From: Candidatus Eiseniibacteriota bacterium
Lineage (GTDB): Bacteria; Eisenbacteria; RBG-16-71-46
Length of the DNA: 64,000 nucleotides
Reading direction: 5' to 3'
Assembly (NCBI GenBank): GCA_041483195.1
Contig: JBGPFC010000003.1
Location: forward strand, 32,001 to 96,000
The translations under genes and the position numbers were made by a program. Below, piece by piece: positions 1 to 64,000 of this stretch; position 1 is the stretch's first letter, and the number at the start of each line of letters is the position of its first letter. The notes beneath the pieces were generated by a model, which worked only from the letters and a program-made list of their open reading frames with translations, had not been told where the DNA came from and searched no databases.

Positions 1-188
1 AGCCTTCGTCGAGATGGACCGCGATGGGGCGCACGGCGCCATGTTACCCTGCGCGACGCGATGCGGCGCGCACGCATGATGCGGGACTCAGGTCTAGGCC
101 GCACACAGGAGGCGACGATGCCCAAGCCGCCGTCGTTCCATGCTGCGTTTCGCGCTCGAGCTGCAATTGCGCCCGGTGTGACGCCCGC

Positions 189-1517
189 ATGAGCGATCTG
201 GTCCGCCGCTTTCCCGATGGGTTCCTGTGGGGCGCCGCGACCTCGGCTCACCAGGTCGAGGGCGGGAACACGCTCAACGACTGGTGGCGCTTCGAGCAGC
301 TGCCGGGGAAGATCCACGGCGGCGCGTTGAGCGGCGCGGCGTGCCGTCACTACGAGCGCTTCGACCAGGACTTCGCGCTCGCGCAAGCCGACGGCCACAA
401 CGCGCACCGGCTCTCGCTCGAGTGGAGCCGCATCGAGCCCGAGCGCGGGCGTTTTGATCCCGGCGCGGTCGCCCACTACCACGCGGTGCTCGCCTCGCTC
501 AAGCGTCACGGGCTCCTGCCGATGGTCACGCTCCACCACTTCACGAACCCGCTCTGGATCGCGGATCGTGGCGGCTGGGAGAACCACGAGACGGTCGGAC
601 ACTTCTGCGCGTTCGTGCGCTTCTGCGCGCGCGAGTTCGGCGGCGAGGTGGACTGGTGGTGCACCGTGAACGAGCCCGAGGTGTTCGCCTTCCGCGGCTG
701 GTCCGAGGGCGTGTGGCCACCCGGCGAGCACGACGAGAGCGCAGCGCTGGTGGTGATCGCGCACCAGCTCGAGGCCCACGGTCACGCCTATCGCATCCTC
801 CACGAGGAGGACCGCACCGACGCCGATGGCGACGGGCTCGCGGCGCGGGTGGGCTTCGCGAAGCACTGCCCGCAGCTCGAGGCCGACCGCTGGTGGTTCC
901 CGCTCGACGGGTTGCGCGCGCACTTCGAGAACGCGGTGTTCAACGATGCGGTGATCTCGGCCGCGGTCACCGGCGAGATCGCGCTCTCGATTCCCGGCGC
1001 GCGGCCGGTGCGGCGCCACGTTCCGGAGCTCGAGAAGAGCCTCGACTGGTTCGGGCTCAACTACTACACGCGCTGGAAGGTGCGCATGTTCGCGCCCGAC
1101 CCGCACGTCACGCGCCGCGGCGCCGAGAAGACCGACCTCGACTGGGAGATCTACCCGGCCGGGATCGAGCGCGCGCTGCTGCGCGTCGCGCGCGCCGGCG
1201 TGCCGGTGCTCGTCACCGAGAACGGCTTCGCGGACGCGCGCGACTCGTTCCGCTCGCGCGCGATGGTCGAATACCTGCTGCACGTGGGGCGGGCGATGGA
1301 CCGCGGCGTGCGGGTGCTGGGCTACTTCCACTGGTCGCTGCTCGACAACTTCGAGTGGGCCGACGGATTCAAGGGCCGCTTCGGGCTCTACCGCGTGGAC
1401 TTCGGCGACCCGGAACGGCCGCGGCATCGCACCCGCGGCGCGGAGGTGTTCGCGAGCATCGCGCGCGCGAACGGGATTCAGCGCGAGGTCGTCGCCCGGG
1501 TCGGCCTCGCGCTCTGA
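189..1517 (+). CDS. Glycoside hydrolase family 1 (beta-glucosidase)
   Basis: FPDGFLWGAATSAHQVEG N-terminal signature, TVNEP acid/base, VTENG nucleophile, WSLLDNFEWADG. ATG at 189 chosen over the ORF-track start at 24. Confidence 0.93.
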   Translation: MSDLVRRFPDGFLWGAATSAHQVEGGNTLNDWWRFEQLPGKIHGGALSGAACRHYERFDQDFALAQADGHNAHRLSLEWSRIEPERGRFDPGAVAHYHAVLASLKRHGLLPMVTLHHFTNPLWIADRGGWENHETVGHFCAFVRFCAREFGGEVDWWCTVNEPEVFAFRGWSEGVWPPGEHDESAALVVIAHQLEAHGHAYRILHEEDRTDADGDGLAARVGFAKHCPQLEADRWWFPLDGLRAHFENAVFNDAVISAAVTGEIALSIPGARPVRRHVPELEKSLDWFGLNYYTRWKVRMFAPDPHVTRRGAEKTDLDWEIYPAGIERALLRVARAGVPVLVTENGFADARDSFRSRAMVEYLLHVGRAMDRGVRVLGYFHWSLLDNFEWADGFKGRFGLYRVDFGDPERPRHRTRGAEVFASIARANGIQREVVARVGLAL

Positions 1518-1526
1518 CGGCGCCGC

Positions 1527-4500
1527 ATGACGCGACTGACGGCCGCCGCGCTCGCCCAGCCGCTGCGCTGGGTGATCGTCACGCTCCTGCTGACGCTCGC
1601 GCTCGGGCTGGGATTGCGGCGGCTCGAGCTGCGCGCAGACGGCGCGTCTATTTATCCGACCGGGAACGCCACGGTGGACGCGAGCGCCGCCGACGCGATC
1701 GCGTTCGACGATCCGCAGCAGGCGATCGTGCTGGTGAGCGCGCGCCCGGGGGGCCCGCCGCTCGACTCGCCGGCCGGCCTGCGCTTGGTGGCCGTGGCTC
1801 ACCGAGGGCTGGCCGCAATCGATGGCGCGAGCGGGCCGCGCACGCGCTCGATCGCCTCCCTGCTCGATGTGCGCAACGATCGGGGCGCGATCGCGGTCGG
1901 CTCGCTGCTCGACGGCGTGCCGGTGGATTCCGCGGAATGCGCAGCGCAGATCGTCCGCCTCCGCGAGCAGCCGGTCGCGAGCGGCCTGCTGCTCGCGCGC
2001 GACGGGAGCGCCGCCGTCATCGTCGTTCCGCTCGCGCGCGAGGCGAATCGGGCGGCGTTCATCGCGCGGCTCGAGCGCTGGGCGGGCGAGCATCGCACGC
2101 GCGAGTTCGACCTGCGCGTCACCGGGCCGCTCGCCGCCGAGGTGAAGCTGGGCGGCATGGTGTGGGGCGATCTCTCGACCTTCGTGCCGATCATGACCGC
2201 GCTCATGGCGCTGCTCCTGTTCGTGAGCCTGCGCTCGGTCGCGGGCTGCGTGCTGCCGATGGTCGAGGCGCTGGTGGTGCTGGCCTGGACCTTCGGCGCG
2301 ATGGGCCACCTCGGGATTCCGGTGACGCTCGTCACCACCATCCTCCCCGTGATCCTCATGTCCACCGCCATCACCGACGAGATTCACGTGCTCGAGCGCG
2401 TGCAGGACGAGCTGGCCGCGCACGCTGCGTCGAACGCTTCGGGCGCGGCCACGCGCGAGCTGCTGCGCGCGGCGATGCTCGCGGGTCTCGGCGACGTGCG
2501 CTGGCCGATCATCGGCTCCGCGGTCACCACCGCCATCGGCTTCCTGTCGTTCCTGAGCGCCTCGATCGAGCCGCTGCGCGCCTTCGGCCTGGCGGCCGGC
2601 GCCGGCATCCTGCTCGCGATGCTGCTCTCGTTCAGCTTCATGCCGGCGCTCGCGATGCTGCTTCCGCTCGCGTGGTTCAGGACCGTGCGCCTCGGTCCCG
2701 CGCGCGACCTGCACGCGCTCACGGCGTTCGAATCGGCGGTCGCGCGTGCGCCGGGGCGGTTCTTCGCGTTCGGCCTGCTGGCGCTCGCGCTCTGCGCGCC
2801 CGGGCCGTTCCGGCTCCGGGTGCAGGACGCATGGATGGACAACTTCGATCCGCGCGCGCCGCTGGTCGAGGCCGACCACGACATCAACGCGCGCTTCTGG
2901 GGGAGCTATCGCTTCGACGTCGTGCTCGAGGCCGAGCCCGGGCGCTTCGCATCGCCCTCCGGAGCCGCGTTGATGGAGTCGGTCGCGCGCGCGGCGCGGC
3001 GGGAGCCCCACGTCGGCGGCGTGCTCACCTACCTGGATCCGCTCGCAACCATCGCGCGCGCGATCGCGCCGGGCGATTCGCTGCCCTTCCGGGACGCGGG
3101 CCGGCTGGGAGAGCTGGCAGCGATCGCGCAATCCTCACCCGACGGCGCGGGGCTCCGGCAGCTCGTGACCGGGGACGGATCGCGCGCCCGCGCGCGCATC
3201 TTCGTCAACAGCCCGAACTACCGGCGCGCGGATTCGCTCCGCCGCGATCTGGCGCTCGCGCTGCCGCCGCTGCTCGCGGGCTCCGGCGTGCGGGCGCGAT
3301 TCAGCGGCGACCTGCCGGTCGCGCTCGAGGTGGTGCGCGCCATCGTGGACAACCAGCTGCGCTCGATCGGCTGGAGCCTGCTCGGCATCGGGCTGCTGCT
3401 GTGGCTGGTCTACCCCCGCGGCCGCGCAGCTTGGATCGCGCTGGCCCCGGTGAGCGCGACCGCGCTCGTGCTGTTCGGCGTGATGGGATACGCCGGCATG
3501 CCGCTCGGCATCGCGACCAGCATGTTCGCGGGGCTCGCGGTGGGAGTCGGCGTGGACTTCGCGCTCCACTTCGTCTATCAGCACCGCATCGAGTCCGCCC
3601 GCCGCGAGAATCCGCGCGCCGCGCTCGAGGCGACGCTCGGCCGCACCGGGCGCGCGATCCGCTGGAACGCGCTGGTGGTCACGCTCGGGTTTCTTGCGCT
3701 CACGCTTTCGCGCATCCCGCCCAATCGCAATCTCGGGCTGCTGCTCGCCGCCGCCATGTTCGGCTGCTACGCCGCGACGCTGGTCTACATGCCATGGCTG
3801 GTGCGCGGCCTCAGGGCGATCGCCATCGCGCTCGCGCTGCTCGCGCCGCTCGCGCTGCCCGGGCGCGCGCACGCCGCTCCGGCCGAGTCCGACACCGGCG
3901 CGGTGCGCGTGATGCGCGATCTGGAGCGCGCGTTTCGCCGCACGCCGCGCGCGCTGCGGATGGAGGTGCGATCGACGTACGCGGGCGGCCAGACCCTCGA
4001 ACGCTCCACCTGGGGCGTGTTCGCAGACCAGCCCGACGCGTGCCACGTGATGTACACGTTCGACCGCCCCGAGAACATGGCGGGCGCGACGCTGCTGATG
4101 CGCTTCGATGCTCGCGACCAGGCCGACTCGACCTGGCTCTACCTCCCTTCCATGAAGCGCATGTGGCCGATCGGGACCGCCGGCCCGCGGCTGCTGGTCC
4201 CGGGCACCACCATGAGCTTCGAGGACGCGCGCGGCTTCATACCCACCGCACACTACCGGTTCCGAGCGCCGAGTCCGCCGGGCGGCGCGGGCTCGCAGGA
4301 CACGCTCTGGATCGTGGCGCTGCCCGCCACCGACTCGCTACGCAAGAACCTGGGCTATGGCCGGCTGGTGATGGCGATCGACCGCGGGCGCGGCCTGATC
4401 GCGCGGATCGAGTTCGCCGACGCCGATCTGCGCCCGGTCAAGCGCTACGAGCTGCTCGACGCGATTCGCTTCGGCGCAGAGTGGCTGCCGAAGCGCGTGC

Positions 4501-4664
4501 GGATCGAGCAGGTGCAGATCGGGATGACGTCGATCGTGGACTACCGTTACTGGCGACTGCGCGCGCCGCCCCCGAAGCGGCTGTTCGATCCATCCGACGC
4601 GGCCGGGCCGTTCCTGCCGCGGATCATGGAGACGCTCAGGCGCGAGAAGATCCCGATCGACTAG
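1527..4664 (+). CDS. MMPL/RND-family lipid transporter fused to a C-terminal LolA-like (lipoprotein-sorting) domain
   Basis: Two MMPL halves with about 12 TM segments (VTGPL..., FSGDLP..., GVGVDFALH), then about 270 aa soluble domain with DSTWLYLPSMKR and PGTTMSFED motifs typical of LolA-like sorting proteins. Confidence 0.85.
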   Translation: MTRLTAAALAQPLRWVIVTLLLTLALGLGLRRLELRADGASIYPTGNATVDASAADAIAFDDPQQAIVLVSARPGGPPLDSPAGLRLVAVAHRGLAAIDGASGPRTRSIASLLDVRNDRGAIAVGSLLDGVPVDSAECAAQIVRLREQPVASGLLLARDGSAAVIVVPLAREANRAAFIARLERWAGEHRTREFDLRVTGPLAAEVKLGGMVWGDLSTFVPIMTALMALLLFVSLRSVAGCVLPMVEALVVLAWTFGAMGHLGIPVTLVTTILPVILMSTAITDEIHVLERVQDELAAHAASNASGAATRELLRAAMLAGLGDVRWPIIGSAVTTAIGFLSFLSASIEPLRAFGLAAGAGILLAMLLSFSFMPALAMLLPLAWFRTVRLGPARDLHALTAFESAVARAPGRFFAFGLLALALCAPGPFRLRVQDAWMDNFDPRAPLVEADHDINARFWGSYRFDVVLEAEPGRFASPSGAALMESVARAARREPHVGGVLTYLDPLATIARAIAPGDSLPFRDAGRLGELAAIAQSSPDGAGLRQLVTGDGSRARARIFVNSPNYRRADSLRRDLALALPPLLAGSGVRARFSGDLPVALEVVRAIVDNQLRSIGWSLLGIGLLLWLVYPRGRAAWIALAPVSATALVLFGVMGYAGMPLGIATSMFAGLAVGVGVDFALHFVYQHRIESARRENPRAALEATLGRTGRAIRWNALVVTLGFLALTLSRIPPNRNLGLLLAAAMFGCYAATLVYMPWLVRGLRAIAIALALLAPLALPGRAHAAPAESDTGAVRVMRDLERAFRRTPRALRMEVRSTYAGGQTLERSTWGVFADQPDACHVMYTFDRPENMAGATLLMRFDARDQADSTWLYLPSMKRMWPIGTAGPRLLVPGTTMSFEDARGFIPTAHYRFRAPSPPGGAGSQDTLWIVALPATDSLRKNLGYGRLVMAIDRGRGLIARIEFADADLRPVKRYELLDAIRFGAEWLPKRVRIEQVQIGMTSIVDYRYWRLRAPPPKRLFDPSDAAGPFLPRIMETLRREKIPID

Positions 4665-4690
4665 GGCGCGGCCGCGTCGTCGCGCCCCGC

Positions 4691-4720
4691 TTGGGGCTTC
4701 GCGCCGCGCTGCGCTATGCT
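4691..4720 (+). promoter_or_regulatory. Putative sigma70 promoter for the small ORF-hsp20-lon unit
   Basis: TTGGGG-18 nt-TATGCT, upstream of the GGAGGT RBS at 4738. Confidence 0.35.
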
Positions 4721-4753
4721 GCGCGTCAGCCTTCCACGGAGGTCGAAATCCCC

Positions 4754-4936
4754 ATGTGCCCCTTCTGCAAGACGCACGACGGCAAGCCGTGCGCCGTGAC
4801 CGAGAAGCCCAACGGACGGCTGCAGTGCGCGTGCGGCAAGCACGGGTGGCCCAATTCGGGCGCATTCCTCGAGAGCTGCCGGCTGACCAGCCTCACCATC
4901 ACCGGAACGGTCCACACCTGGACGCAGGGGTACTAG
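4754..4936 (+). CDS. Small (60 aa) Cys/His-rich, zinc-ribbon-like protein
   Basis: GGAGGT RBS, then MCPFCKTHDGKPC...LQCACGKHGW...; appears in the track only as the tail of the 656..4936 shadow ORF. Confidence 0.7.
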   Translation: MCPFCKTHDGKPCAVTEKPNGRLQCACGKHGWPNSGAFLESCRLTSLTITGTVHTWTQGY

Positions 4937-4959
4937 CCCGGGCCAACACGAGACCTGCC

Positions 4960-5406
4960 ATGACCCGATACTCGGACGATCCGCTCGAGAACCTGCAGCG
5001 CGAGGTCGAGCGTCTGTTCCGCGACCTCGTGTATCGCCGCCATCCGGCCTCCCATTTCGCGGAGCCCACCTGGTCGCCGGCCGCGGACCTGGTGGTGTCC
5101 CAGACTTCCGCCCGGGTGCTGCTCGAGCTCGCCGGGGTGCCGAAGCAGAGCGTGCGGCTCACGCTCCGCGGCCGCACGCTGGAGGTGAGCGGACGGCGCA
5201 ATCCGCCGCAGGAGCCGGGCGCCGCCCATTATCATCGCGCCGAGATCTACTTCGGCGATTTCCACCGCACGATCGATCTGCCGTGGGAAGCCGACGCCGA
5301 CAGCATCACGGCGCACTTCCGCGACGGGCTGCTCGAGATTCACGTGCGCCCGGTGAAGGTGACCGGTTCCACGCGCGTGCCGGTCCACGAGAAGAAGGCG
5401 CACTGA
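4960..5406 (+). CDS. Hsp20/alpha-crystallin small heat-shock protein
   Basis: LELAGVPK...LEVSGRR...EIYFGDFHRTIDLP...AHFRDGLLEI; TGATG overlap with lon. Confidence 0.9.
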   Translation: MTRYSDDPLENLQREVERLFRDLVYRRHPASHFAEPTWSPAADLVVSQTSARVLLELAGVPKQSVRLTLRGRTLEVSGRRNPPQEPGAAHYHRAEIYFGDFHRTIDLPWEADADSITAHFRDGLLEIHVRPVKVTGSTRVPVHEKKAH

Positions 5407-7928
5407 TGCCACGCCGCGCGAAGAAGGACGCGAAGGTCGCGAAGCGGGAGGCCCCTGCGAACAAGGGCGCCGCGAAGCCGACGGCGGGGCCGACCCTGCC
5501 CGCCGGGCTCGTGTTCGGCGACCCGCCTTCGACGCGCGAGATCCCGGTGCTCGCGGTGCGGCACACCGTGCTCTTCCCGCTCGCGATCCTCCCGCTCAAC
5601 ATCGGCCGCCCGAAGAGCATCATGCTGCTCAACGACGTGATGGCCGGCGATCGCACGATCGCCGTGATCGCGCAGAAGGACGGCAGCCTCGAGGAGCCGG
5701 CCGGCGCGGACCTGCACGAGGTGGGCACGATCGGCACCGTGGTACGCATGGTGCGGGTCGCGGAGGACCGGCTCTCGGTGCTGATCCAGGGCACCGCTCG
5801 CGTGCGCGTCGACCGGCTGCTCGGCGAGGATCCCTACCTCAAGGCACGGGTCACGACGCTCGCGGAGCAGGTCGTCGAGGACGTCGAGACCGAGGCCCTG
5901 GTCAAGACCGTCATCGCCCAGTTCGAGCGGGTCGTGCAGCTCACCCCCAACGTCCCGGACGAGGCGGCGGTCGCGGCGCGCACCCAGCAGGGGCCGGGGC
6001 GGGTCGCGGACTTCATCGCATCGCTGCTCGACCTCCCGTCGGAGGACAAGCAGCGCCTGCTCGAGGCGCTCGAGGTGAAGGTGCGCCTGATGCGGCTCAC
6101 CGAGATCCTCGCGCGCGAGCTGCAGGTGCTCGAAGTCGGGCAGCAGATCCAGGAGACGGTGCGCGAGTCCATCGACCAGCACCAGAAGGAATTCCTGCTG
6201 CGCCAGCAGATGGAGGCGATTCGCAAGGAGCTGGGCGAGAGCGACGAATCGCAGCACGAGATCGAGGAGCTCAAGACGAAGATCGAGAAGGCCGCGATGC
6301 CGCCCGAGGTGCGCAAGGAGGCGGACCGCGAGCTGACGCGATTGCAGCGCATGCCGCCCCAGGCCGCCGAGTACACGGTGTCGCGCACCTACCTCGAGTG
6401 GCTGTGCGAGATGCCGTGGGCGCTCACGACCGAGGACGACCTCGACCCGAAGCACGCGCGCGCGGTGCTCGACGAGGACCATTACGGCCTCACGAAGATC
6501 AAGGAGCGCATCCTCGAGTACCTGGTGGTGCGCCGCTACAAGAAGGACGCGCGCACGCCCATCCTGTGCTTCGTCGGCCCGCCCGGGACCGGCAAGACCT
6601 CGCTGGGCCGCTCGATCGCGCGCGCGCTGGGACGCAAGTTCGTGCGGCAGTCGCTGGGAGGCGTGCGGGACGAGGCGGAGATCCGCGGCCACCGCCGCAC
6701 CTACATCGGCGCGCTGCCCGGCAACATCATCCGCGGCATCCGCCGCGCCGCCACCCGCAACCCGCTGTTCATGCTGGACGAGATCGACAAGCTGGGCGCC
6801 GACTTCCGCGGCGATCCGTCGAGCGCGCTGCTCGAGGTGCTCGATCCCGAGCAGAACGCGACGTTCATGGATCACTATCTCGACGTGCCGTTCGATCTCT
6901 CGCAGGTGCTGTTCATCACCACCGCCAACTACCTCGATCCGGTGCCGCCGGCGTTGCGCGATCGCATGGAGATCATCGAGCTGTCCGGCTACACCGACAA
7001 CGAGAAGCTCGAGATCGCGAAGCGCCACCTGATCCCGAAGGCGGTGCGCGAGAACGGGCTCGAGTCGCTCGAGACCACCTTCACCGACGATGCGCTCTTC
7101 AAGATCATGCGCGAGTACACGCGCGAGGCCGGGCTCCGCAACCTCGAGCGCGAGATCGCGAACCTGCTTCGCAAGACGGCGATGGCGCTCGCCGAGGGCA
7201 AGGCGCCGCCGCGCGAGATCGGGCCGGAGCGCGTGCGCGAGCTGCTCGGCCCGGAGCGGATCGAGCACGAGATCGCCTCGCGGCTCGACGCGCCGGGCGC
7301 CGTGTTCGGCCTGGCGTGGACGCCCTCCGGAGGCGAGGTGCTGATGGTCGAGGCCACGCTCATGCCGGGCTCCAAGCAGTTGCTGCTCACCGGACAGCTC
7401 GGCGATGTCATGAAGGAGAGCGCGCAGGCCGCGCTGTCCTACGTGCGTTCGCACGCTGAAGAGCTGGACATCGAGCCCGGCTTCTTCGAGAAATCCGACA
7501 TCCACGTTCACCTGCCGGCGGGCGCGATCCCCAAGGACGGCCCGTCGGCCGGCATCGCGTTGTGCACCGCGATCGTGAGCCTGCTCACCCGCCGCAGGGC
7601 GCGCGCCGGAATCGCGATGACCGGCGAGATCACGCTGCGCGGCCGGGTGCTGCGCATCGGCGGCGTGAAGGAGAAGGTGCTGGGCGCGCACCGCGCCGGG
7701 ATCACCACCGTGATCCTCCCGCGCGAGAACCAGGGCGAACTCGAGGAGGTGCCGGTCGAGATCCGCTCGCACATGATCTTCGCGCCGGTCGATCGCATCG
7801 AGCAGGTGCTGCAGCTCGCGCTCGACGAGACGCCGATGGCGAAGCGTGGCGAGCTGCCGCGGCGCGAGGCGCCGCCCGGCAAGCCGGCGCGGCCGCCCGC
7901 CAACGTGATCGCGCGCGGAAGGGACTAG
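5406..7928 (+). CDS. lon: ATP-dependent endopeptidase La
   Basis: LON N domain, Walker A GPPGTGKTS, Walker B MLDEIDK, catalytic PKDGPSAG and GGVKEK. Confidence 0.97.
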   Translation: MPRRAKKDAKVAKREAPANKGAAKPTAGPTLPAGLVFGDPPSTREIPVLAVRHTVLFPLAILPLNIGRPKSIMLLNDVMAGDRTIAVIAQKDGSLEEPAGADLHEVGTIGTVVRMVRVAEDRLSVLIQGTARVRVDRLLGEDPYLKARVTTLAEQVVEDVETEALVKTVIAQFERVVQLTPNVPDEAAVAARTQQGPGRVADFIASLLDLPSEDKQRLLEALEVKVRLMRLTEILARELQVLEVGQQIQETVRESIDQHQKEFLLRQQMEAIRKELGESDESQHEIEELKTKIEKAAMPPEVRKEADRELTRLQRMPPQAAEYTVSRTYLEWLCEMPWALTTEDDLDPKHARAVLDEDHYGLTKIKERILEYLVVRRYKKDARTPILCFVGPPGTGKTSLGRSIARALGRKFVRQSLGGVRDEAEIRGHRRTYIGALPGNIIRGIRRAATRNPLFMLDEIDKLGADFRGDPSSALLEVLDPEQNATFMDHYLDVPFDLSQVLFITTANYLDPVPPALRDRMEIIELSGYTDNEKLEIAKRHLIPKAVRENGLESLETTFTDDALFKIMREYTREAGLRNLEREIANLLRKTAMALAEGKAPPREIGPERVRELLGPERIEHEIASRLDAPGAVFGLAWTPSGGEVLMVEATLMPGSKQLLLTGQLGDVMKESAQAALSYVRSHAEELDIEPGFFEKSDIHVHLPAGAIPKDGPSAGIALCTAIVSLLTRRRARAGIAMTGEITLRGRVLRIGGVKEKVLGAHRAGITTVILPRENQGELEEVPVEIRSHMIFAPVDRIEQVLQLALDETPMAKRGELPRREAPPGKPARPPANVIARGRD

Positions 7929-10105
7929 CGGACCCGCGACGGGGCGCGGCCGCTCGCCGCTCCGCCCACGACGTGGCGGAGCGCGCGCTGCACGGCCGAA
8001 CGGCAGTCCTCGACGTCGAGCGGTTTCGAGAGCACCTCGGCCACGCCCAGGTCGCGAACGCGCGGGTCATCCGCCTGAGCGCCCCAGCCGCTGATCAACA
8101 GGACCGTGATGGCCAGACCGCGATCCCGAACCGCGGCCACCAGATCCCAGCCCGACATGCCGGGCATGCTCACGTCGGTGAGGAGAACGTCGAACGCCTC
8201 GTGGTCGAGCGCGGCGAGCGCATCGGCGCCGCTCGCCGCGGCCGTGACGCGATGGCCATCCAGCGCGAGGCAATCCTGGTAATACGCGCGGTTGTACTCC
8301 TCGTCGTCGACGACCAACACACGCGCGGCGATCCCCGGGCCCGAGACCGCGGGGTCCGCTCCGGTCGACGCGGCCAGCGCGGGCGCCCGGGCGGGCAGTC
8401 GAATGGTGAAGGTCGTTCCCACGCCTTCCTCGCTCTCGACCTTGATCGTGCCGCCCATCCGCTGGATGATCCCGCTGACGACGTTCAATCCCATGCCGTG
8501 GCCGTAAGGCTTGGTCGTGTGAAACGGCTGGTACAGCTTCTCGCGCGTTTCATGGCTCATCCCCACTCCTGTGTCCGCCACCTCGAGCCGGATCCACTCG
8601 CCGTCATCGCGCGTGCGAATCGTGATGCGGCCGTCGGTGGGCATCGCCTCCAGCGCGTTGAACAGGAGGTTCGAGAGGACCTGCACGATCTCGAGGGTAT
8701 TGCCCACCGTGATCGGCACGGTCTCGAGATCGAGGCTCACCTCCACGTGCACGCCCCGGGCCTCCGGCTCCTGCTGCCACTTGGGCCGGGTCAGGTCCAC
8801 CACGAGTCGCACCGCAGCGTTCAGATCGAGGGCCGCGGTCGCGCCGCTCCGGCGGATGCTCGCGGAGTCCTGGATGCGGCGCACCGTATCGGCCCCTTGG
8901 AGCGAGAGCGTTTCGATCATCTGCAAGTGAGGCTTCAATTCGAAGGACGCGGTGGCACCCTCCGCCGCCCGCAGCAGCAGCTGCGCCCGCCCCAGAATTC
9001 CGTTGAGGATGTTGTTGAAATCGTGGGCGACACCCGCCGCCATCTCGCCCAGCGCGTTGACGCGCTCCGATGCGATCAGCTGGTCCTGGGTCGCCCGCAG
9101 CTGGCGGATGGTTTCCTCGAGACGCTCGGAGTGCCGAGCGCGTTCGATCGCGACCGCCACCTGGCCGCACAGCCCCGACACGAACGTGGCGTCGTCCTGG
9201 TCGAAGGGCACCTGCGAGCGGCGGTTGGTGAGATTGACGACGCCCAGCACCCGGCCCCTCGACTTGATCGGCACGCTGAGAAAGATGGGGGCCGAGAGAA
9301 AGGTCGAGCCGAGGTCCGCGCGCGCGGTCCCGCGCGTGCGTGGATCGGCGCGCGTGTCGGCCACGAAGATCGGCTGCGCGCTCTCGAAGACCTGGCCCGC
9401 GATGCCCTCGCCCGGGCTGACCACGACGGTGCGCGCGATGTCCTCGCTGATTCCGCGCGCGGCGGCGATCCGCAGGTGATCGCCGGTCGCGTCGGTCAGC
9501 ATGACGGAGGCGCGCTCGACGTCCAGCTCCGCGACCAGGAGATCGATGAAGGTGTCGAGGATTTCGGGAACGGAATCCAGGGCGCCCAGCCCGATCCCCG
9601 CGACGTTGAGCGAGGCCAGCCGTCTCACGGCCACAGCCAGCTGCTGATTCTGGCGCTCCTTGGTCTCGGCGAGCTCGCGGTTGTGGAGCGAGAGCCGGCG
9701 TCGCTCGAGGGCGCGCGAGACGGTCGCGGTCACCTCATCCAGTTCGAACGGCTTGTGAAGGTAATCGTAGGCACCCATGCGGAGCGCCTCGACCACCGTC
9801 TTGATCGAGGCATGGCTGGTCATCACGATGACTTCGGTATCGGGGCATTTCTGCTTGATGCGTCCGAGGAGCTCGATGCCGTTCATCCCGGGGAGGACGA
9901 TGTCCACGAGCGCCAGGGAGACCGCGGGTCCATCCAGCAGGGGGAGCGCCTCGTCCGCGGAGCCCGCGCTCGCGACCCCGCAACCCATCCCCGACAACAG
10001 CCTGGAGAGGATGATACGGAGTGCCGACTCGTCGTCGACGACCAGCACGATTTCGGTGGCGCCCACGGAAGTCTCCGGCGCTGCCCCGTTGCGGAGCACG
10101 CGCAC
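7925..10105 (-). CDS. Hybrid sensor histidine kinase (REC-GAF-HisKA-HATPase-REC)
   Basis: VVDDE/DIVLPG receiver, GAF, AHDFNNIL H-box, NALEA, DTGVG, FHTTK, GHGMGL, C-terminal receiver TDVSMPG. Start uncertain. Confidence 0.92.
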   Translation of the reverse strand: MRVLRNGAAPETSVGATEIVLVVDDESALRIILSRLLSGMGCGVASAGSADEALPLLDGPAVSLALVDIVLPGMNGIELLGRIKQKCPDTEVIVMTSHASIKTVVEALRMGAYDYLHKPFELDEVTATVSRALERRRLSLHNRELAETKERQNQQLAVAVRRLASLNVAGIGLGALDSVPEILDTFIDLLVAELDVERASVMLTDATGDHLRIAAARGISEDIARTVVVSPGEGIAGQVFESAQPIFVADTRADPRTRGTARADLGSTFLSAPIFLSVPIKSRGRVLGVVNLTNRRSQVPFDQDDATFVSGLCGQVAVAIERARHSERLEETIRQLRATQDQLIASERVNALGEMAAGVAHDFNNILNGILGRAQLLLRAAEGATASFELKPHLQMIETLSLQGADTVRRIQDSASIRRSGATAALDLNAAVRLVVDLTRPKWQQEPEARGVHVEVSLDLETVPITVGNTLEIVQVLSNLLFNALEAMPTDGRITIRTRDDGEWIRLEVADTGVGMSHETREKLYQPFHTTKPYGHGMGLNVVSGIIQRMGGTIKVESEEGVGTTFTIRLPARAPALAASTGADPAVSGPGIAARVLVVDDEEYNRAYYQDCLALDGHRVTAAASGADALAALDHEAFDVLLTDVSMPGMSGWDLVAAVRDRGLAITVLLISGWGAQADDPRVRDLGVAEVLSKPLDVEDCRSAVQRALRHVVGGAASGRAPSRVR

Positions 10106-10291
10106 TCGGTCGGACAGGTTCGAAGCCGCCGAGGGGGACGCGTTCCTGGTTTTCGGCAGATCCCGGCAAGGGCTTGACCCGGAAGTCCGGGCACACGGCC
10201 GCCTTGCGCGCTCGGGCGAGGCCGCCGTGCGGAGCGGGGGGCACGGTCACGGCGGCGGGGCGGCGCACCACACCGCGAGCCCGAAGATACT

Positions 10292-11203
10292 CTAGGGCTC
10301 CGCTCCGCCGGCCGCCGCCGGCCACGGCGGTCGCGTGTCGCGAGCCGGCCAGCGGCGCACGTCGTAGAGCAGCACGCACGCCGCGGTGACGCCCAGGATC
10401 GGGAGCCAGCCCTGGGAATGCGCGATGAGATCGCTCACGTCGATCTGTTTGGGCGAAGCGCGATCCATCGTCTCCACCACCCACGGCACGAAATTGTTCA
10501 CGGCGTGGCAGAGCGTGGGGACGACCAGCGATCCACTCCGCAGATACAGCAGCGCCATCAGCACGCCGAACGACGTGGCGCCGAGCGCGCGCTCGCCGTG
10601 GAGCATCCCGAAGATCAGGCTCGAGAACAGGAGCCCGCGCCACATCCCCCATCGCGCCGCCATCCGATGGAAGATCACGCCGCGGAACACGAACTCCTCC
10701 GTCGCCGGCCCCAGCAGGACGAGCGTCGTGAACGCGATCGCGCGCGCGATCGGGCCGAGCCCGCGGCCGACGACGTCGACGACCGCGAGACGATCGAAGA
10801 TCTTCTGTGCGACCTCCGGCCATCGGGTCGCGACCAGGACGAGCAGCGTCACCGCGAGCGCCAGCTCGAAGACGAGATGAAGCACCGTGACGCCGAGGCC
10901 CTCGAGCGCGTGCGCGCCGCGCGGCAGGGGCCCGAACATGCGATGCGGGGCGGGGCCCGTCTCCGCGAGGCTTGACTCGACGTACGCCCACAGCGCGACC
11001 GCCGCGTAGAAACCGAACAGCGTGCCCTGCATGAGCAACCCCGAGCGCGCCGCGTCGTGCGAACGCGTCGCGAGGGTGGCGATCAGCGCGCCGGCCGCGG
11101 TCATCGGCACGACGAACAGCGGCAGCGACGTCAGGCGGTAGCGCAGGAACGGGTCGCCGGCCGGGGCGGATTCCGTATCGAGCGGCGGCGCGGGGATGGT
11201 CAT
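10292..11203 (-). CDS. CPBP (Abi/CAAX) intramembrane glutamic endopeptidase
   Basis: EEFVFRG, FGMLH and HAVNN motifs with multiple TM segments. Confidence 0.9.
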   Translation of the reverse strand: MTIPAPPLDTESAPAGDPFLRYRLTSLPLFVVPMTAAGALIATLATRSHDAARSGLLMQGTLFGFYAAVALWAYVESSLAETGPAPHRMFGPLPRGAHALEGLGVTVLHLVFELALAVTLLVLVATRWPEVAQKIFDRLAVVDVVGRGLGPIARAIAFTTLVLLGPATEEFVFRGVIFHRMAARWGMWRGLLFSSLIFGMLHGERALGATSFGVLMALLYLRSGSLVVPTLCHAVNNFVPWVVETMDRASPKQIDVSDLIAHSQGWLPILGVTAACVLLYDVRRWPARDTRPPWPAAAGGAEP

Positions 11204-11451
11204 GCGCGCATGCTAGCAAAGCGCGCGGGGCTCGACCCACAATCTGAAATGCGGAATCGCGCTGGTGCGGAAACCGGGCGGGCGTTAGCTTCCGCGACGT
11301 GCGGGCGGGCTCCCGTCCGCACTGCGGCCGCGGCAGGACGCCGCGGTGGCCGCCACGATTCAGGGCGTCCGAAGAGGTTGGCTTGGCCGCCCTCGAAACC
11401 CCTGGGACGTCGAATTCTTGGGCCGCCCCGAACGCAACACTCCCGGCCCAC

Positions 11452-13911
11452 ATGGAGTCCAGCCCTGCTTTGGACTTCAGCCGCGCACGCGATGTTCTGA
11501 TCTGGATTGTCGTCGCCGCGCTGGCATTCCGAGTCGCGCCAGTCGCGGCCCAAGCGGTGGACCCCTCATTCTGGGTGACGAACGGCTATGTTCTGTCGCT
11601 CGCGCGAAGTGCCAGCACACTCTACATAGGGGGCAGCTTCACGACCGTCGGGCCGCCGACCGGCGGGGGCGCCGCCTTGAGCGCAACCAGCGGCGAAGTG
11701 CTCCGGCCTTTCCCGAAGGTGGATGGGTCGGTTTACGCGACCATCCCGGACGGCACGGGCGGTTGGTACATCGGGGGCGCATTCACCTCGGTCGGAGGAC
11801 AGCCTCGCGCAAACATCGCCCATGTCCTCGCGGATGGGAGCGTCTCGGCATGGAATCCGGGCGCAAACTCCACGGTCCACGCCCTGGCCGCGAGCGGGGA
11901 CAGGGTCTACGCCGGAGGCGCGTTCTCCATCATCGGCGGGACCGGCCACGCCTCCCTTGCCGCCCTGGATGTGGCGGACGGAACTGCGGCCGCCTGGTAT
12001 CCGGACCCGAATGGCCTGGTCACCGCGCTGGCGGTGAGCGGGAGCACGGTCTACGCGGGCGGGTACTTCACCGGCATCGGCGGCCAGGCGCGGAACTGCG
12101 CCGCAGCGCTGGATGCGACGACCGGAGCCGCCACCGCCTGGAACCCGAACGCGAACGGCTGGGCCCCCTTTACCCGCGTCGGCGCCCTGTGGGTCAGCGG
12201 GAACACGGTTTATGTCGGCGGGTACTTCGCCGGCATCGGCGGGCAGGCACGCAACGGCCTCGCCGCGCTGGATGCCACGACCGGAACCGCCACCGCCTGG
12301 AACCCGAACCCAAACCCGGGCGGCGAGGTCGATGCGTTGCTGCTGAGCGGGAGCACGATCTACGTGGGCGGGGGCTTCAGCACCATCGGCGGGCAGACCC
12401 GCAATGGCATCGCCGCAATCGATGTCGCGACTGGAGCCCCCACCGCCTGGAATCCGGCTGCTGAGGGAGGCGTCTATGCTCTCGCGATGAGCGGCAGCAC
12501 GATCTACGCCGGCGGGACGTTTTGGAGCATCGGTGGGCAGGAACGCAACATCGTCGCCGCGCTGGATGCCACGACCGGAACCGCCACCGCCTGGAATGCG
12601 AACGCTGGCGGCGATGCTTACGCCTTCGGGTACGCGCTGGCCGTGAGCGAGAGCGCGGTGTACGTCGGCGGAAGCTTCAACACCATCGGCGGACAGGCAC
12701 GCAATTGCATCGCGGCTCTGGATGCCGCGACTGGAACCCTCACCGCATGGAACCCAAATCCGAATCTGCACGGCCTCGTCCAGGCCCTGTCTGTGGACGG
12801 GAGCACGGTCTACGCCGGCGGGCAATTCACCAGCATCGGCGGGCAGCCGCGCAACTGCATCGCCGCGCTGGATGTCGCGACCGGGGCGGCAACGCCCTGG
12901 AATCCGAACGCGGACTCGTACGTCACTGCTCTCGCGGTGAGCGGCAGCACGATCTACGCCGGCGGAAGTTTCGACACCATCGGCGGGCAGGCACGCAGCC
13001 GCATCGCAGCGCTGAATGCCTCCACCGGATTCGCGACCGCCTGGAACCCGAACGCGAACTCGGAGGTGAGCGCCCTGGCGGTGAGCGGGAGCACGGTCTA
13101 CGCGGGCGGATACTTCAGCTCCGTCAATGGACAACCGCACAGCGGCATCGCAGCTCTGGATGCCACCACCGGCATCGCGACCGCCTGGAACCCGAACGCG
13201 AACTCGGTCGTGAGCGCCCTGGCGGTGAGCGGGAGCACGGTGTACGCGGGCGGGTCCTTCAATTTCTTCGGTGGACAGCCGCCCAGCGAACTCGCCGCGT
13301 TCGATGCAGAAACCGGAACCGCCGCCGCCTGGAATCCGAACCCGGACAACGCCGTCTATGCCGTGGCAGTGAGCGGCACCACGGTCTATGCAGGCGGGGC
13401 CTTCCATTTCATGGGCGATTCGGCGCGCAGCTACCTCGCAGCCGTGGATGCGACGACCGGTGCCATCGCAGCGTGGATCCCGCGCGTGAACGAAGGTAGC
13501 TACGCTGCAGTCCGTGCGCTGGTGGTGAGTGGGAACACCGTGTACGCGGGCGGGCGATTCAATCGGATCGGCGGGCAGCTGCAGCCGAATCTGGCGGCGA
13601 TCAGGTTGGCCCCGACCGTCGATGTGCCGACGACTCCGGAGACGCACCCGCTCGCGCTGGCTCGCATCGTCCCCAACCCCGCGCGCTCGCTCACGCTGAT
13701 CCGGTTCACGTTGCCTGCGAATGGGATCGTGACGCTCGCGGTCTACGATCTCCAGGGCCGTCGCGTCGCTCTGCCCATCGACCGCGAGCGGCGGCAGGCG
13801 GGCGCACACGAGGTGGCGGTGCGCACGGCAGGCTGGCCGGCGGGCTGCTACTTCTGCCGGCTCGAAGCGGGGGGCGCGAGGGTGACGCGAAAGATGGTGG
13901 TGCTCGAATAG
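11452..13911 (+). CDS. Secreted repeat beta-propeller protein with C-terminal FlgD-Ig/T9SS-like domain
   Basis: Signal peptide ending VAPVAAQA, 14 copies of the Y[AIV]GGxF repeat, C-terminal PNPA...YDLQGRRVA...GCYFCRL...KMVVLE. Start approximate. Confidence 0.85.
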   Translation: MESSPALDFSRARDVLIWIVVAALAFRVAPVAAQAVDPSFWVTNGYVLSLARSASTLYIGGSFTTVGPPTGGGAALSATSGEVLRPFPKVDGSVYATIPDGTGGWYIGGAFTSVGGQPRANIAHVLADGSVSAWNPGANSTVHALAASGDRVYAGGAFSIIGGTGHASLAALDVADGTAAAWYPDPNGLVTALAVSGSTVYAGGYFTGIGGQARNCAAALDATTGAATAWNPNANGWAPFTRVGALWVSGNTVYVGGYFAGIGGQARNGLAALDATTGTATAWNPNPNPGGEVDALLLSGSTIYVGGGFSTIGGQTRNGIAAIDVATGAPTAWNPAAEGGVYALAMSGSTIYAGGTFWSIGGQERNIVAALDATTGTATAWNANAGGDAYAFGYALAVSESAVYVGGSFNTIGGQARNCIAALDAATGTLTAWNPNPNLHGLVQALSVDGSTVYAGGQFTSIGGQPRNCIAALDVATGAATPWNPNADSYVTALAVSGSTIYAGGSFDTIGGQARSRIAALNASTGFATAWNPNANSEVSALAVSGSTVYAGGYFSSVNGQPHSGIAALDATTGIATAWNPNANSVVSALAVSGSTVYAGGSFNFFGGQPPSELAAFDAETGTAAAWNPNPDNAVYAVAVSGTTVYAGGAFHFMGDSARSYLAAVDATTGAIAAWIPRVNEGSYAAVRALVVSGNTVYAGGRFNRIGGQLQPNLAAIRLAPTVDVPTTPETHPLALARIVPNPARSLTLIRFTLPANGIVTLAVYDLQGRRVALPIDRERRQAGAHEVAVRTAGWPAGCYFCRLEAGGARVTRKMVVLE
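11620..13600 (+). repeat. Intragenic tandem repeats of about 144-156 nt (48-52 aa propeller blades)
   Basis: Recurrent gcctggaacccgaacgcgaac and gtgagcgggagcacggtctacgc; the copies near 13030-13110 and 13175-13255 are near-identical. Confidence 0.85.
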
Positions 13912-14026
13912 CCCCGACGCGGCGCGGCTCCCCTCCACGCCGCGCCCACGCTTTCGATCCGAAACGCTTAACCGGGACCCGCCGCGCGAGCGGCGAGCCC
14001 CGGCTCACGGAAGACGCGCAAAGGCG

Positions 14027-14605
14027 TCAGCCCGCTTGCGCGAACTTGATCTCCACGTCCTGCCGGTCGCTCTCCGCGACGTGGAACAGCTCCGCCGCCT
14101 TGAGCGCGAGCCAGTTCGCCACGATCGCGTCCGGCATCTGCTGGATGCGCGTGTTGAACGTGGTCACGGTGTCGTTGTAGAACTCGCGGCGATCCGCGAT
14201 CTGGTTCTCCAGCTCGCTGATCCGCCCCTGCAGCATCACGAAGCTCTGATCGGCCTTGAGCGTCGGGTAGGCCTCGGCGACCGCGAAGAACTGGCCCAGC
14301 GCGCGGGTCAGCATGTTCTCGCCATCGGCGCGCTGCGCGACGCTGCGCGCGTTCGCCACCGCCCCGCGCGCCTCGCTCAGCTTGTCGAACACCGCGCGCT
14401 CGTGCTGCATGTAGCCCTCGCAGGTCTTGACCAGCTTCGGCAGCTCGTCGTGCCGCTGCTTGAGCAGCACGTCGATGTTGGCCCACGAGCGCCCGATGTT
14501 GTTCTTGATCGCGACCAGGCTGTTGTAGATCGACACGATGTAGCCCACCGTGCCGACCACGATGAAGCCGATCACGACGGTAACGAGAATTTCTCCAGGG
14601 TGCAT
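14027..14605 (-). CDS. lemA: LemA family protein
   Basis: N-terminal TM, YNSLV...WANIDVLLKQRHDELPKLV, AEAYPTLKAD, ENQIADRREFYNDTV. Confidence 0.95.
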   Translation of the reverse strand: MHPGEILVTVVIGFIVVGTVGYIVSIYNSLVAIKNNIGRSWANIDVLLKQRHDELPKLVKTCEGYMQHERAVFDKLSEARGAVANARSVAQRADGENMLTRALGQFFAVAEAYPTLKADQSFVMLQGRISELENQIADRREFYNDTVTTFNTRIQQMPDAIVANWLALKAAELFHVAESDRQDVEIKFAQAG

Positions 14606-14662
14606 CGCGAACCTCCCATCCTGGGTTTGACCGGCCGCCGGCGGCCGGGTCGTTGAGAACGC

Positions 14663-15460
14663 CTAGCCCGCCTTGAGCGCGTAGAGCCAGTAACCGAGTC
14701 CGAACAGCGTGGCGATCGGCCCGCCCACCAGCTTGAGCAGGGCCTGCGTGCCGAGCTGGAACGTGAGCATCCGCTCCGACTGCTCGCTGATGATGAACGT
14801 GGATTCGCCTTCGCCCTGCCGCACGATGGCGACCGCGTCGTCCTTCACCGCGCGGACGTGCTGCGCGCCGCCGCCGTCGGTGCCGGTCGCCGCGAACTCG
14901 TCGCCTTCCGCGATCGAGAGGACGCGCGAGCGCGGCGTCGCGGTGCCGAGCACGTAGATCGACTGCCCCGCATCGAGCATGCGCTCGCGGAAACGCATCG
15001 AGCCCATCTGCCACAGCAGGTGCCGGGGCCCGAGCGTCTTCATGTAGCTGGAGTAGGGCTCCGGGACGTTGATCCCGATGCACTCCTCGGAGACCCCGAA
15101 GTTGAGCGTGCAGCGCGCGCCCTTCGGATAGATCAGCGCGGATCCGGTCTCGTCGCGCAGGACGAAGGGATGGCCAGAGCTCTCGCGGTGCACCACCGAC
15201 CACGAGTTGTTCCGGCCCCGCGTCGAGATGTCGAGCTCCCAGTAGGCGCACGGCCGCGCCGAGAACGGCGCGGTGAGGATGCTGCGCGGCTCGACCGTGC
15301 CGCTGATCTCGACCAGCCCCATCGCCATCGAGCGGATGCGCGCGGTTGGCGTGTTCTGGATCAGGCGCTTGACCCGCAGGTCGCGGAATCCCTGCGCGAA
15401 GAGCCACGGCCCTGCCAGCAGCGAGAACCCCGCGAAGAACGAAACGTTGTCGAGCCTCAT
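14663..15460 (-). CDS. GIDE/BAM-domain-like protein with two terminal TM helices
   Basis: TM, then IQNTPTARIRSMAMGLVEISG...APFSARPCAYW...PFVLRDETG...RFRERML...IYVLG...FIIS, then TM. Confidence 0.75.
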   Translation of the reverse strand: MRLDNVSFFAGFSLLAGPWLFAQGFRDLRVKRLIQNTPTARIRSMAMGLVEISGTVEPRSILTAPFSARPCAYWELDISTRGRNNSWSVVHRESSGHPFVLRDETGSALIYPKGARCTLNFGVSEECIGINVPEPYSSYMKTLGPRHLLWQMGSMRFRERMLDAGQSIYVLGTATPRSRVLSIAEGDEFAATGTDGGGAQHVRAVKDDAVAIVRQGEGESTFIISEQSERMLTFQLGTQALLKLVGGPIATLFGLGYWLYALKAG

Positions 15461-15464
15461 GCCC

Positions 15465-16295
15465 TCACCTCGGTCCCAGCGACCGCAGGTAGTCCGCGGT
15501 ATGCGCGAAATACAGCATGCCCAGCAGGCTGAGCGTGGGCCCCAGCACCACGCCCGCCGTGCGGGCGCGCGCGATCGCGAGCCGCGCGGGATCGGGCGCG
15601 TGATCCGAGACCAGCAGGAAGTTCAGGTGTTCGCCCGAGTCGATCCGCAGCTCGGGTTCGGTCGATGCGCCCGCCGCGCTCGCGACGACGACCGCGTCGT
15701 CGGTGCCGGTGCGCGCCAGCTCGGTTTCGGCCACGACATCGTGCGCCCTGCCCATGCGCGCGTAGCCCACGACGTGACACCGCGTGCCCACGAGGAGCGC
15801 GCGCTCGGTGAGACGCAGCTTCGCTCCGGTGCGCCGCAGCCACAGCGCCTCCGGCACGCTCGCGAGCAGCGCGTCGAGATGCTGGGTGAGCGGCTCGTCC
15901 GCAGTCACGTCGCGGGTCGCCGTCTCGGCGAGGTCCCAGCGTGCGTGCGTGACGTGAACGCGTGCGGTCACGCCCTCCGCTCCAATCCGAAACGGGCGGT
16001 ACACCTCCGCCGCGCGCATGACCGGCGTGCCGATCCCGCGCACCTCGAGGCGAAAGCCCGCGCAGGGTTCGCCGGAGAGCGGAGAGAACAGCGGGCTCTC
16101 GAGCGACACCTCGCCCTGCACGTGAACGAATCCGGACAGCGTGTCTGCCAATGAGGATTCCTTCATGGAGGAGAGCAGTCGATTGAGACGCAGCGTCCGC
16201 AGCCCGTCGCTGAAAAGCGGCGCGCCGGCGGCCACTGCCGCCGCGGCGAACGACAGCCCCGCCGCCGACGGATAGAGGAAGAGTGGAAGGTCCAT
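15465..16295 (-). CDS. Second, divergent GIDE/BAM-like two-TM protein
   Basis: Same layout as its neighbour: GFVHVQGEV...SPLSGEPCAG...LRLTERAL...VVG...ARTGTDD...LLVSD...GPTLSLLG. Confidence 0.65.
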   Translation of the reverse strand: MDLPLFLYPSAAGLSFAAAAVAAGAPLFSDGLRTLRLNRLLSSMKESSLADTLSGFVHVQGEVSLESPLFSPLSGEPCAGFRLEVRGIGTPVMRAAEVYRPFRIGAEGVTARVHVTHARWDLAETATRDVTADEPLTQHLDALLASVPEALWLRRTGAKLRLTERALLVGTRCHVVGYARMGRAHDVVAETELARTGTDDAVVVASAAGASTEPELRIDSGEHLNFLLVSDHAPDPARLAIARARTAGVVLGPTLSLLGMLYFAHTADYLRSLGPR

Positions 16296-16414
16296 AGGCT
16301 CGGGGGGTTATCGGCGCGGAGTCCGGGCGAATGGAGTGGGAAGTTCGGAGTGGAACGCATGCCCATCGGCGCGGCGCGGGGGGCAAGCGTGGGCTTCCCC
16401 GCAGCGCGGGCGCT

Positions 16415-18604
16415 TCAGTCCACGCCCTGGGCCGCCGCCTGACTTCGGTGTCGCGCTTCGAGGAGATCCATCAGCGCAACGAAGCGCGGGTGGCTCCTCA
16501 GCGGATTCAGATTGCTGTCGTTCTGGAAATACCGCTGAGGGATGTTGCCTACCTCGACGCTCTTCTCGAGGTTGTCGAGCGCCTCGTCGATCCGGCCCGT
16601 CATCGCGAAGATGCACCCCGCGTTGTAGCGCGCCATGCAATCCCCGGGGTCGAGCCGCAGCGCCAGCTGGGTCCGTTCCAATCCCCGCTCGATCTCGCCG
16701 ATCGCGACCATGGCGTTGGCGCTCATGTAATACGCGCGGACATCGTCGGGACTTACCTTGAGGTGCTCGTCGGCATTGTTGATGGCGCGGCGGCGCATGA
16801 CCCGGGCGTCGGCCGCGCGTCCGAGATCGTCGTATACCTGGCCCAGCAGCGCGGCCACCTGGTAATCGTCGGGCCGGACCTCGGAGCCCCGCTCCAACAG
16901 CTGCGCCGCCTTTTCGAGATCTCCGTGCATGAACACTTCACGCGCATAGAAGAAGTCCGCCTCGTAGAGCCGTGGCTCCAGCTCCAGCGCGCGCTCGAAC
17001 GCGGCCACGGCCGCTTCGTGCCGGTCGAAGAGGCCGCAGGCGACGCCGTACGATACGTGGGCCTGAGCCAGCTCGGGGTCGAGCCGAAGCGCGGCCAAGC
17101 TCTCCTTCAGGGCCAGCTCGCGGTTCTGTTCGCTCGCATCGACATACATGTACACCAGGGACATGCAATCCGCGATGCCTGCGTGGGCCAGGGCATAGTT
17201 GGGATCGAGCGCGATGGCCTGGTCGAGCATCTTCCCGGCGAACGCGATTCCCCGCGCGCTGTGCTGGTAGAACATCTTCCGCCCGCGGAGATAGAACTCG
17301 TACGCTTCCGCAACGACCGTCGACACGCTGCGGATGGCGCGGCGCTCGCGCGGGCTCAACGTGAGCGCCAATGCCCGGACGACATTGTCCGCGATCTCGT
17401 CCTGGATCGAGAAGATGTCCTTCATCTCGCGATCGAAGCGCTCGGACCACAACGCGTAGCCGTCATCGACGTCCGTGAGCGTCACCGTGATCCGCAGCCG
17501 GTCACCCGCCTTCCGCACGCTGCCTGTGAGGAGCGTCTTCACTCCCAGCCGGCGGCCGACTTCGCGCAGCGCAATCGTCGTGTTGCGGAACTGGATTGCG
17601 GAGGTTCTGGGCACCACGTGCAGGTTTCGCACTTTGGTAAGCGCGTTGGCGATCTCCTCGGCGATGCCGTCGCAGAAATACTCTTCGTCCTTGAGCTGGC
17701 TCATGTCGGAGAACGGGAGCACTGCGATGGAGCCTTCGGAATCCGTCGCGACGCGCCGGGCGCGGTGTAACACCTCCAGCTCGGCATACAGCTCCCGCGC
17801 TGTTCCGAACCGGCGCGCAGGATCCTTCTCGAGACAGCAGCGGATCAGCCAGTCGAGATGAGCGGGGAGATCCGGCCGGAGCTGGGTCACGGGCACGGGG
17901 GCGTCCCTGAGGATCGCGGCCGCCAGTTCCATGGCACCCGCGCCCTCGAACGGCGTCCGGCCGGTCACCATCTCGTAGAACAGGGCACCGAGGGAGAAGA
18001 TGTCGGAGCGCTGATCGGACGGCAGTCCTCGGAGCTGTTCGGGCGACATGTAGTGAAGGGTGCCCGCGAGCCCCGGCCCTGCGCCCAGGGAAGCGGTCGG
18101 CGCGTCACTCGCGGGTTCGACCGGCGCGCCCGCCTCGTGCAGCGCCAGACCGAAGTCGAGGACCTTGATGCGCCCCGACTCCGTGATCATTACGTTCTGC
18201 GGCTTCAGATCGCGGTGCGTGATGCCATGTTCATGCGCCGCGATGATCCCCTCCACGATCGGGAGGGCGATCTCGAGAAAACGGGAGAACGGCATCCCCT
18301 CGGGTGGGATCAGACTCCTCAGCGTCCGGCCGGGGACCCACTCCATCGTGAGGAACTGAACGTCGCCCGCGCTCTCGACCGAGTAGATGGTCACGATCGC
18401 GGGGTGGTTGAGCACCGCGAGGGTCGTGGCCTCGTGCCTCAGCCGGGCGAGGCTCTCCGGCTGCGCTGCAAGATTGTCGCGGAGAACCTTGATCGCCACC
18501 GTGCGTCCGAGCGATCTGTCGAGCGCCTTCCACACGACGCCCATGCCGCCCTCGCCGACCCGTTCCAACAGACTGTAATGGGAAAGAACGTCGTCGACTT
18601 CCAT
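16415..18604 (-). CDS. Hanks-type Ser/Thr kinase with TolB-N-like and TPR domains
   Basis: GEGGMG, VAIK, HRDLKPQN, DFG, GTLHYMSPEQ; SIAVLPF domain; TPR helices. Confidence 0.93.
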   Translation of the reverse strand: MEVDDVLSHYSLLERVGEGGMGVVWKALDRSLGRTVAIKVLRDNLAAQPESLARLRHEATTLAVLNHPAIVTIYSVESAGDVQFLTMEWVPGRTLRSLIPPEGMPFSRFLEIALPIVEGIIAAHEHGITHRDLKPQNVMITESGRIKVLDFGLALHEAGAPVEPASDAPTASLGAGPGLAGTLHYMSPEQLRGLPSDQRSDIFSLGALFYEMVTGRTPFEGAGAMELAAAILRDAPVPVTQLRPDLPAHLDWLIRCCLEKDPARRFGTARELYAELEVLHRARRVATDSEGSIAVLPFSDMSQLKDEEYFCDGIAEEIANALTKVRNLHVVPRTSAIQFRNTTIALREVGRRLGVKTLLTGSVRKAGDRLRITVTLTDVDDGYALWSERFDREMKDIFSIQDEIADNVVRALALTLSPRERRAIRSVSTVVAEAYEFYLRGRKMFYQHSARGIAFAGKMLDQAIALDPNYALAHAGIADCMSLVYMYVDASEQNRELALKESLAALRLDPELAQAHVSYGVACGLFDRHEAAVAAFERALELEPRLYEADFFYAREVFMHGDLEKAAQLLERGSEVRPDDYQVAALLGQVYDDLGRAADARVMRRRAINNADEHLKVSPDDVRAYYMSANAMVAIGEIERGLERTQLALRLDPGDCMARYNAGCIFAMTGRIDEALDNLEKSVEVGNIPQRYFQNDSNLNPLRSHPRFVALMDLLEARHRSQAAAQGVD

Positions 18605-18916
18605 AGGCTCACCCGCGCTTCAGGTCCGTTCCGCCTCGATGCCCGCCGGGACCGGCCTGCCATTGAATCACCGGGAGTGCTGGTGCGGACGGACAGGTCA
18701 GCACTCCCTCGCGTGCCGCATGACGCCTGCGCAAGGAAGAACGATGGCACCCGGGGCCGCACGATTCAAGCCGGGTGCCGGACGGCGAGGGGCGCCGCGA
18801 TGGAGGGTCGTCTTTGCCTCGATCGTCGTGCTCCCCGCGCGCGGTGCTAGGGTTGCGCGGCCGCGCGTCCCGCGCAGCGGGCGCGGCCGGTTACGCCTCA
18901 TCCTCAGGAGGAACAC

Positions 18917-19231
18917 ATGCTGGTCTGTCAGTGGCATCTCGACATCGTCTTCGGGAAGCAGTCGGACGCGCTGCGCGTGATGCGCGCGTGGGGCAAGGAC
19001 AAGTTCGAGCACTCGGAATTTCGCCGCGCGAAGGGCGGGCGCGTGATGGTGGGCCACATCGGAGACTCGCCGTCGCACGTGGTGGACGAGTACTACTTCG
19101 AATCGCTCGCGGACTGGGAAGAAGCGATGAAGGGCATGGGCGGCGAGCGCTTCAAGCAGCACGCGGACGCGCTCGCGCCGTACGTGGTGGCGGGCTCGCA
19201 GCGGTGGGTGGTGTATCGGGTGGTGGAGTAG
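18917..19231 (+). CDS. Hypothetical 104 aa protein, probable dimeric alpha+beta barrel (NIPSNAP/ABM-like)
   Basis: AGGAGG RBS, coding-like codon usage, EYYFESLADWEEA pattern. Confidence 0.7.
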   Translation: MLVCQWHLDIVFGKQSDALRVMRAWGKDKFEHSEFRRAKGGRVMVGHIGDSPSHVVDEYYFESLADWEEAMKGMGGERFKQHADALAPYVVAGSQRWVVYRVVE

Positions 19232-19260
19232 CGGGGAGACGGAGCCCGCGCGACGGAAGA

Positions 19261-21807
19261 TTACGGAGCCGGCCTCACAACACGAACACCTTGGCCGCAG
19301 TTGCAAGCATCTCCGGACCCCAGACCGCGGCTGCGTGACGCCGAGCGACAACTCTCCGCCCCAAAGTAATAATGGCCGCCGCGCCGAATTCGTGCTGTGC
19401 CGGAGGCCGGACCGGTGGGATCGACCACGGTACCGGGATAGCTTCCGGCCCAGTCCCAGCACCACTCCGAGACATTTCCGTGCATGTCGTAGAGACCCCA
19501 TGCATTCGGGGCCTTTCCCTTGACGTCGCGAGTCCAGTCCTGACTGTTCCCGCAGTACCATCCCATCAGGTCGAGCTTCGGATCCGAGCAGAAGGTGTCC
19601 GTGATCGGGCCGTTGGCGAATGCTGTCGTGCTCCCTGCCCGGCAGGCGTACTCCCACTCAGATTCGGTCGGAAGTCGGTAGCCATCGGCAGTCTGATTCC
19701 ACTGGACCGTGGCGTTGGAGATGTGGAACCCAAAGCTGTCGATGACCGTGATCGAATAGGCGGGAGTAAACCCTTCACGCGCCGATCTCGCATTGCAGTA
19801 CGCCACGGCGTCGAACCATGTCACAGGGTCCGTGGGGTGATTGTCCCCCGCGTTGAACCAATACTTCGGCCCGAGGAGTTCCTGCCACTCCGCTTGCGTC
19901 ACTTCATGGTCCGACATGTAGAACGCCTTCGAAATCGTGACCTGGTGCTGAGTCTCGTCATTGAGGTAATCCCGGCCGGGCTCGTCCAGCGGGCTTCCCA
20001 TTATGAACGTGCCCGCCGGGATCAGCACCATCCCGCCGGGAGGCGGCGACGAGGTGGTGACGGTGACCGTCCGCGTCGTGGAGTCCGTGAGCCCGCCCGA
20101 ATCCTTCACGCCCAGCTTGATCGTCTTTGTCCCCGTCGATGAGTAGAGATGCGCAGCCGTCTTCGTCGCGGAATACGCGGTGTCCCAGGTGCCATCCGCG
20201 TCCCAGTCCCAGCGCACCTGCAGGGCGGACGACGCATCCTGGGCGTCGGTCGCGCACACGGCGTCGACGGCGAAACTCGTGGCCGTCGTCCCGGAGCTGG
20301 GCGTGACGGCGAAGCACGCCACCGGCCGCGTGTTGTCGCCACCGACCCCGACCACGACGACCTGGGTGGTGGCTCCCACGAGCCCGGTGCCGTCGACTAC
20401 CTCCATGCGGATGGTCTTCGAACCGGGGCTCCCGAACAGGTGCGACGCGGTTCGCGTCGAAGAATAGTCCGAGTCCCACGCATGATCGTCATCCCAGTCC
20501 CAGCGCACCTTGAGAACATTGGGCGCATCCTGGGCGTCGGTCGAGCAGGTCGCGTCGGCCTGAAAGTTCGTGCTCATCGGACCCGTCGGCGGACTCAGCG
20601 AGAAACAAGCCCTGGGGGACTGGGCGAGCATGCGCCGTAGCTGCACGACTCCCTCTCGCCGGTAGTCATGGGCGGCCGTGTTGAGCGGCTCGAGTTTCAA
20701 CCCGATGTCGGCGCCGATCCCGCCGTACACCGTGAGCCAGGGGTTCAGAAGCAGATCTCCCTCGACCTGCCCGAAGGTGTTCAGGTAGACGTAGGGGCCG
20801 ATGATTCCGAACACCTTTGCGGAGATTTCGGGCCCGACCGCGAGCGTTCCGTCGAAGTTTACCGACAGGTCGACGGGAGCCAGCGCGAAGCTCGGCGCCG
20901 ATGCGTCGCCGGAGAAGGTGGCGCCCCCGGGGACATACAACACGTTTGCCGAGAAGCCGCTCGATGCAGTCAGCGTGGTCTGAAATGCCGCGCCCACCGA
21001 GACGCTGCCCCGCACCTTGATCGCCACTTCCGGAGCCACGACGATTCCCAGCGGGCCGAGGGAAGTGCGAAGCGCCCCGGCGGGCACGGTCATGAGCGTC
21101 TTCTCGCCCGAGAATTTCAACCCCACCATCTGGTAGCCGGCCGTGAGCGTGGCCGTGATCGTCCCATCGAACCCGGTGTCCACCCGCTGCACGCTCGCGT
21201 CGACGATGTCGCAGTCGAAGTGGAAATTCGGAGTGATTTCGATATCGCCGTCGACCACGATCTGGTCATTGACGGTGCTCAGATCGGCATCGTTGTCGTT
21301 GACGACGATGTGCTGCATCGTGATCACGATCGAGCCGCCCGTCCCCTCCGTGACCTTGTAGCTCCCCACCCCATAGGGCGTCCGGATGGCCTTGAGCTGG
21401 CTCGCCCGGATCTGCTCGTGGATGCTGATGCTGCCGGTCGTGATCGCGTCGGTCAGCGCCGCCGGGCCCGTCAGGACGACGAGCTGCCCGGCGGAGGGCG
21501 TCACCGAGACGACCTTGCGGAGGAACCCTTCCCCGCTGTCGCTCACGATCACATCGCCGGGCTTCAGGGCGGCGATGCGGGTCGCGCCGCCGTCGAACAC
21601 CAGGGTGTCCTTGTCGCTCGTCGCGGAGACGAGCGCGCCCATGTCCGAGGCGTCGAGCATCTTCGTCGTCTCCGGGATCACGACCGGGCGGTTGGGCTGG
21701 GTCGGGTTGGGCCGGGTGGGGTGCGAATGCTTACTGCACGATGAGACGAGCAGCGCCACGATCGAGGCCACGACCGCGGCAGTCCAATGCGTCCTGCGCC
21801 GAGCCAT
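19261..21807 (-). CDS. Lipoprotein with two PKD-like domains and C-terminal FGE-sulfatase (SUMF1) domain
   Basis: Lipobox LVSSC; duplicated VRWDWDxD PKD repeats; IPAGTFIMGS, YRLPTESEWEYACRAG, NAWGLYDMHGNVSEW. Confidence 0.88.
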   Translation of the reverse strand: MARRRTHWTAAVVASIVALLVSSCSKHSHPTRPNPTQPNRPVVIPETTKMLDASDMGALVSATSDKDTLVFDGGATRIAALKPGDVIVSDSGEGFLRKVVSVTPSAGQLVVLTGPAALTDAITTGSISIHEQIRASQLKAIRTPYGVGSYKVTEGTGGSIVITMQHIVVNDNDADLSTVNDQIVVDGDIEITPNFHFDCDIVDASVQRVDTGFDGTITATLTAGYQMVGLKFSGEKTLMTVPAGALRTSLGPLGIVVAPEVAIKVRGSVSVGAAFQTTLTASSGFSANVLYVPGGATFSGDASAPSFALAPVDLSVNFDGTLAVGPEISAKVFGIIGPYVYLNTFGQVEGDLLLNPWLTVYGGIGADIGLKLEPLNTAAHDYRREGVVQLRRMLAQSPRACFSLSPPTGPMSTNFQADATCSTDAQDAPNVLKVRWDWDDDHAWDSDYSSTRTASHLFGSPGSKTIRMEVVDGTGLVGATTQVVVVGVGGDNTRPVACFAVTPSSGTTATSFAVDAVCATDAQDASSALQVRWDWDADGTWDTAYSATKTAAHLYSSTGTKTIKLGVKDSGGLTDSTTRTVTVTTSSPPPGGMVLIPAGTFIMGSPLDEPGRDYLNDETQHQVTISKAFYMSDHEVTQAEWQELLGPKYWFNAGDNHPTDPVTWFDAVAYCNARSAREGFTPAYSITVIDSFGFHISNATVQWNQTADGYRLPTESEWEYACRAGSTTAFANGPITDTFCSDPKLDLMGWYCGNSQDWTRDVKGKAPNAWGLYDMHGNVSEWCWDWAGSYPGTVVDPTGPASGTARIRRGGHYYFGAESCRSASRSRGLGSGDACNCGQGVRVVRPAP

Positions 21808-21998
21808 GGTGCACAGCCCCCCGGATGCGATGGAACACTGGTGTCTTGATCGAACCGGACGGGACTGCGTCGGGTTGGTCGTCGAGTGACGACTACGCGA
21901 GACGGCACTGGCAAGCGTACGCGATCATGAACGATGAGGCGGGCCGACACAAGCTCCGCACCGTCCCGAACTCGAGCGAGGCCGCGCGCCTCTCGCCC

Positions 21999-22775
21999 CT
22001 ACCGCGCGCTCGCGAGCGCCCGCCCTCCGTCGATCGACATGGTCGCGCCCGTGATCCACGCCGCGGCGTCGCTCAGCAGGTAGCACACCAGGCTCGCGAC
22101 CTCCTCGGCCTGCCCCACGCGTCCGATCGGATGCGTGGCTTTCGAGCGCTCGAGGAATCCCGCGTAGTCGGGCACGGCGTTGGTCACGGTGTGGAGCTCG
22201 GTCACCACCACGCCCGGGTTCACGGCGTTCACGCGCACGCCGTGCGGCGCGAAGTCGAGCGCTGCGCAGCGCGTGTACTGATCCACCGCGGCTTTGGTCA
22301 CGCAGTAGGCCGCGAGATTCGCGTAGGGGCGAAGGCCCCCGACCGATGAGATGTTGACGATCGCGCCCTTGCGCTTGATCAGCTCGGGCGCCGCGGCACT
22401 GGTGAGCAGGAAGAGCGATCGCACGTTGGAGTCCATCATGCGATCCCACTCCGCGACCGGGGTCTGGTACGCGCTGCCGGGGCCGAGCACGCCCGCCGCG
22501 TTCACGAGCCCGTCGAGCCCGCCATAGCGGGTGGCCGCCTCCTGCACCCACGCCGCGCAGGTCGCCTCGTCTCGCACGTCGCCGGTCACGGCGGCGGCCT
22601 CGCCTCCCGCCGCGCGGATCTCCTCGACCACCTCGTTCAGCCGGTCGCGGCGGCGGCCAGCCGCGATCAGGCGCGCGCCCTCGCGGCCCAGCATGTGCGC
22701 GCACGCGCGGCCGATGCCGCTCGAGGCGCCGGTCACGAGCATCGCGCGGTTCTTGAAGCGTGACGTGTCGGTCAT
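21999..22775 (-). CDS. Classical SDR oxidoreductase
   Basis: TGASSGIG, NAAG, NISS, YCVTK, NAVNPG, IDGG. Confidence 0.93.
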   Translation of the reverse strand: MTDTSRFKNRAMLVTGASSGIGRACAHMLGREGARLIAAGRRRDRLNEVVEEIRAAGGEAAAVTGDVRDEATCAAWVQEAATRYGGLDGLVNAAGVLGPGSAYQTPVAEWDRMMDSNVRSLFLLTSAAAPELIKRKGAIVNISSVGGLRPYANLAAYCVTKAAVDQYTRCAALDFAPHGVRVNAVNPGVVVTELHTVTNAVPDYAGFLERSKATHPIGRVGQAEEVASLVCYLLSDAAAWITGATMSIDGGRALASAR

Positions 22776-23038
22776 CGAAGCGCTCCGGGTTGATGGAGGT
22801 GGGGGTTCAGACCGCGCGACGTTAGCCAATGGCGCGCGCCGCGTCCATGCGCCGCGCGCGATGGCCCGCGCGGCACGCACGCAACACGCGTGCGCCGCCA
22901 TGTTTCTCGCCGCCGCGCTTGATTCTCGCGCATCGCTCTGTTATCCCTGCGCTGACTCACGCGCATCGCGCCGCGTGCCGCGCTGGCCCTGTCCGATCGC
23001 TGGGCCACGCAAGCTCTCACCGCTACCAGGGACGGGTC

Positions 23039-25066
23039 ATGCCGCTCGCGGAGCTGGACGGCAGCCTGCTCGCCGCCGGCATCTGGGGTCTCGCGGCGGC
23101 GGCGCTGCTCGCTGCCCTCCCGATCCGCGCGGCCGGCGGCCCGTTCTCCCCAGCATCACGCGCGGCGATCGCCCGCACGTTCGCGATCGCGGCATCGCTC
23201 GCGCTCGCGCTGGTCGGCGGGCTCGGCCTCGCCGGCATCACGCCCGCCTCGCTCCAGTGGTGGCCGGGGCTGCCGGGCGATCCGTTCACGCTCGGGGCCG
23301 ACGCGCTCGCCGCGCCATTCCTGCTGCTGCTCGGCATCCTCGCCGCGGTGTCGTTCGTGCCGAAGCAGCAGGGCGCCCCGCTCGCGCTGCACGCGGGGTT
23401 CGCGCTCGCGCTGGCCGCGGCATTCGCGTCGCAGCACGCGCTGCTGTTCCTGCTCGCGTGGGAGGGCATGACGCTGCTCTCGGCGGCGCTGGTCGCGAGC
23501 GACACGCGCAGCGCGCGCGCGCGCCGCGCAGCCTTCGTCTACCTCGCGCTCTCGCAGCTCGGCAGCGCCGCGATGGCATTCGGGCTGCTGCGCCTCTCCG
23601 CGCTCGCGGGATCGTTCGCATTCCCGGATCTCGCGCTCGCGCTCGGGCGCATGGCGCCCAACGACGCCGCCACCATCGTGTGGCTCATGAGCGCGGGCTT
23701 CATCGTGAAGCTCGGGCTGGTGCCGCTCCACGTGTGGCTGCCGCTCGCGCACCCCGAGGCCCCTGCACCGGTCTCTGCGCTGCTCTCTGGCGCGATGGTC
23801 AAGGCCGGGCTCTACGGCCTGCTGCGCTTCGGCTGGCAGATGCCGGGCGCGCCGCTCATGGGATGGGGCGTGACGCTCGCGGTGCTCGGCACGCTCTCGG
23901 CGCTGGTCGGCGCGCTCTACGCGGTGGTCGAGCCCGACGCGAAGCGCCTGCTCGCCTACTCCACGGTCAAGCACGCGGGGCTCCTCGCGATGGCGCTGGG
24001 CGTCGCGGCGACTCTGCTGCGCGCGGGCCACGTCCCGCTCGCGGGCGTCGCGCTCGCGGCGTGCATGGTGCACATGATCGGGCACGGGCTCTCGAAGGGG
24101 CTCGCGTTCTTCTCGATCGGCGAGGCGGTGCACGCGGCCGGCACCCGCGACCTCGAGAAGCTGGGCGGGCTCGCGCGCCGGCTCCCGCGGCTCTCGGTGA
24201 GCGCGCTGATCGCGACGCTCGCGCTGTGCGGCTTGCCGCCGTTCGCGTGCTTCGCCGGCGAGTGGCTGCTGTTCCAGGCGCTGATCCTCGGCTTCTCGGC
24301 GGGGGCGGGCGTGCTGCGGCTGATCGCGCCGTTCACCGCGGCGGGGCTCGCGCTCGCGACCGCGCTCTCGGCCGCCGCGCTCGCCAAGCTCTACGGCATC
24401 GGGTTCCTCGGCCGCCCGCGCAGCGCGGAGGCCGCGGCCGCGCATCCCGCGCCGCCGGCTTTCGAGTGGGCGCTGATCGCGCTCGCGGCCGTGGGCGTCG
24501 CGTGGGGGCTCGGCGCGCCGTGGGCGGTGCAGGCGCTCGCGAGCCCGATCGCTGCGGTGCTCGGGCCGGGGTTCGACGCGGCCTCGCTCGCGGGCTACGG
24601 CGGGTTCACGCTCGCCATCCCGCCCGCGACCTTCGCCAGCATCTCGCCGATCTCGGTCGCGGTGCTGATCGCGCTGTTCGTCGCGATCGCGTTCGCGTGG
24701 GCCAGCGTGCTCGGCTACCGGCTGCCGGTGCGGCGCGCGCCGTCGTGGGCGTGCGGCATCACGCTGGATTCGCGCATGCAGTATTCGGCGCTCGGACTCA
24801 CCAAGCCGCTGCGGCTGATCTTCAAGCCGGTGCTCCGCCACGAGCGCGAGGTCGAGGTGCTCGAAGAGGGCTCGCCCTACTTCGCGCGCAAGTACCGCTA
24901 CCGCGCCGGCGTGCCGCACATCGTCGAGCGCATCGCCTACCAGCCGTTCGTGCAGATGGTGTTCTGGGCGTCGGAGCAGGCGCGGCGCCTCCAGTCGGGC
25001 AGCCTCCACCTCTACCTCGCGTACGTGCTCGTGACGCTCGTTGCGCTCCTCATGTGGGCGCGCTGA
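23039..25066 (+). CDS. hyfB: Hydrogenase-4 component B-like antiporter subunit (NuoL/MrpA family)
   Basis: WEGM, KLGLVPLHVWLPLAHPEAP, KRLLAYST, GHGLSKG, C-terminal WACG...MQYS and QSGSLHLYLAY. Confidence 0.88.
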   Translation: MPLAELDGSLLAAGIWGLAAAALLAALPIRAAGGPFSPASRAAIARTFAIAASLALALVGGLGLAGITPASLQWWPGLPGDPFTLGADALAAPFLLLLGILAAVSFVPKQQGAPLALHAGFALALAAAFASQHALLFLLAWEGMTLLSAALVASDTRSARARRAAFVYLALSQLGSAAMAFGLLRLSALAGSFAFPDLALALGRMAPNDAATIVWLMSAGFIVKLGLVPLHVWLPLAHPEAPAPVSALLSGAMVKAGLYGLLRFGWQMPGAPLMGWGVTLAVLGTLSALVGALYAVVEPDAKRLLAYSTVKHAGLLAMALGVAATLLRAGHVPLAGVALAACMVHMIGHGLSKGLAFFSIGEAVHAAGTRDLEKLGGLARRLPRLSVSALIATLALCGLPPFACFAGEWLLFQALILGFSAGAGVLRLIAPFTAAGLALATALSAAALAKLYGIGFLGRPRSAEAAAAHPAPPAFEWALIALAAVGVAWGLGAPWAVQALASPIAAVLGPGFDAASLAGYGGFTLAIPPATFASISPISVAVLIALFVAIAFAWASVLGYRLPVRRAPSWACGITLDSRMQYSALGLTKPLRLIFKPVLRHEREVEVLEEGSPYFARKYRYRAGVPHIVERIAYQPFVQMVFWASEQARRLQSGSLHLYLAYVLVTLVALLMWAR

Positions 25067-25067
25067 C

Positions 25068-26009
25068 GTGAACGCCGCGCTGGTGATCGCGCAGGCGGTG
25101 CTGCTCATCGCGCTCGCGCCGCTCCTGAACGGCGTGATCGCAGCGCTCAAGGCGCGTCTCCAGATGCGGCGCGGCGCGCCGGTGTGGCAGCGCTACAGCG
25201 ACCTCGCGCGGCTCTTCCACAAGGAGTCGATCGTCTCGACCGACGCATCGTGGCTCGCGCGCGTCACGCCTTACATCGCGCTCGGCGCTTCGCTCGCGGT
25301 CGCGACCTGGACGCCGGTGCTGCTCGCCGAGAACGGGATGTCGTTCGCGGGGGACCTGGTCATGACGGTCGCGCTGCTGGCGCTGGTGCGCGTGCTGCAG
25401 GCGCTCGCCGCGCTCGAGGCCGGCACCGCGTTCGGCGGGATGGCCGCGAGCCGCCACCTCGCGCTCTCGGCGCTGGCCGAGCCGGCGCTGATGCTGGCGG
25501 TGTTCACGCTCGCGATCGCGGCGCACAGCACCGATCTCTCGAAGATCAGCCGCGCGGTCGCGCTCGCGCCGCACGGCTGGCTCTCGCCCTCCCACCTGCT
25601 GGCGCTCGCTGCGATGTGGCTGGTGGTCGTGTCCGAGACCGGCCGCGTGCCGGTCGACAATCCGGTCACGCACCTCGAGCTGACCATGGTGCACGAGGGG
25701 CTGGTGCTGGATTACAGCGGGCGCCACCTCGCGCTGCTCGAGTGGGCGGCGGCGGTGCGGCAGATGGTGTTGTTCACGCTGCTCGCGAACCTGTTCCTGC
25801 CGTGGGGCATCGCGCTCGAGCCCGGCGCAGCCGCGATCGGCACGGCGCTCGCGGCGTGGGGCGGCAAGCTGCTGGTGTTCGCGATCGCGGTCGCGATCAC
25901 CGAGTCGGTCACGGCCAAGATGCGCCTGTTCCGCGTTCCGGAATTTCTCGGCATGGCGTTCCTGCTCTCGCTGCTCGCGCTCACCTCCGACTCGCTGCTC
26001 CGCGGATGA
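25068..26009 (+). CDS. hyfC: Hydrogenase-4 component C (NuoH/HycD family)
   Basis: KARLQMRRG, ETGRVPVDNPVTHLELTMVHEG, AKMRLFRVPEF; GTG start. Confidence 0.9.
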   Translation: MNAALVIAQAVLLIALAPLLNGVIAALKARLQMRRGAPVWQRYSDLARLFHKESIVSTDASWLARVTPYIALGASLAVATWTPVLLAENGMSFAGDLVMTVALLALVRVLQALAALEAGTAFGGMAASRHLALSALAEPALMLAVFTLAIAAHSTDLSKISRAVALAPHGWLSPSHLLALAAMWLVVVSETGRVPVDNPVTHLELTMVHEGLVLDYSGRHLALLEWAAAVRQMVLFTLLANLFLPWGIALEPGAAAIGTALAAWGGKLLVFAIAVAITESVTAKMRLFRVPEFLGMAFLLSLLALTSDSLLRG

Positions 26010-26680
26010 ACTTCCCGATCGCGGAGTGGCTGCCCACCTCGAGCGCCATCAACCTGCTGGCCGGCGTGTTCCTGCTGAGCGCGCTCTACGCGCTGAGCCA
26101 GCGCCGCACCGCCGCCTGCATCGCCGGCTACGCGTGGAACTCGATCAGCCTCGGCGGGATCGCGCTGCTGGTCGCGGCGCAGACTCACGCGCGCCACATC
26201 TGGTTCGCGGCGGCGCTGGTGCTGGCGGTGAAGGGCTTCCTGATCCCGAGACTGCTGCGGCGCACGCTGGCGCGCCTCAAGACGCGAGCAGAGGCCGAGC
26301 CGTTCCTCAGCATCCCCGCCTCCTCGCTGATCGGCGGCGCGCTGGTCGCGCTCGCGTTCAGCCAGACCCGCGAGCTGTTCGGCGCGGGCACCACGATTCT
26401 CGCGGCATGCCTGCCGATCTCGGTCGCGACCGCGCTGGTCGGGCTGCTGCTGATGGTGACGAGGCCGCAGGCGCTCATGATGGTGGTGGGGCTGGTGCTG
26501 CTCGAGAACGCGATCTTCCTGGCCGCGGTCTCGCTCACCTACGGCATGCCGCTGGTGGTCGAGATGGGCGTGCTGCTCGACATCCTGGTGGGCGTGGCGC
26601 TGCTCGGGCTCTTCGTCGGGCGCATCGAGGAGAGCTTCGAGTCGGCCGACATCTCACGTCTCACGTCGCTCAAGGGCTGA
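26006..26680 (+). CDS. hyfE: Hydrogenase-4 component E
   Basis: ATGA overlap with hyfC; VKGFLIP, LLENAIFL, YGMPLVVEMGVLLD, ends LTSLKG. Confidence 0.88.
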   Translation: MNFPIAEWLPTSSAINLLAGVFLLSALYALSQRRTAACIAGYAWNSISLGGIALLVAAQTHARHIWFAAALVLAVKGFLIPRLLRRTLARLKTRAEAEPFLSIPASSLIGGALVALAFSQTRELFGAGTTILAACLPISVATALVGLLLMVTRPQALMMVVGLVLLENAIFLAAVSLTYGMPLVVEMGVLLDILVGVALLGLFVGRIEESFESADISRLTSLKG

Positions 26681-26682
26681 GC

Positions 26683-28146
26683 ATGCTCTGGATCCTGCCG
26701 CTCGCACTCGCCGCCCCGGTCACCGCCGCGCTGTGCCTCGCCTTCGGCGGCTCGCGCGCGCGCGCGCGGATCGCGATCGGGGGCGCGGCGCTGGTGCTCG
26801 CGCTCGCGCTCCGCCTCGCGTGGCGGGTGCTCTCGGGCGGGCCGATCGTCGCCGCCAACGGTTGGCTCGCGGCCGATGCGCTCTCGGCGCTGCTCGCATG
26901 CATCATCGGCGGGGTGGGACTCGCGAGCGCGTGGTACGGCAATTCCTACATGGCGCACGAGGGGCAGGGCCATGAGTCGGCGGGCTGGGCCGCCGGCCGC
27001 TACGAGGCGCTGTTCCATCTGCTGCTCGGCTCGCTGGTGGTCGCCGCAGTCGCCAACAACCTGGGCCTGCTGTGGGTCGCGATCGAGGCCAGCACGCTCG
27101 GCTCGGCGCTGCTGGTGGGCTACTACCGCCGGCCCGGCGCGGTCGAGGCCGCGTGGAAGTATCTCATTCTGTGCTCGGTCGGCATCACGCTCGCGCTGCT
27201 CGCGACCGTGCTCCTCTATTACTCGGCGGTCGGCAGCTTCGGCGAGAGCGGCGCCGGCCTCCAGTGGACGGCGTTGCGCGACGTCGCGCCGCGCCTCGAG
27301 CCGCGCTTCGTGCGGCTCGCGTTCCTGTTCGCGCTGGTGGGCTACGGGACCAAGGCCGGGCTCGCGCCGATGCACACCTGGCTGCCCGATGCGCACAGCC
27401 AGGCGCCGACTCCGGTCTCGGCGCTGCTCTCCGCCGCGCTGCTCGCGACCGCTCTGGTGGCGCTGCTCCGCTTCCACGCGCTCGCGGTGCGCTGCGTCGG
27501 ACCGGCGTACTCCGAGGGCCTGCTCGTGTTCTTCGGGCTCGCCTCGATGGCGGTCGCGGTCCCGTTCATGGTGATCCAGGGCGACTACAAGCGCCTGCTC
27601 GCGTACTCGAGCGTCGAGCACACCGGGCTCGTGACGCTCGCGGTCGGACTCGGCTCGCCGCTCGCGCTGCTGGGCGGGATGTTTCATCTCGTGAACCACG
27701 CGCTCGCGAAGACGCTCGCGTTCCTGGTCGGCGGCTCGCTCGGAGGCGGGATCGGCTCGCGCCGGATGGATCACTGGAGCGGCGTGATCGAATCGTCGGC
27801 GCCGCTCGGCGCGCTGTTCGTGGTGGCGGGCGTGGCGCTCGCGGGGCTCCCGCCCACCGCGCTCTTCCTCTCGGAGTGGTTGGTGATGCTGGGCGGGCTC
27901 CGCGCGGGCAAGCAGGCCGCCGTGATCGTGGCGCTGCTGGCACTGGCGGTGGTGTTCGTCGCGCTCGCGTTCCACTGGACGCGCATGGCGCTCGGCAAGC
28001 CGCGCGCGCCGTTCACCGATCCGCTGCCCGCATCTTCGCACCGCCCGCTGTGGCTGCTCGCGACCGCCGTGATCCTGCTCGGCGTGTGGCTGCCGGGGCC
28101 GATGCGCGCGCTGATGGAGCAGGCGGCGCGGGTGATCAAGCCATGA
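26683..28146 (+). CDS. hyfF: Hydrogenase-4 component F (NuoM/N-like)
   Basis: WVAIEASTL, EAAWKYLILCSVG, GYGTKAGLAPMHTWLPDAHSQAP, KRLLAYSSVEH, NHALAK. Confidence 0.9.
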   Translation: MLWILPLALAAPVTAALCLAFGGSRARARIAIGGAALVLALALRLAWRVLSGGPIVAANGWLAADALSALLACIIGGVGLASAWYGNSYMAHEGQGHESAGWAAGRYEALFHLLLGSLVVAAVANNLGLLWVAIEASTLGSALLVGYYRRPGAVEAAWKYLILCSVGITLALLATVLLYYSAVGSFGESGAGLQWTALRDVAPRLEPRFVRLAFLFALVGYGTKAGLAPMHTWLPDAHSQAPTPVSALLSAALLATALVALLRFHALAVRCVGPAYSEGLLVFFGLASMAVAVPFMVIQGDYKRLLAYSSVEHTGLVTLAVGLGSPLALLGGMFHLVNHALAKTLAFLVGGSLGGGIGSRRMDHWSGVIESSAPLGALFVVAGVALAGLPPTALFLSEWLVMLGGLRAGKQAAVIVALLALAVVFVALAFHWTRMALGKPRAPFTDPLPASSHRPLWLLATAVILLGVWLPGPMRALMEQAARVIKP

Positions 28147-29750
28147 GCTTAGGCAGAAGCGGCGAGCTGTTTCCGCTCGCCGTCGCGCTGCGCGGACTCC
28201 AGCAGCGCTTCGCCGACGCGGTGATCGACGCCGACCGCGGCAGCCTGCGCGAACACCTGGTGGTGGTGCCGGCCGCGCGCCTGCGCGAGGTCGCGAACGC
28301 GCTGCAGAACGAGTGGGGCGGCACGCTGGTCACGGCGTTCGCGCTCGACGAGCGCGAGCCGCACGGGCGATTCCGCATGCACCTGCTGTTCTCGATGGCG
28401 CCGGAAGACGCGGTGCTCACGCTGATCGCGGCCGTCCCCGGCGACGACCCGCGCTATCCCGCGATCACGCCGGCCGTGCCGGCCGCGCACTGGCTCGAGC
28501 GCGAGATGCGGGATCTGATGGGCGTGATCCCCGATGGCCACCCCGACCCGCGGCCGCTGGTCGCGCACGACGGCTGGCCGCGCGGCGCGCATCCGCTGCG
28601 CAAGGACTTCGTCCCGCCCGCCGAATGGTCGTGGGCGCCGCGCTTCGGGTTCACGCCGGTCGAGGGCGACGGCGTGTTCGAGATCCCGGTGGGGCCGATC
28701 CACGCCGGCGTCATCGAGCCCGGGCACTTTCGATTCTCGACCGTCGGCGAGGCGATCCTCAAGCTCGACGTGAAGCTCGGGTGGAAATACCGCGGCCTCG
28801 AGACGCTGGCGCAGGGCCAGCCGATCCAGCGCGGGCTCGAGCTGGCCGAGCGCACCTGCGGCCTGTGCGCGTTCTCGCACGCGCTCGCGTTCTCGCAGGC
28901 GGTCGAGGAGTCGGGCGGCGTGCTCGCGCCGCAGCGCGCGCGCGCGATTCGCTCGCTCGCGGCCGAGCTGGAGCGCCTCTACAACCACGCCGGCGACATC
29001 GCCGGGATCCTCACCGACGTCGCGTACACCGTGGGCGCCTCCGAGGGGCTGCGCATCAAGGAGGTGCTCCAGCAGGTGAACGACGCGCTGTTCGGCCACC
29101 GCTTCCTGCGCGGCGTGTGCGTCCCGGGCGGCGTCGCGCGCGACCTCGACGACGGGCAACAGCACTGGCTCCGCCTCGTGCTGCATGAGGTGCGCGCCGA
29201 CCTCGAGGCGCTGGTGCGCACCGCGAGCGCGAACGCGGCGGTGATGGATCGCCTCAACGGCACCGGCACGCTGAGCGCTGCGATCGCGCGCGACCTGGGC
29301 GTGGTGGGCCCCGCCGCGCGCGCGGCGGGGATCGCCCGTGACGCGCGGCGCGATCATCCGTGCGCGTTCTACCGCGACCTCGATTTTCGCGTGGTCACCC
29401 GCACCGCGGGCGACGTGTTCGCGCGGTTCGAGGTTAAGGCCGAGGAGATCCACGAATCGCTCAACATCATCGATCAGATGCTGCTGCACCTGCCGGGCGG
29501 GCCGCTCGCGGCGCCGCTCGGGGCGATCCCGGCGGGGGCCGCGGGGCTCTCGATGGTGGAGTCGCCGCGCGGACTGCTCACGCACTGGCTGCGCGCCGGC
29601 GAGCGCGGCACGATCGACGCGTGGCGCGTGCGATCGGCGTCGCACGCCAACTGGCCGGCGGTCGCGCTCGCGGTGCTCGACAACATCGTTCCCGACTTCC
29701 CGCTGATCAACAAGTCGTTCAACCTGTGCTACGCGTGCGTGGACCGCTGA
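28143..29750 (+). CDS. hyfG: Group 4 [NiFe]-hydrogenase large subunit (NuoC+NuoD-like fusion)
   Basis: ERE..DLMG...GHPDPRPL, VGPIHAGVIEPGHFRF, L1 motif ERTCGLC, L2 motif CYACVDR at the C-terminus. Confidence 0.88.
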   Translation: MSLGRSGELFPLAVALRGLQQRFADAVIDADRGSLREHLVVVPAARLREVANALQNEWGGTLVTAFALDEREPHGRFRMHLLFSMAPEDAVLTLIAAVPGDDPRYPAITPAVPAAHWLEREMRDLMGVIPDGHPDPRPLVAHDGWPRGAHPLRKDFVPPAEWSWAPRFGFTPVEGDGVFEIPVGPIHAGVIEPGHFRFSTVGEAILKLDVKLGWKYRGLETLAQGQPIQRGLELAERTCGLCAFSHALAFSQAVEESGGVLAPQRARAIRSLAAELERLYNHAGDIAGILTDVAYTVGASEGLRIKEVLQQVNDALFGHRFLRGVCVPGGVARDLDDGQQHWLRLVLHEVRADLEALVRTASANAAVMDRLNGTGTLSAAIARDLGVVGPAARAAGIARDARRDHPCAFYRDLDFRVVTRTAGDVFARFEVKAEEIHESLNIIDQMLLHLPGGPLAAPLGAIPAGAAGLSMVESPRGLLTHWLRAGERGTIDAWRVRSASHANWPAVALAVLDNIVPDFPLINKSFNLCYACVDR

Positions 29751-29769
29751 GGCGAGGGGCGAGGGCGTC

Positions 29770-30351
29770 ATGTGGCGAATCATCGGCGATGCGCTGAAGC
29801 AGGGGGTGGTGACCGGCAAGGCCGGCGCCTCGCTCCCGCCCGAGCTGGCGCCCGCCCAGCGCGAGCCGGAGGCCGCGCACGAGGCGCTGGGCCAGGCGCT
29901 GCGTGCCGAGATCCAGCGCGTGTTCAGGCGCTCCTTCAAGCTGCGCCACGTGGACTGCGGCTCGTGCAACGGCTGCGAGAGCGAGCTGCAGGCGCTGCTC
30001 AATCCGTTCTACGACCTCCAGCGCTTCGGCATCGACTTCGTGGCGTCGCCCCGCCACGCCGACGCGCTGATCGTGACCGGCCCTCCCACGCGGCACCTCG
30101 TCGAGGCGCTGCGCCTCACCGACGAGGCGACGCCGCGTCCGCGCATGATCGTCGCGATCGGTGATTGCGCGTGCCACGGGGGATTCTGCGCGGGATCGTT
30201 CGCGACGCTCGAAGGCGTGCACGAGGTGGTGCCGGTCGACCTGCGCATTCCGGGCTGCCCGCCGCGGCCCGCCGCCATCATCCGCGGATTGTTGAGTGCG
30301 CTCGGACGCTCCGCGCCCGGCGCGATGGTGTCCGGCTCCGCACGGGTCTGA
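29770..30351 (+). CDS. hyfI: Group 4 hydrogenase small subunit (NuoB-like)
   Basis: CGSCNGCE, SPRHAD, GDCA, IPGCPP. Confidence 0.9.
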   Translation: MWRIIGDALKQGVVTGKAGASLPPELAPAQREPEAAHEALGQALRAEIQRVFRRSFKLRHVDCGSCNGCESELQALLNPFYDLQRFGIDFVASPRHADALIVTGPPTRHLVEALRLTDEATPRPRMIVAIGDCACHGGFCAGSFATLEGVHEVVPVDLRIPGCPPRPAAIIRGLLSALGRSAPGAMVSGSARV

Positions 30352-30374
30352 CCCCGCGCGCGGCCCCGCGCGCT

Positions 30375-30992
30375 TCAGAAGCGAATGGCTACCGCGAGCG
30401 CCGGGGCGCGCGCGTCGCGGGTCACGCCCAGACCGACCGTCGCGTGCGCGCGCAGCCAATCGGCGTTGCGCCGGTCCACGTGGTCCGGAACGACCACCAC
30501 GTCCCACACCGCGGAGGTCCCTACCACCGCGGCCCCGAGCACCATGACCAGGATGCCGGGGCCGAAATCGGAGGACGTCTCGCCGCGCCAGTAGCCGTCC
30601 GGCGCGGCGGCCAAGGCGACGATTCCGAAGCCCAGCGCGCGCACACCCATGCCGATCGCGCCGCGGCGCGCGAGCCCGCCGTAGAGGAAACCCGCGGCCG
30701 GCGTGATCACCTCGGCGCCGAGCGCCGCCAGCCCGATGCGCGGGTCGTGATCGCGGGTGCTGGCAGACGAGGCGATGGCGACCGGCAGCGCAGTCCCCAC
30801 GGCGCTCAGCAGCAGCGCGACGCCGGGCCAGGGATGCGGCACCGAGTCGAGCGCGGTCGGCGCGGCGTGCGGAAGGCCGCGCTCGATGATCGCACCGCGT
30901 CCGCGGGCCGCGTCATGCGAAGCCGGAGCCGCCGCGCCCGCGTTCGACGCGAGCGCGGCCAGCCCGAGGACGAGGGCGAGCATCGCGCGCAC
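30375..30992 (-). CDS. Hypothetical exported/membrane protein
   Basis: Signal peptide MLALVLGLAALASNAGA, several hydrophobic segments, ends LAVAIRF. Start GTG 30992 or ATG 30983. Confidence 0.6.
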   Translation of the reverse strand: MRAMLALVLGLAALASNAGAAAPASHDAARGRGAIIERGLPHAAPTALDSVPHPWPGVALLLSAVGTALPVAIASSASTRDHDPRIGLAALGAEVITPAAGFLYGGLARRGAIGMGVRALGFGIVALAAAPDGYWRGETSSDFGPGILVMVLGAAVVGTSAVWDVVVVPDHVDRRNADWLRAHATVGLGVTRDARAPALAVAIRF

Positions 30993-31005
30993 GCGCGGCC
31001 TCACC

Positions 31006-31236
31006 TCACCAGATGTGCCAGATGAGGTGCGCACAGAGATAGACGACCGTCCAGGTCATACCCAAACTCACCGCGTTACCGAGTCGCGGCGCCGGCCGGG
31101 TGCTCGCTGCCGACCCGATCCATCCCAACGGGAAGCTGAGCATGATGAAGCCCGCCGGAATCCAGCTCTTCGTCAGGAAGCCGGAGGCCGCGCCGGCCAG
31201 GGCGGCATATGCGAGTGCGATCAGGAAGTTTTTCAT
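31006..31236 (-). CDS. Small (76 aa) multi-TM hypothetical protein
   Basis: MKNFLIALAYAALAG...; ATG overlaps the stop of the upstream gene (TGATG); about 3 hydrophobic helices. Confidence 0.65.
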   Translation of the reverse strand: MKNFLIALAYAALAGAASGFLTKSWIPAGFIMLSFPLGWIGSAASTRPAPRLGNAVSLGMTWTVVYLCAHLIWHIW

Positions 31237-32102
31237 CAGTGAATGTGGGTGGTGTCCGGTGGAGTGACCCAGAACATCCTGTCGGCCGACCACATCCCGA
31301 ATATCGTACCGAGCGCTACGCGTCCCACAGCATCGAACATCGTGCCGGGCGGCCAATCGCGGAAGGATACCAGAATCCCGACCGCGCCGATTTCCGCCCC
31401 AGCCATGATCGTCTTCGTTTGCATGGCGGCAAGATACTGCGTCCCGGGAGAGAGATGGGGTTGAAACATGAAGGGGGTGCTGGTCTCGAACGTCGTGTAT
31501 CGGAACTCCAGGGCCTCATCATTCCACAGCGGATGCGGGGCGATGGCACCGTCTTCCAGGCCCGGATCCGCGAGCGCGCCTCCGGCCTCCGTGGACGTCA
31601 CGCCGATCATCGCGAAGATCTCGTCCGATGGATTGTCCGACAGCGTGAAGACGCCGGACGAATCCCGCAGGGTCATGCCCAGCACCTGAGTCGTGGGCAC
31701 AAACCCCACCTCGGGGACGAAATAGGGCTTCGTGGCGACGATCAGGACGGGCTGATCCGCGCCGTGTGCCAGCGGATCGAACCCGGGCTTCTCGAAAGCG
31801 ATCACCGCGCATGCGTACCCGTCGCGGGTGGCGCCCAGGTCCAGGTCTGCCCGGCGAACGTAACCGCGGGCGGTCATCGTTTCGATTGCGCCCTGCACGC
31901 AGGTCAGCTCGAGCGCGTGATGCCGAACCTCGGCTGCATCGCGCATCCCGAAGGGAAGGCTGTTCGGCCCGCCGCGCCACTGGGTCGGACAGATGAAGCC
32001 GCCCCCTTCGGGCGGCGCGTCGCCGGTGCTGGTTCGCACCGGGTTTGCGATTGCGAACGCGGGGATCAGCAGAAGCAGGAGCGTGAGCATTCGACCGAAC
32101 AT
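31236..32102 (-). CDS. Secreted hypothetical protein (288 aa) with hydrophobic C-terminal helices
   Basis: GGAG RBS, signal peptide MFGRMLTLLLLLIPAFAIA; it is the C-terminal part of track ORF 31236..33569. Confidence 0.7.
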   Translation of the reverse strand: MFGRMLTLLLLLIPAFAIANPVRTSTGDAPPEGGGFICPTQWRGGPNSLPFGMRDAAEVRHHALELTCVQGAIETMTARGYVRRADLDLGATRDGYACAVIAFEKPGFDPLAHGADQPVLIVATKPYFVPEVGFVPTTQVLGMTLRDSSGVFTLSDNPSDEIFAMIGVTSTEAGGALADPGLEDGAIAPHPLWNDEALEFRYTTFETSTPFMFQPHLSPGTQYLAAMQTKTIMAGAEIGAVGILVSFRDWPPGTMFDAVGRVALGTIFGMWSADRMFWVTPPDTTHIH

Positions 32103-32378
32103 GATAGAAGTTCTCCGGCGGGGACGGTGTGCGGGGGCACGAGGGCGATGGCCCGCGGACCACGCGGCTCCCGTTGCTTCAATCGTGCCGCGAGCCCGGC
32201 CGTGCAATCCCCGGCTGCTTCGCGTGCCGGCCGCGCGCCCGGGGCTCCAGCCAGTGCACTCGGTTGACGCCGGCGGCTCCGACGTTGGCGGATCTCCGGC
32301 ATCCGCGCCCCGGCCCTCGCGCGGTTGACTGCGCGCGCGCCCGTCGGCACATTGCGCGGCGTGAAGATCGAACGCACC

Positions 32379-35132
32379 ATGGGTCAGGCGCTCGTCGCGC
32401 TCGCGCGGCGCATCGTCAGTGCCGCCACCGCCGCGCTCATCACGCTCACGGCCACCGCGCTCGCGCCCGCCCCCGCCCGCGCCGGGCTCGGATGGCGCAC
32501 GCTGCGCACCGAGCACTTCACGGTCTTCTATCCGCGCGGCTACGAGGCGCAGGCGTGGGAGGCGCTCGCGTCGATCGAGCGCGCCCGGCCCGCCGTCGAA
32601 TCGCTCACCACCAATCGCGTGCGCCACGCGTCGATCGTCATCGAGGACGTTGGCTCGACCGTGAACGGCGCGACCGACCCCATCAACGAGAGCGTGCACC
32701 TGTTCACCTACGCGCCCGGGATGATGGACTTCCCGTCGGACTCCTGGTGGAGCGAGGTCGCGGCCCACGAATACACGCATCTGCTCCACCTCACGCGGCG
32801 GCGAGGCATCCCCGGGATCGTCGCGCGGATCGGCGGCAACGCGCTCAATCCGATGACGTTTTCGCCGGGCTGGGCCAGCGAGGGGCTCGCGGTGTACGAG
32901 GAGTCGCAGCGATCGCCGTACAGCGGCCGGCTCAACGACGGGTTCTTCGACGACTACCTGCGCGTCGCGAGCGGCGACCAGCGATTTCCCTCGCTGATGC
33001 GCGCGACCGCGACGCCGCTGGAGTATCCGTACGGCGTCCAGTACGTCGCCGGCGGCGAGTTCGAAGGATGGGTCGCGCGCCGTTACGGCGAGCGCAAGCT
33101 CTCCGAGTTCAACGGCGCGTACGCGGCTTCGCCCTGGTCGTACCTCTCGTCGCTCTTCCCGAGCGTGGGGCTCGACCGCACGGCGGAGAACGTGTTCGGC
33201 CGATCCTTCCCGATGCTGTGGAGCGACTTCGAGAAGGCCGAGGCCCAGCGACTGCCCGCGCCGCGCCGCTCGGCGGAGCGCCTCACGCACGACGGCTGGG
33301 ATCTCGGCAATCTGCTGATCGATGGCGGCACGCTCTACTACACCCGCGCGTATCCGGTGCGCACCGCGGCATTCAGCACCTGGGGCTTCAATCAGATCTG
33401 GGCGCGCGATCTCGCGAGCGGCGCCGAGCGGCCGGTGCTCACCACCACCGCCCCGATCGCATCGCCGTTCCGCATCGCGCGCGGCCACCTCTACTACGCG
33501 ACCTCCGAGCTGGCCCGCGGCTACGCGAACACCATGGCGATCGGATTCGGCTACGTTTCGCTGCTGCACGAGCGCGATCTCGCGACCGGCGGCGACCGCG
33601 TGATCCGCCGCGGCGCGATGCGCGGGTTCGCGATGCTCGCGGACGGCCGCGTGCTCTACGCGCGCGACCGGCGCGGCGCGTTCGGCTCGGAGCTGCGGGT
33701 GCTCGACCCCGCGACCCGCCGCGACAGCCTGCGGGTCGCGCTCGATCTGCTGGTGGACGAGATCGTCGTGGATGGCGATCGCTGCGTGCTCACCGCGAAG
33801 CCCGATGGCGAGCAGTACAGCCTGTACCGTCTCGATCTCGCGACCGGCGCGGCCGCACCGCTGGTGCGCACGCCGTTCGTGGAAGGCCGCGCATCGATCG
33901 CGGGCGACCTCGTGTTCTTCTCCGCCAACTACGACCGCACCTACGCAGCCTACGCGATCGATCTCTCGACCGGCACCGTCTCGCGGCTCACCGACGGCGG
34001 CTACGCGTCATCGCCCGCATACGACGCCGCGAGCCGCACGCTCTACTTCGCCGGGCTCAGATCGTACGGCAACGATCTTTATCGCATCCGCGCGAGCTTC
34101 GCGCCGTTCGCGCTGCCCGGGGATTCCACGGTGTCGGGCGTCGCGCCCGAGATGAACCGCGGCGCGGTAACGCGCGGCGGCTACCTGGACAATCTCAAGC
34201 ACATGGCGCCGCACGCGCTTCACGTGCCATGGGTGTCGGACGACGGCAACGCGGCCGGGCCGCTGTTCATTGGCGCCGACGCCATCGGCCATATTCCGCA
34301 ATACGTCGTGGCGCCGCTCTACGACTGGGAGAGACATCACCCGCGCTTCATCGCAGGAGTCCAGAGTGCGCACTTCGCGCCGCTGCTCGGCTCGGTGTTC
34401 TACGACGACGCGAGCGGCGAATCGCTGAACGGGTCGCTGGTCTATCCGCTCGTGCTGCGGCTCTCCCCCGGCGTGCAGAATCTGGTGGCCGGAACGAGCG
34501 TGTACGTGCACGACGTGTGGCATCGCCGCGAGCTGAGCCCGTTCGCGAGCATGCTCGTCGCGTGGCCCACGACCGTCGCGTTCGCCGCCGTCACGGTGCC
34601 GATCGAGCGCAGGTCGTGGGAATCGAGCATCAATCGCAACGCGCGGACCGCGGACCTGGGCGTGGCGCGCAAGGTGCGCGGCGGGCAGGTGGTCGCACAG
34701 GCGCGCTTGATCGACGACCCGATGAATCGCGACAATCCGTTCGACACGCTGCGTGGCTACGACGACGAGCTGCCCGCGTTGCGCGGCGGCGAGGCCGCGG
34801 TGGACGCGTCGGCGCCGATCTACAAGGTGAGGCGCGGCGTGTGGGGGATCGCGACCTACGTCGAGGGCCTCTACGGCGGCGTGTTCGTGGACGGCGCGGC
34901 GGGCGAACACGCGCGCACGCGTGTGGCCTACGGCGCGGAGGTGCACGCCGAGCTGGATGTGACCACGTTCGGAATCCCGCTCGACTTCGGCTGGCGCGTG
35001 GTGCAGAACCGCGAGGGCCGCGCGCGAGGGGAGCTGTTCGCGAGCTCTCGAACGTCGCTCGCGGGCGCGTTCACTGGCGCGGGGGACGTGATGCGGAGGT
35101 GGAGAGGACCGTTTCGGAGGTGGGGGCGGTAG
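32379..35132 (+). CDS. Exported protein: gluzincin (HExxH) domain, TolB-like beta-propeller and C-terminal beta-rich region
   Basis: Signal peptide ending APARA, WRTLRTEHFTVFY, HEYTH...SEGLAVYEE, propeller-like repeats, amphipathic beta-strands. Confidence 0.75.
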   Translation: MGQALVALARRIVSAATAALITLTATALAPAPARAGLGWRTLRTEHFTVFYPRGYEAQAWEALASIERARPAVESLTTNRVRHASIVIEDVGSTVNGATDPINESVHLFTYAPGMMDFPSDSWWSEVAAHEYTHLLHLTRRRGIPGIVARIGGNALNPMTFSPGWASEGLAVYEESQRSPYSGRLNDGFFDDYLRVASGDQRFPSLMRATATPLEYPYGVQYVAGGEFEGWVARRYGERKLSEFNGAYAASPWSYLSSLFPSVGLDRTAENVFGRSFPMLWSDFEKAEAQRLPAPRRSAERLTHDGWDLGNLLIDGGTLYYTRAYPVRTAAFSTWGFNQIWARDLASGAERPVLTTTAPIASPFRIARGHLYYATSELARGYANTMAIGFGYVSLLHERDLATGGDRVIRRGAMRGFAMLADGRVLYARDRRGAFGSELRVLDPATRRDSLRVALDLLVDEIVVDGDRCVLTAKPDGEQYSLYRLDLATGAAAPLVRTPFVEGRASIAGDLVFFSANYDRTYAAYAIDLSTGTVSRLTDGGYASSPAYDAASRTLYFAGLRSYGNDLYRIRASFAPFALPGDSTVSGVAPEMNRGAVTRGGYLDNLKHMAPHALHVPWVSDDGNAAGPLFIGADAIGHIPQYVVAPLYDWERHHPRFIAGVQSAHFAPLLGSVFYDDASGESLNGSLVYPLVLRLSPGVQNLVAGTSVYVHDVWHRRELSPFASMLVAWPTTVAFAAVTVPIERRSWESSINRNARTADLGVARKVRGGQVVAQARLIDDPMNRDNPFDTLRGYDDELPALRGGEAAVDASAPIYKVRRGVWGIATYVEGLYGGVFVDGAAGEHARTRVAYGAEVHAELDVTTFGIPLDFGWRVVQNREGRARGELFASSRTSLAGAFTGAGDVMRRWRGPFRRWGR

Positions 35133-35172
35133 CTTGATACAGGGCTGCACGCTTTGCCACGCTCAGAACGCG

Positions 35173-36039
35173 TCACCCCTCCGCCCCCGCCACTAATACG
35201 ATCCGATTCCCCGACGGATCGCGCACCGCGACGCCCTCGGGCACCGTCTCCACCTCCACCCCCGCCTCGCGCGCCCGCGCGACCACGCGATCCCGCTCCC
35301 CCTCATCCGGCAATCGCACCACGAAGTACCGCAGCCCCACCGAGCCCGCGGGAGGCGCCGGCGCGCCGACTCCCGCCCACGTGTTGAGCCCGATGTGGTG
35401 GTGGTATCCGCCGGCGGAGACGAACAGCGCGGATGGTCCGAAGCGCAGCATGAGGTCGAATCCGAGCACGTCCACGTAGAACTTCTGCGCAGCGTCGAGC
35501 CCGGCCACGTGCAGGTGCATGTGGCCGATCCTGGTGCCGACCGCGAGCCCGCTGAAGGCCGAGTCGTCATCGCCCAGCTCGGAGAGCACGCCGTCGGCAT
35601 CGAGCGGATCGGTCGCCATGCGCACGAAGCCGCCGTCGAACCGCCACTCCGCGCGCGGGCGATCGCGGCAGATCTCGATCCCGTTGTCGTCGGGATCGGA
35701 GAGGTAGAGCGCCTCGCTCACCAGATGATCCGCGGCTCCGGTCAGCGGGGTCTCCGTCTCGACGAGATGGGCGAGCGATCGCGCGAGGTCGCGGCGCGAG
35801 GGCACGAGCACCGCGAAGTGGTAGAGGCCGGTGGTTCCGCGCACCCGCTTCGCGCCGCGCTCCTCGTGCAGCACCAGCAGGTCCGCGCCGCCCGCGCCGA
35901 GCCGCGCGCTCGACTGCTCGCGCAGGCGCGTGCGAAATCCGAGCCGCTCCTCGTAGAACGCAATCGCGCGGGCGAGGTCCGACACCGTGAGGTGCACGGC
36001 GCCGAGGGTGGTGCCGGGATGAATCGAGGTGTGGGTCAC
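35173..36039 (-). CDS. Two-domain VOC/glyoxalase protein (CatE-like ring-cleavage dioxygenase family)
   Basis: GAVHLTV, GLYHFA, DHLVSEALYLSDPDDNGIE, IGHMHL, GGYHHHIGLNTW; GTG start. Confidence 0.9.
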   Translation of the reverse strand: MTHTSIHPGTTLGAVHLTVSDLARAIAFYEERLGFRTRLREQSSARLGAGGADLLVLHEERGAKRVRGTTGLYHFAVLVPSRRDLARSLAHLVETETPLTGAADHLVSEALYLSDPDDNGIEICRDRPRAEWRFDGGFVRMATDPLDADGVLSELGDDDSAFSGLAVGTRIGHMHLHVAGLDAAQKFYVDVLGFDLMLRFGPSALFVSAGGYHHHIGLNTWAGVGAPAPPAGSVGLRYFVVRLPDEGERDRVVARAREAGVEVETVPEGVAVRDPSGNRIVLVAGAEG

Positions 36040-36167
36040 GGGCGCTTCCGATGCTGGAGTGGGCCGGCACGGATCATCTCTCATCATCGAATCGTCGCAC
36101 AGCGAAAACCCCGCGCGGCTCTGGCTGCCGCGCGGGGCTCGTGCTGAGGGTATGACCGTGCTCGACG

Positions 36168-36701
36168 CTACCAGCCCGCCTTGGTCGGTGTGACGCCGTA
36201 CTTCGAGAAGTGCCAGAGCGGGGTGATGATCTGGAAGTCCGGCCAGCTCAGCCGCGAGCCGGTTACCGTGCACCACGTGCCGCTGGCCGGATTGAACCAG
36301 CGGGTCTCGAACAGATGCGGATTGAGAGCGGTGCCGAGGTAGCCCGCGACCAGCATCACCGGCAGCCTGAAGCCGTTCGCAGACGGCGGGCTGATCTCGA
36401 GCGAGCACTGAAGAACGCTCTGATCGGGGATCGTCATCGTGATCGTGGCGGTGCCGTTGATCGCCCCGGGGGGCACGATGAGCGTGTAGCGGCCGGCGCT
36501 GAGAACGCCGCCCAGCAGACCGTGGATGGTGACGGAGCGCGTGATGCTTTCATTGGAAGACGCCGGCACGCTGACGAACTCGGGATTCGAGGCGCAGTCG
36601 CCATTGGTGTCGGCGAATACTGGACGTGCCTGGATCAGCAACAGCGCCGCGACCGCGAGGAGTGCGCCGCGCAGAAGCCGGGAACGGAAGATCGAGAGCA
36701 T
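36168..36701 (-). CDS. Secreted hypothetical protein (ZU5-like beta domain)
   Basis: Signal peptide ending PVFA; GGVLSAGRYTLIVPPGAI...HFSKYG. Confidence 0.65.
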   Translation of the reverse strand: MLSIFRSRLLRGALLAVAALLLIQARPVFADTNGDCASNPEFVSVPASSNESITRSVTIHGLLGGVLSAGRYTLIVPPGAINGTATITMTIPDQSVLQCSLEISPPSANGFRLPVMLVAGYLGTALNPHLFETRWFNPASGTWCTVTGSRLSWPDFQIITPLWHFSKYGVTPTKAGW

Positions 36702-36797
36702 CGGGGGGCCTCGAACTGGTGGTGCGAGTCAAAATGAGCCCGGCAATGCCCGTCCGCTGACTCGCGATTGGAGACGGGGGTCTCTGCCCTCCTGTTG

Positions 36798-36813
36798 TGC
36801 AGGCGTCGTGCCC
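36798..36813 (-). promoter_or_regulatory. Putative sigma54 -24/-12 promoter
   Basis: Minus strand GGGCACG-ACGC-CTGCA, about 100 nt upstream of the 36701 start. Confidence 0.4.
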
Positions 36814-36996
36814 GGGGAGGATCGCGTCTAGCGGAATTCTTCTCGTGCGGCGGGACACGGAGTTACGCGGCCCCACGTGTCGGTGCGCGCCTCACGTTGC
36901 GGCCCCGCAATCCATGCAATGGCGAATTGAAATGCGCGGCTGCGCGGAACCACGCAGGGCCGGGGGAAAATGACGCGGGGCCCGCGAGGCCGAACC

Positions 36997-38010
36997 TCAA
37001 TGGCGCTTGCGGTAGGCGTCGCGCTCGCGGAACGCGAGGTCGAAGATCTCCGCGGGAACCATGGTGGCTCGCATCTTGGCCGCAAACTGGTCAGAGGTCG
37101 CGCGCCATTCGGCGGCGGCGGCCGGGGTGGCGCGGATCAACGTGAGCCCGCGCTTCTCCATCTCGACCACGGCCAGGCTGTCCTGCCCGGGAATCTGCAT
37201 CTCGAGCTGGGCCTCGGCCTTCTTGCATGCGGTCAGCAGCGCGACGCGGTCGGCATCGGAGATCCGGCTCCACGCCTGCTTCGTCACCACCAGCGCGCCC
37301 ACCAGCGGCGCGATCCCGATCTCGCCCATGTTCGGCGTGGTGCGGAACCATTGCAGCGAGAGCGCCGCGAGCGGCGTGGTCGGCAGCGCGTCGAACATCC
37401 CGGTCTGGAGCCCGGTCACGATGTCGGTCATCGCGAGCGGCACCGGCTGAAATCCGTTCTCCTTCCACATCGAGACCATCCGGTCGTCTCCGGCCCACAC
37501 GTACATCTTCAGCCGCTTGAGGTCATCGACGCTGGTCGCGGGCTTGCGCGTGAACATGTGCACCCAGCCGGCGTGGCCCCAGTTGAGCATCACGAAGCCG
37601 CGGGCATCGAGCCGCTGGCGGAGCGTCGGCTCCATCCGGTCGAGCACGGTGAGCAGCTCGCCGTAGCTGTCGAAGAACATCGGGATCTCGAACACCTTGA
37701 ACGCCTCGTCGATCGCCGAGAGCCCGACCACCGTGAGCGCCGCCGCCTGGAGCTGGCCGATGCGCATCTTGCGCACCATGTCGGGCTCATCGCCGGCGAC
37801 GCCGCCGGGATAGACGCGCAACGCGACGCGGCCCTGGGTGGTCTGCGACCACTGGGCGCCCATGCCGAGCAGCACCTTGTGCCACACCGAGCCGTCGGGA
37901 ACCAGGCTCGCGAGCTTGATGGTGACCGGCGCCTGGCTCGCGGTGGGACGGGGAGCGAGCAGCGCGAGCAGGAGTGCTGCGGGAATCAGCGCGCGGGGCG
38001 CGAACTTCAT
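36997..38010 (-). CDS. dctP: TRAP transporter substrate-binding protein (TPAT-type)
   Basis: IKLASLVPDGSVW, YPGGVAGDEPDMVRKMRIGQL, GLQTGMFD; ATGA overlap with tatT. Confidence 0.9.
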   Translation of the reverse strand: MKFAPRALIPAALLLALLAPRPTASQAPVTIKLASLVPDGSVWHKVLLGMGAQWSQTTQGRVALRVYPGGVAGDEPDMVRKMRIGQLQAAALTVVGLSAIDEAFKVFEIPMFFDSYGELLTVLDRMEPTLRQRLDARGFVMLNWGHAGWVHMFTRKPATSVDDLKRLKMYVWAGDDRMVSMWKENGFQPVPLAMTDIVTGLQTGMFDALPTTPLAALSLQWFRTTPNMGEIGIAPLVGALVVTKQAWSRISDADRVALLTACKKAEAQLEMQIPGQDSLAVVEMEKRGLTLIRATPAAAAEWRATSDQFAAKMRATMVPAEIFDLAFRERDAYRKRH

Positions 38011-38963
38011 TTCGTTTCCTCCGGTTTGGCGTCGCCGGCATCGAGGAACAGATCGTCGGCGCGGGCCAGCAACGCGCGCGCCTTGCGCTGCATGATCACG
38101 GTCTCGAGTCGCTGCGACGGATTCTTCTCGGGGTCGATCGCGAGCGCCTGATTGAGGAGACGCTCGAACGTCTTGCGATCCTGCTGCGGCACGGCGACGG
38201 CCTCGGCGAGCGCGACGTACGGGCCGGGGCGGTCGCCCTTCGAGATCGCGACCGCGCGCTCGAAGTGCTGCTTCGCGTGCTCGATCGATCCGCCGAGATC
38301 GGCCGGCAGCGCATCGAGCGCGATCATCGCCTCGTGAATCGAGCCGCCTTCGAAGTTCTCGTTCAGCGCGAGCGCCCGCTCCATGAGCGCGCGCACGGCG
38401 GGCAGGTCGGCCACCAGCTCGGGCCGGTCCTTGCCGAGCGCGATCGCGGAACCCCACGCCGCGGCGGTCCAGAACAGGATCGGTTGCTCCCGCAGCGTGA
38501 TGGCCTTCACCGCCTCCTGCGGCGCCATGCTCAACCGCTGCGTGATGCCCTTGTGCCGCAGCTCGAGCCCGCGCAGTCCGTAGCCGCGCGCGCGCAGGTA
38601 GAGCTTGAGCGCGCGGTCGTTCATGGTCGTGACCTTCTCGTAGTCGGTGTCGCCCGCGATGTCGGCGTCCATCTGGACGAAGGCGTACGCGTACTGGGTG
38701 AAGCCCTGGGTCGCGCCGAGCAGCAGGCCCTCGTGTTTCGGCGATTCCTTGAGCAGCATCTCCATGGTCTTGAGCCCGAACGGCAGCGCGCCGCGCACCA
38801 GCTCCGGGTCGTCGTCAGACGTGAAGGCGTCGCCCCCCTGCGCGACCGAGTCGCCGATCGCGTTGATCGCGTACTTGCGGATCGAGCACGAGGTGGCGCC
38901 GAACAGCAGCGATGCCGCGGCAAGCGCGAGCCACGGCCACGGGGCCGCGACTTTCGGGAGCAT
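38007..38963 (-). CDS. tatT: TRAP transporter TatT component (TPR lipoprotein)
   Basis: Lipobox ATSC, SDDDPELVRGALPFGLK, QYAYAFV, GGSIEHAKQHFERA. Confidence 0.88.
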   Translation of the reverse strand: MLPKVAAPWPWLALAAASLLFGATSCSIRKYAINAIGDSVAQGGDAFTSDDDPELVRGALPFGLKTMEMLLKESPKHEGLLLGATQGFTQYAYAFVQMDADIAGDTDYEKVTTMNDRALKLYLRARGYGLRGLELRHKGITQRLSMAPQEAVKAITLREQPILFWTAAAWGSAIALGKDRPELVADLPAVRALMERALALNENFEGGSIHEAMIALDALPADLGGSIEHAKQHFERAVAISKGDRPGPYVALAEAVAVPQQDRKTFERLLNQALAIDPEKNPSQRLETVIMQRKARALLARADDLFLDAGDAKPEETK

Positions 38964-39269
38964 GAGCCGCGAGCAAGGGCCAGCCTCACCATGCGGGCGG
39001 CGGGCGGCACGAGTTGAGCCTGCGCTCGAGTCCACGAACATGGGGCGGACCGTCCTTTGGTCCTTGGGCCTGGGGCGATGGGGAGTCGCTTTGGGTCGGC
39101 GGTGGATGCGGCGTGAAGCTAGCGGCAGGCTTGGCGGGCCGTCAAGGACGCCGGACCCGCGTCCATCGCGGGCGTCGAGGCGGAGTTTGCGCGCCCCGGG
39201 CCGGGGTGTGGCATATTCCCCCGGCTCGATTTGGACCCCTCGTTCCATTCTCTTCGATGGAGGCTTGTC

Positions 39270-40907
39270 ATGCCGATCACGCAGACCCCCGCGCGGCGCC
39301 CGGGCGCCATGGCCTGGATGCCGCTCGCGTGCGGGCTTACCGCGCTCGCGCTCGCCGCGGCGCCATCGCTCGCGGCCAAGTCCGCGCCGGCCCGGAGCGG
39401 AGCCGCGCCGAAGACCGGCGCGAAGTCCGCGGCCGCGCCGCTCCACACCGGGCTCGAATCGCTCGAAAAGCAGGTGAAGGAGTTCACGCTCTCCAACGGG
39501 CTCAAGTTCATCGTGGTCGAGCGCCACGACTCGCCGGTGTTCTCCTTCAGCACCGTGGTCAACGCCGGATCGGCGAACGATCAGGTGGGCACCACCGGCA
39601 TCGCGCACATGATGGAGCACATGGCGTTCAAGGGCACGCCGCTGGTGGGCACCAAGGATTTCGCGGCCGAACAGCCGCTGCTCGATGGCGAGGAGCAGGC
39701 GTGGGGCGCCTATCTCGCCGAGCGCCGCAAGGGCCCGAAGGCCGACGCCGCGAAGCTCGCGGCGCTCGAGCAGGCGTTCAAGAACGCGCAGGAAAAGGCG
39801 CGCGCCGAGGTGGTCTCGAACGGCTTCGCCACGGTGCTCGAGCAGAACGGCGAGCAGAACCTGAACGCTTTCACGTCGAACGACATCACCGCCTACTTCT
39901 ACTCGATGCCTTCCAACCGCCTCGAGCTGTGGGCGCTCATGGAGGGCGGGCGCATGGCGCACCCGGTGTTCCGTGAGTTCTACAAGGAGCGCGACGTCGT
40001 GTACGAAGAGCGCCGCATGCGCTACGAGTCCTCGCCGGTCGGCCGGCTCCTGCTCGAGTTCATCACCTCCTCGTTCCAGGCCCACCCCTACGGCTTCGGC
40101 GGCATCGGCTTCCCCTCGGACCTCAAGAGCTTCAGCCGCACGCAGGGCGAGGCGTTCTACAAGCGGAACTACGTCGCGAAGAACATGGTGGTCTCGCTGG
40201 TGGGCGACGTGAAGGTGGACGAGGCGCAGCGGGACGCGCAGAAATATTTCTCCGACCTGAGCGACGCGCCCGCTCCGCCCCCGCTCGACACGGTCGAGCC
40301 GGAGCAGAAGGCCGAGCGCCGCGTGACCGTCGAGGATCCGGCGCAGCCGTTCATCTTCATCGGCTGGCACATCCCGGCGGAAAGCGATCCCAGCTACCCG
40401 GCCTATCAGGCGCTGGGGAGTTTGCTCGCGGGCGGCGACTTCGCGCGGCTCAACAAGCGGCTGGTGAAGGAGAAGAAGATCGCGGTGCAGGTGCAGGCGG
40501 TGCCGGGATTCCCGGGCACCAAGTACCCGAACCTGTTCATCATGGTGGTGGTGCCGGCCGCCGGCCAGGACCCGCTCGTGGTAGAGCAGGAACTCTACAA
40601 GACCCTCGACGAGATCAAGACCTCGAAGCCCTTCACCCAGGAAGAGCTCGACGGGTACAAGGTGCGCACCCGCGCGCAGAAGATCGGAGCGGCTGAATCG
40701 AACTCAAGCCTCGCGCTCGCGCTCGCCCAGTCCCAGACCATCCAGGGCGACTGGCGCGAGTGGTTCCGCGACCTCGAGCGCGTGCAGGCGCTTGAGGTGA
40801 GCGATCTGACCGGCGTCATGAACAAGGCGCTGGTCAAGAGCAACCGCACGGTCGGCATGATCGTGAATCCCAAGACCGAGACCGCTTCGAGCGGCGGAGG
40901 GCGCTGA
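39270..40907 (+). CDS. M16 (pitrilysin-family) zinc peptidase, HxxEH subunit
   Basis: GGAGG RBS, signal peptide, LSNGL, GIAHMMEHMAFKG, NAFTS, ERDVVYEERR. Confidence 0.93.
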   Translation: MPITQTPARRPGAMAWMPLACGLTALALAAAPSLAAKSAPARSGAAPKTGAKSAAAPLHTGLESLEKQVKEFTLSNGLKFIVVERHDSPVFSFSTVVNAGSANDQVGTTGIAHMMEHMAFKGTPLVGTKDFAAEQPLLDGEEQAWGAYLAERRKGPKADAAKLAALEQAFKNAQEKARAEVVSNGFATVLEQNGEQNLNAFTSNDITAYFYSMPSNRLELWALMEGGRMAHPVFREFYKERDVVYEERRMRYESSPVGRLLLEFITSSFQAHPYGFGGIGFPSDLKSFSRTQGEAFYKRNYVAKNMVVSLVGDVKVDEAQRDAQKYFSDLSDAPAPPPLDTVEPEQKAERRVTVEDPAQPFIFIGWHIPAESDPSYPAYQALGSLLAGGDFARLNKRLVKEKKIAVQVQAVPGFPGTKYPNLFIMVVVPAAGQDPLVVEQELYKTLDEIKTSKPFTQEELDGYKVRTRAQKIGAAESNSSLALALAQSQTIQGDWREWFRDLERVQALEVSDLTGVMNKALVKSNRTVGMIVNPKTETASSGGGR

Positions 40908-40909
40908 CC

Positions 40910-43066
40910 ATGAACGACCGCATGCAGATCCGTCCGCGCGCCGCGACCCTCGTCGCGCTCGCGCTCGCGCTGTGCACAGCGCTGCCGGCACGCGCGGCGC
41001 TCGATTCCAAGTACGACCCCAAGAACCTCACGATCCCCACGCTCAACCCGATCAAGAAGGTGCAGCCCGAGCGCAGCGTGCTCCCGAACGGCATGGTGGT
41101 GTACCTGCTGGCCGACCACACGCTGCCGGTGGTGCAGAGCCAGATCTACGTGAAGAGCAGCCCGACGCTGGAGCCGGCGGACAAGGTGGGGCTCGCCGAC
41201 GTGGCCGGTGAGGTCATGCGCAGCGGCGGCTCTGCTGCGAAGCCCGGCGACTGGCTCGACGACCGGCTGGCGGCGATCGGCGCGAGCGTCAACACCTACA
41301 TCGGCTCCGACTTCGCGGGCGGCTCGACCCGTTGCCTGAGCGAAAACACCGCGGAGGTCATGGCGCTGTTCGCCGAGGTGCTGCGGCGGCCGGCGTTCCC
41401 AGACGACAAGATCGAGCTTGCGAAGGTGGGCCAGCGGCGCGGAATCGCCGGGCGCAACGACGAGCTGTTCGACATCCTGCGCCGCACCGCCGGGTGGGCG
41501 GTGTACGGCAAGGACAGCCCGTACGCCCGCATCGCGGAGTACGCGACGATCGAGGCGATCACGCGTGACGATTGCGTGAAGATGCACGATCGGGCCCTGG
41601 CGCCGAACCGCTCGGTGCTGGTGGTCTATGGCGATTTCGATACCGCCGCGATGAAGAAGCTGATCGCCGCGCAGTTCGGCGACTGGAAGCGCGACGATCG
41701 TCCGCTGCCCGCGCCCCCGCCGCTGCCGCAGCGCGGCGCGCAGCGGGTGATGTTCGCGCCCAAGGAAGACGTCACGCAGTCGGGCATCGTGCTCACCCAC
41801 CCCGGGCATCGCGCCGACAGCCCGGACTACGCGGACATGCAGGTGCTGGAGCAGGCGCTGGGCGGCGGCTTCTCGTCGCGGCTCTTCAACCTGATCCGCA
41901 CCCAGCGCGGCCTCGCCTACGCGACCGGAGCCGACGCCGGAGCCGGGTATTTCCGCCCCGGCATCTTCCTCGCGTACTCGCTCACCCGGAACGACTCGGT
42001 GATGGTGGCGCTCGATCTGCTGCGCTCCGAGGTCGCACGCATCACGCGCGAGCCGGTCGGCCCCGAGGAGCTGAAGATCGCGCGCGACGCCGTGGAGAAT
42101 TCCTTCGTCTTCAACTTCGAGCGGCCCAGCTCGGTCGCGTTCCGGGCCGGCTACTTCGAGCTGGCGGGCTACCCGCAGGACTTCCTCCAGAAGTATCAGG
42201 AGGCCCTGCACAAGGTGACCGCGGAGTCCATGCTCGAGGCCGCGAAGCGCGAGATCGAGCCCGACAAGCTGGTCACGGTGATCGTCGGCAAGGAGAAGGA
42301 ATTCGATCGGCCGCTCGACTCGCTGCACCAGCCGCTCGAGCGCGTCGACATCACGATTCCGCCGCCGCCCTCGAAGACCGCGGTCGGGCCGGCGACGCCC
42401 GAGGCGCTCGCGAAGGGACGGCAGTGGCTGCAGCACGCCGCCGAGGTTACGGGCGGCACCGCAGCGTGGGCGGCGGTCAAGTCGATCGTCTCCGACATGA
42501 AGGTGGCGATCAGCGCGCAGGGGCAGACGCTCTCGCTCGACATCACGCAGTCGTGGGCGCTCCCGGACCGCCAGCTCTCGGTTCAGAAGACCCCGATGGG
42601 CGAGATGTCACAGGGCTTCGACGGCACCGCCGGCTGGGCCAAGATGATGGGGCAGATCCAGGACGATCCGGGCGCTGCGGAACAGATGAAGGAGGAGTTC
42701 GAGCGCTCGTTGTTCCACATCTTCGGCCATCCCGAGGCCATGCAGGTGCAGGCGCTGGACGCGAGCCGGACCGTGGACGGCGTGGAGTACAAGACGGCGT
42801 TCGTGAAGAGCGATCTGGTGCACGACTGGACGATGTACTTCGCGCCAGACGGGAAGCTCGCCCGCATGGACTACCAGGGGACGGGGCGCTCCGGTCCCGC
42901 GAAGCACACCGAGATCGTGGGCGACTGGCGCCCGCTCGGCACGCTCCAGTACCCGTACTCGTTCAAGCTGCTGGTCGACGACAAGCCGGCGATGGACGGC
43001 ACGCTGACCGACGCGAAGCTCAATTCGACTTTCGAAGAGGCGATCTTCAAGAAGCCAGCGAACTGA
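40910..43066 (+). CDS. M16 peptidase partner subunit (no HxxEH) with about 210 aa C-terminal extra domain
   Basis: LPNGM, GGGFSSRLFNLIRTQRGLAY (R/Y pair), then a Pro linker and a beta-rich tail. Confidence 0.88.
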   Translation: MNDRMQIRPRAATLVALALALCTALPARAALDSKYDPKNLTIPTLNPIKKVQPERSVLPNGMVVYLLADHTLPVVQSQIYVKSSPTLEPADKVGLADVAGEVMRSGGSAAKPGDWLDDRLAAIGASVNTYIGSDFAGGSTRCLSENTAEVMALFAEVLRRPAFPDDKIELAKVGQRRGIAGRNDELFDILRRTAGWAVYGKDSPYARIAEYATIEAITRDDCVKMHDRALAPNRSVLVVYGDFDTAAMKKLIAAQFGDWKRDDRPLPAPPPLPQRGAQRVMFAPKEDVTQSGIVLTHPGHRADSPDYADMQVLEQALGGGFSSRLFNLIRTQRGLAYATGADAGAGYFRPGIFLAYSLTRNDSVMVALDLLRSEVARITREPVGPEELKIARDAVENSFVFNFERPSSVAFRAGYFELAGYPQDFLQKYQEALHKVTAESMLEAAKREIEPDKLVTVIVGKEKEFDRPLDSLHQPLERVDITIPPPPSKTAVGPATPEALAKGRQWLQHAAEVTGGTAAWAAVKSIVSDMKVAISAQGQTLSLDITQSWALPDRQLSVQKTPMGEMSQGFDGTAGWAKMMGQIQDDPGAAEQMKEEFERSLFHIFGHPEAMQVQALDASRTVDGVEYKTAFVKSDLVHDWTMYFAPDGKLARMDYQGTGRSGPAKHTEIVGDWRPLGTLQYPYSFKLLVDDKPAMDGTLTDAKLNSTFEEAIFKKPAN

Positions 43067-43091
43067 GCGAAGCTCGCGCGAGATCCTAAGG

Positions 43092-43119
43092 GGCGGCCTC
43101 CCCTCACGGGGGGGCCGCC
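43092..43119. terminator. GC-rich hairpin between convergent genes
   Basis: ggcggcctcccc-tcac-gggggggccgcc; weak U-tract; overlaps the 3' end of the small ORF. Confidence 0.35.
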
Positions 43120-43253
43120 TTGGTCTTGCGCAGCGCGCGTCGCTCCTCGGCCCGCCCCTTGCGGAATCCGTAGGCGTACACCAGCGCGAACGCGAGCAGG
43201 TGGACCACCCACCAGCCGAGCTGCATGAACTTGAGTCCGTCGGGCAGAGGCAT
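43104..43253 (-). CDS. Small (49 aa) single-TM protein, absent from the ORF track
   Basis: GAGGAG RBS; MPLPDGLKFMQLGWWVVHLLAFALVYAYGFRKGRAEERRALRKTKAAPP; G/C-ending codons. Confidence 0.65.
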   Translation of the reverse strand: MPLPDGLKFMQLGWWVVHLLAFALVYAYGFRKGRAEERRALRKTKAAPP

Positions 43254-43426
43254 GGGCTCCTCGCGTTGTGGCGTCTCGGGACGTGGTTCTCAGTCGGGTC
43301 GCTGGCGACTGAAGGGTGGCTGTCCGTCGAGACTACCGTGCGAACGGTGTCTGTCACCAACCAATTGCTCGTGGGACTCGTCAAACAGTTCATTCGCCGG
43401 AGACGAAACCACGAGCGGAGGGCGTG

Positions 43427-45214
43427 ATGGTGCGGGGCAGACATCGGCGGGCCGTTCGATGGGCGCGGTGGCTCGCGGGCGCGTTGTGCGTGGGGTTGGC
43501 CTTTTCTCCGCGGGCATCGGCCGGCGAAGCTCCGCACGACCTCGCCGGGCTCTGGGCTTCGAAGCTGCGCTTCGGTCCCGAGCTGAATGGCACGCTGACG
43601 ATCGAGCGCAGCGGAGGATCCTGGACGGCCGAGATCGCGGGACGGAGCGCCCCGGTCGTGGCCGATGGCGAGCGCCTCTCGTTCGAGCTCGCGGATGGGC
43701 AGGGTGGCTTCCGGGGCCGTCTGGTGCGCGCCGCGCACCCGGCTCGCATCGAAGGCCACTGGATCCAGCCGCCGACGGTCTCGCAGGGTCTGCGTTACGC
43801 GACGCCGATCGTTCTCGGGCCGGTGGGCCCCGATCGCTGGCGAGGCGACGTCGCGCCGCTCGACGACGCATTCACGATCTTCCTCCCGATCCGCAGAGAC
43901 TCGACCGGCACGCTCGGCGCCTGGCTCGGAAATCCGGAGCGCAATCTCGGACGCTTCACGCGCGTCGAACACGTCCGCTTCGACGGCAAGACCGTTCGGC
44001 TCGAGGGCCGGCCGTCGAGCGACGCTCCGCCGCAGGTCGTGGCCGAGGGTCCGTACTCCGAAGCCGACGACGCGTTCGCGCTTCCGCTGCGAGGCGGCAC
44101 CTACGACTTCCATCGCGCGACCGCGGCCGATGACGAGGTCTTCTATCCGCGGGGCCGGGCGCCCGGGACGTGGGTGTATCGCCGGCCCTCCGCCGAGAAC
44201 GACGGCTGGCCGATCGCGAGCCTCGATGAGGTCGGCATCTCGCGCGAGGCCATCGCCCCATTCGTCCAGATGCTGATCGAGACGCCGATGGACTCGGTCC
44301 GCTCGCAACAGATCCACGGCGTGCTGATCGCGCGAAATGGAAGGCTCGTCCTCGAGGAATACTTCCACGGATTTCATCGCGAGCGGCTGCACGACACCCG
44401 CTCCGCGGCGAAGAGCATCACGTCGTTCCTGGTCGGCGCCGCCATGCAGAGCGGCGTTCCGATCTCGCCATCGACCCCGGTCTATCAGGTGATGGAGAGT
44501 CCGGCGACGCTGGCCGGGCTCGAGCCGCGAAAGCGTGCGCTGACGCTCGAGCATCTGCTCACGATGTCCTCGGGGCTCGACATCGACGACTCGGATCCCA
44601 ACTCGGTCGGGAACGAAGAGACGATGCAGGAGCAGCAGGGGCAGCCCGACTGGTACCGTTACACGCTCGACCTCAAGACCGTGCGCGCTCCTGGCGAGAA
44701 GGCGGTCTACGGAAGCGCGAACCCGAACCTCGCGGGCGGCGTGCTCGCGAAGGCCTCCGGCCGCTGGCTGCCCGAGTTGTTCCAGGATCTGGTCGCTGGG
44801 CCGCTGCAAGTCCGGCACTACGCGATGGATCTCCAGCCGAGCGGCGAGGCCTACATGGGCGGAGGCGTTCAGATCGCCCCACGCGACTTCCTGAAGATCG
44901 GGCAGATCTTGATCGATGGCGGACGCTGGCACGGGCGGCAGATCGTGAGCCCCGCGTGGGCCACGAAGTCGACCGCGCGGCTCACGGAAATCGGCCATGC
45001 CGGCTACGGGTACCTCTGGTGGGTCACCGACCTTCCCTACCAGGGCCGCACGGTGCGTGCCTTCTACGCGGGCGGCAACGGCGGCCAGGTCGTCATGGGC
45101 ATCCCGGAGCTGCGCCTCGCGATCGCGTTCTTCGGCGGCAACTACAACGACGCGGTGCTGTTCGTCCCGCAGCGCGTCTACGTGCCGAAGTACATTCTGC
45201 CCGCTGTGAAGTGA
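43427..45214 (+). CDS. Exported serine hydrolase, beta-lactamase class C-like fold, with N-terminal extension
   Basis: Signal peptide, RSAAKS (SxxK), LEHLLTMSSG, PGEKAVYGS, YGYLWW, GGNGGQ. Confidence 0.9.
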   Translation: MVRGRHRRAVRWARWLAGALCVGLAFSPRASAGEAPHDLAGLWASKLRFGPELNGTLTIERSGGSWTAEIAGRSAPVVADGERLSFELADGQGGFRGRLVRAAHPARIEGHWIQPPTVSQGLRYATPIVLGPVGPDRWRGDVAPLDDAFTIFLPIRRDSTGTLGAWLGNPERNLGRFTRVEHVRFDGKTVRLEGRPSSDAPPQVVAEGPYSEADDAFALPLRGGTYDFHRATAADDEVFYPRGRAPGTWVYRRPSAENDGWPIASLDEVGISREAIAPFVQMLIETPMDSVRSQQIHGVLIARNGRLVLEEYFHGFHRERLHDTRSAAKSITSFLVGAAMQSGVPISPSTPVYQVMESPATLAGLEPRKRALTLEHLLTMSSGLDIDDSDPNSVGNEETMQEQQGQPDWYRYTLDLKTVRAPGEKAVYGSANPNLAGGVLAKASGRWLPELFQDLVAGPLQVRHYAMDLQPSGEAYMGGGVQIAPRDFLKIGQILIDGGRWHGRQIVSPAWATKSTARLTEIGHAGYGYLWWVTDLPYQGRTVRAFYAGGNGGQVVMGIPELRLAIAFFGGNYNDAVLFVPQRVYVPKYILPAVK

Positions 45215-45253
45215 TCGCACGGACGCGCTCGGAACGCGGGCCGGCGCGGTCGG

Positions 45254-45739
45254 TCACGTTCCGATCTCGCGTCGCCCGGCGCCACGACCGGCGCCCGCGC
45301 GCGCGCCCAGGCGGGTCAGAAACGCGCGATCGGCGGCGAGCACCTCGCGCAGGTCGATCTCGTCCGGCCGCAGCCAGCGCGTCGCGTGCACGGCCCGGCT
45401 CGGCGTGAAGTCGTGTGAATCGAGCGTGCAGCGGATGAAGACGATCTCGACCGCGAGGCCATGCGGGTAGACGTGGGTCGCGACCTCGAGCACCTCGAGC
45501 GGCGCGGCGCGAACGCCCAGCTCCTCGCGCACCTCGCGCACCAGCGCGTGCTCCGGGGTCTCGCCATCTTCGATCTTGCCGCCGGGCAGCTCCCACTCGA
45601 GTCCGAGCGGTCCGCCCGGCGGACGCTGCGTGATGAGCAGACGATCGGCGTCCCACACCACGGCGGCCGCGACGCGCACCCGTGCGCCCGGCGGCTTCGG
45701 GCCGGGGCGCAGCGGCGTGGAATCGCGGACGTCGTCCAT
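45254..45739 (-). CDS. NUDIX hydrolase, MutT/NudG-like
   Basis: WELPGGKIEDGETPEHALVREVREELG Nudix box. Confidence 0.92.
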   Translation of the reverse strand: MDDVRDSTPLRPGPKPPGARVRVAAAVVWDADRLLITQRPPGGPLGLEWELPGGKIEDGETPEHALVREVREELGVRAAPLEVLEVATHVYPHGLAVEIVFIRCTLDSHDFTPSRAVHATRWLRPDEIDLREVLAADRAFLTRLGARAGAGRGAGRREIGT

Positions 45740-45764
45740 GGTCAGTCGCCCATCCTCGCGGCGC

Positions 45765-46373
45765 TCACTTCCGCGGCGGCGCGCCCCACGCCCTCGCGAT
45801 CTCGTGCTCGAAATGCGCGAGGTAGCGCCGGTCTCCGGCCTCGCGCGCCGCGATCGCGCGCCGCGCCGCCTCGCACAGAAACGAGGCCTCGTGTGGCTCG
45901 ATCTTGCGGCCGCGCCGGCGCAGCGCGCGCGGCACGCGCAGGTATCCGGGCGGCGCGTCGATCACGAGCGGCGAGCGCGCGAGCGCCCACAGGTCGCAGG
46001 CGCGCTCGCCGCGCGGCACCAGCGCGCGCGCCTGGAGCAGGTGCGTGAACTCGTGGGCGACGGTGAAGTACTCGAGCCGCCGCGGCCGCACCCACACGCC
46101 GGGGCGCTCGGGATCGAGCGAGCCCCAGCCGAGGATCCCGCGCTTGAGCGCCATCCCCACGCGCACCGTGGTGCGCTCGAGCTCCGGGAAGAACCGGCGC
46201 ACGAACTCCAGCCGCTCGCGAATGCGGGCCTGATGAGGCGAGCGCAGCACCAGGCGCGAGAACGACCAGCGCGGCTGTGGAGGTCCCAGCTCGAATGCCA
46301 GCTGTTCGAGCGGTCGCGGGCGGCGGCGCGGCGGACGCGGAGGGCGGGCGAGCGCGGCGGGAGACGACGGCAC
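45765..46373 (-). CDS. Hypothetical protein with minimal zincin motif
   Basis: VAHEFTHLLQ...GERACDLWA. Start uncertain. Confidence 0.6.
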   Translation of the reverse strand: MPSSPAALARPPRPPRRRPRPLEQLAFELGPPQPRWSFSRLVLRSPHQARIRERLEFVRRFFPELERTTVRVGMALKRGILGWGSLDPERPGVWVRPRRLEYFTVAHEFTHLLQARALVPRGERACDLWALARSPLVIDAPPGYLRVPRALRRRGRKIEPHEASFLCEAARRAIAAREAGDRRYLAHFEHEIARAWGAPPRK

Positions 46374-46469
46374 GGGCGCGAGTATCTATCACAGCGCGGT
46401 GATGCGGCCAAGCCCGAAGCGGCGCGCGTGGACAACCTGGGGCACCTCTGCAATCCTGTCCGGCCACTC

Positions 46470-47207
46470 ATGCGACCCACCGCGGATCCATCGCCCGTCG
46501 AGATCTCGATCGTGGTTCCCGCCTACAACGAGGCGGAGAGCCTGCCGACGCTGCTGGCCGAGGTGCGCGCGGCGCTCGATGCGACCGGACGCACCTCCGA
46601 GATCGTGGTGGTCGACGACGGCAGCGACGACGGCAGCGCTGCGCTGCTGACCGCCGAGGCGGCGCGCGATCCGCGGCTGCGCTCGATGCGGCTGGCGGCG
46701 CGAACCGGCCAGAGCGCGGCGCTCGCGTACGGCATCCTGCGCGCGCGCGGCGCGATCGTGGTGACGCTCGACGCCGACCTGCAGAACGATCCGGCCGACC
46801 TGCCCCGCGTGCTGGCCGCGCTCGAGCACGCGGACGTGGTGTCGGGCATCCGCCAGCATCGCAGCGACGGCTGGGTGCGGCGGGTGTCGTCCCGGATCGC
46901 GAACGCCACTCGGCGCGCGGTGCTGGGCGACTCGATCTCCGACATCGGGTGCTCCTTCAAGGCCTACCGTCGCGAGGTCCTCGAGGGCCTGCCGATGTTC
47001 GTCGGCGTGCACCGGTTCCTGCCCGCGCTCTGCGAGTTTCGCGGCGCGCGACTGGTCCAGGTTCCGCTCTCCCACCGGCCGCGGCGGCACGGCGCCTCGA
47101 AGTACGGAGTCGGAAACCGCCTGTGGCGCGGCGTGCACGACCTGATCGGCGTCAGCTGGCTCAAGTCGCGTCTCATCCGCACCCGGTTGCGGGAGGAGGA
47201 TCGATGA
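46470..47207 (+). CDS. GT2 polyprenol-phosphate glycosyltransferase (ArnC/DPM-like)
   Basis: SIVVPAYNE, VDDGSDD, TLDADLQNDP, DIGCSFKAYR, HRFLP. Confidence 0.92.
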   Translation: MRPTADPSPVEISIVVPAYNEAESLPTLLAEVRAALDATGRTSEIVVVDDGSDDGSAALLTAEAARDPRLRSMRLAARTGQSAALAYGILRARGAIVVTLDADLQNDPADLPRVLAALEHADVVSGIRQHRSDGWVRRVSSRIANATRRAVLGDSISDIGCSFKAYRREVLEGLPMFVGVHRFLPALCEFRGARLVQVPLSHRPRRHGASKYGVGNRLWRGVHDLIGVSWLKSRLIRTRLREEDR

Positions 47208-47500
47208 ACGATTGGTTCCGCTCGCCGATGGGCTGGACCGCGCTCGGATTCGCGGGCCAGATGCTGTTCGGCTCGCGCTTCGTCGTGCAGTGGTGGGCGT
47301 CCGAGCGGCGGCGCAGCATCGTGATCCCGACCGCGTTCTGGATGCTGAGCACGGTGGGCGGCGCGGCGCTGCTCGCCTACGCCGTGCACAAGCGCGACCC
47401 GGTGTTCGCGGCCGGGCAGGCGGCCGGGTTGCTCATCTACCTGCGCAACCTCACGCTCGCGAAGCGCGAGCGCGCGGTGGGAGGCCAGGGCGGCGCGTGA
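47204..47500 (+). CDS. Lipid-A-disaccharide synthase N-terminal (LAB_N) domain membrane protein
   Basis: GQMLFGSRFVVQWWASE...FWMLS...DPVF...GQ...IYLRNL. Confidence 0.88.
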   Translation: MNDWFRSPMGWTALGFAGQMLFGSRFVVQWWASERRRSIVIPTAFWMLSTVGGAALLAYAVHKRDPVFAAGQAAGLLIYLRNLTLAKRERAVGGQGGA

Positions 47501-49077
47501 AGCCGCCGCGCCTGCCCGCCCTCGCCGGCGCCCGGGTCGCGCTGCTCACGATGGCGATCGCGCTGGCCGCGACCGCGGGCGCGATCGGGCTCATCGAGCC
47601 CACCGAGACGCGCTATGCGGAGATCGCGCGCGAGATGCGCGCGAGCGGCGACTGGCGCGATCCCCGGCTCGACGGGATCCTCCACTTCCACAAGCCGCCG
47701 CTCGCGTACTGGGCGGTCGCGGCGGGCTTCGCGCTAGCTGGCACCAACGAATGGGGCGCGCGCCTGCCCGCCGCGCTCGCGACCCTGCTCGCGCTCGGAT
47801 GCACCGCCCTCGCCGCGCGGCGGCGCTTCGCCTCGCTCGCGATTCGTCCCGGGCTCGCGGTGTGGCTGCTCGGCTCGTGCGTGCTGGTCGCGACCGCAGG
47901 CCGCGCGCTCGCGAGCGATCCGTTCCTCGCGGCGGCGGTCGCTGCGTTCTGGGCGCTCGCGCCATCGCCCTGGGCGCTGCTCGCGCTGGGCCTCGGCTTC
48001 CTCGCCAAGGGACCGGTGGTGTTCGTGCCCACCGCGCTCGCGGTGTTCGCCGCCGCCGCCTTCGCGCGCGAGCGCGCGCCGCTCGCGCTGCTGGGCCCCG
48101 GGCGCGGATGGATCGCGTTCGGGGCGGTCGTGCTGCCGTGGTACGTGATCGTCGTCGCGCGCACCCCCGGGCTGCTCCCCTACTTCTTCGGAAACCAGCT
48201 GTGGGCGCGCTACGCGACGACCGAGCATCAGCGCGGGGGCCCGCCCTGGTACTTCCTCGTGGTGCTGATCGCCGGCGCGCTGCCGTGGACGCCCGCGCTG
48301 ATCGCGGGGGGCCTTCGCACCTGGCGTGAGCGCGGTTCGCGCGATGCGCGCCTGCTGCTGGCCTGGCTCATCGCCCCGCTGGTGTTCTTCTCGACCTCGG
48401 GCTCGAAGTTGCCGGCGTACCTGCTGCCGGCGTTTCCGGCCGCCGCGATGCTGGCCGCGCGCGGCCTCGATCCGGGTTCGCGCGTGGTGCGGTTCGGGAT
48501 CGCGGTGGTGCTCGCCGCGCTCGCGATCGCGGGCTGGACGCTGGGACCCGCCGCGCTCGGGCGGTTCGTCGGGATCGTTCCCGCTCGGTCCGTGCCGCTG
48601 CCGCTCGCGGCACACGTGGGCCTCGCCTGCCTGGGATTGGCCGCCACCTCGATGGCGCGCGCCCGCGCGCCACGCGGCGCGCTGCTGGTCACGCTCGGGA
48701 CGATCGCGCTGATCGTCGCGCTCTCGCCCTACGAGTCGCGGATCGGCTCGGCGCGCGGGCTGGTGCGGGTGCTGCGCGAGAACCGCGCGCCCGGGGAGCC
48801 GGTGGTCGAGGTCGCGCGCTTCGATGCCGGGCTGCCGTTCTATCTGGGCGAGCGCGTGCGGCTGCTCGATGTTCCGCGCGAGACCGGGTTCGACGACGCG
48901 CCGCATCGCGCGGCGGTGATCGTCACGCGCGATTCCATCGCGGCGATGGCGGCGCGCGGGCGCGTGTGGCTGTTCGGCCCCGGGGCCGCGAGCGCGGAGC
49001 TCGCGGCGGGACTCGGGCTGCGCTATCAGCCCACGGCGCGCCGGCTCGGCAGCGTGCTCGGATTCGTCACGCGCTGA
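47497..49077 (+). CDS. ArnT/PMT-family (GT-C) glycosyltransferase
   Basis: ETRYAEIAREM, HKPPLAYW, KGP, KLPAYLLP; GTGA overlap with the upstream gene. Confidence 0.88.
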   Translation: MKPPRLPALAGARVALLTMAIALAATAGAIGLIEPTETRYAEIAREMRASGDWRDPRLDGILHFHKPPLAYWAVAAGFALAGTNEWGARLPAALATLLALGCTALAARRRFASLAIRPGLAVWLLGSCVLVATAGRALASDPFLAAAVAAFWALAPSPWALLALGLGFLAKGPVVFVPTALAVFAAAAFARERAPLALLGPGRGWIAFGAVVLPWYVIVVARTPGLLPYFFGNQLWARYATTEHQRGGPPWYFLVVLIAGALPWTPALIAGGLRTWRERGSRDARLLLAWLIAPLVFFSTSGSKLPAYLLPAFPAAAMLAARGLDPGSRVVRFGIAVVLAALAIAGWTLGPAALGRFVGIVPARSVPLPLAAHVGLACLGLAATSMARARAPRGALLVTLGTIALIVALSPYESRIGSARGLVRVLRENRAPGEPVVEVARFDAGLPFYLGERVRLLDVPRETGFDDAPHRAAVIVTRDSIAAMAARGRVWLFGPGAASAELAAGLGLRYQPTARRLGSVLGFVTR

Positions 49078-49354
49078 ACGCGCGCGCCCATCCGGCCGAG
49101 CGCGCGGCCGATGCGCGGCCATCGCCGATCCCCGCGAAATACCGCCATGATTTTCGCTCCGAATGGTTCCCGTGCGCCGCCCGCGCGCAGCGGCGAGAAT
49201 CTGGCTGCCGCCGGGCCCGGCGGCCGGCGCGCGTGACGCCATCGGCCAGCCTCCCGCGTGCGCCCGAAGCGATTGCGAACAAATGCCGAGGCCACGGCAC
49301 GCTCCACCTCATGTCCCCCTCCGGCGCACTCCCGCGGGTGCAGGTCGCCGCGCG

Positions 49355-49370
49355 TGGCAGATTCCTTGCT
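49355..49370 (+). promoter_or_regulatory. Sigma54 -24/-12 promoter
   Basis: TGGCAGATTCCTTGCT against consensus TGGCACGNNNNTTGCW, with exact GG-N10-GC spacing, in a long intergenic region. Confidence 0.6.
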
Positions 49371-50017
49371 CGGTCCGGGTCCAGGTTTGGGCCGGGCGTT
49401 CCTGTCCGGCCGACGAATTCGACCAGGAGGCTCCACCCGACACGAAGGCCCCGCGCAATTTCACGCTGCAGAGATGAGTCGAAATACCCCCCCCTCGGGG
49501 CATTTTCGAATTTACCCCTCGAAATTCGGAGATTGCCGATGTCTCGCAAGGCCGTGCCGCCATTCATGCCGTCCGCCGCGTGCGCGCCGCTCGCGCCTCT
49601 CCCCGACGCGGCCACCACCGGGACCGCCGCCGTGATGCCCGCCGCGGCCCCGCCGATCCTGTGAACATGACGGGCCACACGCTGTCGCCGCCGGCGAGCC
49701 CGGTCCGTGCCGATGTCGTCGGGATGCACGTCTTCCCCCTCGGAGACGACTCCCGTTCGGTGTCGGTGCGGATCCGGAACGCCGGCGACCGCAAGATTGG
49801 AAGAATCCGGTTCCAGTGGCCGGTGCCCGCGTCGGCTTCCCCCCAGCTGGCGCAACAGTATCGGCGCTGATCGCGCTGCTGCTGGCGGCACCGGTCACCA
49901 TCGTCCGTGCCCCGGAGAAACCGGGTGGCGCCATCCCCGGCTTCGGTCTATAGTCGCGGCTCCGCTCCCCGCGACATGGACGTCAACCACGAGGAATGAT
50001 TCCTCGAGGAGTTCGGC

Positions 50018-50563
50018 ATGCGTCTCTCGATGGTCCTCTGCTTCGCCTCGCTCGCTCTCGCAGCCCCGCTCGCCGCCACCGCGGGCACCACTCTGGTCGG
50101 CGTCGACGGCATGTCCGCCACCGTCATGCAGGAAGGGCAGAGCTCGTTCTCGGGCCTCGGCCTGCGCGCGCGATTCCAGTCCGACCGGTTCGTCGAGGGC
50201 CTCGAGTTCATGCCCACCATGGAATGGTGGCGCAACAACAGCACGGTCCGCCCGTTCGGCATCACATCGAGCCGTCGCGACGCGGCGCTGGCGATGGACG
50301 CGCGCTATTCCTTCAAACACGAGGGGTTCACGCCCTACGTCGGAGGCGGGTACGCGATCCACTTCCTCACGAGCGAGGTGGACGCGCCGACGCTCGGGCT
50401 GCGTCACGCGCAGGACTCGGTCATCAAGGGCGGGCTCGCGGTGCTGGGCGGGGTCTCGATTCCGTTCGGCGAGCGCTTCGCGAACTACATCGAGCTCAAG
50501 TACCACCACGTGACCGACTTCAGACAGCTCAAGCTGAACTGGGGCATTTCCTACCGGCCGTAG
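50018..50563 (+). CDS. Small outer-membrane beta-barrel protein (OmpA/OmpW-like)
   Basis: GAGGAG RBS, signal peptide, TPYVGGG, alternating beta-strands, terminal LNWGISYRP. Confidence 0.82.
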   Translation: MRLSMVLCFASLALAAPLAATAGTTLVGVDGMSATVMQEGQSSFSGLGLRARFQSDRFVEGLEFMPTMEWWRNNSTVRPFGITSSRRDAALAMDARYSFKHEGFTPYVGGGYAIHFLTSEVDAPTLGLRHAQDSVIKGGLAVLGGVSIPFGERFANYIELKYHHVTDFRQLKLNWGISYRP

Positions 50564-50619
50564 CGGCGGCCTCGTCGAAACGAGGCGCGCACGCGCTCAC
50601 GGCCGAGCGCCCCGCGCTC

Positions 50620-51261
50620 TCAGGGGCAGAGGGACGCCGCCCCGCAACCTAGCGCCGAGTTTGCCGAGAAGAAGTCGTCGAGCCAGGCGGAGAGATCGGA
50701 CCCGGTGAGAATGCCGTCGCCATCGTAGTCCGAACGCGCGAACGGCTGGCCCGAGAAATAGTCCGAAAGCCACGCGCTGAGATCGCCCCCGTCCACGCCG
50801 CCGCAGCCGGTCAGATCGAACACCGCGACCGGGACCGTCCGCAGCAGCACGCCATCCGCGTAAACCCGGAGCGTCGCACCCGTGGCCCCCGGTGGATCGC
50901 GATCGCAACCGATCACGTGAAACGTGACCGTGCCGCTGATGTCCGTGAATCTTCGCAGCGCGTGGTACTGGCACAGGTTGTCCACGCCCGGGTCGAGCGG
51001 GTCCAGGCAGATCGCGGCATCCGGGCACCCGCTGAAGTCGAGCACGACGTCCGCGCCGTACATCGGATTCCCGCTCAGCTTGCGCACCACGATCGTGAAC
51101 GCGCCGGCCGGATCGGGAGCGCCGTACGCGTCGTGCCCCACCACCGTGAGCATCGGCGGCACGGTCGAGGCCGAGGCGGAGGGGACATCGCCGAGCGCGG
51201 CGCCCGCGGCGAGCGACGCGAGGGCGAGCATCGTGGCGGTCAATGCTGCGAAGCGTCTCAT
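50620..51261 (-). CDS. Secreted protein with Ig-like and dockerin/EF-hand-like domains
   Basis: Signal peptide; duplicated Ca-loop motifs DLTGCGGVDGGDLSAWL and DYDGDGILTGSDLSAWL. Confidence 0.75.
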   Translation of the reverse strand: MRRFAALTATMLALASLAAGAALGDVPSASASTVPPMLTVVGHDAYGAPDPAGAFTIVVRKLSGNPMYGADVVLDFSGCPDAAICLDPLDPGVDNLCQYHALRRFTDISGTVTFHVIGCDRDPPGATGATLRVYADGVLLRTVPVAVFDLTGCGGVDGGDLSAWLSDYFSGQPFARSDYDGDGILTGSDLSAWLDDFFSANSALGCGAASLCP

Positions 51262-51283
51262 GGTGACTCCGGATCGCGGGCGG

Positions 51284-51748
51284 CTAGAACGAAAACCCGA
51301 GCAGCCCCGGATCCGGCATGAGATCGGGACTCCAGGGGTCGGCGAGCACGTCGACCTCGCATGGCTGGGGGACGACGCTCATGGTGGCCTCCGTCACGTC
51401 CTTGATCAGCTGCGGCGCGTAAGGGCAGAACGGCGTGGTCATCATCATGCGAATCAGGGTCTTGTCCGGCTGGACGTGAATCTCGCGGATCAGGCCGAGG
51501 TCGATCACCGAGAGCGCGATCTCGGGGTCCATCACGGTCTCGAGCGCGGAGCGGATCGCCATCTCCTGCTGGCTCGGAGCCGACGAGGTGAAGGGCGCGG
51601 TCGCGCCGCCGGGAACGGGAGCGGCCGGGGCGGTCGCGCCGGTCGCGGGGCTCGCGCCGCCCGCGGATGGCTGCGGGGCGGGCTCGCCGGGAATCGGCTG
51701 CCCGGTGTGCGGGTTCAGGTGCTTCTCGCTCGGATCGCGATCGGTCAT
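51284..51748 (-). CDS. sufT: DUF59 metal-sulfur cluster assembly factor
   Basis: DPEIALSVIDLGL...TTPFCP...PWSPD; Pro/Ala-rich N-terminal extension. Confidence 0.88.
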   Translation of the reverse strand: MTDRDPSEKHLNPHTGQPIPGEPAPQPSAGGASPATGATAPAAPVPGGATAPFTSSAPSQQEMAIRSALETVMDPEIALSVIDLGLIREIHVQPDKTLIRMMMTTPFCPYAPQLIKDVTEATMSVVPQPCEVDVLADPWSPDLMPDPGLLGFSF

Positions 51749-52068
51749 GCCCAGCCCACCTTGATGTCGTCGCCTTCCACCCGGACCGCGTAGGTCGGCA
51801 CCGGAGCGGTCGCGGGAAGGCAGAGCACCGCTCCGGTCTTCACGTCGAACCGCGCGCCATGGCGCGGACACTCGATCACGTCGCCATCGAGCGGTCCCTC
51901 CGCCAGCGGACCCCCATCGTGCGTGCACACGTCGTCGATCGCGTAGTACCCGTCATCGAGATGGAAGACTGCGACCGGCTGATCGTCGATGCGGACGATC
52001 TTGCAGGTGCCCTTCGCGATCTCGCCCACCCGGGCGACCGTCACGAACGCGCCAGCGACCTCGCTCAT
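51745..52068 (-). CDS. Rieske-type [2Fe-2S] ferredoxin
   Basis: CTHDGG and CPRHGARFD. Confidence 0.93.
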   Translation of the reverse strand: MSEVAGAFVTVARVGEIAKGTCKIVRIDDQPVAVFHLDDGYYAIDDVCTHDGGPLAEGPLDGDVIECPRHGARFDVKTGAVLCLPATAPVPTYAVRVEGDDIKVGWA

Positions 52069-52478
52069 CGCTCCTCCCCCTCTTCGCCCTCGCCGGGCCA
52101 GGCGTGCAGGCCGTAGACGCCGCCCTTCAGGGTCTTGAGCGCGAGCAGCGCGCACTTGAGGCGCACCGGGCCCAGCTCGATCCCCAGCATCTCGAGCACG
52201 TCCTCGCGCGAGATCTTCTTCGCCTCCTCGAGCGGCATGCCCTCGAGCTTCTCGCACAGCATCGAGGCCGAGGCCTGGCTGATCGAGCACCCCACCCCCG
52301 AGAAACGCACCGTCTCGATCTTCCCCTGGTTGATCTTGAAGTCCATGCGCAGCCGGTCGCCGCACAGCGGGTTCGCGTCTTCGTAGCTCACGTCGGGATG
52401 ATCGAGCGTGCCGTGGTGTCGCGGGTGCTTGTAGTGGTCGAGGATGTTCTCGCGATACAGCTCGTTCCACTCGCTCAT
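52065..52478 (-). CDS. sufU: SUF-system U-type scaffold / sulfur-transfer protein
   Basis: ILDHYKHPR, NPLCGD, GCSISQASAS, RLKCA. Confidence 0.9.
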   Translation of the reverse strand: MSEWNELYRENILDHYKHPRHHGTLDHPDVSYEDANPLCGDRLRMDFKINQGKIETVRFSGVGCSISQASASMLCEKLEGMPLEEAKKISREDVLEMLGIELGPVRLKCALLALKTLKGGVYGLHAWPGEGEEGEER

Positions 52479-53743
52479 CGCGCGAACACCTTGCGCGCCT
52501 TGTGGAGCCCCGTCACCAGGGCGTCCACGTCCTCCGGGAGGTTGTAACAGTGGAACGAGGCGCGCGCCGAGGCCGGCACGCCGAGCTTCTCGTGGAGCGG
52601 CATCGCGCAATGATGGCCGGCGCGCACGCACACCCCGTCGCCGTCGAGCACGGTGGCGACGTCGTGCGGATGGATGTCGCCGAGCGTGAACGCCACCACG
52701 CCCCCGCGCTTCGCGGGCGGCGGACCGAGCAGGGCGAGGTCCGGCACCTCGCGCAGGCGCTCGAAAGCGTAGGCCGCCAGCTCGCGGTCGTGCGCGAACA
52801 CCGCGTCCATGCCGAGCGCCGTCAGATAGTCGACCGCCGCGCCGAAGCCAACCGCCTCGGCGATCGCCATGGTCCCGGCCTCGAACTTCCACGGCAGGTC
52901 GTTCCACTTCGAGCCGGTGAGCTTGACCTCGCGGATCATCTCGCCGCCGCCCAGGAACGGCGGCATCGCCTCGAGCAGCTCGCGCCGGCCCCACAGCGCG
53001 CCGATGCCGGTGGGCCCGAGCATCTTGTGGCTGGTGAACGCGACGAAGTCGGCGCCCAGCGCCTTCACGTCGACCGGGCAGTGCGGCACGCTCTGCGAGG
53101 CGTCCACCACCATCACCGCGCCCACGGCGTGCGCCTGCCTGGCGATCTCGGCGACCGGGTTCACGGTGCCGAGCACGTTGGAGATGTGCACGACCGAGAC
53201 CAGCTTCACGCGCCCGTCCGCGAGCAGGCCCGGCAGCGCTCCGAGTTCCAGCTCGCCGCCGCGCGTCACCGGGATGAAACGCAGCACGACGCCCCGCTCG
53301 TCGCCGAGGATCTGCCATGGCACGAGGTTCGAGTGGTGCTCCATCTCGGTGAGCACGATCGCGTCGCCCGCGCGCAGGTTGGACCTGCCCCAGGAGTAGG
53401 CGATCAGGTTGAGCGCCTCGGTGCTGTTGCGCGTGAAGATCAGCTCGCGCGGCGTGGCGGCGCCAACGAACGCCGCGACCCGCCGCCGCGCGTCTTCGTA
53501 GGCGGCGGTCGCCTGTTCGGCGATGCCGTAGATCCCGCGGTGGATGTTGGCGTTGAAGCTCGAGTAGTAGTGCGTCATCGCGTCGAGCACCGCGTCTGGC
53601 TTCTGCGAGGTGGCCGCGCTGTCGAGGTAGACGAGACGCTTCGCGCGCGGCTCGCGGAAGATCGGGAATTGCTCGCGCACCGCGCGAGGGTCGAACGTTC
53701 GGACGCTCGCCGGAGCGGCTCCCGCCGGATGGAAGTGCCTCAC
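52475..53743 (-). CDS. sufS: Class II cysteine desulfurase
   Basis: YLDSAATSQKP, MEHHSN, SHKMLGPTG, RAGHHCA. Confidence 0.95.
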   Translation of the reverse strand: MRHFHPAGAAPASVRTFDPRAVREQFPIFREPRAKRLVYLDSAATSQKPDAVLDAMTHYYSSFNANIHRGIYGIAEQATAAYEDARRRVAAFVGAATPRELIFTRNSTEALNLIAYSWGRSNLRAGDAIVLTEMEHHSNLVPWQILGDERGVVLRFIPVTRGGELELGALPGLLADGRVKLVSVVHISNVLGTVNPVAEIARQAHAVGAVMVVDASQSVPHCPVDVKALGADFVAFTSHKMLGPTGIGALWGRRELLEAMPPFLGGGEMIREVKLTGSKWNDLPWKFEAGTMAIAEAVGFGAAVDYLTALGMDAVFAHDRELAAYAFERLREVPDLALLGPPPAKRGGVVAFTLGDIHPHDVATVLDGDGVCVRAGHHCAMPLHEKLGVPASARASFHCYNLPEDVDALVTGLHKARKVFAR

Positions 53744-53747
53744 GGGT

Positions 53748-55091
53748 TCACCCGATCTTGCGCTGAATGACCTGCCGCAGTTGCTCGCGCACGCTCTCCA
53801 GCGGAATGCGGTCGAGCACCGGGACGAAGAAGCCCTCGACGATCAGTCGCTGCGCCTCGAGCCGCGGCAGGCCGCGCGACATGAGATAGTACATCTGCTC
53901 GTCGTCCACGTGCCCGATGGTCGCGCCGTGCGTGCAGCGCACGTCGTTCGCGAGGATCTCGAGGCCCGGAATGCTGTCGGCGCGCGCCTGGTCGGAGAGC
54001 AGCAGGTTGCGGTTCGCCTGATAGGCATCGGTGCGCTGAGCGCCCTCGCTCACCTGGATCAGCCCCTGGTACACGCTGCGCGCACGGTCCTTGAGACAGC
54101 CCTTGATGAGCAGGTCGCTGGTGGTGTGGTCCACGAGATGGCGCTGCAGCGTGTGCAGGTGAAAGTGCTGCCGCGCGTCGCCGAACATGAACCCGTGCAC
54201 GTACGCCGCCGCGCCCTGGCCGGCGAGATCGAAGTACGAATTGGTCTTGGTCATGCGGCTGCCGAGGATGGTCTGGATCCACTGCAGCTCGCTGTCGCGG
54301 CCGACTCGCGCGCGCTGGTTGCCGTAGTGGTACACGTTGCGGCCCCAGTCCTGAAGCGTGCCGAACACCAGCTTCGAGCCGTCCCCCACGAACACCTCGG
54401 TGCCGCCGCAGTGCATCGAGACGCCCTCGGCCGCCTCGCTCAGCTGCTCCTCGATGACGGTGGCCTTCGCGTCGCGGCCCAGCACCACGAGCGTGCGCGG
54501 CGCCGCGAACTTCGAGGCGCCGTCGAGCCAGTGGAGCAGCCGGATCGGCACCGCGGCCTCGACGCCGTCCGGCACGTACACGAACGCGCCACCCGAGCGC
54601 AGCGCGGCGCCCACCGCGACGTACCAGTCGTAATCGGGGGCCAGCAGCGCGCCGAACGTTTCGCGCAGCAGGTCGCCGTGCTCGCGCAGCGCGCGATCGA
54701 GCGAGCACACCACGACGCCCTGCTGATCGAGCGCGGGGTGGGAGCGCTCCATGACCGCTTCGCCGTTGCGCTGCACGACGAGCCCGAACTGTCCGGCGTC
54801 GATCGCGAGGCACGCGCGCAGCTCCGCGGGGAGGTCTTCGAGGCGCTGGGCGTGCGCGGTCCCGGCGAACGGATCGAGCCCGGGGAGCGCGGCCTCGAGC
54901 GAACGGAAATCGGTGCGGCGCCACAGCTCGTCCTCGCGGCTCGGGAACGCCAGCGAGCGTGCGATCTCGGCGGCCTCGCGCCGGCGCGCGAGCGCCCACT
55001 CGGGCTCGCGGCGCTCGGTGGCGCGGGCGATCGCGCGCGCCGCCCACTCCGCGTCGAAACCGGTCGCGGGGCCGATGGAGGTCGTCGTCAT
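53748..55091 (-). CDS. sufD: Fe-S assembly protein SufD
   Basis: [45 protein letters not shown]. Confidence 0.93.
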
Positions 55092-56497
55092 CCGACCGAG
55101 CCCTCCATCTGGAGCTGGATCAGGCGGTTCATCTCGACGGCGTATTCCATCGGCAATTCCTTCACGATCGGCTCGATGAAGCCCGAGACGATCATCGCCG
55201 CCGCCTCTTCCTTGGGGATGCCGCGGCTCTGGAGATAGAACAGCTGCTCGTCGCCGATCTTCGAGACCGTCGCCTCGTGGCCGATCGAGACCTTGTCCTC
55301 CTCGATCTCCATGTAGGGATAGGTGTCGGAGCGCGAATCCTCGTCGAGCAGCAGCGCGTCGCAGTTCACCGTGCTGCGGCAGTTGGTCGCGCCCTTCTGC
55401 ACCTTGACCAGCCCGCGGTAGCCGGCGCGCCCGCCGTCCTTGCTGATGGACTTCGAGATGATCTTGCTCGTGGTGTTGGGCGCGCAGTGCACCACCTTGC
55501 CGCCCGCGTCCTGGTGCTGTCCCTTGCCGGCGAACGCGATCGAGAGGATCTCGCCGTGCGCGCCCGGCTCCATCATGTACACGCTCGGGTACTTCATCGT
55601 GAGCTTGGATCCCAGGTTGCCGTCCACCCACTCCATGGTCGCGTCGCGGTAGGCGAGCGCGCGCTTGGTGACCAGGTTGTAAACGTTGTTCGACCAGTTC
55701 TGGATGGTGGTGTAGCGGCAGCGCGCGCCGGGCTTCACGATGATCTCGACCACCGCCGAATGGAGCGAGTCGCTGGTGAAAATGGGCGCGGTACAGCCCT
55801 CGACATAATGCACGAACGCGCCTTCGTCCACGATGATCAGCGTGCGCTCGAACTGGCCCATGTCGCGCGTGTTGATGCGGAAGTAGGCCTGGAGCGGCAC
55901 GTCCACGTGGACGCCCTTCGGCACGTAGATGAACGAGCCGCCCGACCACACCGCCGAGTTGAGCGCAGCGAACTTGTTGTCGGCGGGCGGAATCACCGTT
56001 GCGAAGTATTCCTTGAAGAGCGCCTCGTGATCGCGCAACGCGTGATCGGCCGACAGGAAGATGACGCCGAGCTTCTCGAGGTGCTCTTTGATCTTGTGAT
56101 AGACCACCTCGGAGTCGTACTGCGCGCCAACGCCGGCGAGGAACTTCTGCTCGGCCTCTGGAATGCCGAGCTTGTTGAAGGTGCGCTTCATGTCGGCGGG
56201 CACGTCCTCCCAGGACTTCACTTCAGCGGAGGTGGGCTTCACGTAATAGAAGATGTTCTGGAAATCGATCTGCGACAGATCGCCGCCCCAGCCGGGCAGG
56301 GGCTTCTTCCAGAAGGTCTCGAGCGACTTGAGGCGGAACTCCCGCATCCACTGCGGCTCGCCCTTCAGGTCGCAGATCTGGTTGATGATCTCGGGATCGA
56401 GGCCGCGGCGGGACTTGAACACCGACTGCTCCTCGTCGTGGAAGCCGTACTTCTCAGCGTAGCCCTGGCGGAGGTCGAGATTCGGAGCGGTGCTCAT
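55088..56497 (-). CDS. sufB: Fe-S assembly protein SufB
   Basis: [43 protein letters not shown]. Confidence 0.96.
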
Positions 56498-57297
56498 GAC
56501 GCCTCCACTTCCTTGCCGTCCTTCACCCAGTCGTAGCCGCGGCTCTCGAGCTGATGCGCGAGGTCGGCCCCGCCCGACAGCTGGATGCGCCCGTCCACCA
56601 TGACGTGCACGAAGTGCGGGTGGACATAATTCAGGATCCGCTGGTAGTGCGTGATGATCAGCACCCCCATCCCGGGTCCGGCGAGCGCGTTCACGCCCTC
56701 CGACACGATGCGCAGCGCGTCGATGTCGAGGCCGGAGTCGGTCTCGTCCATGATCGCGATCTCGGGCTTGAGCAGCGCCATCTGGAGGATCTCGGCGCGC
56801 TTCTTCTCGCCCCCCGAGAAACCGTCGTTGAGATAGCGCCCCGCGAAGCTCGGGTCCATGTGGAGCAGCGCCATCTTCTCGGTGAGCAGCGCGCGGAATT
56901 CCTTCGGGGCGATGCCGCGCCGGGTCGGCATCGCGCCGTCGCCGTTGGTGTCGGGCGGCGCGAGCCGCGCGTTGAGGGCGGTGCGCAGGAAATTGGCCAT
57001 CGTGACGCCGGGGATCGCGACCGGGTACTGGAACGCCATGAAGAGCCCGGCGCGCGAGCGCTCGTCGGCTTCCATCTCGAGCACGCTCTGGCCGCGGAAC
57101 AGGATGTCTCCGCCCGTCACCTCGTAGCGCGGATGGCCCATCAGGGTGTTCGCGAACGTGCTCTTGCCCGAGCCGTTCGGCCCCATCAGGGCGTGGATCT
57201 CGCCCTTGCGGACCTCGAGGCTCAGGCCCTTCAGGATTTCCTTGCCCTCCACCGCGACGCGGAGGTCCTTGACGATCAGTTCAGGCGTCTGACTCAT
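56494..57297 (-). CDS. sufC: Fe-S assembly ATPase SufC
   Basis: [41 protein letters not shown]. Confidence 0.96.
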
Positions 57298-57393
57298 GTC
57301 GGGCTTTCCTGGCCGCCGCGCGCGGCGGGACGTGGAGCGGGAAGCGCCGCCTCACCGACGGCCGCCCCGCGACTCCTTGAGAGCTGCGCGAAC

Positions 57394-57762
57394 CTACGCT
57401 GTGAAGCTTTCGCCGCAGGCGCAGCTGTGACGCACGTTCGGATTGTTGAACTTGAACCCCGAGCCCATCAGGCCCTCGACGTAGTCCACGACGGTGCCGG
57501 CGAGCAGCAACCCGCTCTTGGTGTCGACCACCAGCTTCACGCCGTGGCTCTCGATCAGATCGTCGCCCGCCTCCGCCGCCTCGCAGAACTCCATGAAGTA
57601 CGAATTGCCGGAGCATCCGCCGCCGCGCACGCCGATGCGCAGGCACTGCTCCGACGTCCCGCGCTGCGCGATCAGCTCCTGCACCTTCAGCGACGCTCCC
57701 GGGGTCAGCGAAACCGGGCCCTTCACGGCCGGGCTGTTGATACCGATGATTGGAAGATCCAT
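57394..57762 (-). CDS. sufA: A-type Fe-S carrier (HesB/IscA/SufA family)
   Basis: GGGCSG and NPN...CACGESF. Confidence 0.9.
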   Translation of the reverse strand: MDLPIIGINSPAVKGPVSLTPGASLKVQELIAQRGTSEQCLRIGVRGGGCSGNSYFMEFCEAAEAGDDLIESHGVKLVVDTKSGLLLAGTVVDYVEGLMGSGFKFNNPNVRHSCACGESFTA

Positions 57763-57767
57763 GGTCC

Positions 57768-58322
57768 TCACTCGATCTCTTCGACTCGAACGAATCCCGC
57801 ACGCGGCGCTCTGCGCGCCGAGCCGGGGGCTGACGTGATTCCGGCGACCAGCGCCGGCTCATTCCGCATGCCGTGATCCTGGCTGCATCCCACGCACACC
57901 TTCACATGCGACGGCGTCGCGCACTCGCGGCAGGTCTCGAGATAGGCGAGTCCGCGCTCGAGCTCCCGCTCGAGGTCTCCAAAGCGCCTGACCGACTCGC
58001 GGGTGTCGGCGAGCTTGCGCACGAACAGCGTGCGCAGGCGGTCCATCGCGTCCGGACCCAGTCCCGCGCTCCACCACGACTGGAGCACCTCGCGCATCTC
58101 GTGGAGCGAGAATCCGAGTCCGTGGAGCAGATCGATCCAGCGCACGCGCTCGACCGCGCCCGGATCGTAGAGGCGGAATCCGCCGCTGGTTCGGGTCGCG
58201 GGCTTCAGCAGGCCGAGCTCTTCGTACAGGTGGATCGCGCGGACCGTCTTGCCGGTCTGGCGCGCGAGATCACCGATGCGAAGGAGCTGGCTGCGATCGC
58301 TTGTCGAATTGGTCTGGATCAT
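57768..58322 (-). CDS. MerR-family transcriptional regulator with C-terminal CX2CX8CX2C motif
   Basis: RIGDLARQTGKTVRAIHLYEELGLL...RTSGGFRLY...LGFSLHEM wHTH, coiled coil, CRECATPSHVKVCVGC. Confidence 0.92.
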   Translation of the reverse strand: MIQTNSTSDRSQLLRIGDLARQTGKTVRAIHLYEELGLLKPATRTSGGFRLYDPGAVERVRWIDLLHGLGFSLHEMREVLQSWWSAGLGPDAMDRLRTLFVRKLADTRESVRRFGDLERELERGLAYLETCRECATPSHVKVCVGCSQDHGMRNEPALVAGITSAPGSARRAPRAGFVRVEEIE

Positions 58323-58344
58323 ACCCTTACGTGCGCGTTAGAGT
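58323..58344. promoter_or_regulatory. Imperfect palindrome, candidate MerR-family operator
   Basis: ACCCTTACG-TGCG-CGTTAGAGT (7 of 9 arm positions complementary), abutting the merR ATG. Confidence 0.6.
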
Positions 58345-58352
58345 GCGCCCAG

Positions 58353-58381
58353 AAGCTAATGGATCCACGCGATTTCGTCAA
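58353..58381 (-). promoter_or_regulatory. Sigma70 promoter of the merR-suf operon
   Basis: Minus strand TTGACG-17 nt-TAGCTT. Confidence 0.65.
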
Positions 58382-58432
58382 GATTCCTGGACCGCAGGAT
58401 TTTGGGGCGGTTGGCCCAGCCCGCGGCCGGGT

Positions 58433-59281
58433 TCAGACCCCGTCGCCCTTGAAATCGGACTCTCCCGTGACCTCGTTCGGGGGGTGGACCGGGACCTCCC
58501 CCGCCAGCTCATCGACGATGGTTTCCGGGGTACGGTCCGGCACCCTCCGATAGATCACGCCCAGCTTGAAGCGGTCGCCGTCCGCCGCCTCGAGCGCACG
58601 CGCGTAGTCGGTGGGGTCCCAGCTCTCGGGCAGCAGCTCGCAGCGCCGGTACACCTGCTCCGCGTACTCCGGCTTCTGATAGGTCACGCAGCCCGCGAGC
58701 ACGTGCAGGAACGCGAAGCCCGGGTACTCAATCGCCTCGCGGAACATCTTTCGCAGGTGCGGGAGGTTCCCGGCGTGGGTTCGCGCGACGAACCCGCAGC
58801 CCGACGACAGCACCAGCAGCACCGGATTGAGCGGCTGTTCCTCCGCTCCGGCGAGGCCGCGATCGTGCTTGAACTCGGTCGCGGTGGTGGGCGACGCCTG
58901 TCCCTTGGTGAGCCCGTAGATGCCGTTGTCGAGCACCGCGTACGTGATCGGCACGTTGCGCCGGATCGCGTGCGGGATGTGACCGAGCCCGATGCTGAAG
59001 CCGTCGCCGTCGCCGCCCACCACGACGGTGGTGATCTCGGGGCGCGCGACCTTGAGCCCGGTCGCGATCGGCAGGGCGCGGCCGTGAATGGAATTGAAGG
59101 CGTACGACCGGGTGTAACCCGGCAGCCGGCTCGAGCACCCGATGCCCGAGATCACCGCCAGCTTCTCGGGCGCGATCGCGAGGTCGCTGAGGGCCTGCGT
59201 CAGGCCCTTGAGCACGCCGTAGTCTCCGCACCCGGTGCACCACACCGGCTCGAGATCGGAGCGATAGTCCTTCGGTTTCAC
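58433..59281 (-). CDS. korB: 2-oxoacid:ferredoxin oxidoreductase beta subunit
   Basis: WCTGCGD, SGIGCSS, HGRALP, GDGDG, DNGIYGLTKGQASPT; GGAGGAGG RBS, GTG start. Confidence 0.93.
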   Translation of the reverse strand: MKPKDYRSDLEPVWCTGCGDYGVLKGLTQALSDLAIAPEKLAVISGIGCSSRLPGYTRSYAFNSIHGRALPIATGLKVARPEITTVVVGGDGDGFSIGLGHIPHAIRRNVPITYAVLDNGIYGLTKGQASPTTATEFKHDRGLAGAEEQPLNPVLLVLSSGCGFVARTHAGNLPHLRKMFREAIEYPGFAFLHVLAGCVTYQKPEYAEQVYRRCELLPESWDPTDYARALEAADGDRFKLGVIYRRVPDRTPETIVDELAGEVPVHPPNEVTGESDFKGDGV

Positions 59282-59309
59282 GGTCTCACCTCCTCCAGGG
59301 AACTCGCGG

Positions 59310-64000: not shown

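What the first reader, a model, noticed from the sequence alone, without database searches (positions are those of the whole stretch)
57768..58381. MerR regulator with a CX2CX8CX2C tail heads the SUF operon, with a repressor-positioned operator
Seen: merR is the first gene of the suf run (5 bp to the sufA ATG) and ends in CRECATPSHVKVCVGCSQDH. Its promoter has an optimal 17 bp spacer (TTGACG-N17-TAGCTT). A MerR-style palindrome, ACCCTTACG-N4-CGTTAGAGT, lies downstream of the -10 box and abuts the start codon. Known: classical MerR activators bind inside 19-20 bp spacers; SoxR uses a different Cys pattern (CX2CXCX5C); characterised suf regulators are SufR, IscR/Rrf2, Fur and OxyR. Inference: a distinct Fe-S- or metal-sensing MerR-family autorepressor providing feedback control of Fe-S biogenesis. 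This is my best candidate for an undescribed regulatory system here.
Basis: partly seen in the sequence, partly recalled or inferred. Interest (0 to 1): 0.75.

Follow-up and report, generated by a model that had tools for sequence, protein, structure and literature searches.

The report
MerR-type regulator heading Fe-S assembly operon
A MerR-family DNA-binding protein with four invariant cysteines sits in front of the iron-sulfur cluster assembly genes, next to a strongly conserved binding site over its own promoter, and appears to be an undescribed kind of feedback regulator for this essential pathway.

Summary
Window 57768-58322 (-) encodes a 184-aa MerR-family protein. It is the first gene of a merR-sufA-sufC-sufB-sufD-sufS-sufU-Rieske-DUF59 operon.

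- **Cys motif:** CX2C-X8-CX2C sits where MerR proteins have their metal-binding loop. It occurs in 120/120, 119/120 and 120/120 relatives from three clades.
- **Gene linkage:** in 80 related genome loci, merR is directly followed by suf genes in 77. Two contigs end there. One locus has iscS-iscU-iscA-hscB-hscA instead.
- **Binding site:** the 22-bp dyad A[CA]TCTAAC[GC]-N4-CGTAAGGGT lies upstream of merR in 80/80 cases.
- **Promoter geometry:** in 53/80 a TTG[AC]Cn-N17/18-TAnnTT promoter ends exactly 8 nt before the dyad, placing it at about +1..+22, a repressor position. Thirteen deeper-branching loci instead hold the dyad inside an 18-bp spacer, as in classical MerR promoters.

The protein falls below every NCBIfam equivalog cut-off, including CueR, ZntR and SoxR. 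Six literature searches found no description of it.

Best reading: a cofactor-sensing, probably Fe-S-sensing, autoregulator of Fe-S biogenesis in Eisenbacteria and Myxococcota. The cofactor and the sign of regulation are inferred, not shown. I rate it a new variant of a known kind.

The parts
57768..58322 (-). merR-family regulator gene, 184 aa (P0001), first gene of the operon
   Evidence: ORF. Pfam MerR_1 1.5e-13, MerR 1e-11, MerR-DNA-bind 2.1e-05. Below all NCBIfam equivalog cut-offs.
58077..58280 (-). winged helix-turn-helix DNA-binding domain (residues 15-82)
   Evidence: Pfam MerR_1 match covers residues 15-82. AF2 model has helices 16-23, 27-35, 55-68 and 73-85 with pLDDT 94-98. Foldseek top hits are MerR-family structures.
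57927..58058 (-). long dimerisation (coiled-coil) helix, residues 89-132
   Evidence: AF2 model, helix H89-132.
57885..57932 (-). CX2C-X8-CX2C motif (C131, C134, C143, C146) at the end of the long helix, the position of the MerR metal-binding loop
   Evidence: Translation. Invariant in A1, A2 and A3. Present in 120/120, 119/120 and 120/120 relatives of three clades.
57840..57860 (-). conserved EPxLVAG segment (residues 155-161) after the Cys motif; short helix 157-163
   Evidence: E155, P156, L158 and G161 invariant in A1. P156 is at least 90% conserved in A2. Helix 157-163 in the AF2 model.
58323..58344 (-). 22-bp dyad operator ACTCTAACG-CGCA-CGTAAGGGT, abutting the ATG
   Evidence: Conserved in 80/80. 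No RNA covariation.
58353..58358 (-). -10 hexamer TAGCTT
   Evidence: A TAnnTT hexamer lies exactly 8 nt before the dyad in 53/80.
58376..58381 (-). -35 hexamer TTGACG, 17 nt upstream of the -10
   Evidence: TTG[AC]Cn with a 17- or 18-nt spacer is conserved in 53/80.
57394..57762 (-). sufA / A-type Fe-S carrier; its ATG lies 5 nt after the merR stop
   Evidence: Pfam Fe-S_biosyn 4.7e-17. TIGR00049 117 bits against a cut-off of 58.8.
56494..57297 (-). sufC (ABC ATPase)
   Evidence: Pfam ABC_tran. Its position between sufA and sufB is conserved in related loci.
55088..56497 (-). sufB
   Evidence: Pfam SUFBD_core 2.3e-90.
53748..55091 (-). sufD
   Evidence: TIGR01981 278.5 bits against a cut-off of 222. 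ATG at 55091 overlaps the sufB stop.
52475..53743 (-). sufS cysteine desulfurase
   Evidence: Pfam Aminotran_5 4.7e-143.
52065..52478 (-). sufU-like scaffold/sulfur acceptor (NifU_N)
   Evidence: Pfam NifU_N 1.1e-29 in this frame. ATG at 52478.
51745..52068 (-). Rieske [2Fe-2S] protein gene
   Evidence: Pfam Rieske 9.8e-20. ATG at 52068.
51284..51748 (-). DUF59 / FeS_assembly_P (SufT-like) gene, last gene with a 4-nt overlap
   Evidence: Pfam FeS_assembly_P 9.8e-15. ATG at 51748.

Best explanation
The gene encodes a dimeric MerR-family transcription factor that is the dedicated, autoregulated controller of the Fe-S cluster assembly operon.

Proposed DNA binding: the winged HTH binds the 22-bp dyad A[CA]TCTAAC[GC]-N4-CGTAAGGGT. 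In the window this dyad lies 8 nt after the -10 hexamer of a -35/17-bp/-10 promoter. It therefore covers about +1 to +22 and abuts the merR start codon.

Proposed action: bound protein blocks RNA polymerase and represses merR-sufACBDSU-Rieske-DUF59.

Proposed sensing: the four invariant cysteines (CX2C-X8-CX2C) at the end of the dimerisation helix hold a cofactor, most likely an Fe-S cluster supplied by the SUF machinery itself. When Fe-S supply is sufficient, the holo-protein binds and represses. When clusters are scarce or destroyed (iron limitation, oxidants), the apo or damaged protein releases the operator and the operon is induced. This is the same feedback logic as IscR, RisR and SufR.

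Shown here: family membership, operon structure, invariance of the Cys motif, and conservation of the operator and its position relative to the promoter.

Inferred: that the protein binds this dyad, that binding represses, that the cofactor is an Fe-S cluster, and that the holo form is the DNA-binding form.

The confidence given is for the whole chain. That it is the dedicated suf regulator acting at this dyad I put at about 0.85.
For: **Family and fold.** Pfam gives MerR_1, MerR and MerR-DNA-bind. The AF2 model has mean pLDDT 89.1, with a wHTH and a 44-residue helix. Foldseek top hits are all MerR-family structures.

**Operon.** merR is followed after 5 nt by sufA, then sufC, B, D, S, U, Rieske and DUF59. 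From sufB onward the genes overlap by 4 nt.

**Linkage to Fe-S biogenesis.**
- 77 of 80 related loci have sufA or sufC directly downstream of merR.
- L051 and L072 are cut off by the contig end.
- L077 has iscS-iscU-iscA-hscB-hscA downstream of a homologue (P0389) that carries the same Cys motif and the same dyad.

**Cysteines.** C131, C134, C143 and C146 are four of only seven invariant columns among 63 representatives that share 31-68% identity with the query. The motif is present in 120/120, 119/120 and 120/120 hits of three separate clade searches.

**Operator.** The dyad is present in 80/80 upstream regions, and the right arm is almost invariant. It is essentially absent elsewhere in 820 kb.

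**Promoter geometry.** TTG[AC]Cn-N17/18-TAnnTT ends exactly 8 nt before the dyad in 53/80, while the spacer and gap sequences vary.

**Not an RNA element.** MFE is -6.4 kcal/mol with z -0.21. Only 1 of 675 cells is compensatory, and covariation is not above the shuffles. There is no Rfam match at the site.

**Established knowledge (recalled).** Regulators that head Fe-S operons and repress in the holo form include IscR and the actinobacterial and cyanobacterial SufR. RisR is described that way in the abstract of PMC9973013.
Against: - No tool here shows DNA binding, repression or any cofactor.
- MerR-family metal sensors typically stay bound in both states and activate by distorting DNA, rather than dissociating.
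- In 13 deeper-branching loci (L064-66, 68, 70-76, 78, 80) the upstream 17-bp promoter is absent. There the dyad sits between a -35-like T[AG]GA[CA][CT] and a -10-like TA[TC]GAT, 18 bp apart, followed by a 20-38-nt leader. That geometry resembles classical MerR promoters and allows an activator mode in those organisms.
- Two CXXC pairs could equally bind Zn or Fe(II), or act as a thiol-disulfide switch.
- The -10 hexamer is weak by the E. coli consensus, and the simple scan calls no promoter. The transcription start is inferred, not mapped.
- Gene context outside Eisenbacteria was seen for one locus only (L077).
Confidence: 0.55

Rival explanations
1. Classical MerR-type (SoxR-like) activator. 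The protein stays on the dyad in all states. One state, for example an oxidised or damaged cluster, untwists the DNA and switches suf transcription on. The other state holds the promoter closed.
For: It belongs to the MerR family, and the Cys motif sits at the metal-binding-loop position. In 13 of 80 loci the dyad starts inside a -35-like hexamer and ends at a -10-like TA[TC]GAT with an 18-bp spacer. Recalled: this is how the dyads of metal-sensing MerR promoters are placed. SoxR, the one known Fe-S MerR protein, works this way (PMC11672702, passages seen).
Against: In the window and 52 other loci the conserved promoter has an optimal 17-18-bp spacer, and the dyad lies wholly downstream of the -10. 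DNA untwisting cannot realign the hexamers from there. The -35-like hexamer overlapping the dyad in the window (CGCACT) matches TTGACA at 2 of 6 positions. An 18-bp spacer is shorter than the 19-20 bp of characterised MerR promoters. Classical MerR activators are usually not the first gene of their target operon (recalled).
Confidence: 0.2
2. The same regulator and operator, but the four cysteines hold no Fe-S cluster. They bind a single metal ion (structural or sensory Zn(II), or Fe(II) as in rubredoxin-type sites) or act as a thiol-disulfide switch. The signal would then be iron level or oxidative stress directly.
For: Paired CXXC motifs are typical of Cys4 Zn/Fe sites and of redox switches (established knowledge, recalled). 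The AF2 model places the two CXXC pairs at the helix end and on a short helix at 140-143, like a knuckle pair. suf operons are commonly induced by iron limitation and oxidants (abstracts of PMC9973013 and PMC11631912).
Against: All characterised dedicated regulators that head isc or suf operons sense cluster occupancy (IscR, RisR, SufR; abstracts and passages). One family member also heads an isc operon, which fits a sensor of the pathway's product better than a stress sensor. No direct evidence favours either reading.
Confidence: 0.17
3. An ordinary heavy-metal (Cu/Zn/Cd) efflux regulator that lies next to suf by chance, as some automatic annotations suggest ('copper efflux regulator').
For: JGI names on some homologues. 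The best NCBIfam match is CueR.
Against: The CueR score is 56.4 bits against a cut-off of 147.4, and every other metal-sensor equivalog is also far below its cut-off. The Cys pattern differs from the patterns of those sensors. No efflux gene is adjacent. suf or isc linkage holds in 78 of the 78 loci that have downstream DNA.
Confidence: 0.02
4. The conserved 22-nt block is an RNA hairpin in the 5' leader that masks the ribosome-binding site, not a protein-binding DNA site.
For: In the window clade the block would be transcribed, contains AAGGG and abuts the AUG. As RNA, 78.4% of cells could pair.
Against: The fold is weak: -6.4 kcal/mol, z -0.21, with 75 of 200 shuffles folding at least as well. 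Only 1 of 675 cells shows a compensatory change, and the covariation score (0.025) is not above the shuffles (353 of 500 reach it). Variable positions simply break pairs. In the deep clade the block lies upstream of the likely -10. There is no Rfam match.
Confidence: 0.02

Closest known systems
SoxR (MerR family, [2Fe-2S] redox sensor)
   Same: It has the MerR fold, and Foldseek hits 2zhg and 2zhh are among the top matches. A Cys-rich motif follows the dimerisation helix directly. SoxR is the only Fe-S MerR protein named in the MerR section of the 2024 review, of which I saw passages.
   Different: The Cys pattern is CX2C-X8-CX2C, not SoxR's CX2CXCX5C. The TIGR01950 score is 36.0 against a cut-off of 116.9. 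A conserved 34-residue extension follows the motif. The target is the regulator's own suf operon rather than a divergent soxS. In the window the operator lies downstream of a 17-bp-spacer promoter, not inside a 19-bp spacer.
Metal-sensing MerR proteins (CueR, ZntR, CadR/PbrR, MerR)
   Same: These give the best NCBIfam and PDB sequence matches. They share the overall architecture and a dyad operator of about 22 bp.
   Different: All equivalog scores are far below their cut-offs. PDB sequence matches cover mainly the HTH region. Four Cys lie in one loop rather than two or three. The neighbouring genes are Fe-S biogenesis genes, not efflux or detoxification genes.
IscR / RisR (Rrf2 family) and SufR (cyanobacterial and actinobacterial)
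   Same: The functional logic is the same. The regulator is the first gene of an isc or suf operon, its operator overlaps its own promoter, and Cys ligands are available for a cofactor. One family member occupies the IscR position in an isc operon. RisR and SufR act as holo-repressors (abstracts; passages).
   Different: The DNA-binding fold is unrelated. Pfam finds only MerR domains. The operator sequence and the Cys motif also differ.
[quoted passage not shown]
   Same: It is a MerR-superfamily protein linked to iron homeostasis, and Fe-S assembly genes change in the mutant (PMC9478572, abstract and passages).
   Different: MliR lacks an effector-binding domain and has no cysteines. The present protein has a Cys4 loop and is encoded within the suf operon.
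Repressor-type MerR relatives (HspR, CarH/LitR, BluR; recalled, not tested here)
   Same: These are MerR-family proteins that act by occluding promoters rather than by DNA distortion. HspR appears among the weak NCBIfam matches.
   Different: They use different sensor domains and signals (chaperone, B12/light, partner protein). None is linked to Fe-S biogenesis.

Membership tests
MerR family of transcription regulators | N-terminal winged helix-turn-helix of MerR type followed by a long dimerisation helix | tested here: met
   Pfam MerR_1 51.1 bits (cut-off 21.6), MerR 44.8 (28.2), MerR-DNA-bind 25.5 (25.4). The AF2 model has a wHTH and helix 89-132. Foldseek top hits are all MerR-family structures with probability 1.00.
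MerR family, classical activator mode | Dyad operator inside an over-long (19-20 bp) spacer between -35 and -10 | tested here: not met
   In the window and 52 other loci the spacer is 17-18 bp and the dyad starts 8 nt after the -10. In 13 deep-clade loci the dyad lies in an 18-bp spacer between -35-like and -10-like hexamers.
SoxR | CX2CXCX5C cluster-binding motif; NCBIfam TIGR01950 at or above 116.9 bits | tested here: not met
   The motif is CX2C-X8-CX2C. TIGR01950 scores 36.0 bits over residues 14-83 only.
CueR / ZntR / CadR-PbrR / MerR equivalogs | Score at or above the NCBIfam equivalog cut-off | tested here: not met
   Scores against cut-offs: CueR 56.4 vs 147.4, ZntR 49.9 vs 167.95, CadR-PbrR 50.3 vs 151.45, MerR 45.9 vs 150.85.
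IscR / Rrf2 and SufR regulators of Fe-S biogenesis | Rrf2-type or SufR-type DNA-binding domain | tested here: not met
   The Pfam scan of P0001 returns only the three MerR families at E <= 0.001.
Dedicated Fe-S biogenesis regulators (functional class) | Encoded at the head of an isc or suf operon with a conserved operator at its own promoter | tested here: met
   77 of 80 loci are followed by suf and 1 by isc. The dyad is present in 80/80.
Dedicated Fe-S biogenesis regulators (functional class) | Binds an Fe-S cluster whose occupancy controls DNA binding | not testable with these tools
   The only support is the four invariant Cys. Testing needs anaerobic purification and spectroscopy.

The most novel reading that the evidence does not exclude
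This is the founding member of a second Fe-S-cluster-binding branch of the MerR family. The branch holds its cluster in a CX2C-X8-CX2C loop and has taken over the IscR/SufR role as product-sensing feedback regulator of the SUF operon (Eisenbacteria) and the ISC operon (at least one Myxococcota-like genome). The same protein-operator pair is wired in two ways. In one lineage it acts as a downstream roadblock repressor at +1..+22. In a deeper lineage it acts as an in-spacer, MerR-style switch. The family would thus record an evolutionary change of regulatory mechanism with the recognition code kept intact.
Probability: 0.4. Interest if true: 0.72.

Novelty: new variant of a known kind. Interest (0 to 1): 0.62.

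Why it matters
Fe-S cluster assembly is essential, and its control is known from only a few regulator types: the Rrf2 proteins IscR, RisR and RirA, plus SufR, Fur and OxyR. A MerR-type regulator with its own Cys4 sensor loop would add an independent solution. It is conserved across an uncultured phylum (Eisenbacteria) and in Myxococcota.

It would also extend the chemistry of the MerR metal-binding loop beyond SoxR. The two promoter geometries around one operator give a natural test of how MerR proteins switch between occlusion and DNA distortion.

On the practical side, many of these proteins are auto-annotated as 'copper efflux regulator', which is probably wrong.

Tried and rejected
1. **RNA-element reading of the dyad.** Rejected.

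2. **Known metal-sensor identity (CueR, ZntR, SoxR and others).** Rejected on NCBIfam cut-offs and Cys pattern.

3. **Simple promoter and terminator scan.** It found nothing in 57300-58700. The promoter was established by comparison instead.

4. **The repeat finder with seed 6.** It did not report the imperfect dyad.

5. **The search for related loci with the 63-sequence alignment A2.** It failed because no stretch was conserved enough. It was repeated with the 17-sequence alignment A3.

6. **The listing of cluster members for ten distant representatives.** Accessions and taxa of those clusters stayed unknown. Taxon names were taken instead and from the Atlas leads.

7. **Search for further operator sites (regulon members).**
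   - One site in the 64-kb window.
   - Two weak extra sites in the 80 loci, in L004 and L063. Only L063 was inspected.

8. **Fold comparison of the C-terminal Cys4 region.**
   - Foldseek alignments cover at most 145 columns, essentially the MerR core.
   - No separate match explains the Cys4 loop.

9. **Complex prediction.** Not used. A MerR homodimer is textbook, and the tool cannot score a ligand as the partner.

10. **Careful maximum-likelihood tree of 77 family members.** It did not finish, so only the quick tree was seen, with most deep forks unsupported. It was used only to pick queries.

11. **The 72 of 150 representatives without the Cys motif.** These were not examined one by one. 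Many are short, or matched only the N-terminal ~120 residues.
Full report
**1. What is in the sequence**

On the minus strand, 57768-58322 is a 184-codon ORF.
- Pfam assigns MerR_1 (residues 15-82, E 1.5e-13), MerR and MerR-DNA-bind.
- The stop codon is followed after 5 nt by the ATG of an A-type carrier gene, sufA (57394-57762).
- Downstream come sufC (56494-57297), sufB (55088-56497), sufD (53748-55091), sufS (52475-53743), a NifU_N/sufU gene (52065-52478), a Rieske gene (51745-52068) and a DUF59/FeS_assembly_P gene (51284-51748).
- From sufB onward each start codon overlaps the preceding stop by 4 nt.
- Upstream on the same strand is the beta subunit of a 2-oxoacid:ferredoxin oxidoreductase, ending at 58433. 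That leaves a 110-nt intergenic region.

The intergenic region reads, on the - strand: TTGACG (58381-58376), 17 nt, TAGCTT (58358-58353), 8 nt, ACTCTAACG-CGCA-CGTAAGGGT (58344-58323), ATG.

The cysteines are C131, C134, C143 and C146, giving CX2C-X8-CX2C.
- The protein does not end at the motif; 34 residues follow.
- The dyad arms match at 7 of 9 positions, and the repeat finder at seed 6 does not list it.
- The -10 matches TATAAT at only 3 of 6 positions, so a simple consensus scan calls no promoter.

**2. The protein family**

The protein scores below every NCBIfam equivalog cut-off: CueR 56.4 vs 147.4, ZntR 49.9 vs 168, CadR/PbrR 50.3 vs 151, MerR 45.9 vs 151, SoxR 36.0 vs 117. PDB sequence matches (MerR, PbrR691, MtaN, TipA, CueR, CadR) have E around 1e-9 or weaker and mostly cover the HTH.

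An AlphaFold2 model built on 63 diverse relatives has mean pLDDT 89.1. It shows:
- the winged HTH;
- a 44-residue helix (89-132) ending at C131 and C134;
- a short helix at 140-143 just before C143 and C146;
- a helix at 157-163 over the conserved EPxLVAG segment;
- a lower-confidence tail.

Foldseek against the PDB returns only MerR-family structures (3hh0, MtaN, BmrR, SoxR, HiNmlR, PbrR, CadR, CueR, MerR). Query TM-scores are 0.37-0.54 and alignments span at most 145 columns. The core is therefore a MerR fold, and the C-terminal Cys4 part has no solved counterpart. The Cys motif occupies the place of the metal-binding loop of metal-sensing MerR proteins. This last point rests on helix position in the model and on general knowledge of the family.

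**3. Relatives and the cysteines**

- A word-indexed search found 1597 proteins at E <= 0.001. The best 120 are 64-99% identical, and the named ones are 'Candidatus Eisenbacteria'.
- An exhaustive search of 50%-identity representatives found 921 at E <= 1e-10 and 68 at E <= 1e-30.
- Of the best 150 representatives, 78 carry C..C-x6-12-C..C. The other 72 were not examined individually; many are short or matched only the N-terminal part.
- In an alignment of 63 motif-bearing representatives (31-68% identical to the query), only seven columns are invariant, and four of them are the cysteines.
- In three clade-specific hit lists the motif is present in 120/120 (Eisenbacteria), 119/120 (a clade including Haliangium ochraceum and Kofleriaceae) and 120/120 (the clade of the isc-linked protein, with names such as Myxococcota, Myxococcales and some other MAG labels).
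- Atlas leads also point to Myxococcota.

**4. Gene linkage**

One scan of species-representative genomes found 485 relatives, and the best 80 were kept. Nearly all are Eisenbacteria MAGs. A few record titles name other taxa, which I did not check.

tblastn with the window's Suf proteins gave:
- sufA or sufC directly after merR in 77 of 80 loci, usually followed by sufB, sufD and sufS;
- L051 and L072 end at the contig edge right after merR;
- L077 is different.

In L077 a 166-aa homologue (P0389, 55% identical in the best segment, with CRVC-x8-CRTC) is followed by genes for a class-V aminotransferase, NifU_N, an A-type carrier, HscB and an Hsp70. That is an iscS-iscU-iscA-hscB-hscA operon. 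The family is thus tied to both Fe-S assembly systems.

**5. The operator**

I anchored upstream regions on the conserved LLR codons. The block A[CA]TCTAAC[GC]-N4-CGTAAGGGT appears in the window and in all 79 loci that have upstream DNA (L046 starts inside merR).
- Nine of 30 aligned columns are invariant and four more are at least 90% conserved.
- The arms are complementary at 4-9 of 9 positions, and perfectly so in L065 and L066.
- In 820,656 nt of window plus loci, a relaxed pattern hits 79 sources. Beyond opposite-strand self-hits, only two extra weaker sites were found, in L004 and L063.
- L002 was missed by that pattern but carries a three-mismatch copy.
- The window holds one site.

Read as RNA, the block is unconvincing:
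- MFE is -6.4 kcal/mol with z -0.21.
- One of 675 cells is compensatory, and covariation is no higher than in shuffles.
- There is no Rfam match at the site.

Sequence conservation with fixed mismatches is what a protein-recognised DNA site looks like.

**6. Promoter geometry**

In 53 of 80 cases, including the window, TTG[AC]Cn-N17/18-TAnnTT is present and its last base is exactly 8 nt before the dyad. The spacer and the 8-nt gap vary in sequence. Several of the remaining window-clade loci show near-matches by eye (listing). With a start site about 7 nt after the -10 (an inference), the dyad spans roughly +1 to +22.

An in-frame start codon abuts the dyad in 38 of 80. In most other window-clade loci it lies 1-11 nt further on. 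This is a position from which a bound protein would block RNA polymerase.

Thirteen deeper-branching loci (L064-66, 68, 70-76, 78, 80; about 50-57% identity) lack that promoter. There a -35-like T[AG]GA[CA][CT] overlaps the first three bases of the dyad, a -10-like TATGAT or TACGAT starts at its last base (an 18-bp spacer), and candidate start codons lie 20-38 nt downstream. That is the classical MerR arrangement, except for a spacer 1-2 bp shorter than in characterised cases (recalled).

**7. Mechanism**

Taken together, the protein is the dedicated, autoregulated regulator of the Fe-S assembly operon, and the dyad is its operator. I hold this with high confidence on comparative grounds.

For the window, the operator position and the strong -35 with optimal spacer argue for repression by occlusion. 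The four cysteines argue for a bound cofactor. By analogy with IscR, RisR and SufR, the most economical model is a holo-repressor that senses the pathway's own product. Holo-repression by RisR and repression by SufR were seen in abstracts and passages. These last steps are inferences.

Rivals:
- a SoxR-like activator mode, favoured by the deep-clade geometry;
- a Cys4 Zn/Fe site or thiol switch instead of a cluster;
- a mis-annotated heavy-metal regulator or an RNA element, both disfavoured.

**8. Comparison with the literature**

Six full-text searches found no MerR-family regulator of suf or isc operons.
- The MerR section of a 2024 review names SoxR as the Fe-S member, and CoaR, MliR and NimR as unconventional ones. 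I saw passages and section 3.2.3.5 of PMC11672702. Only the first 300,000 characters of that text are held.
- MliR lacks cysteines and an effector domain (PMC9478572, abstract and passages).
- Myxococcus xanthus uses the Rrf2 protein RisR. 'MerR' does not occur in PMC9973013 (abstract and term search).
- Subscription-only papers are outside the library, so prior description cannot be excluded.

**9. What stayed unchecked**

- Only 80 of 485 genome hits could be read, so context in Myxococcota rests on L077 alone.
- Model coordinates could not be analysed.
- The careful phylogeny did not finish.

**10. Verdict**

This is a new variant of a known kind: a MerR-family regulator with a new sensor motif, a new regulon and, in this lineage, a non-classical operator position.

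Noticed in passing
L010, L014, L016, L024, L026, L039, L040, L046, L052 (sufB); e.g. L046:1793-4285: sufB carries an in-frame insertion of about 1.7 kb in 9 of the 80 related loci (split tblastn hits). In L046 the 830-aa SufB ORF has a LAGLIDADG_3 domain and a weak Intein_splicing match inside SUFBD_core, so it is an intein with a homing endonuclease. The window's SufB (469 aa) has none.
   Followed up: partly
L063:1981-2003: A second operator-like dyad lies about 100 nt upstream of the main merR operator, just after the end of the upstream gene. It may be an auxiliary site. Another weak site is in L004 near 1884.
   Followed up: partly
L077:5968-10954: A family member (P0389) heads an iscS-iscU-iscA-hscB-hscA operon, in the position where IscR normally sits, followed by a Ser/Thr kinase gene. 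The record title names Enterobacterales, but near relatives are named Myxococcota. Binning was not checked.
   Followed up: partly
window 51284-56497: From sufB to the DUF59 gene, each start codon overlaps the previous stop by 4 nt, which suggests translational coupling. The operon also includes a small Rieske [2Fe-2S] protein gene between sufU and DUF59.
   Followed up: partly
window 58433-63722: The genes upstream on the same strand encode Fe-S-dependent redox enzymes: 2-oxoacid:ferredoxin oxidoreductase subunits (TPP_enzyme_C/PFO_beta_C, POR_N/POR), a short-chain dehydrogenase and an Rnf/Nqr membrane subunit. The ORFs 59310-60416 and 60113-61891 overlap as listed, so their true starts need checking.
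   Followed up: no
L012, L016, L026, L039, L042, L044: In these six loci no sufA homologue is detected, and sufC follows merR directly. The A-type carrier is therefore an optional member of the operon.
   Followed up: no
L017, L030, L035, L037, L050, L069 operators: Where the left arm ends in C and the spacer is CTTA, TTTA or CATA, a second overlapping dyad without a spacer (ACCCTTAC/GTAAGGGT type) appears 4 nt out of register. Whether both registers are used is unknown.
   Followed up: no
homologues: Many family members carry the automatic name 'MerR family copper efflux transcriptional regulator'. The scores and gene context suggest this name is wrong.
   Followed up: partly
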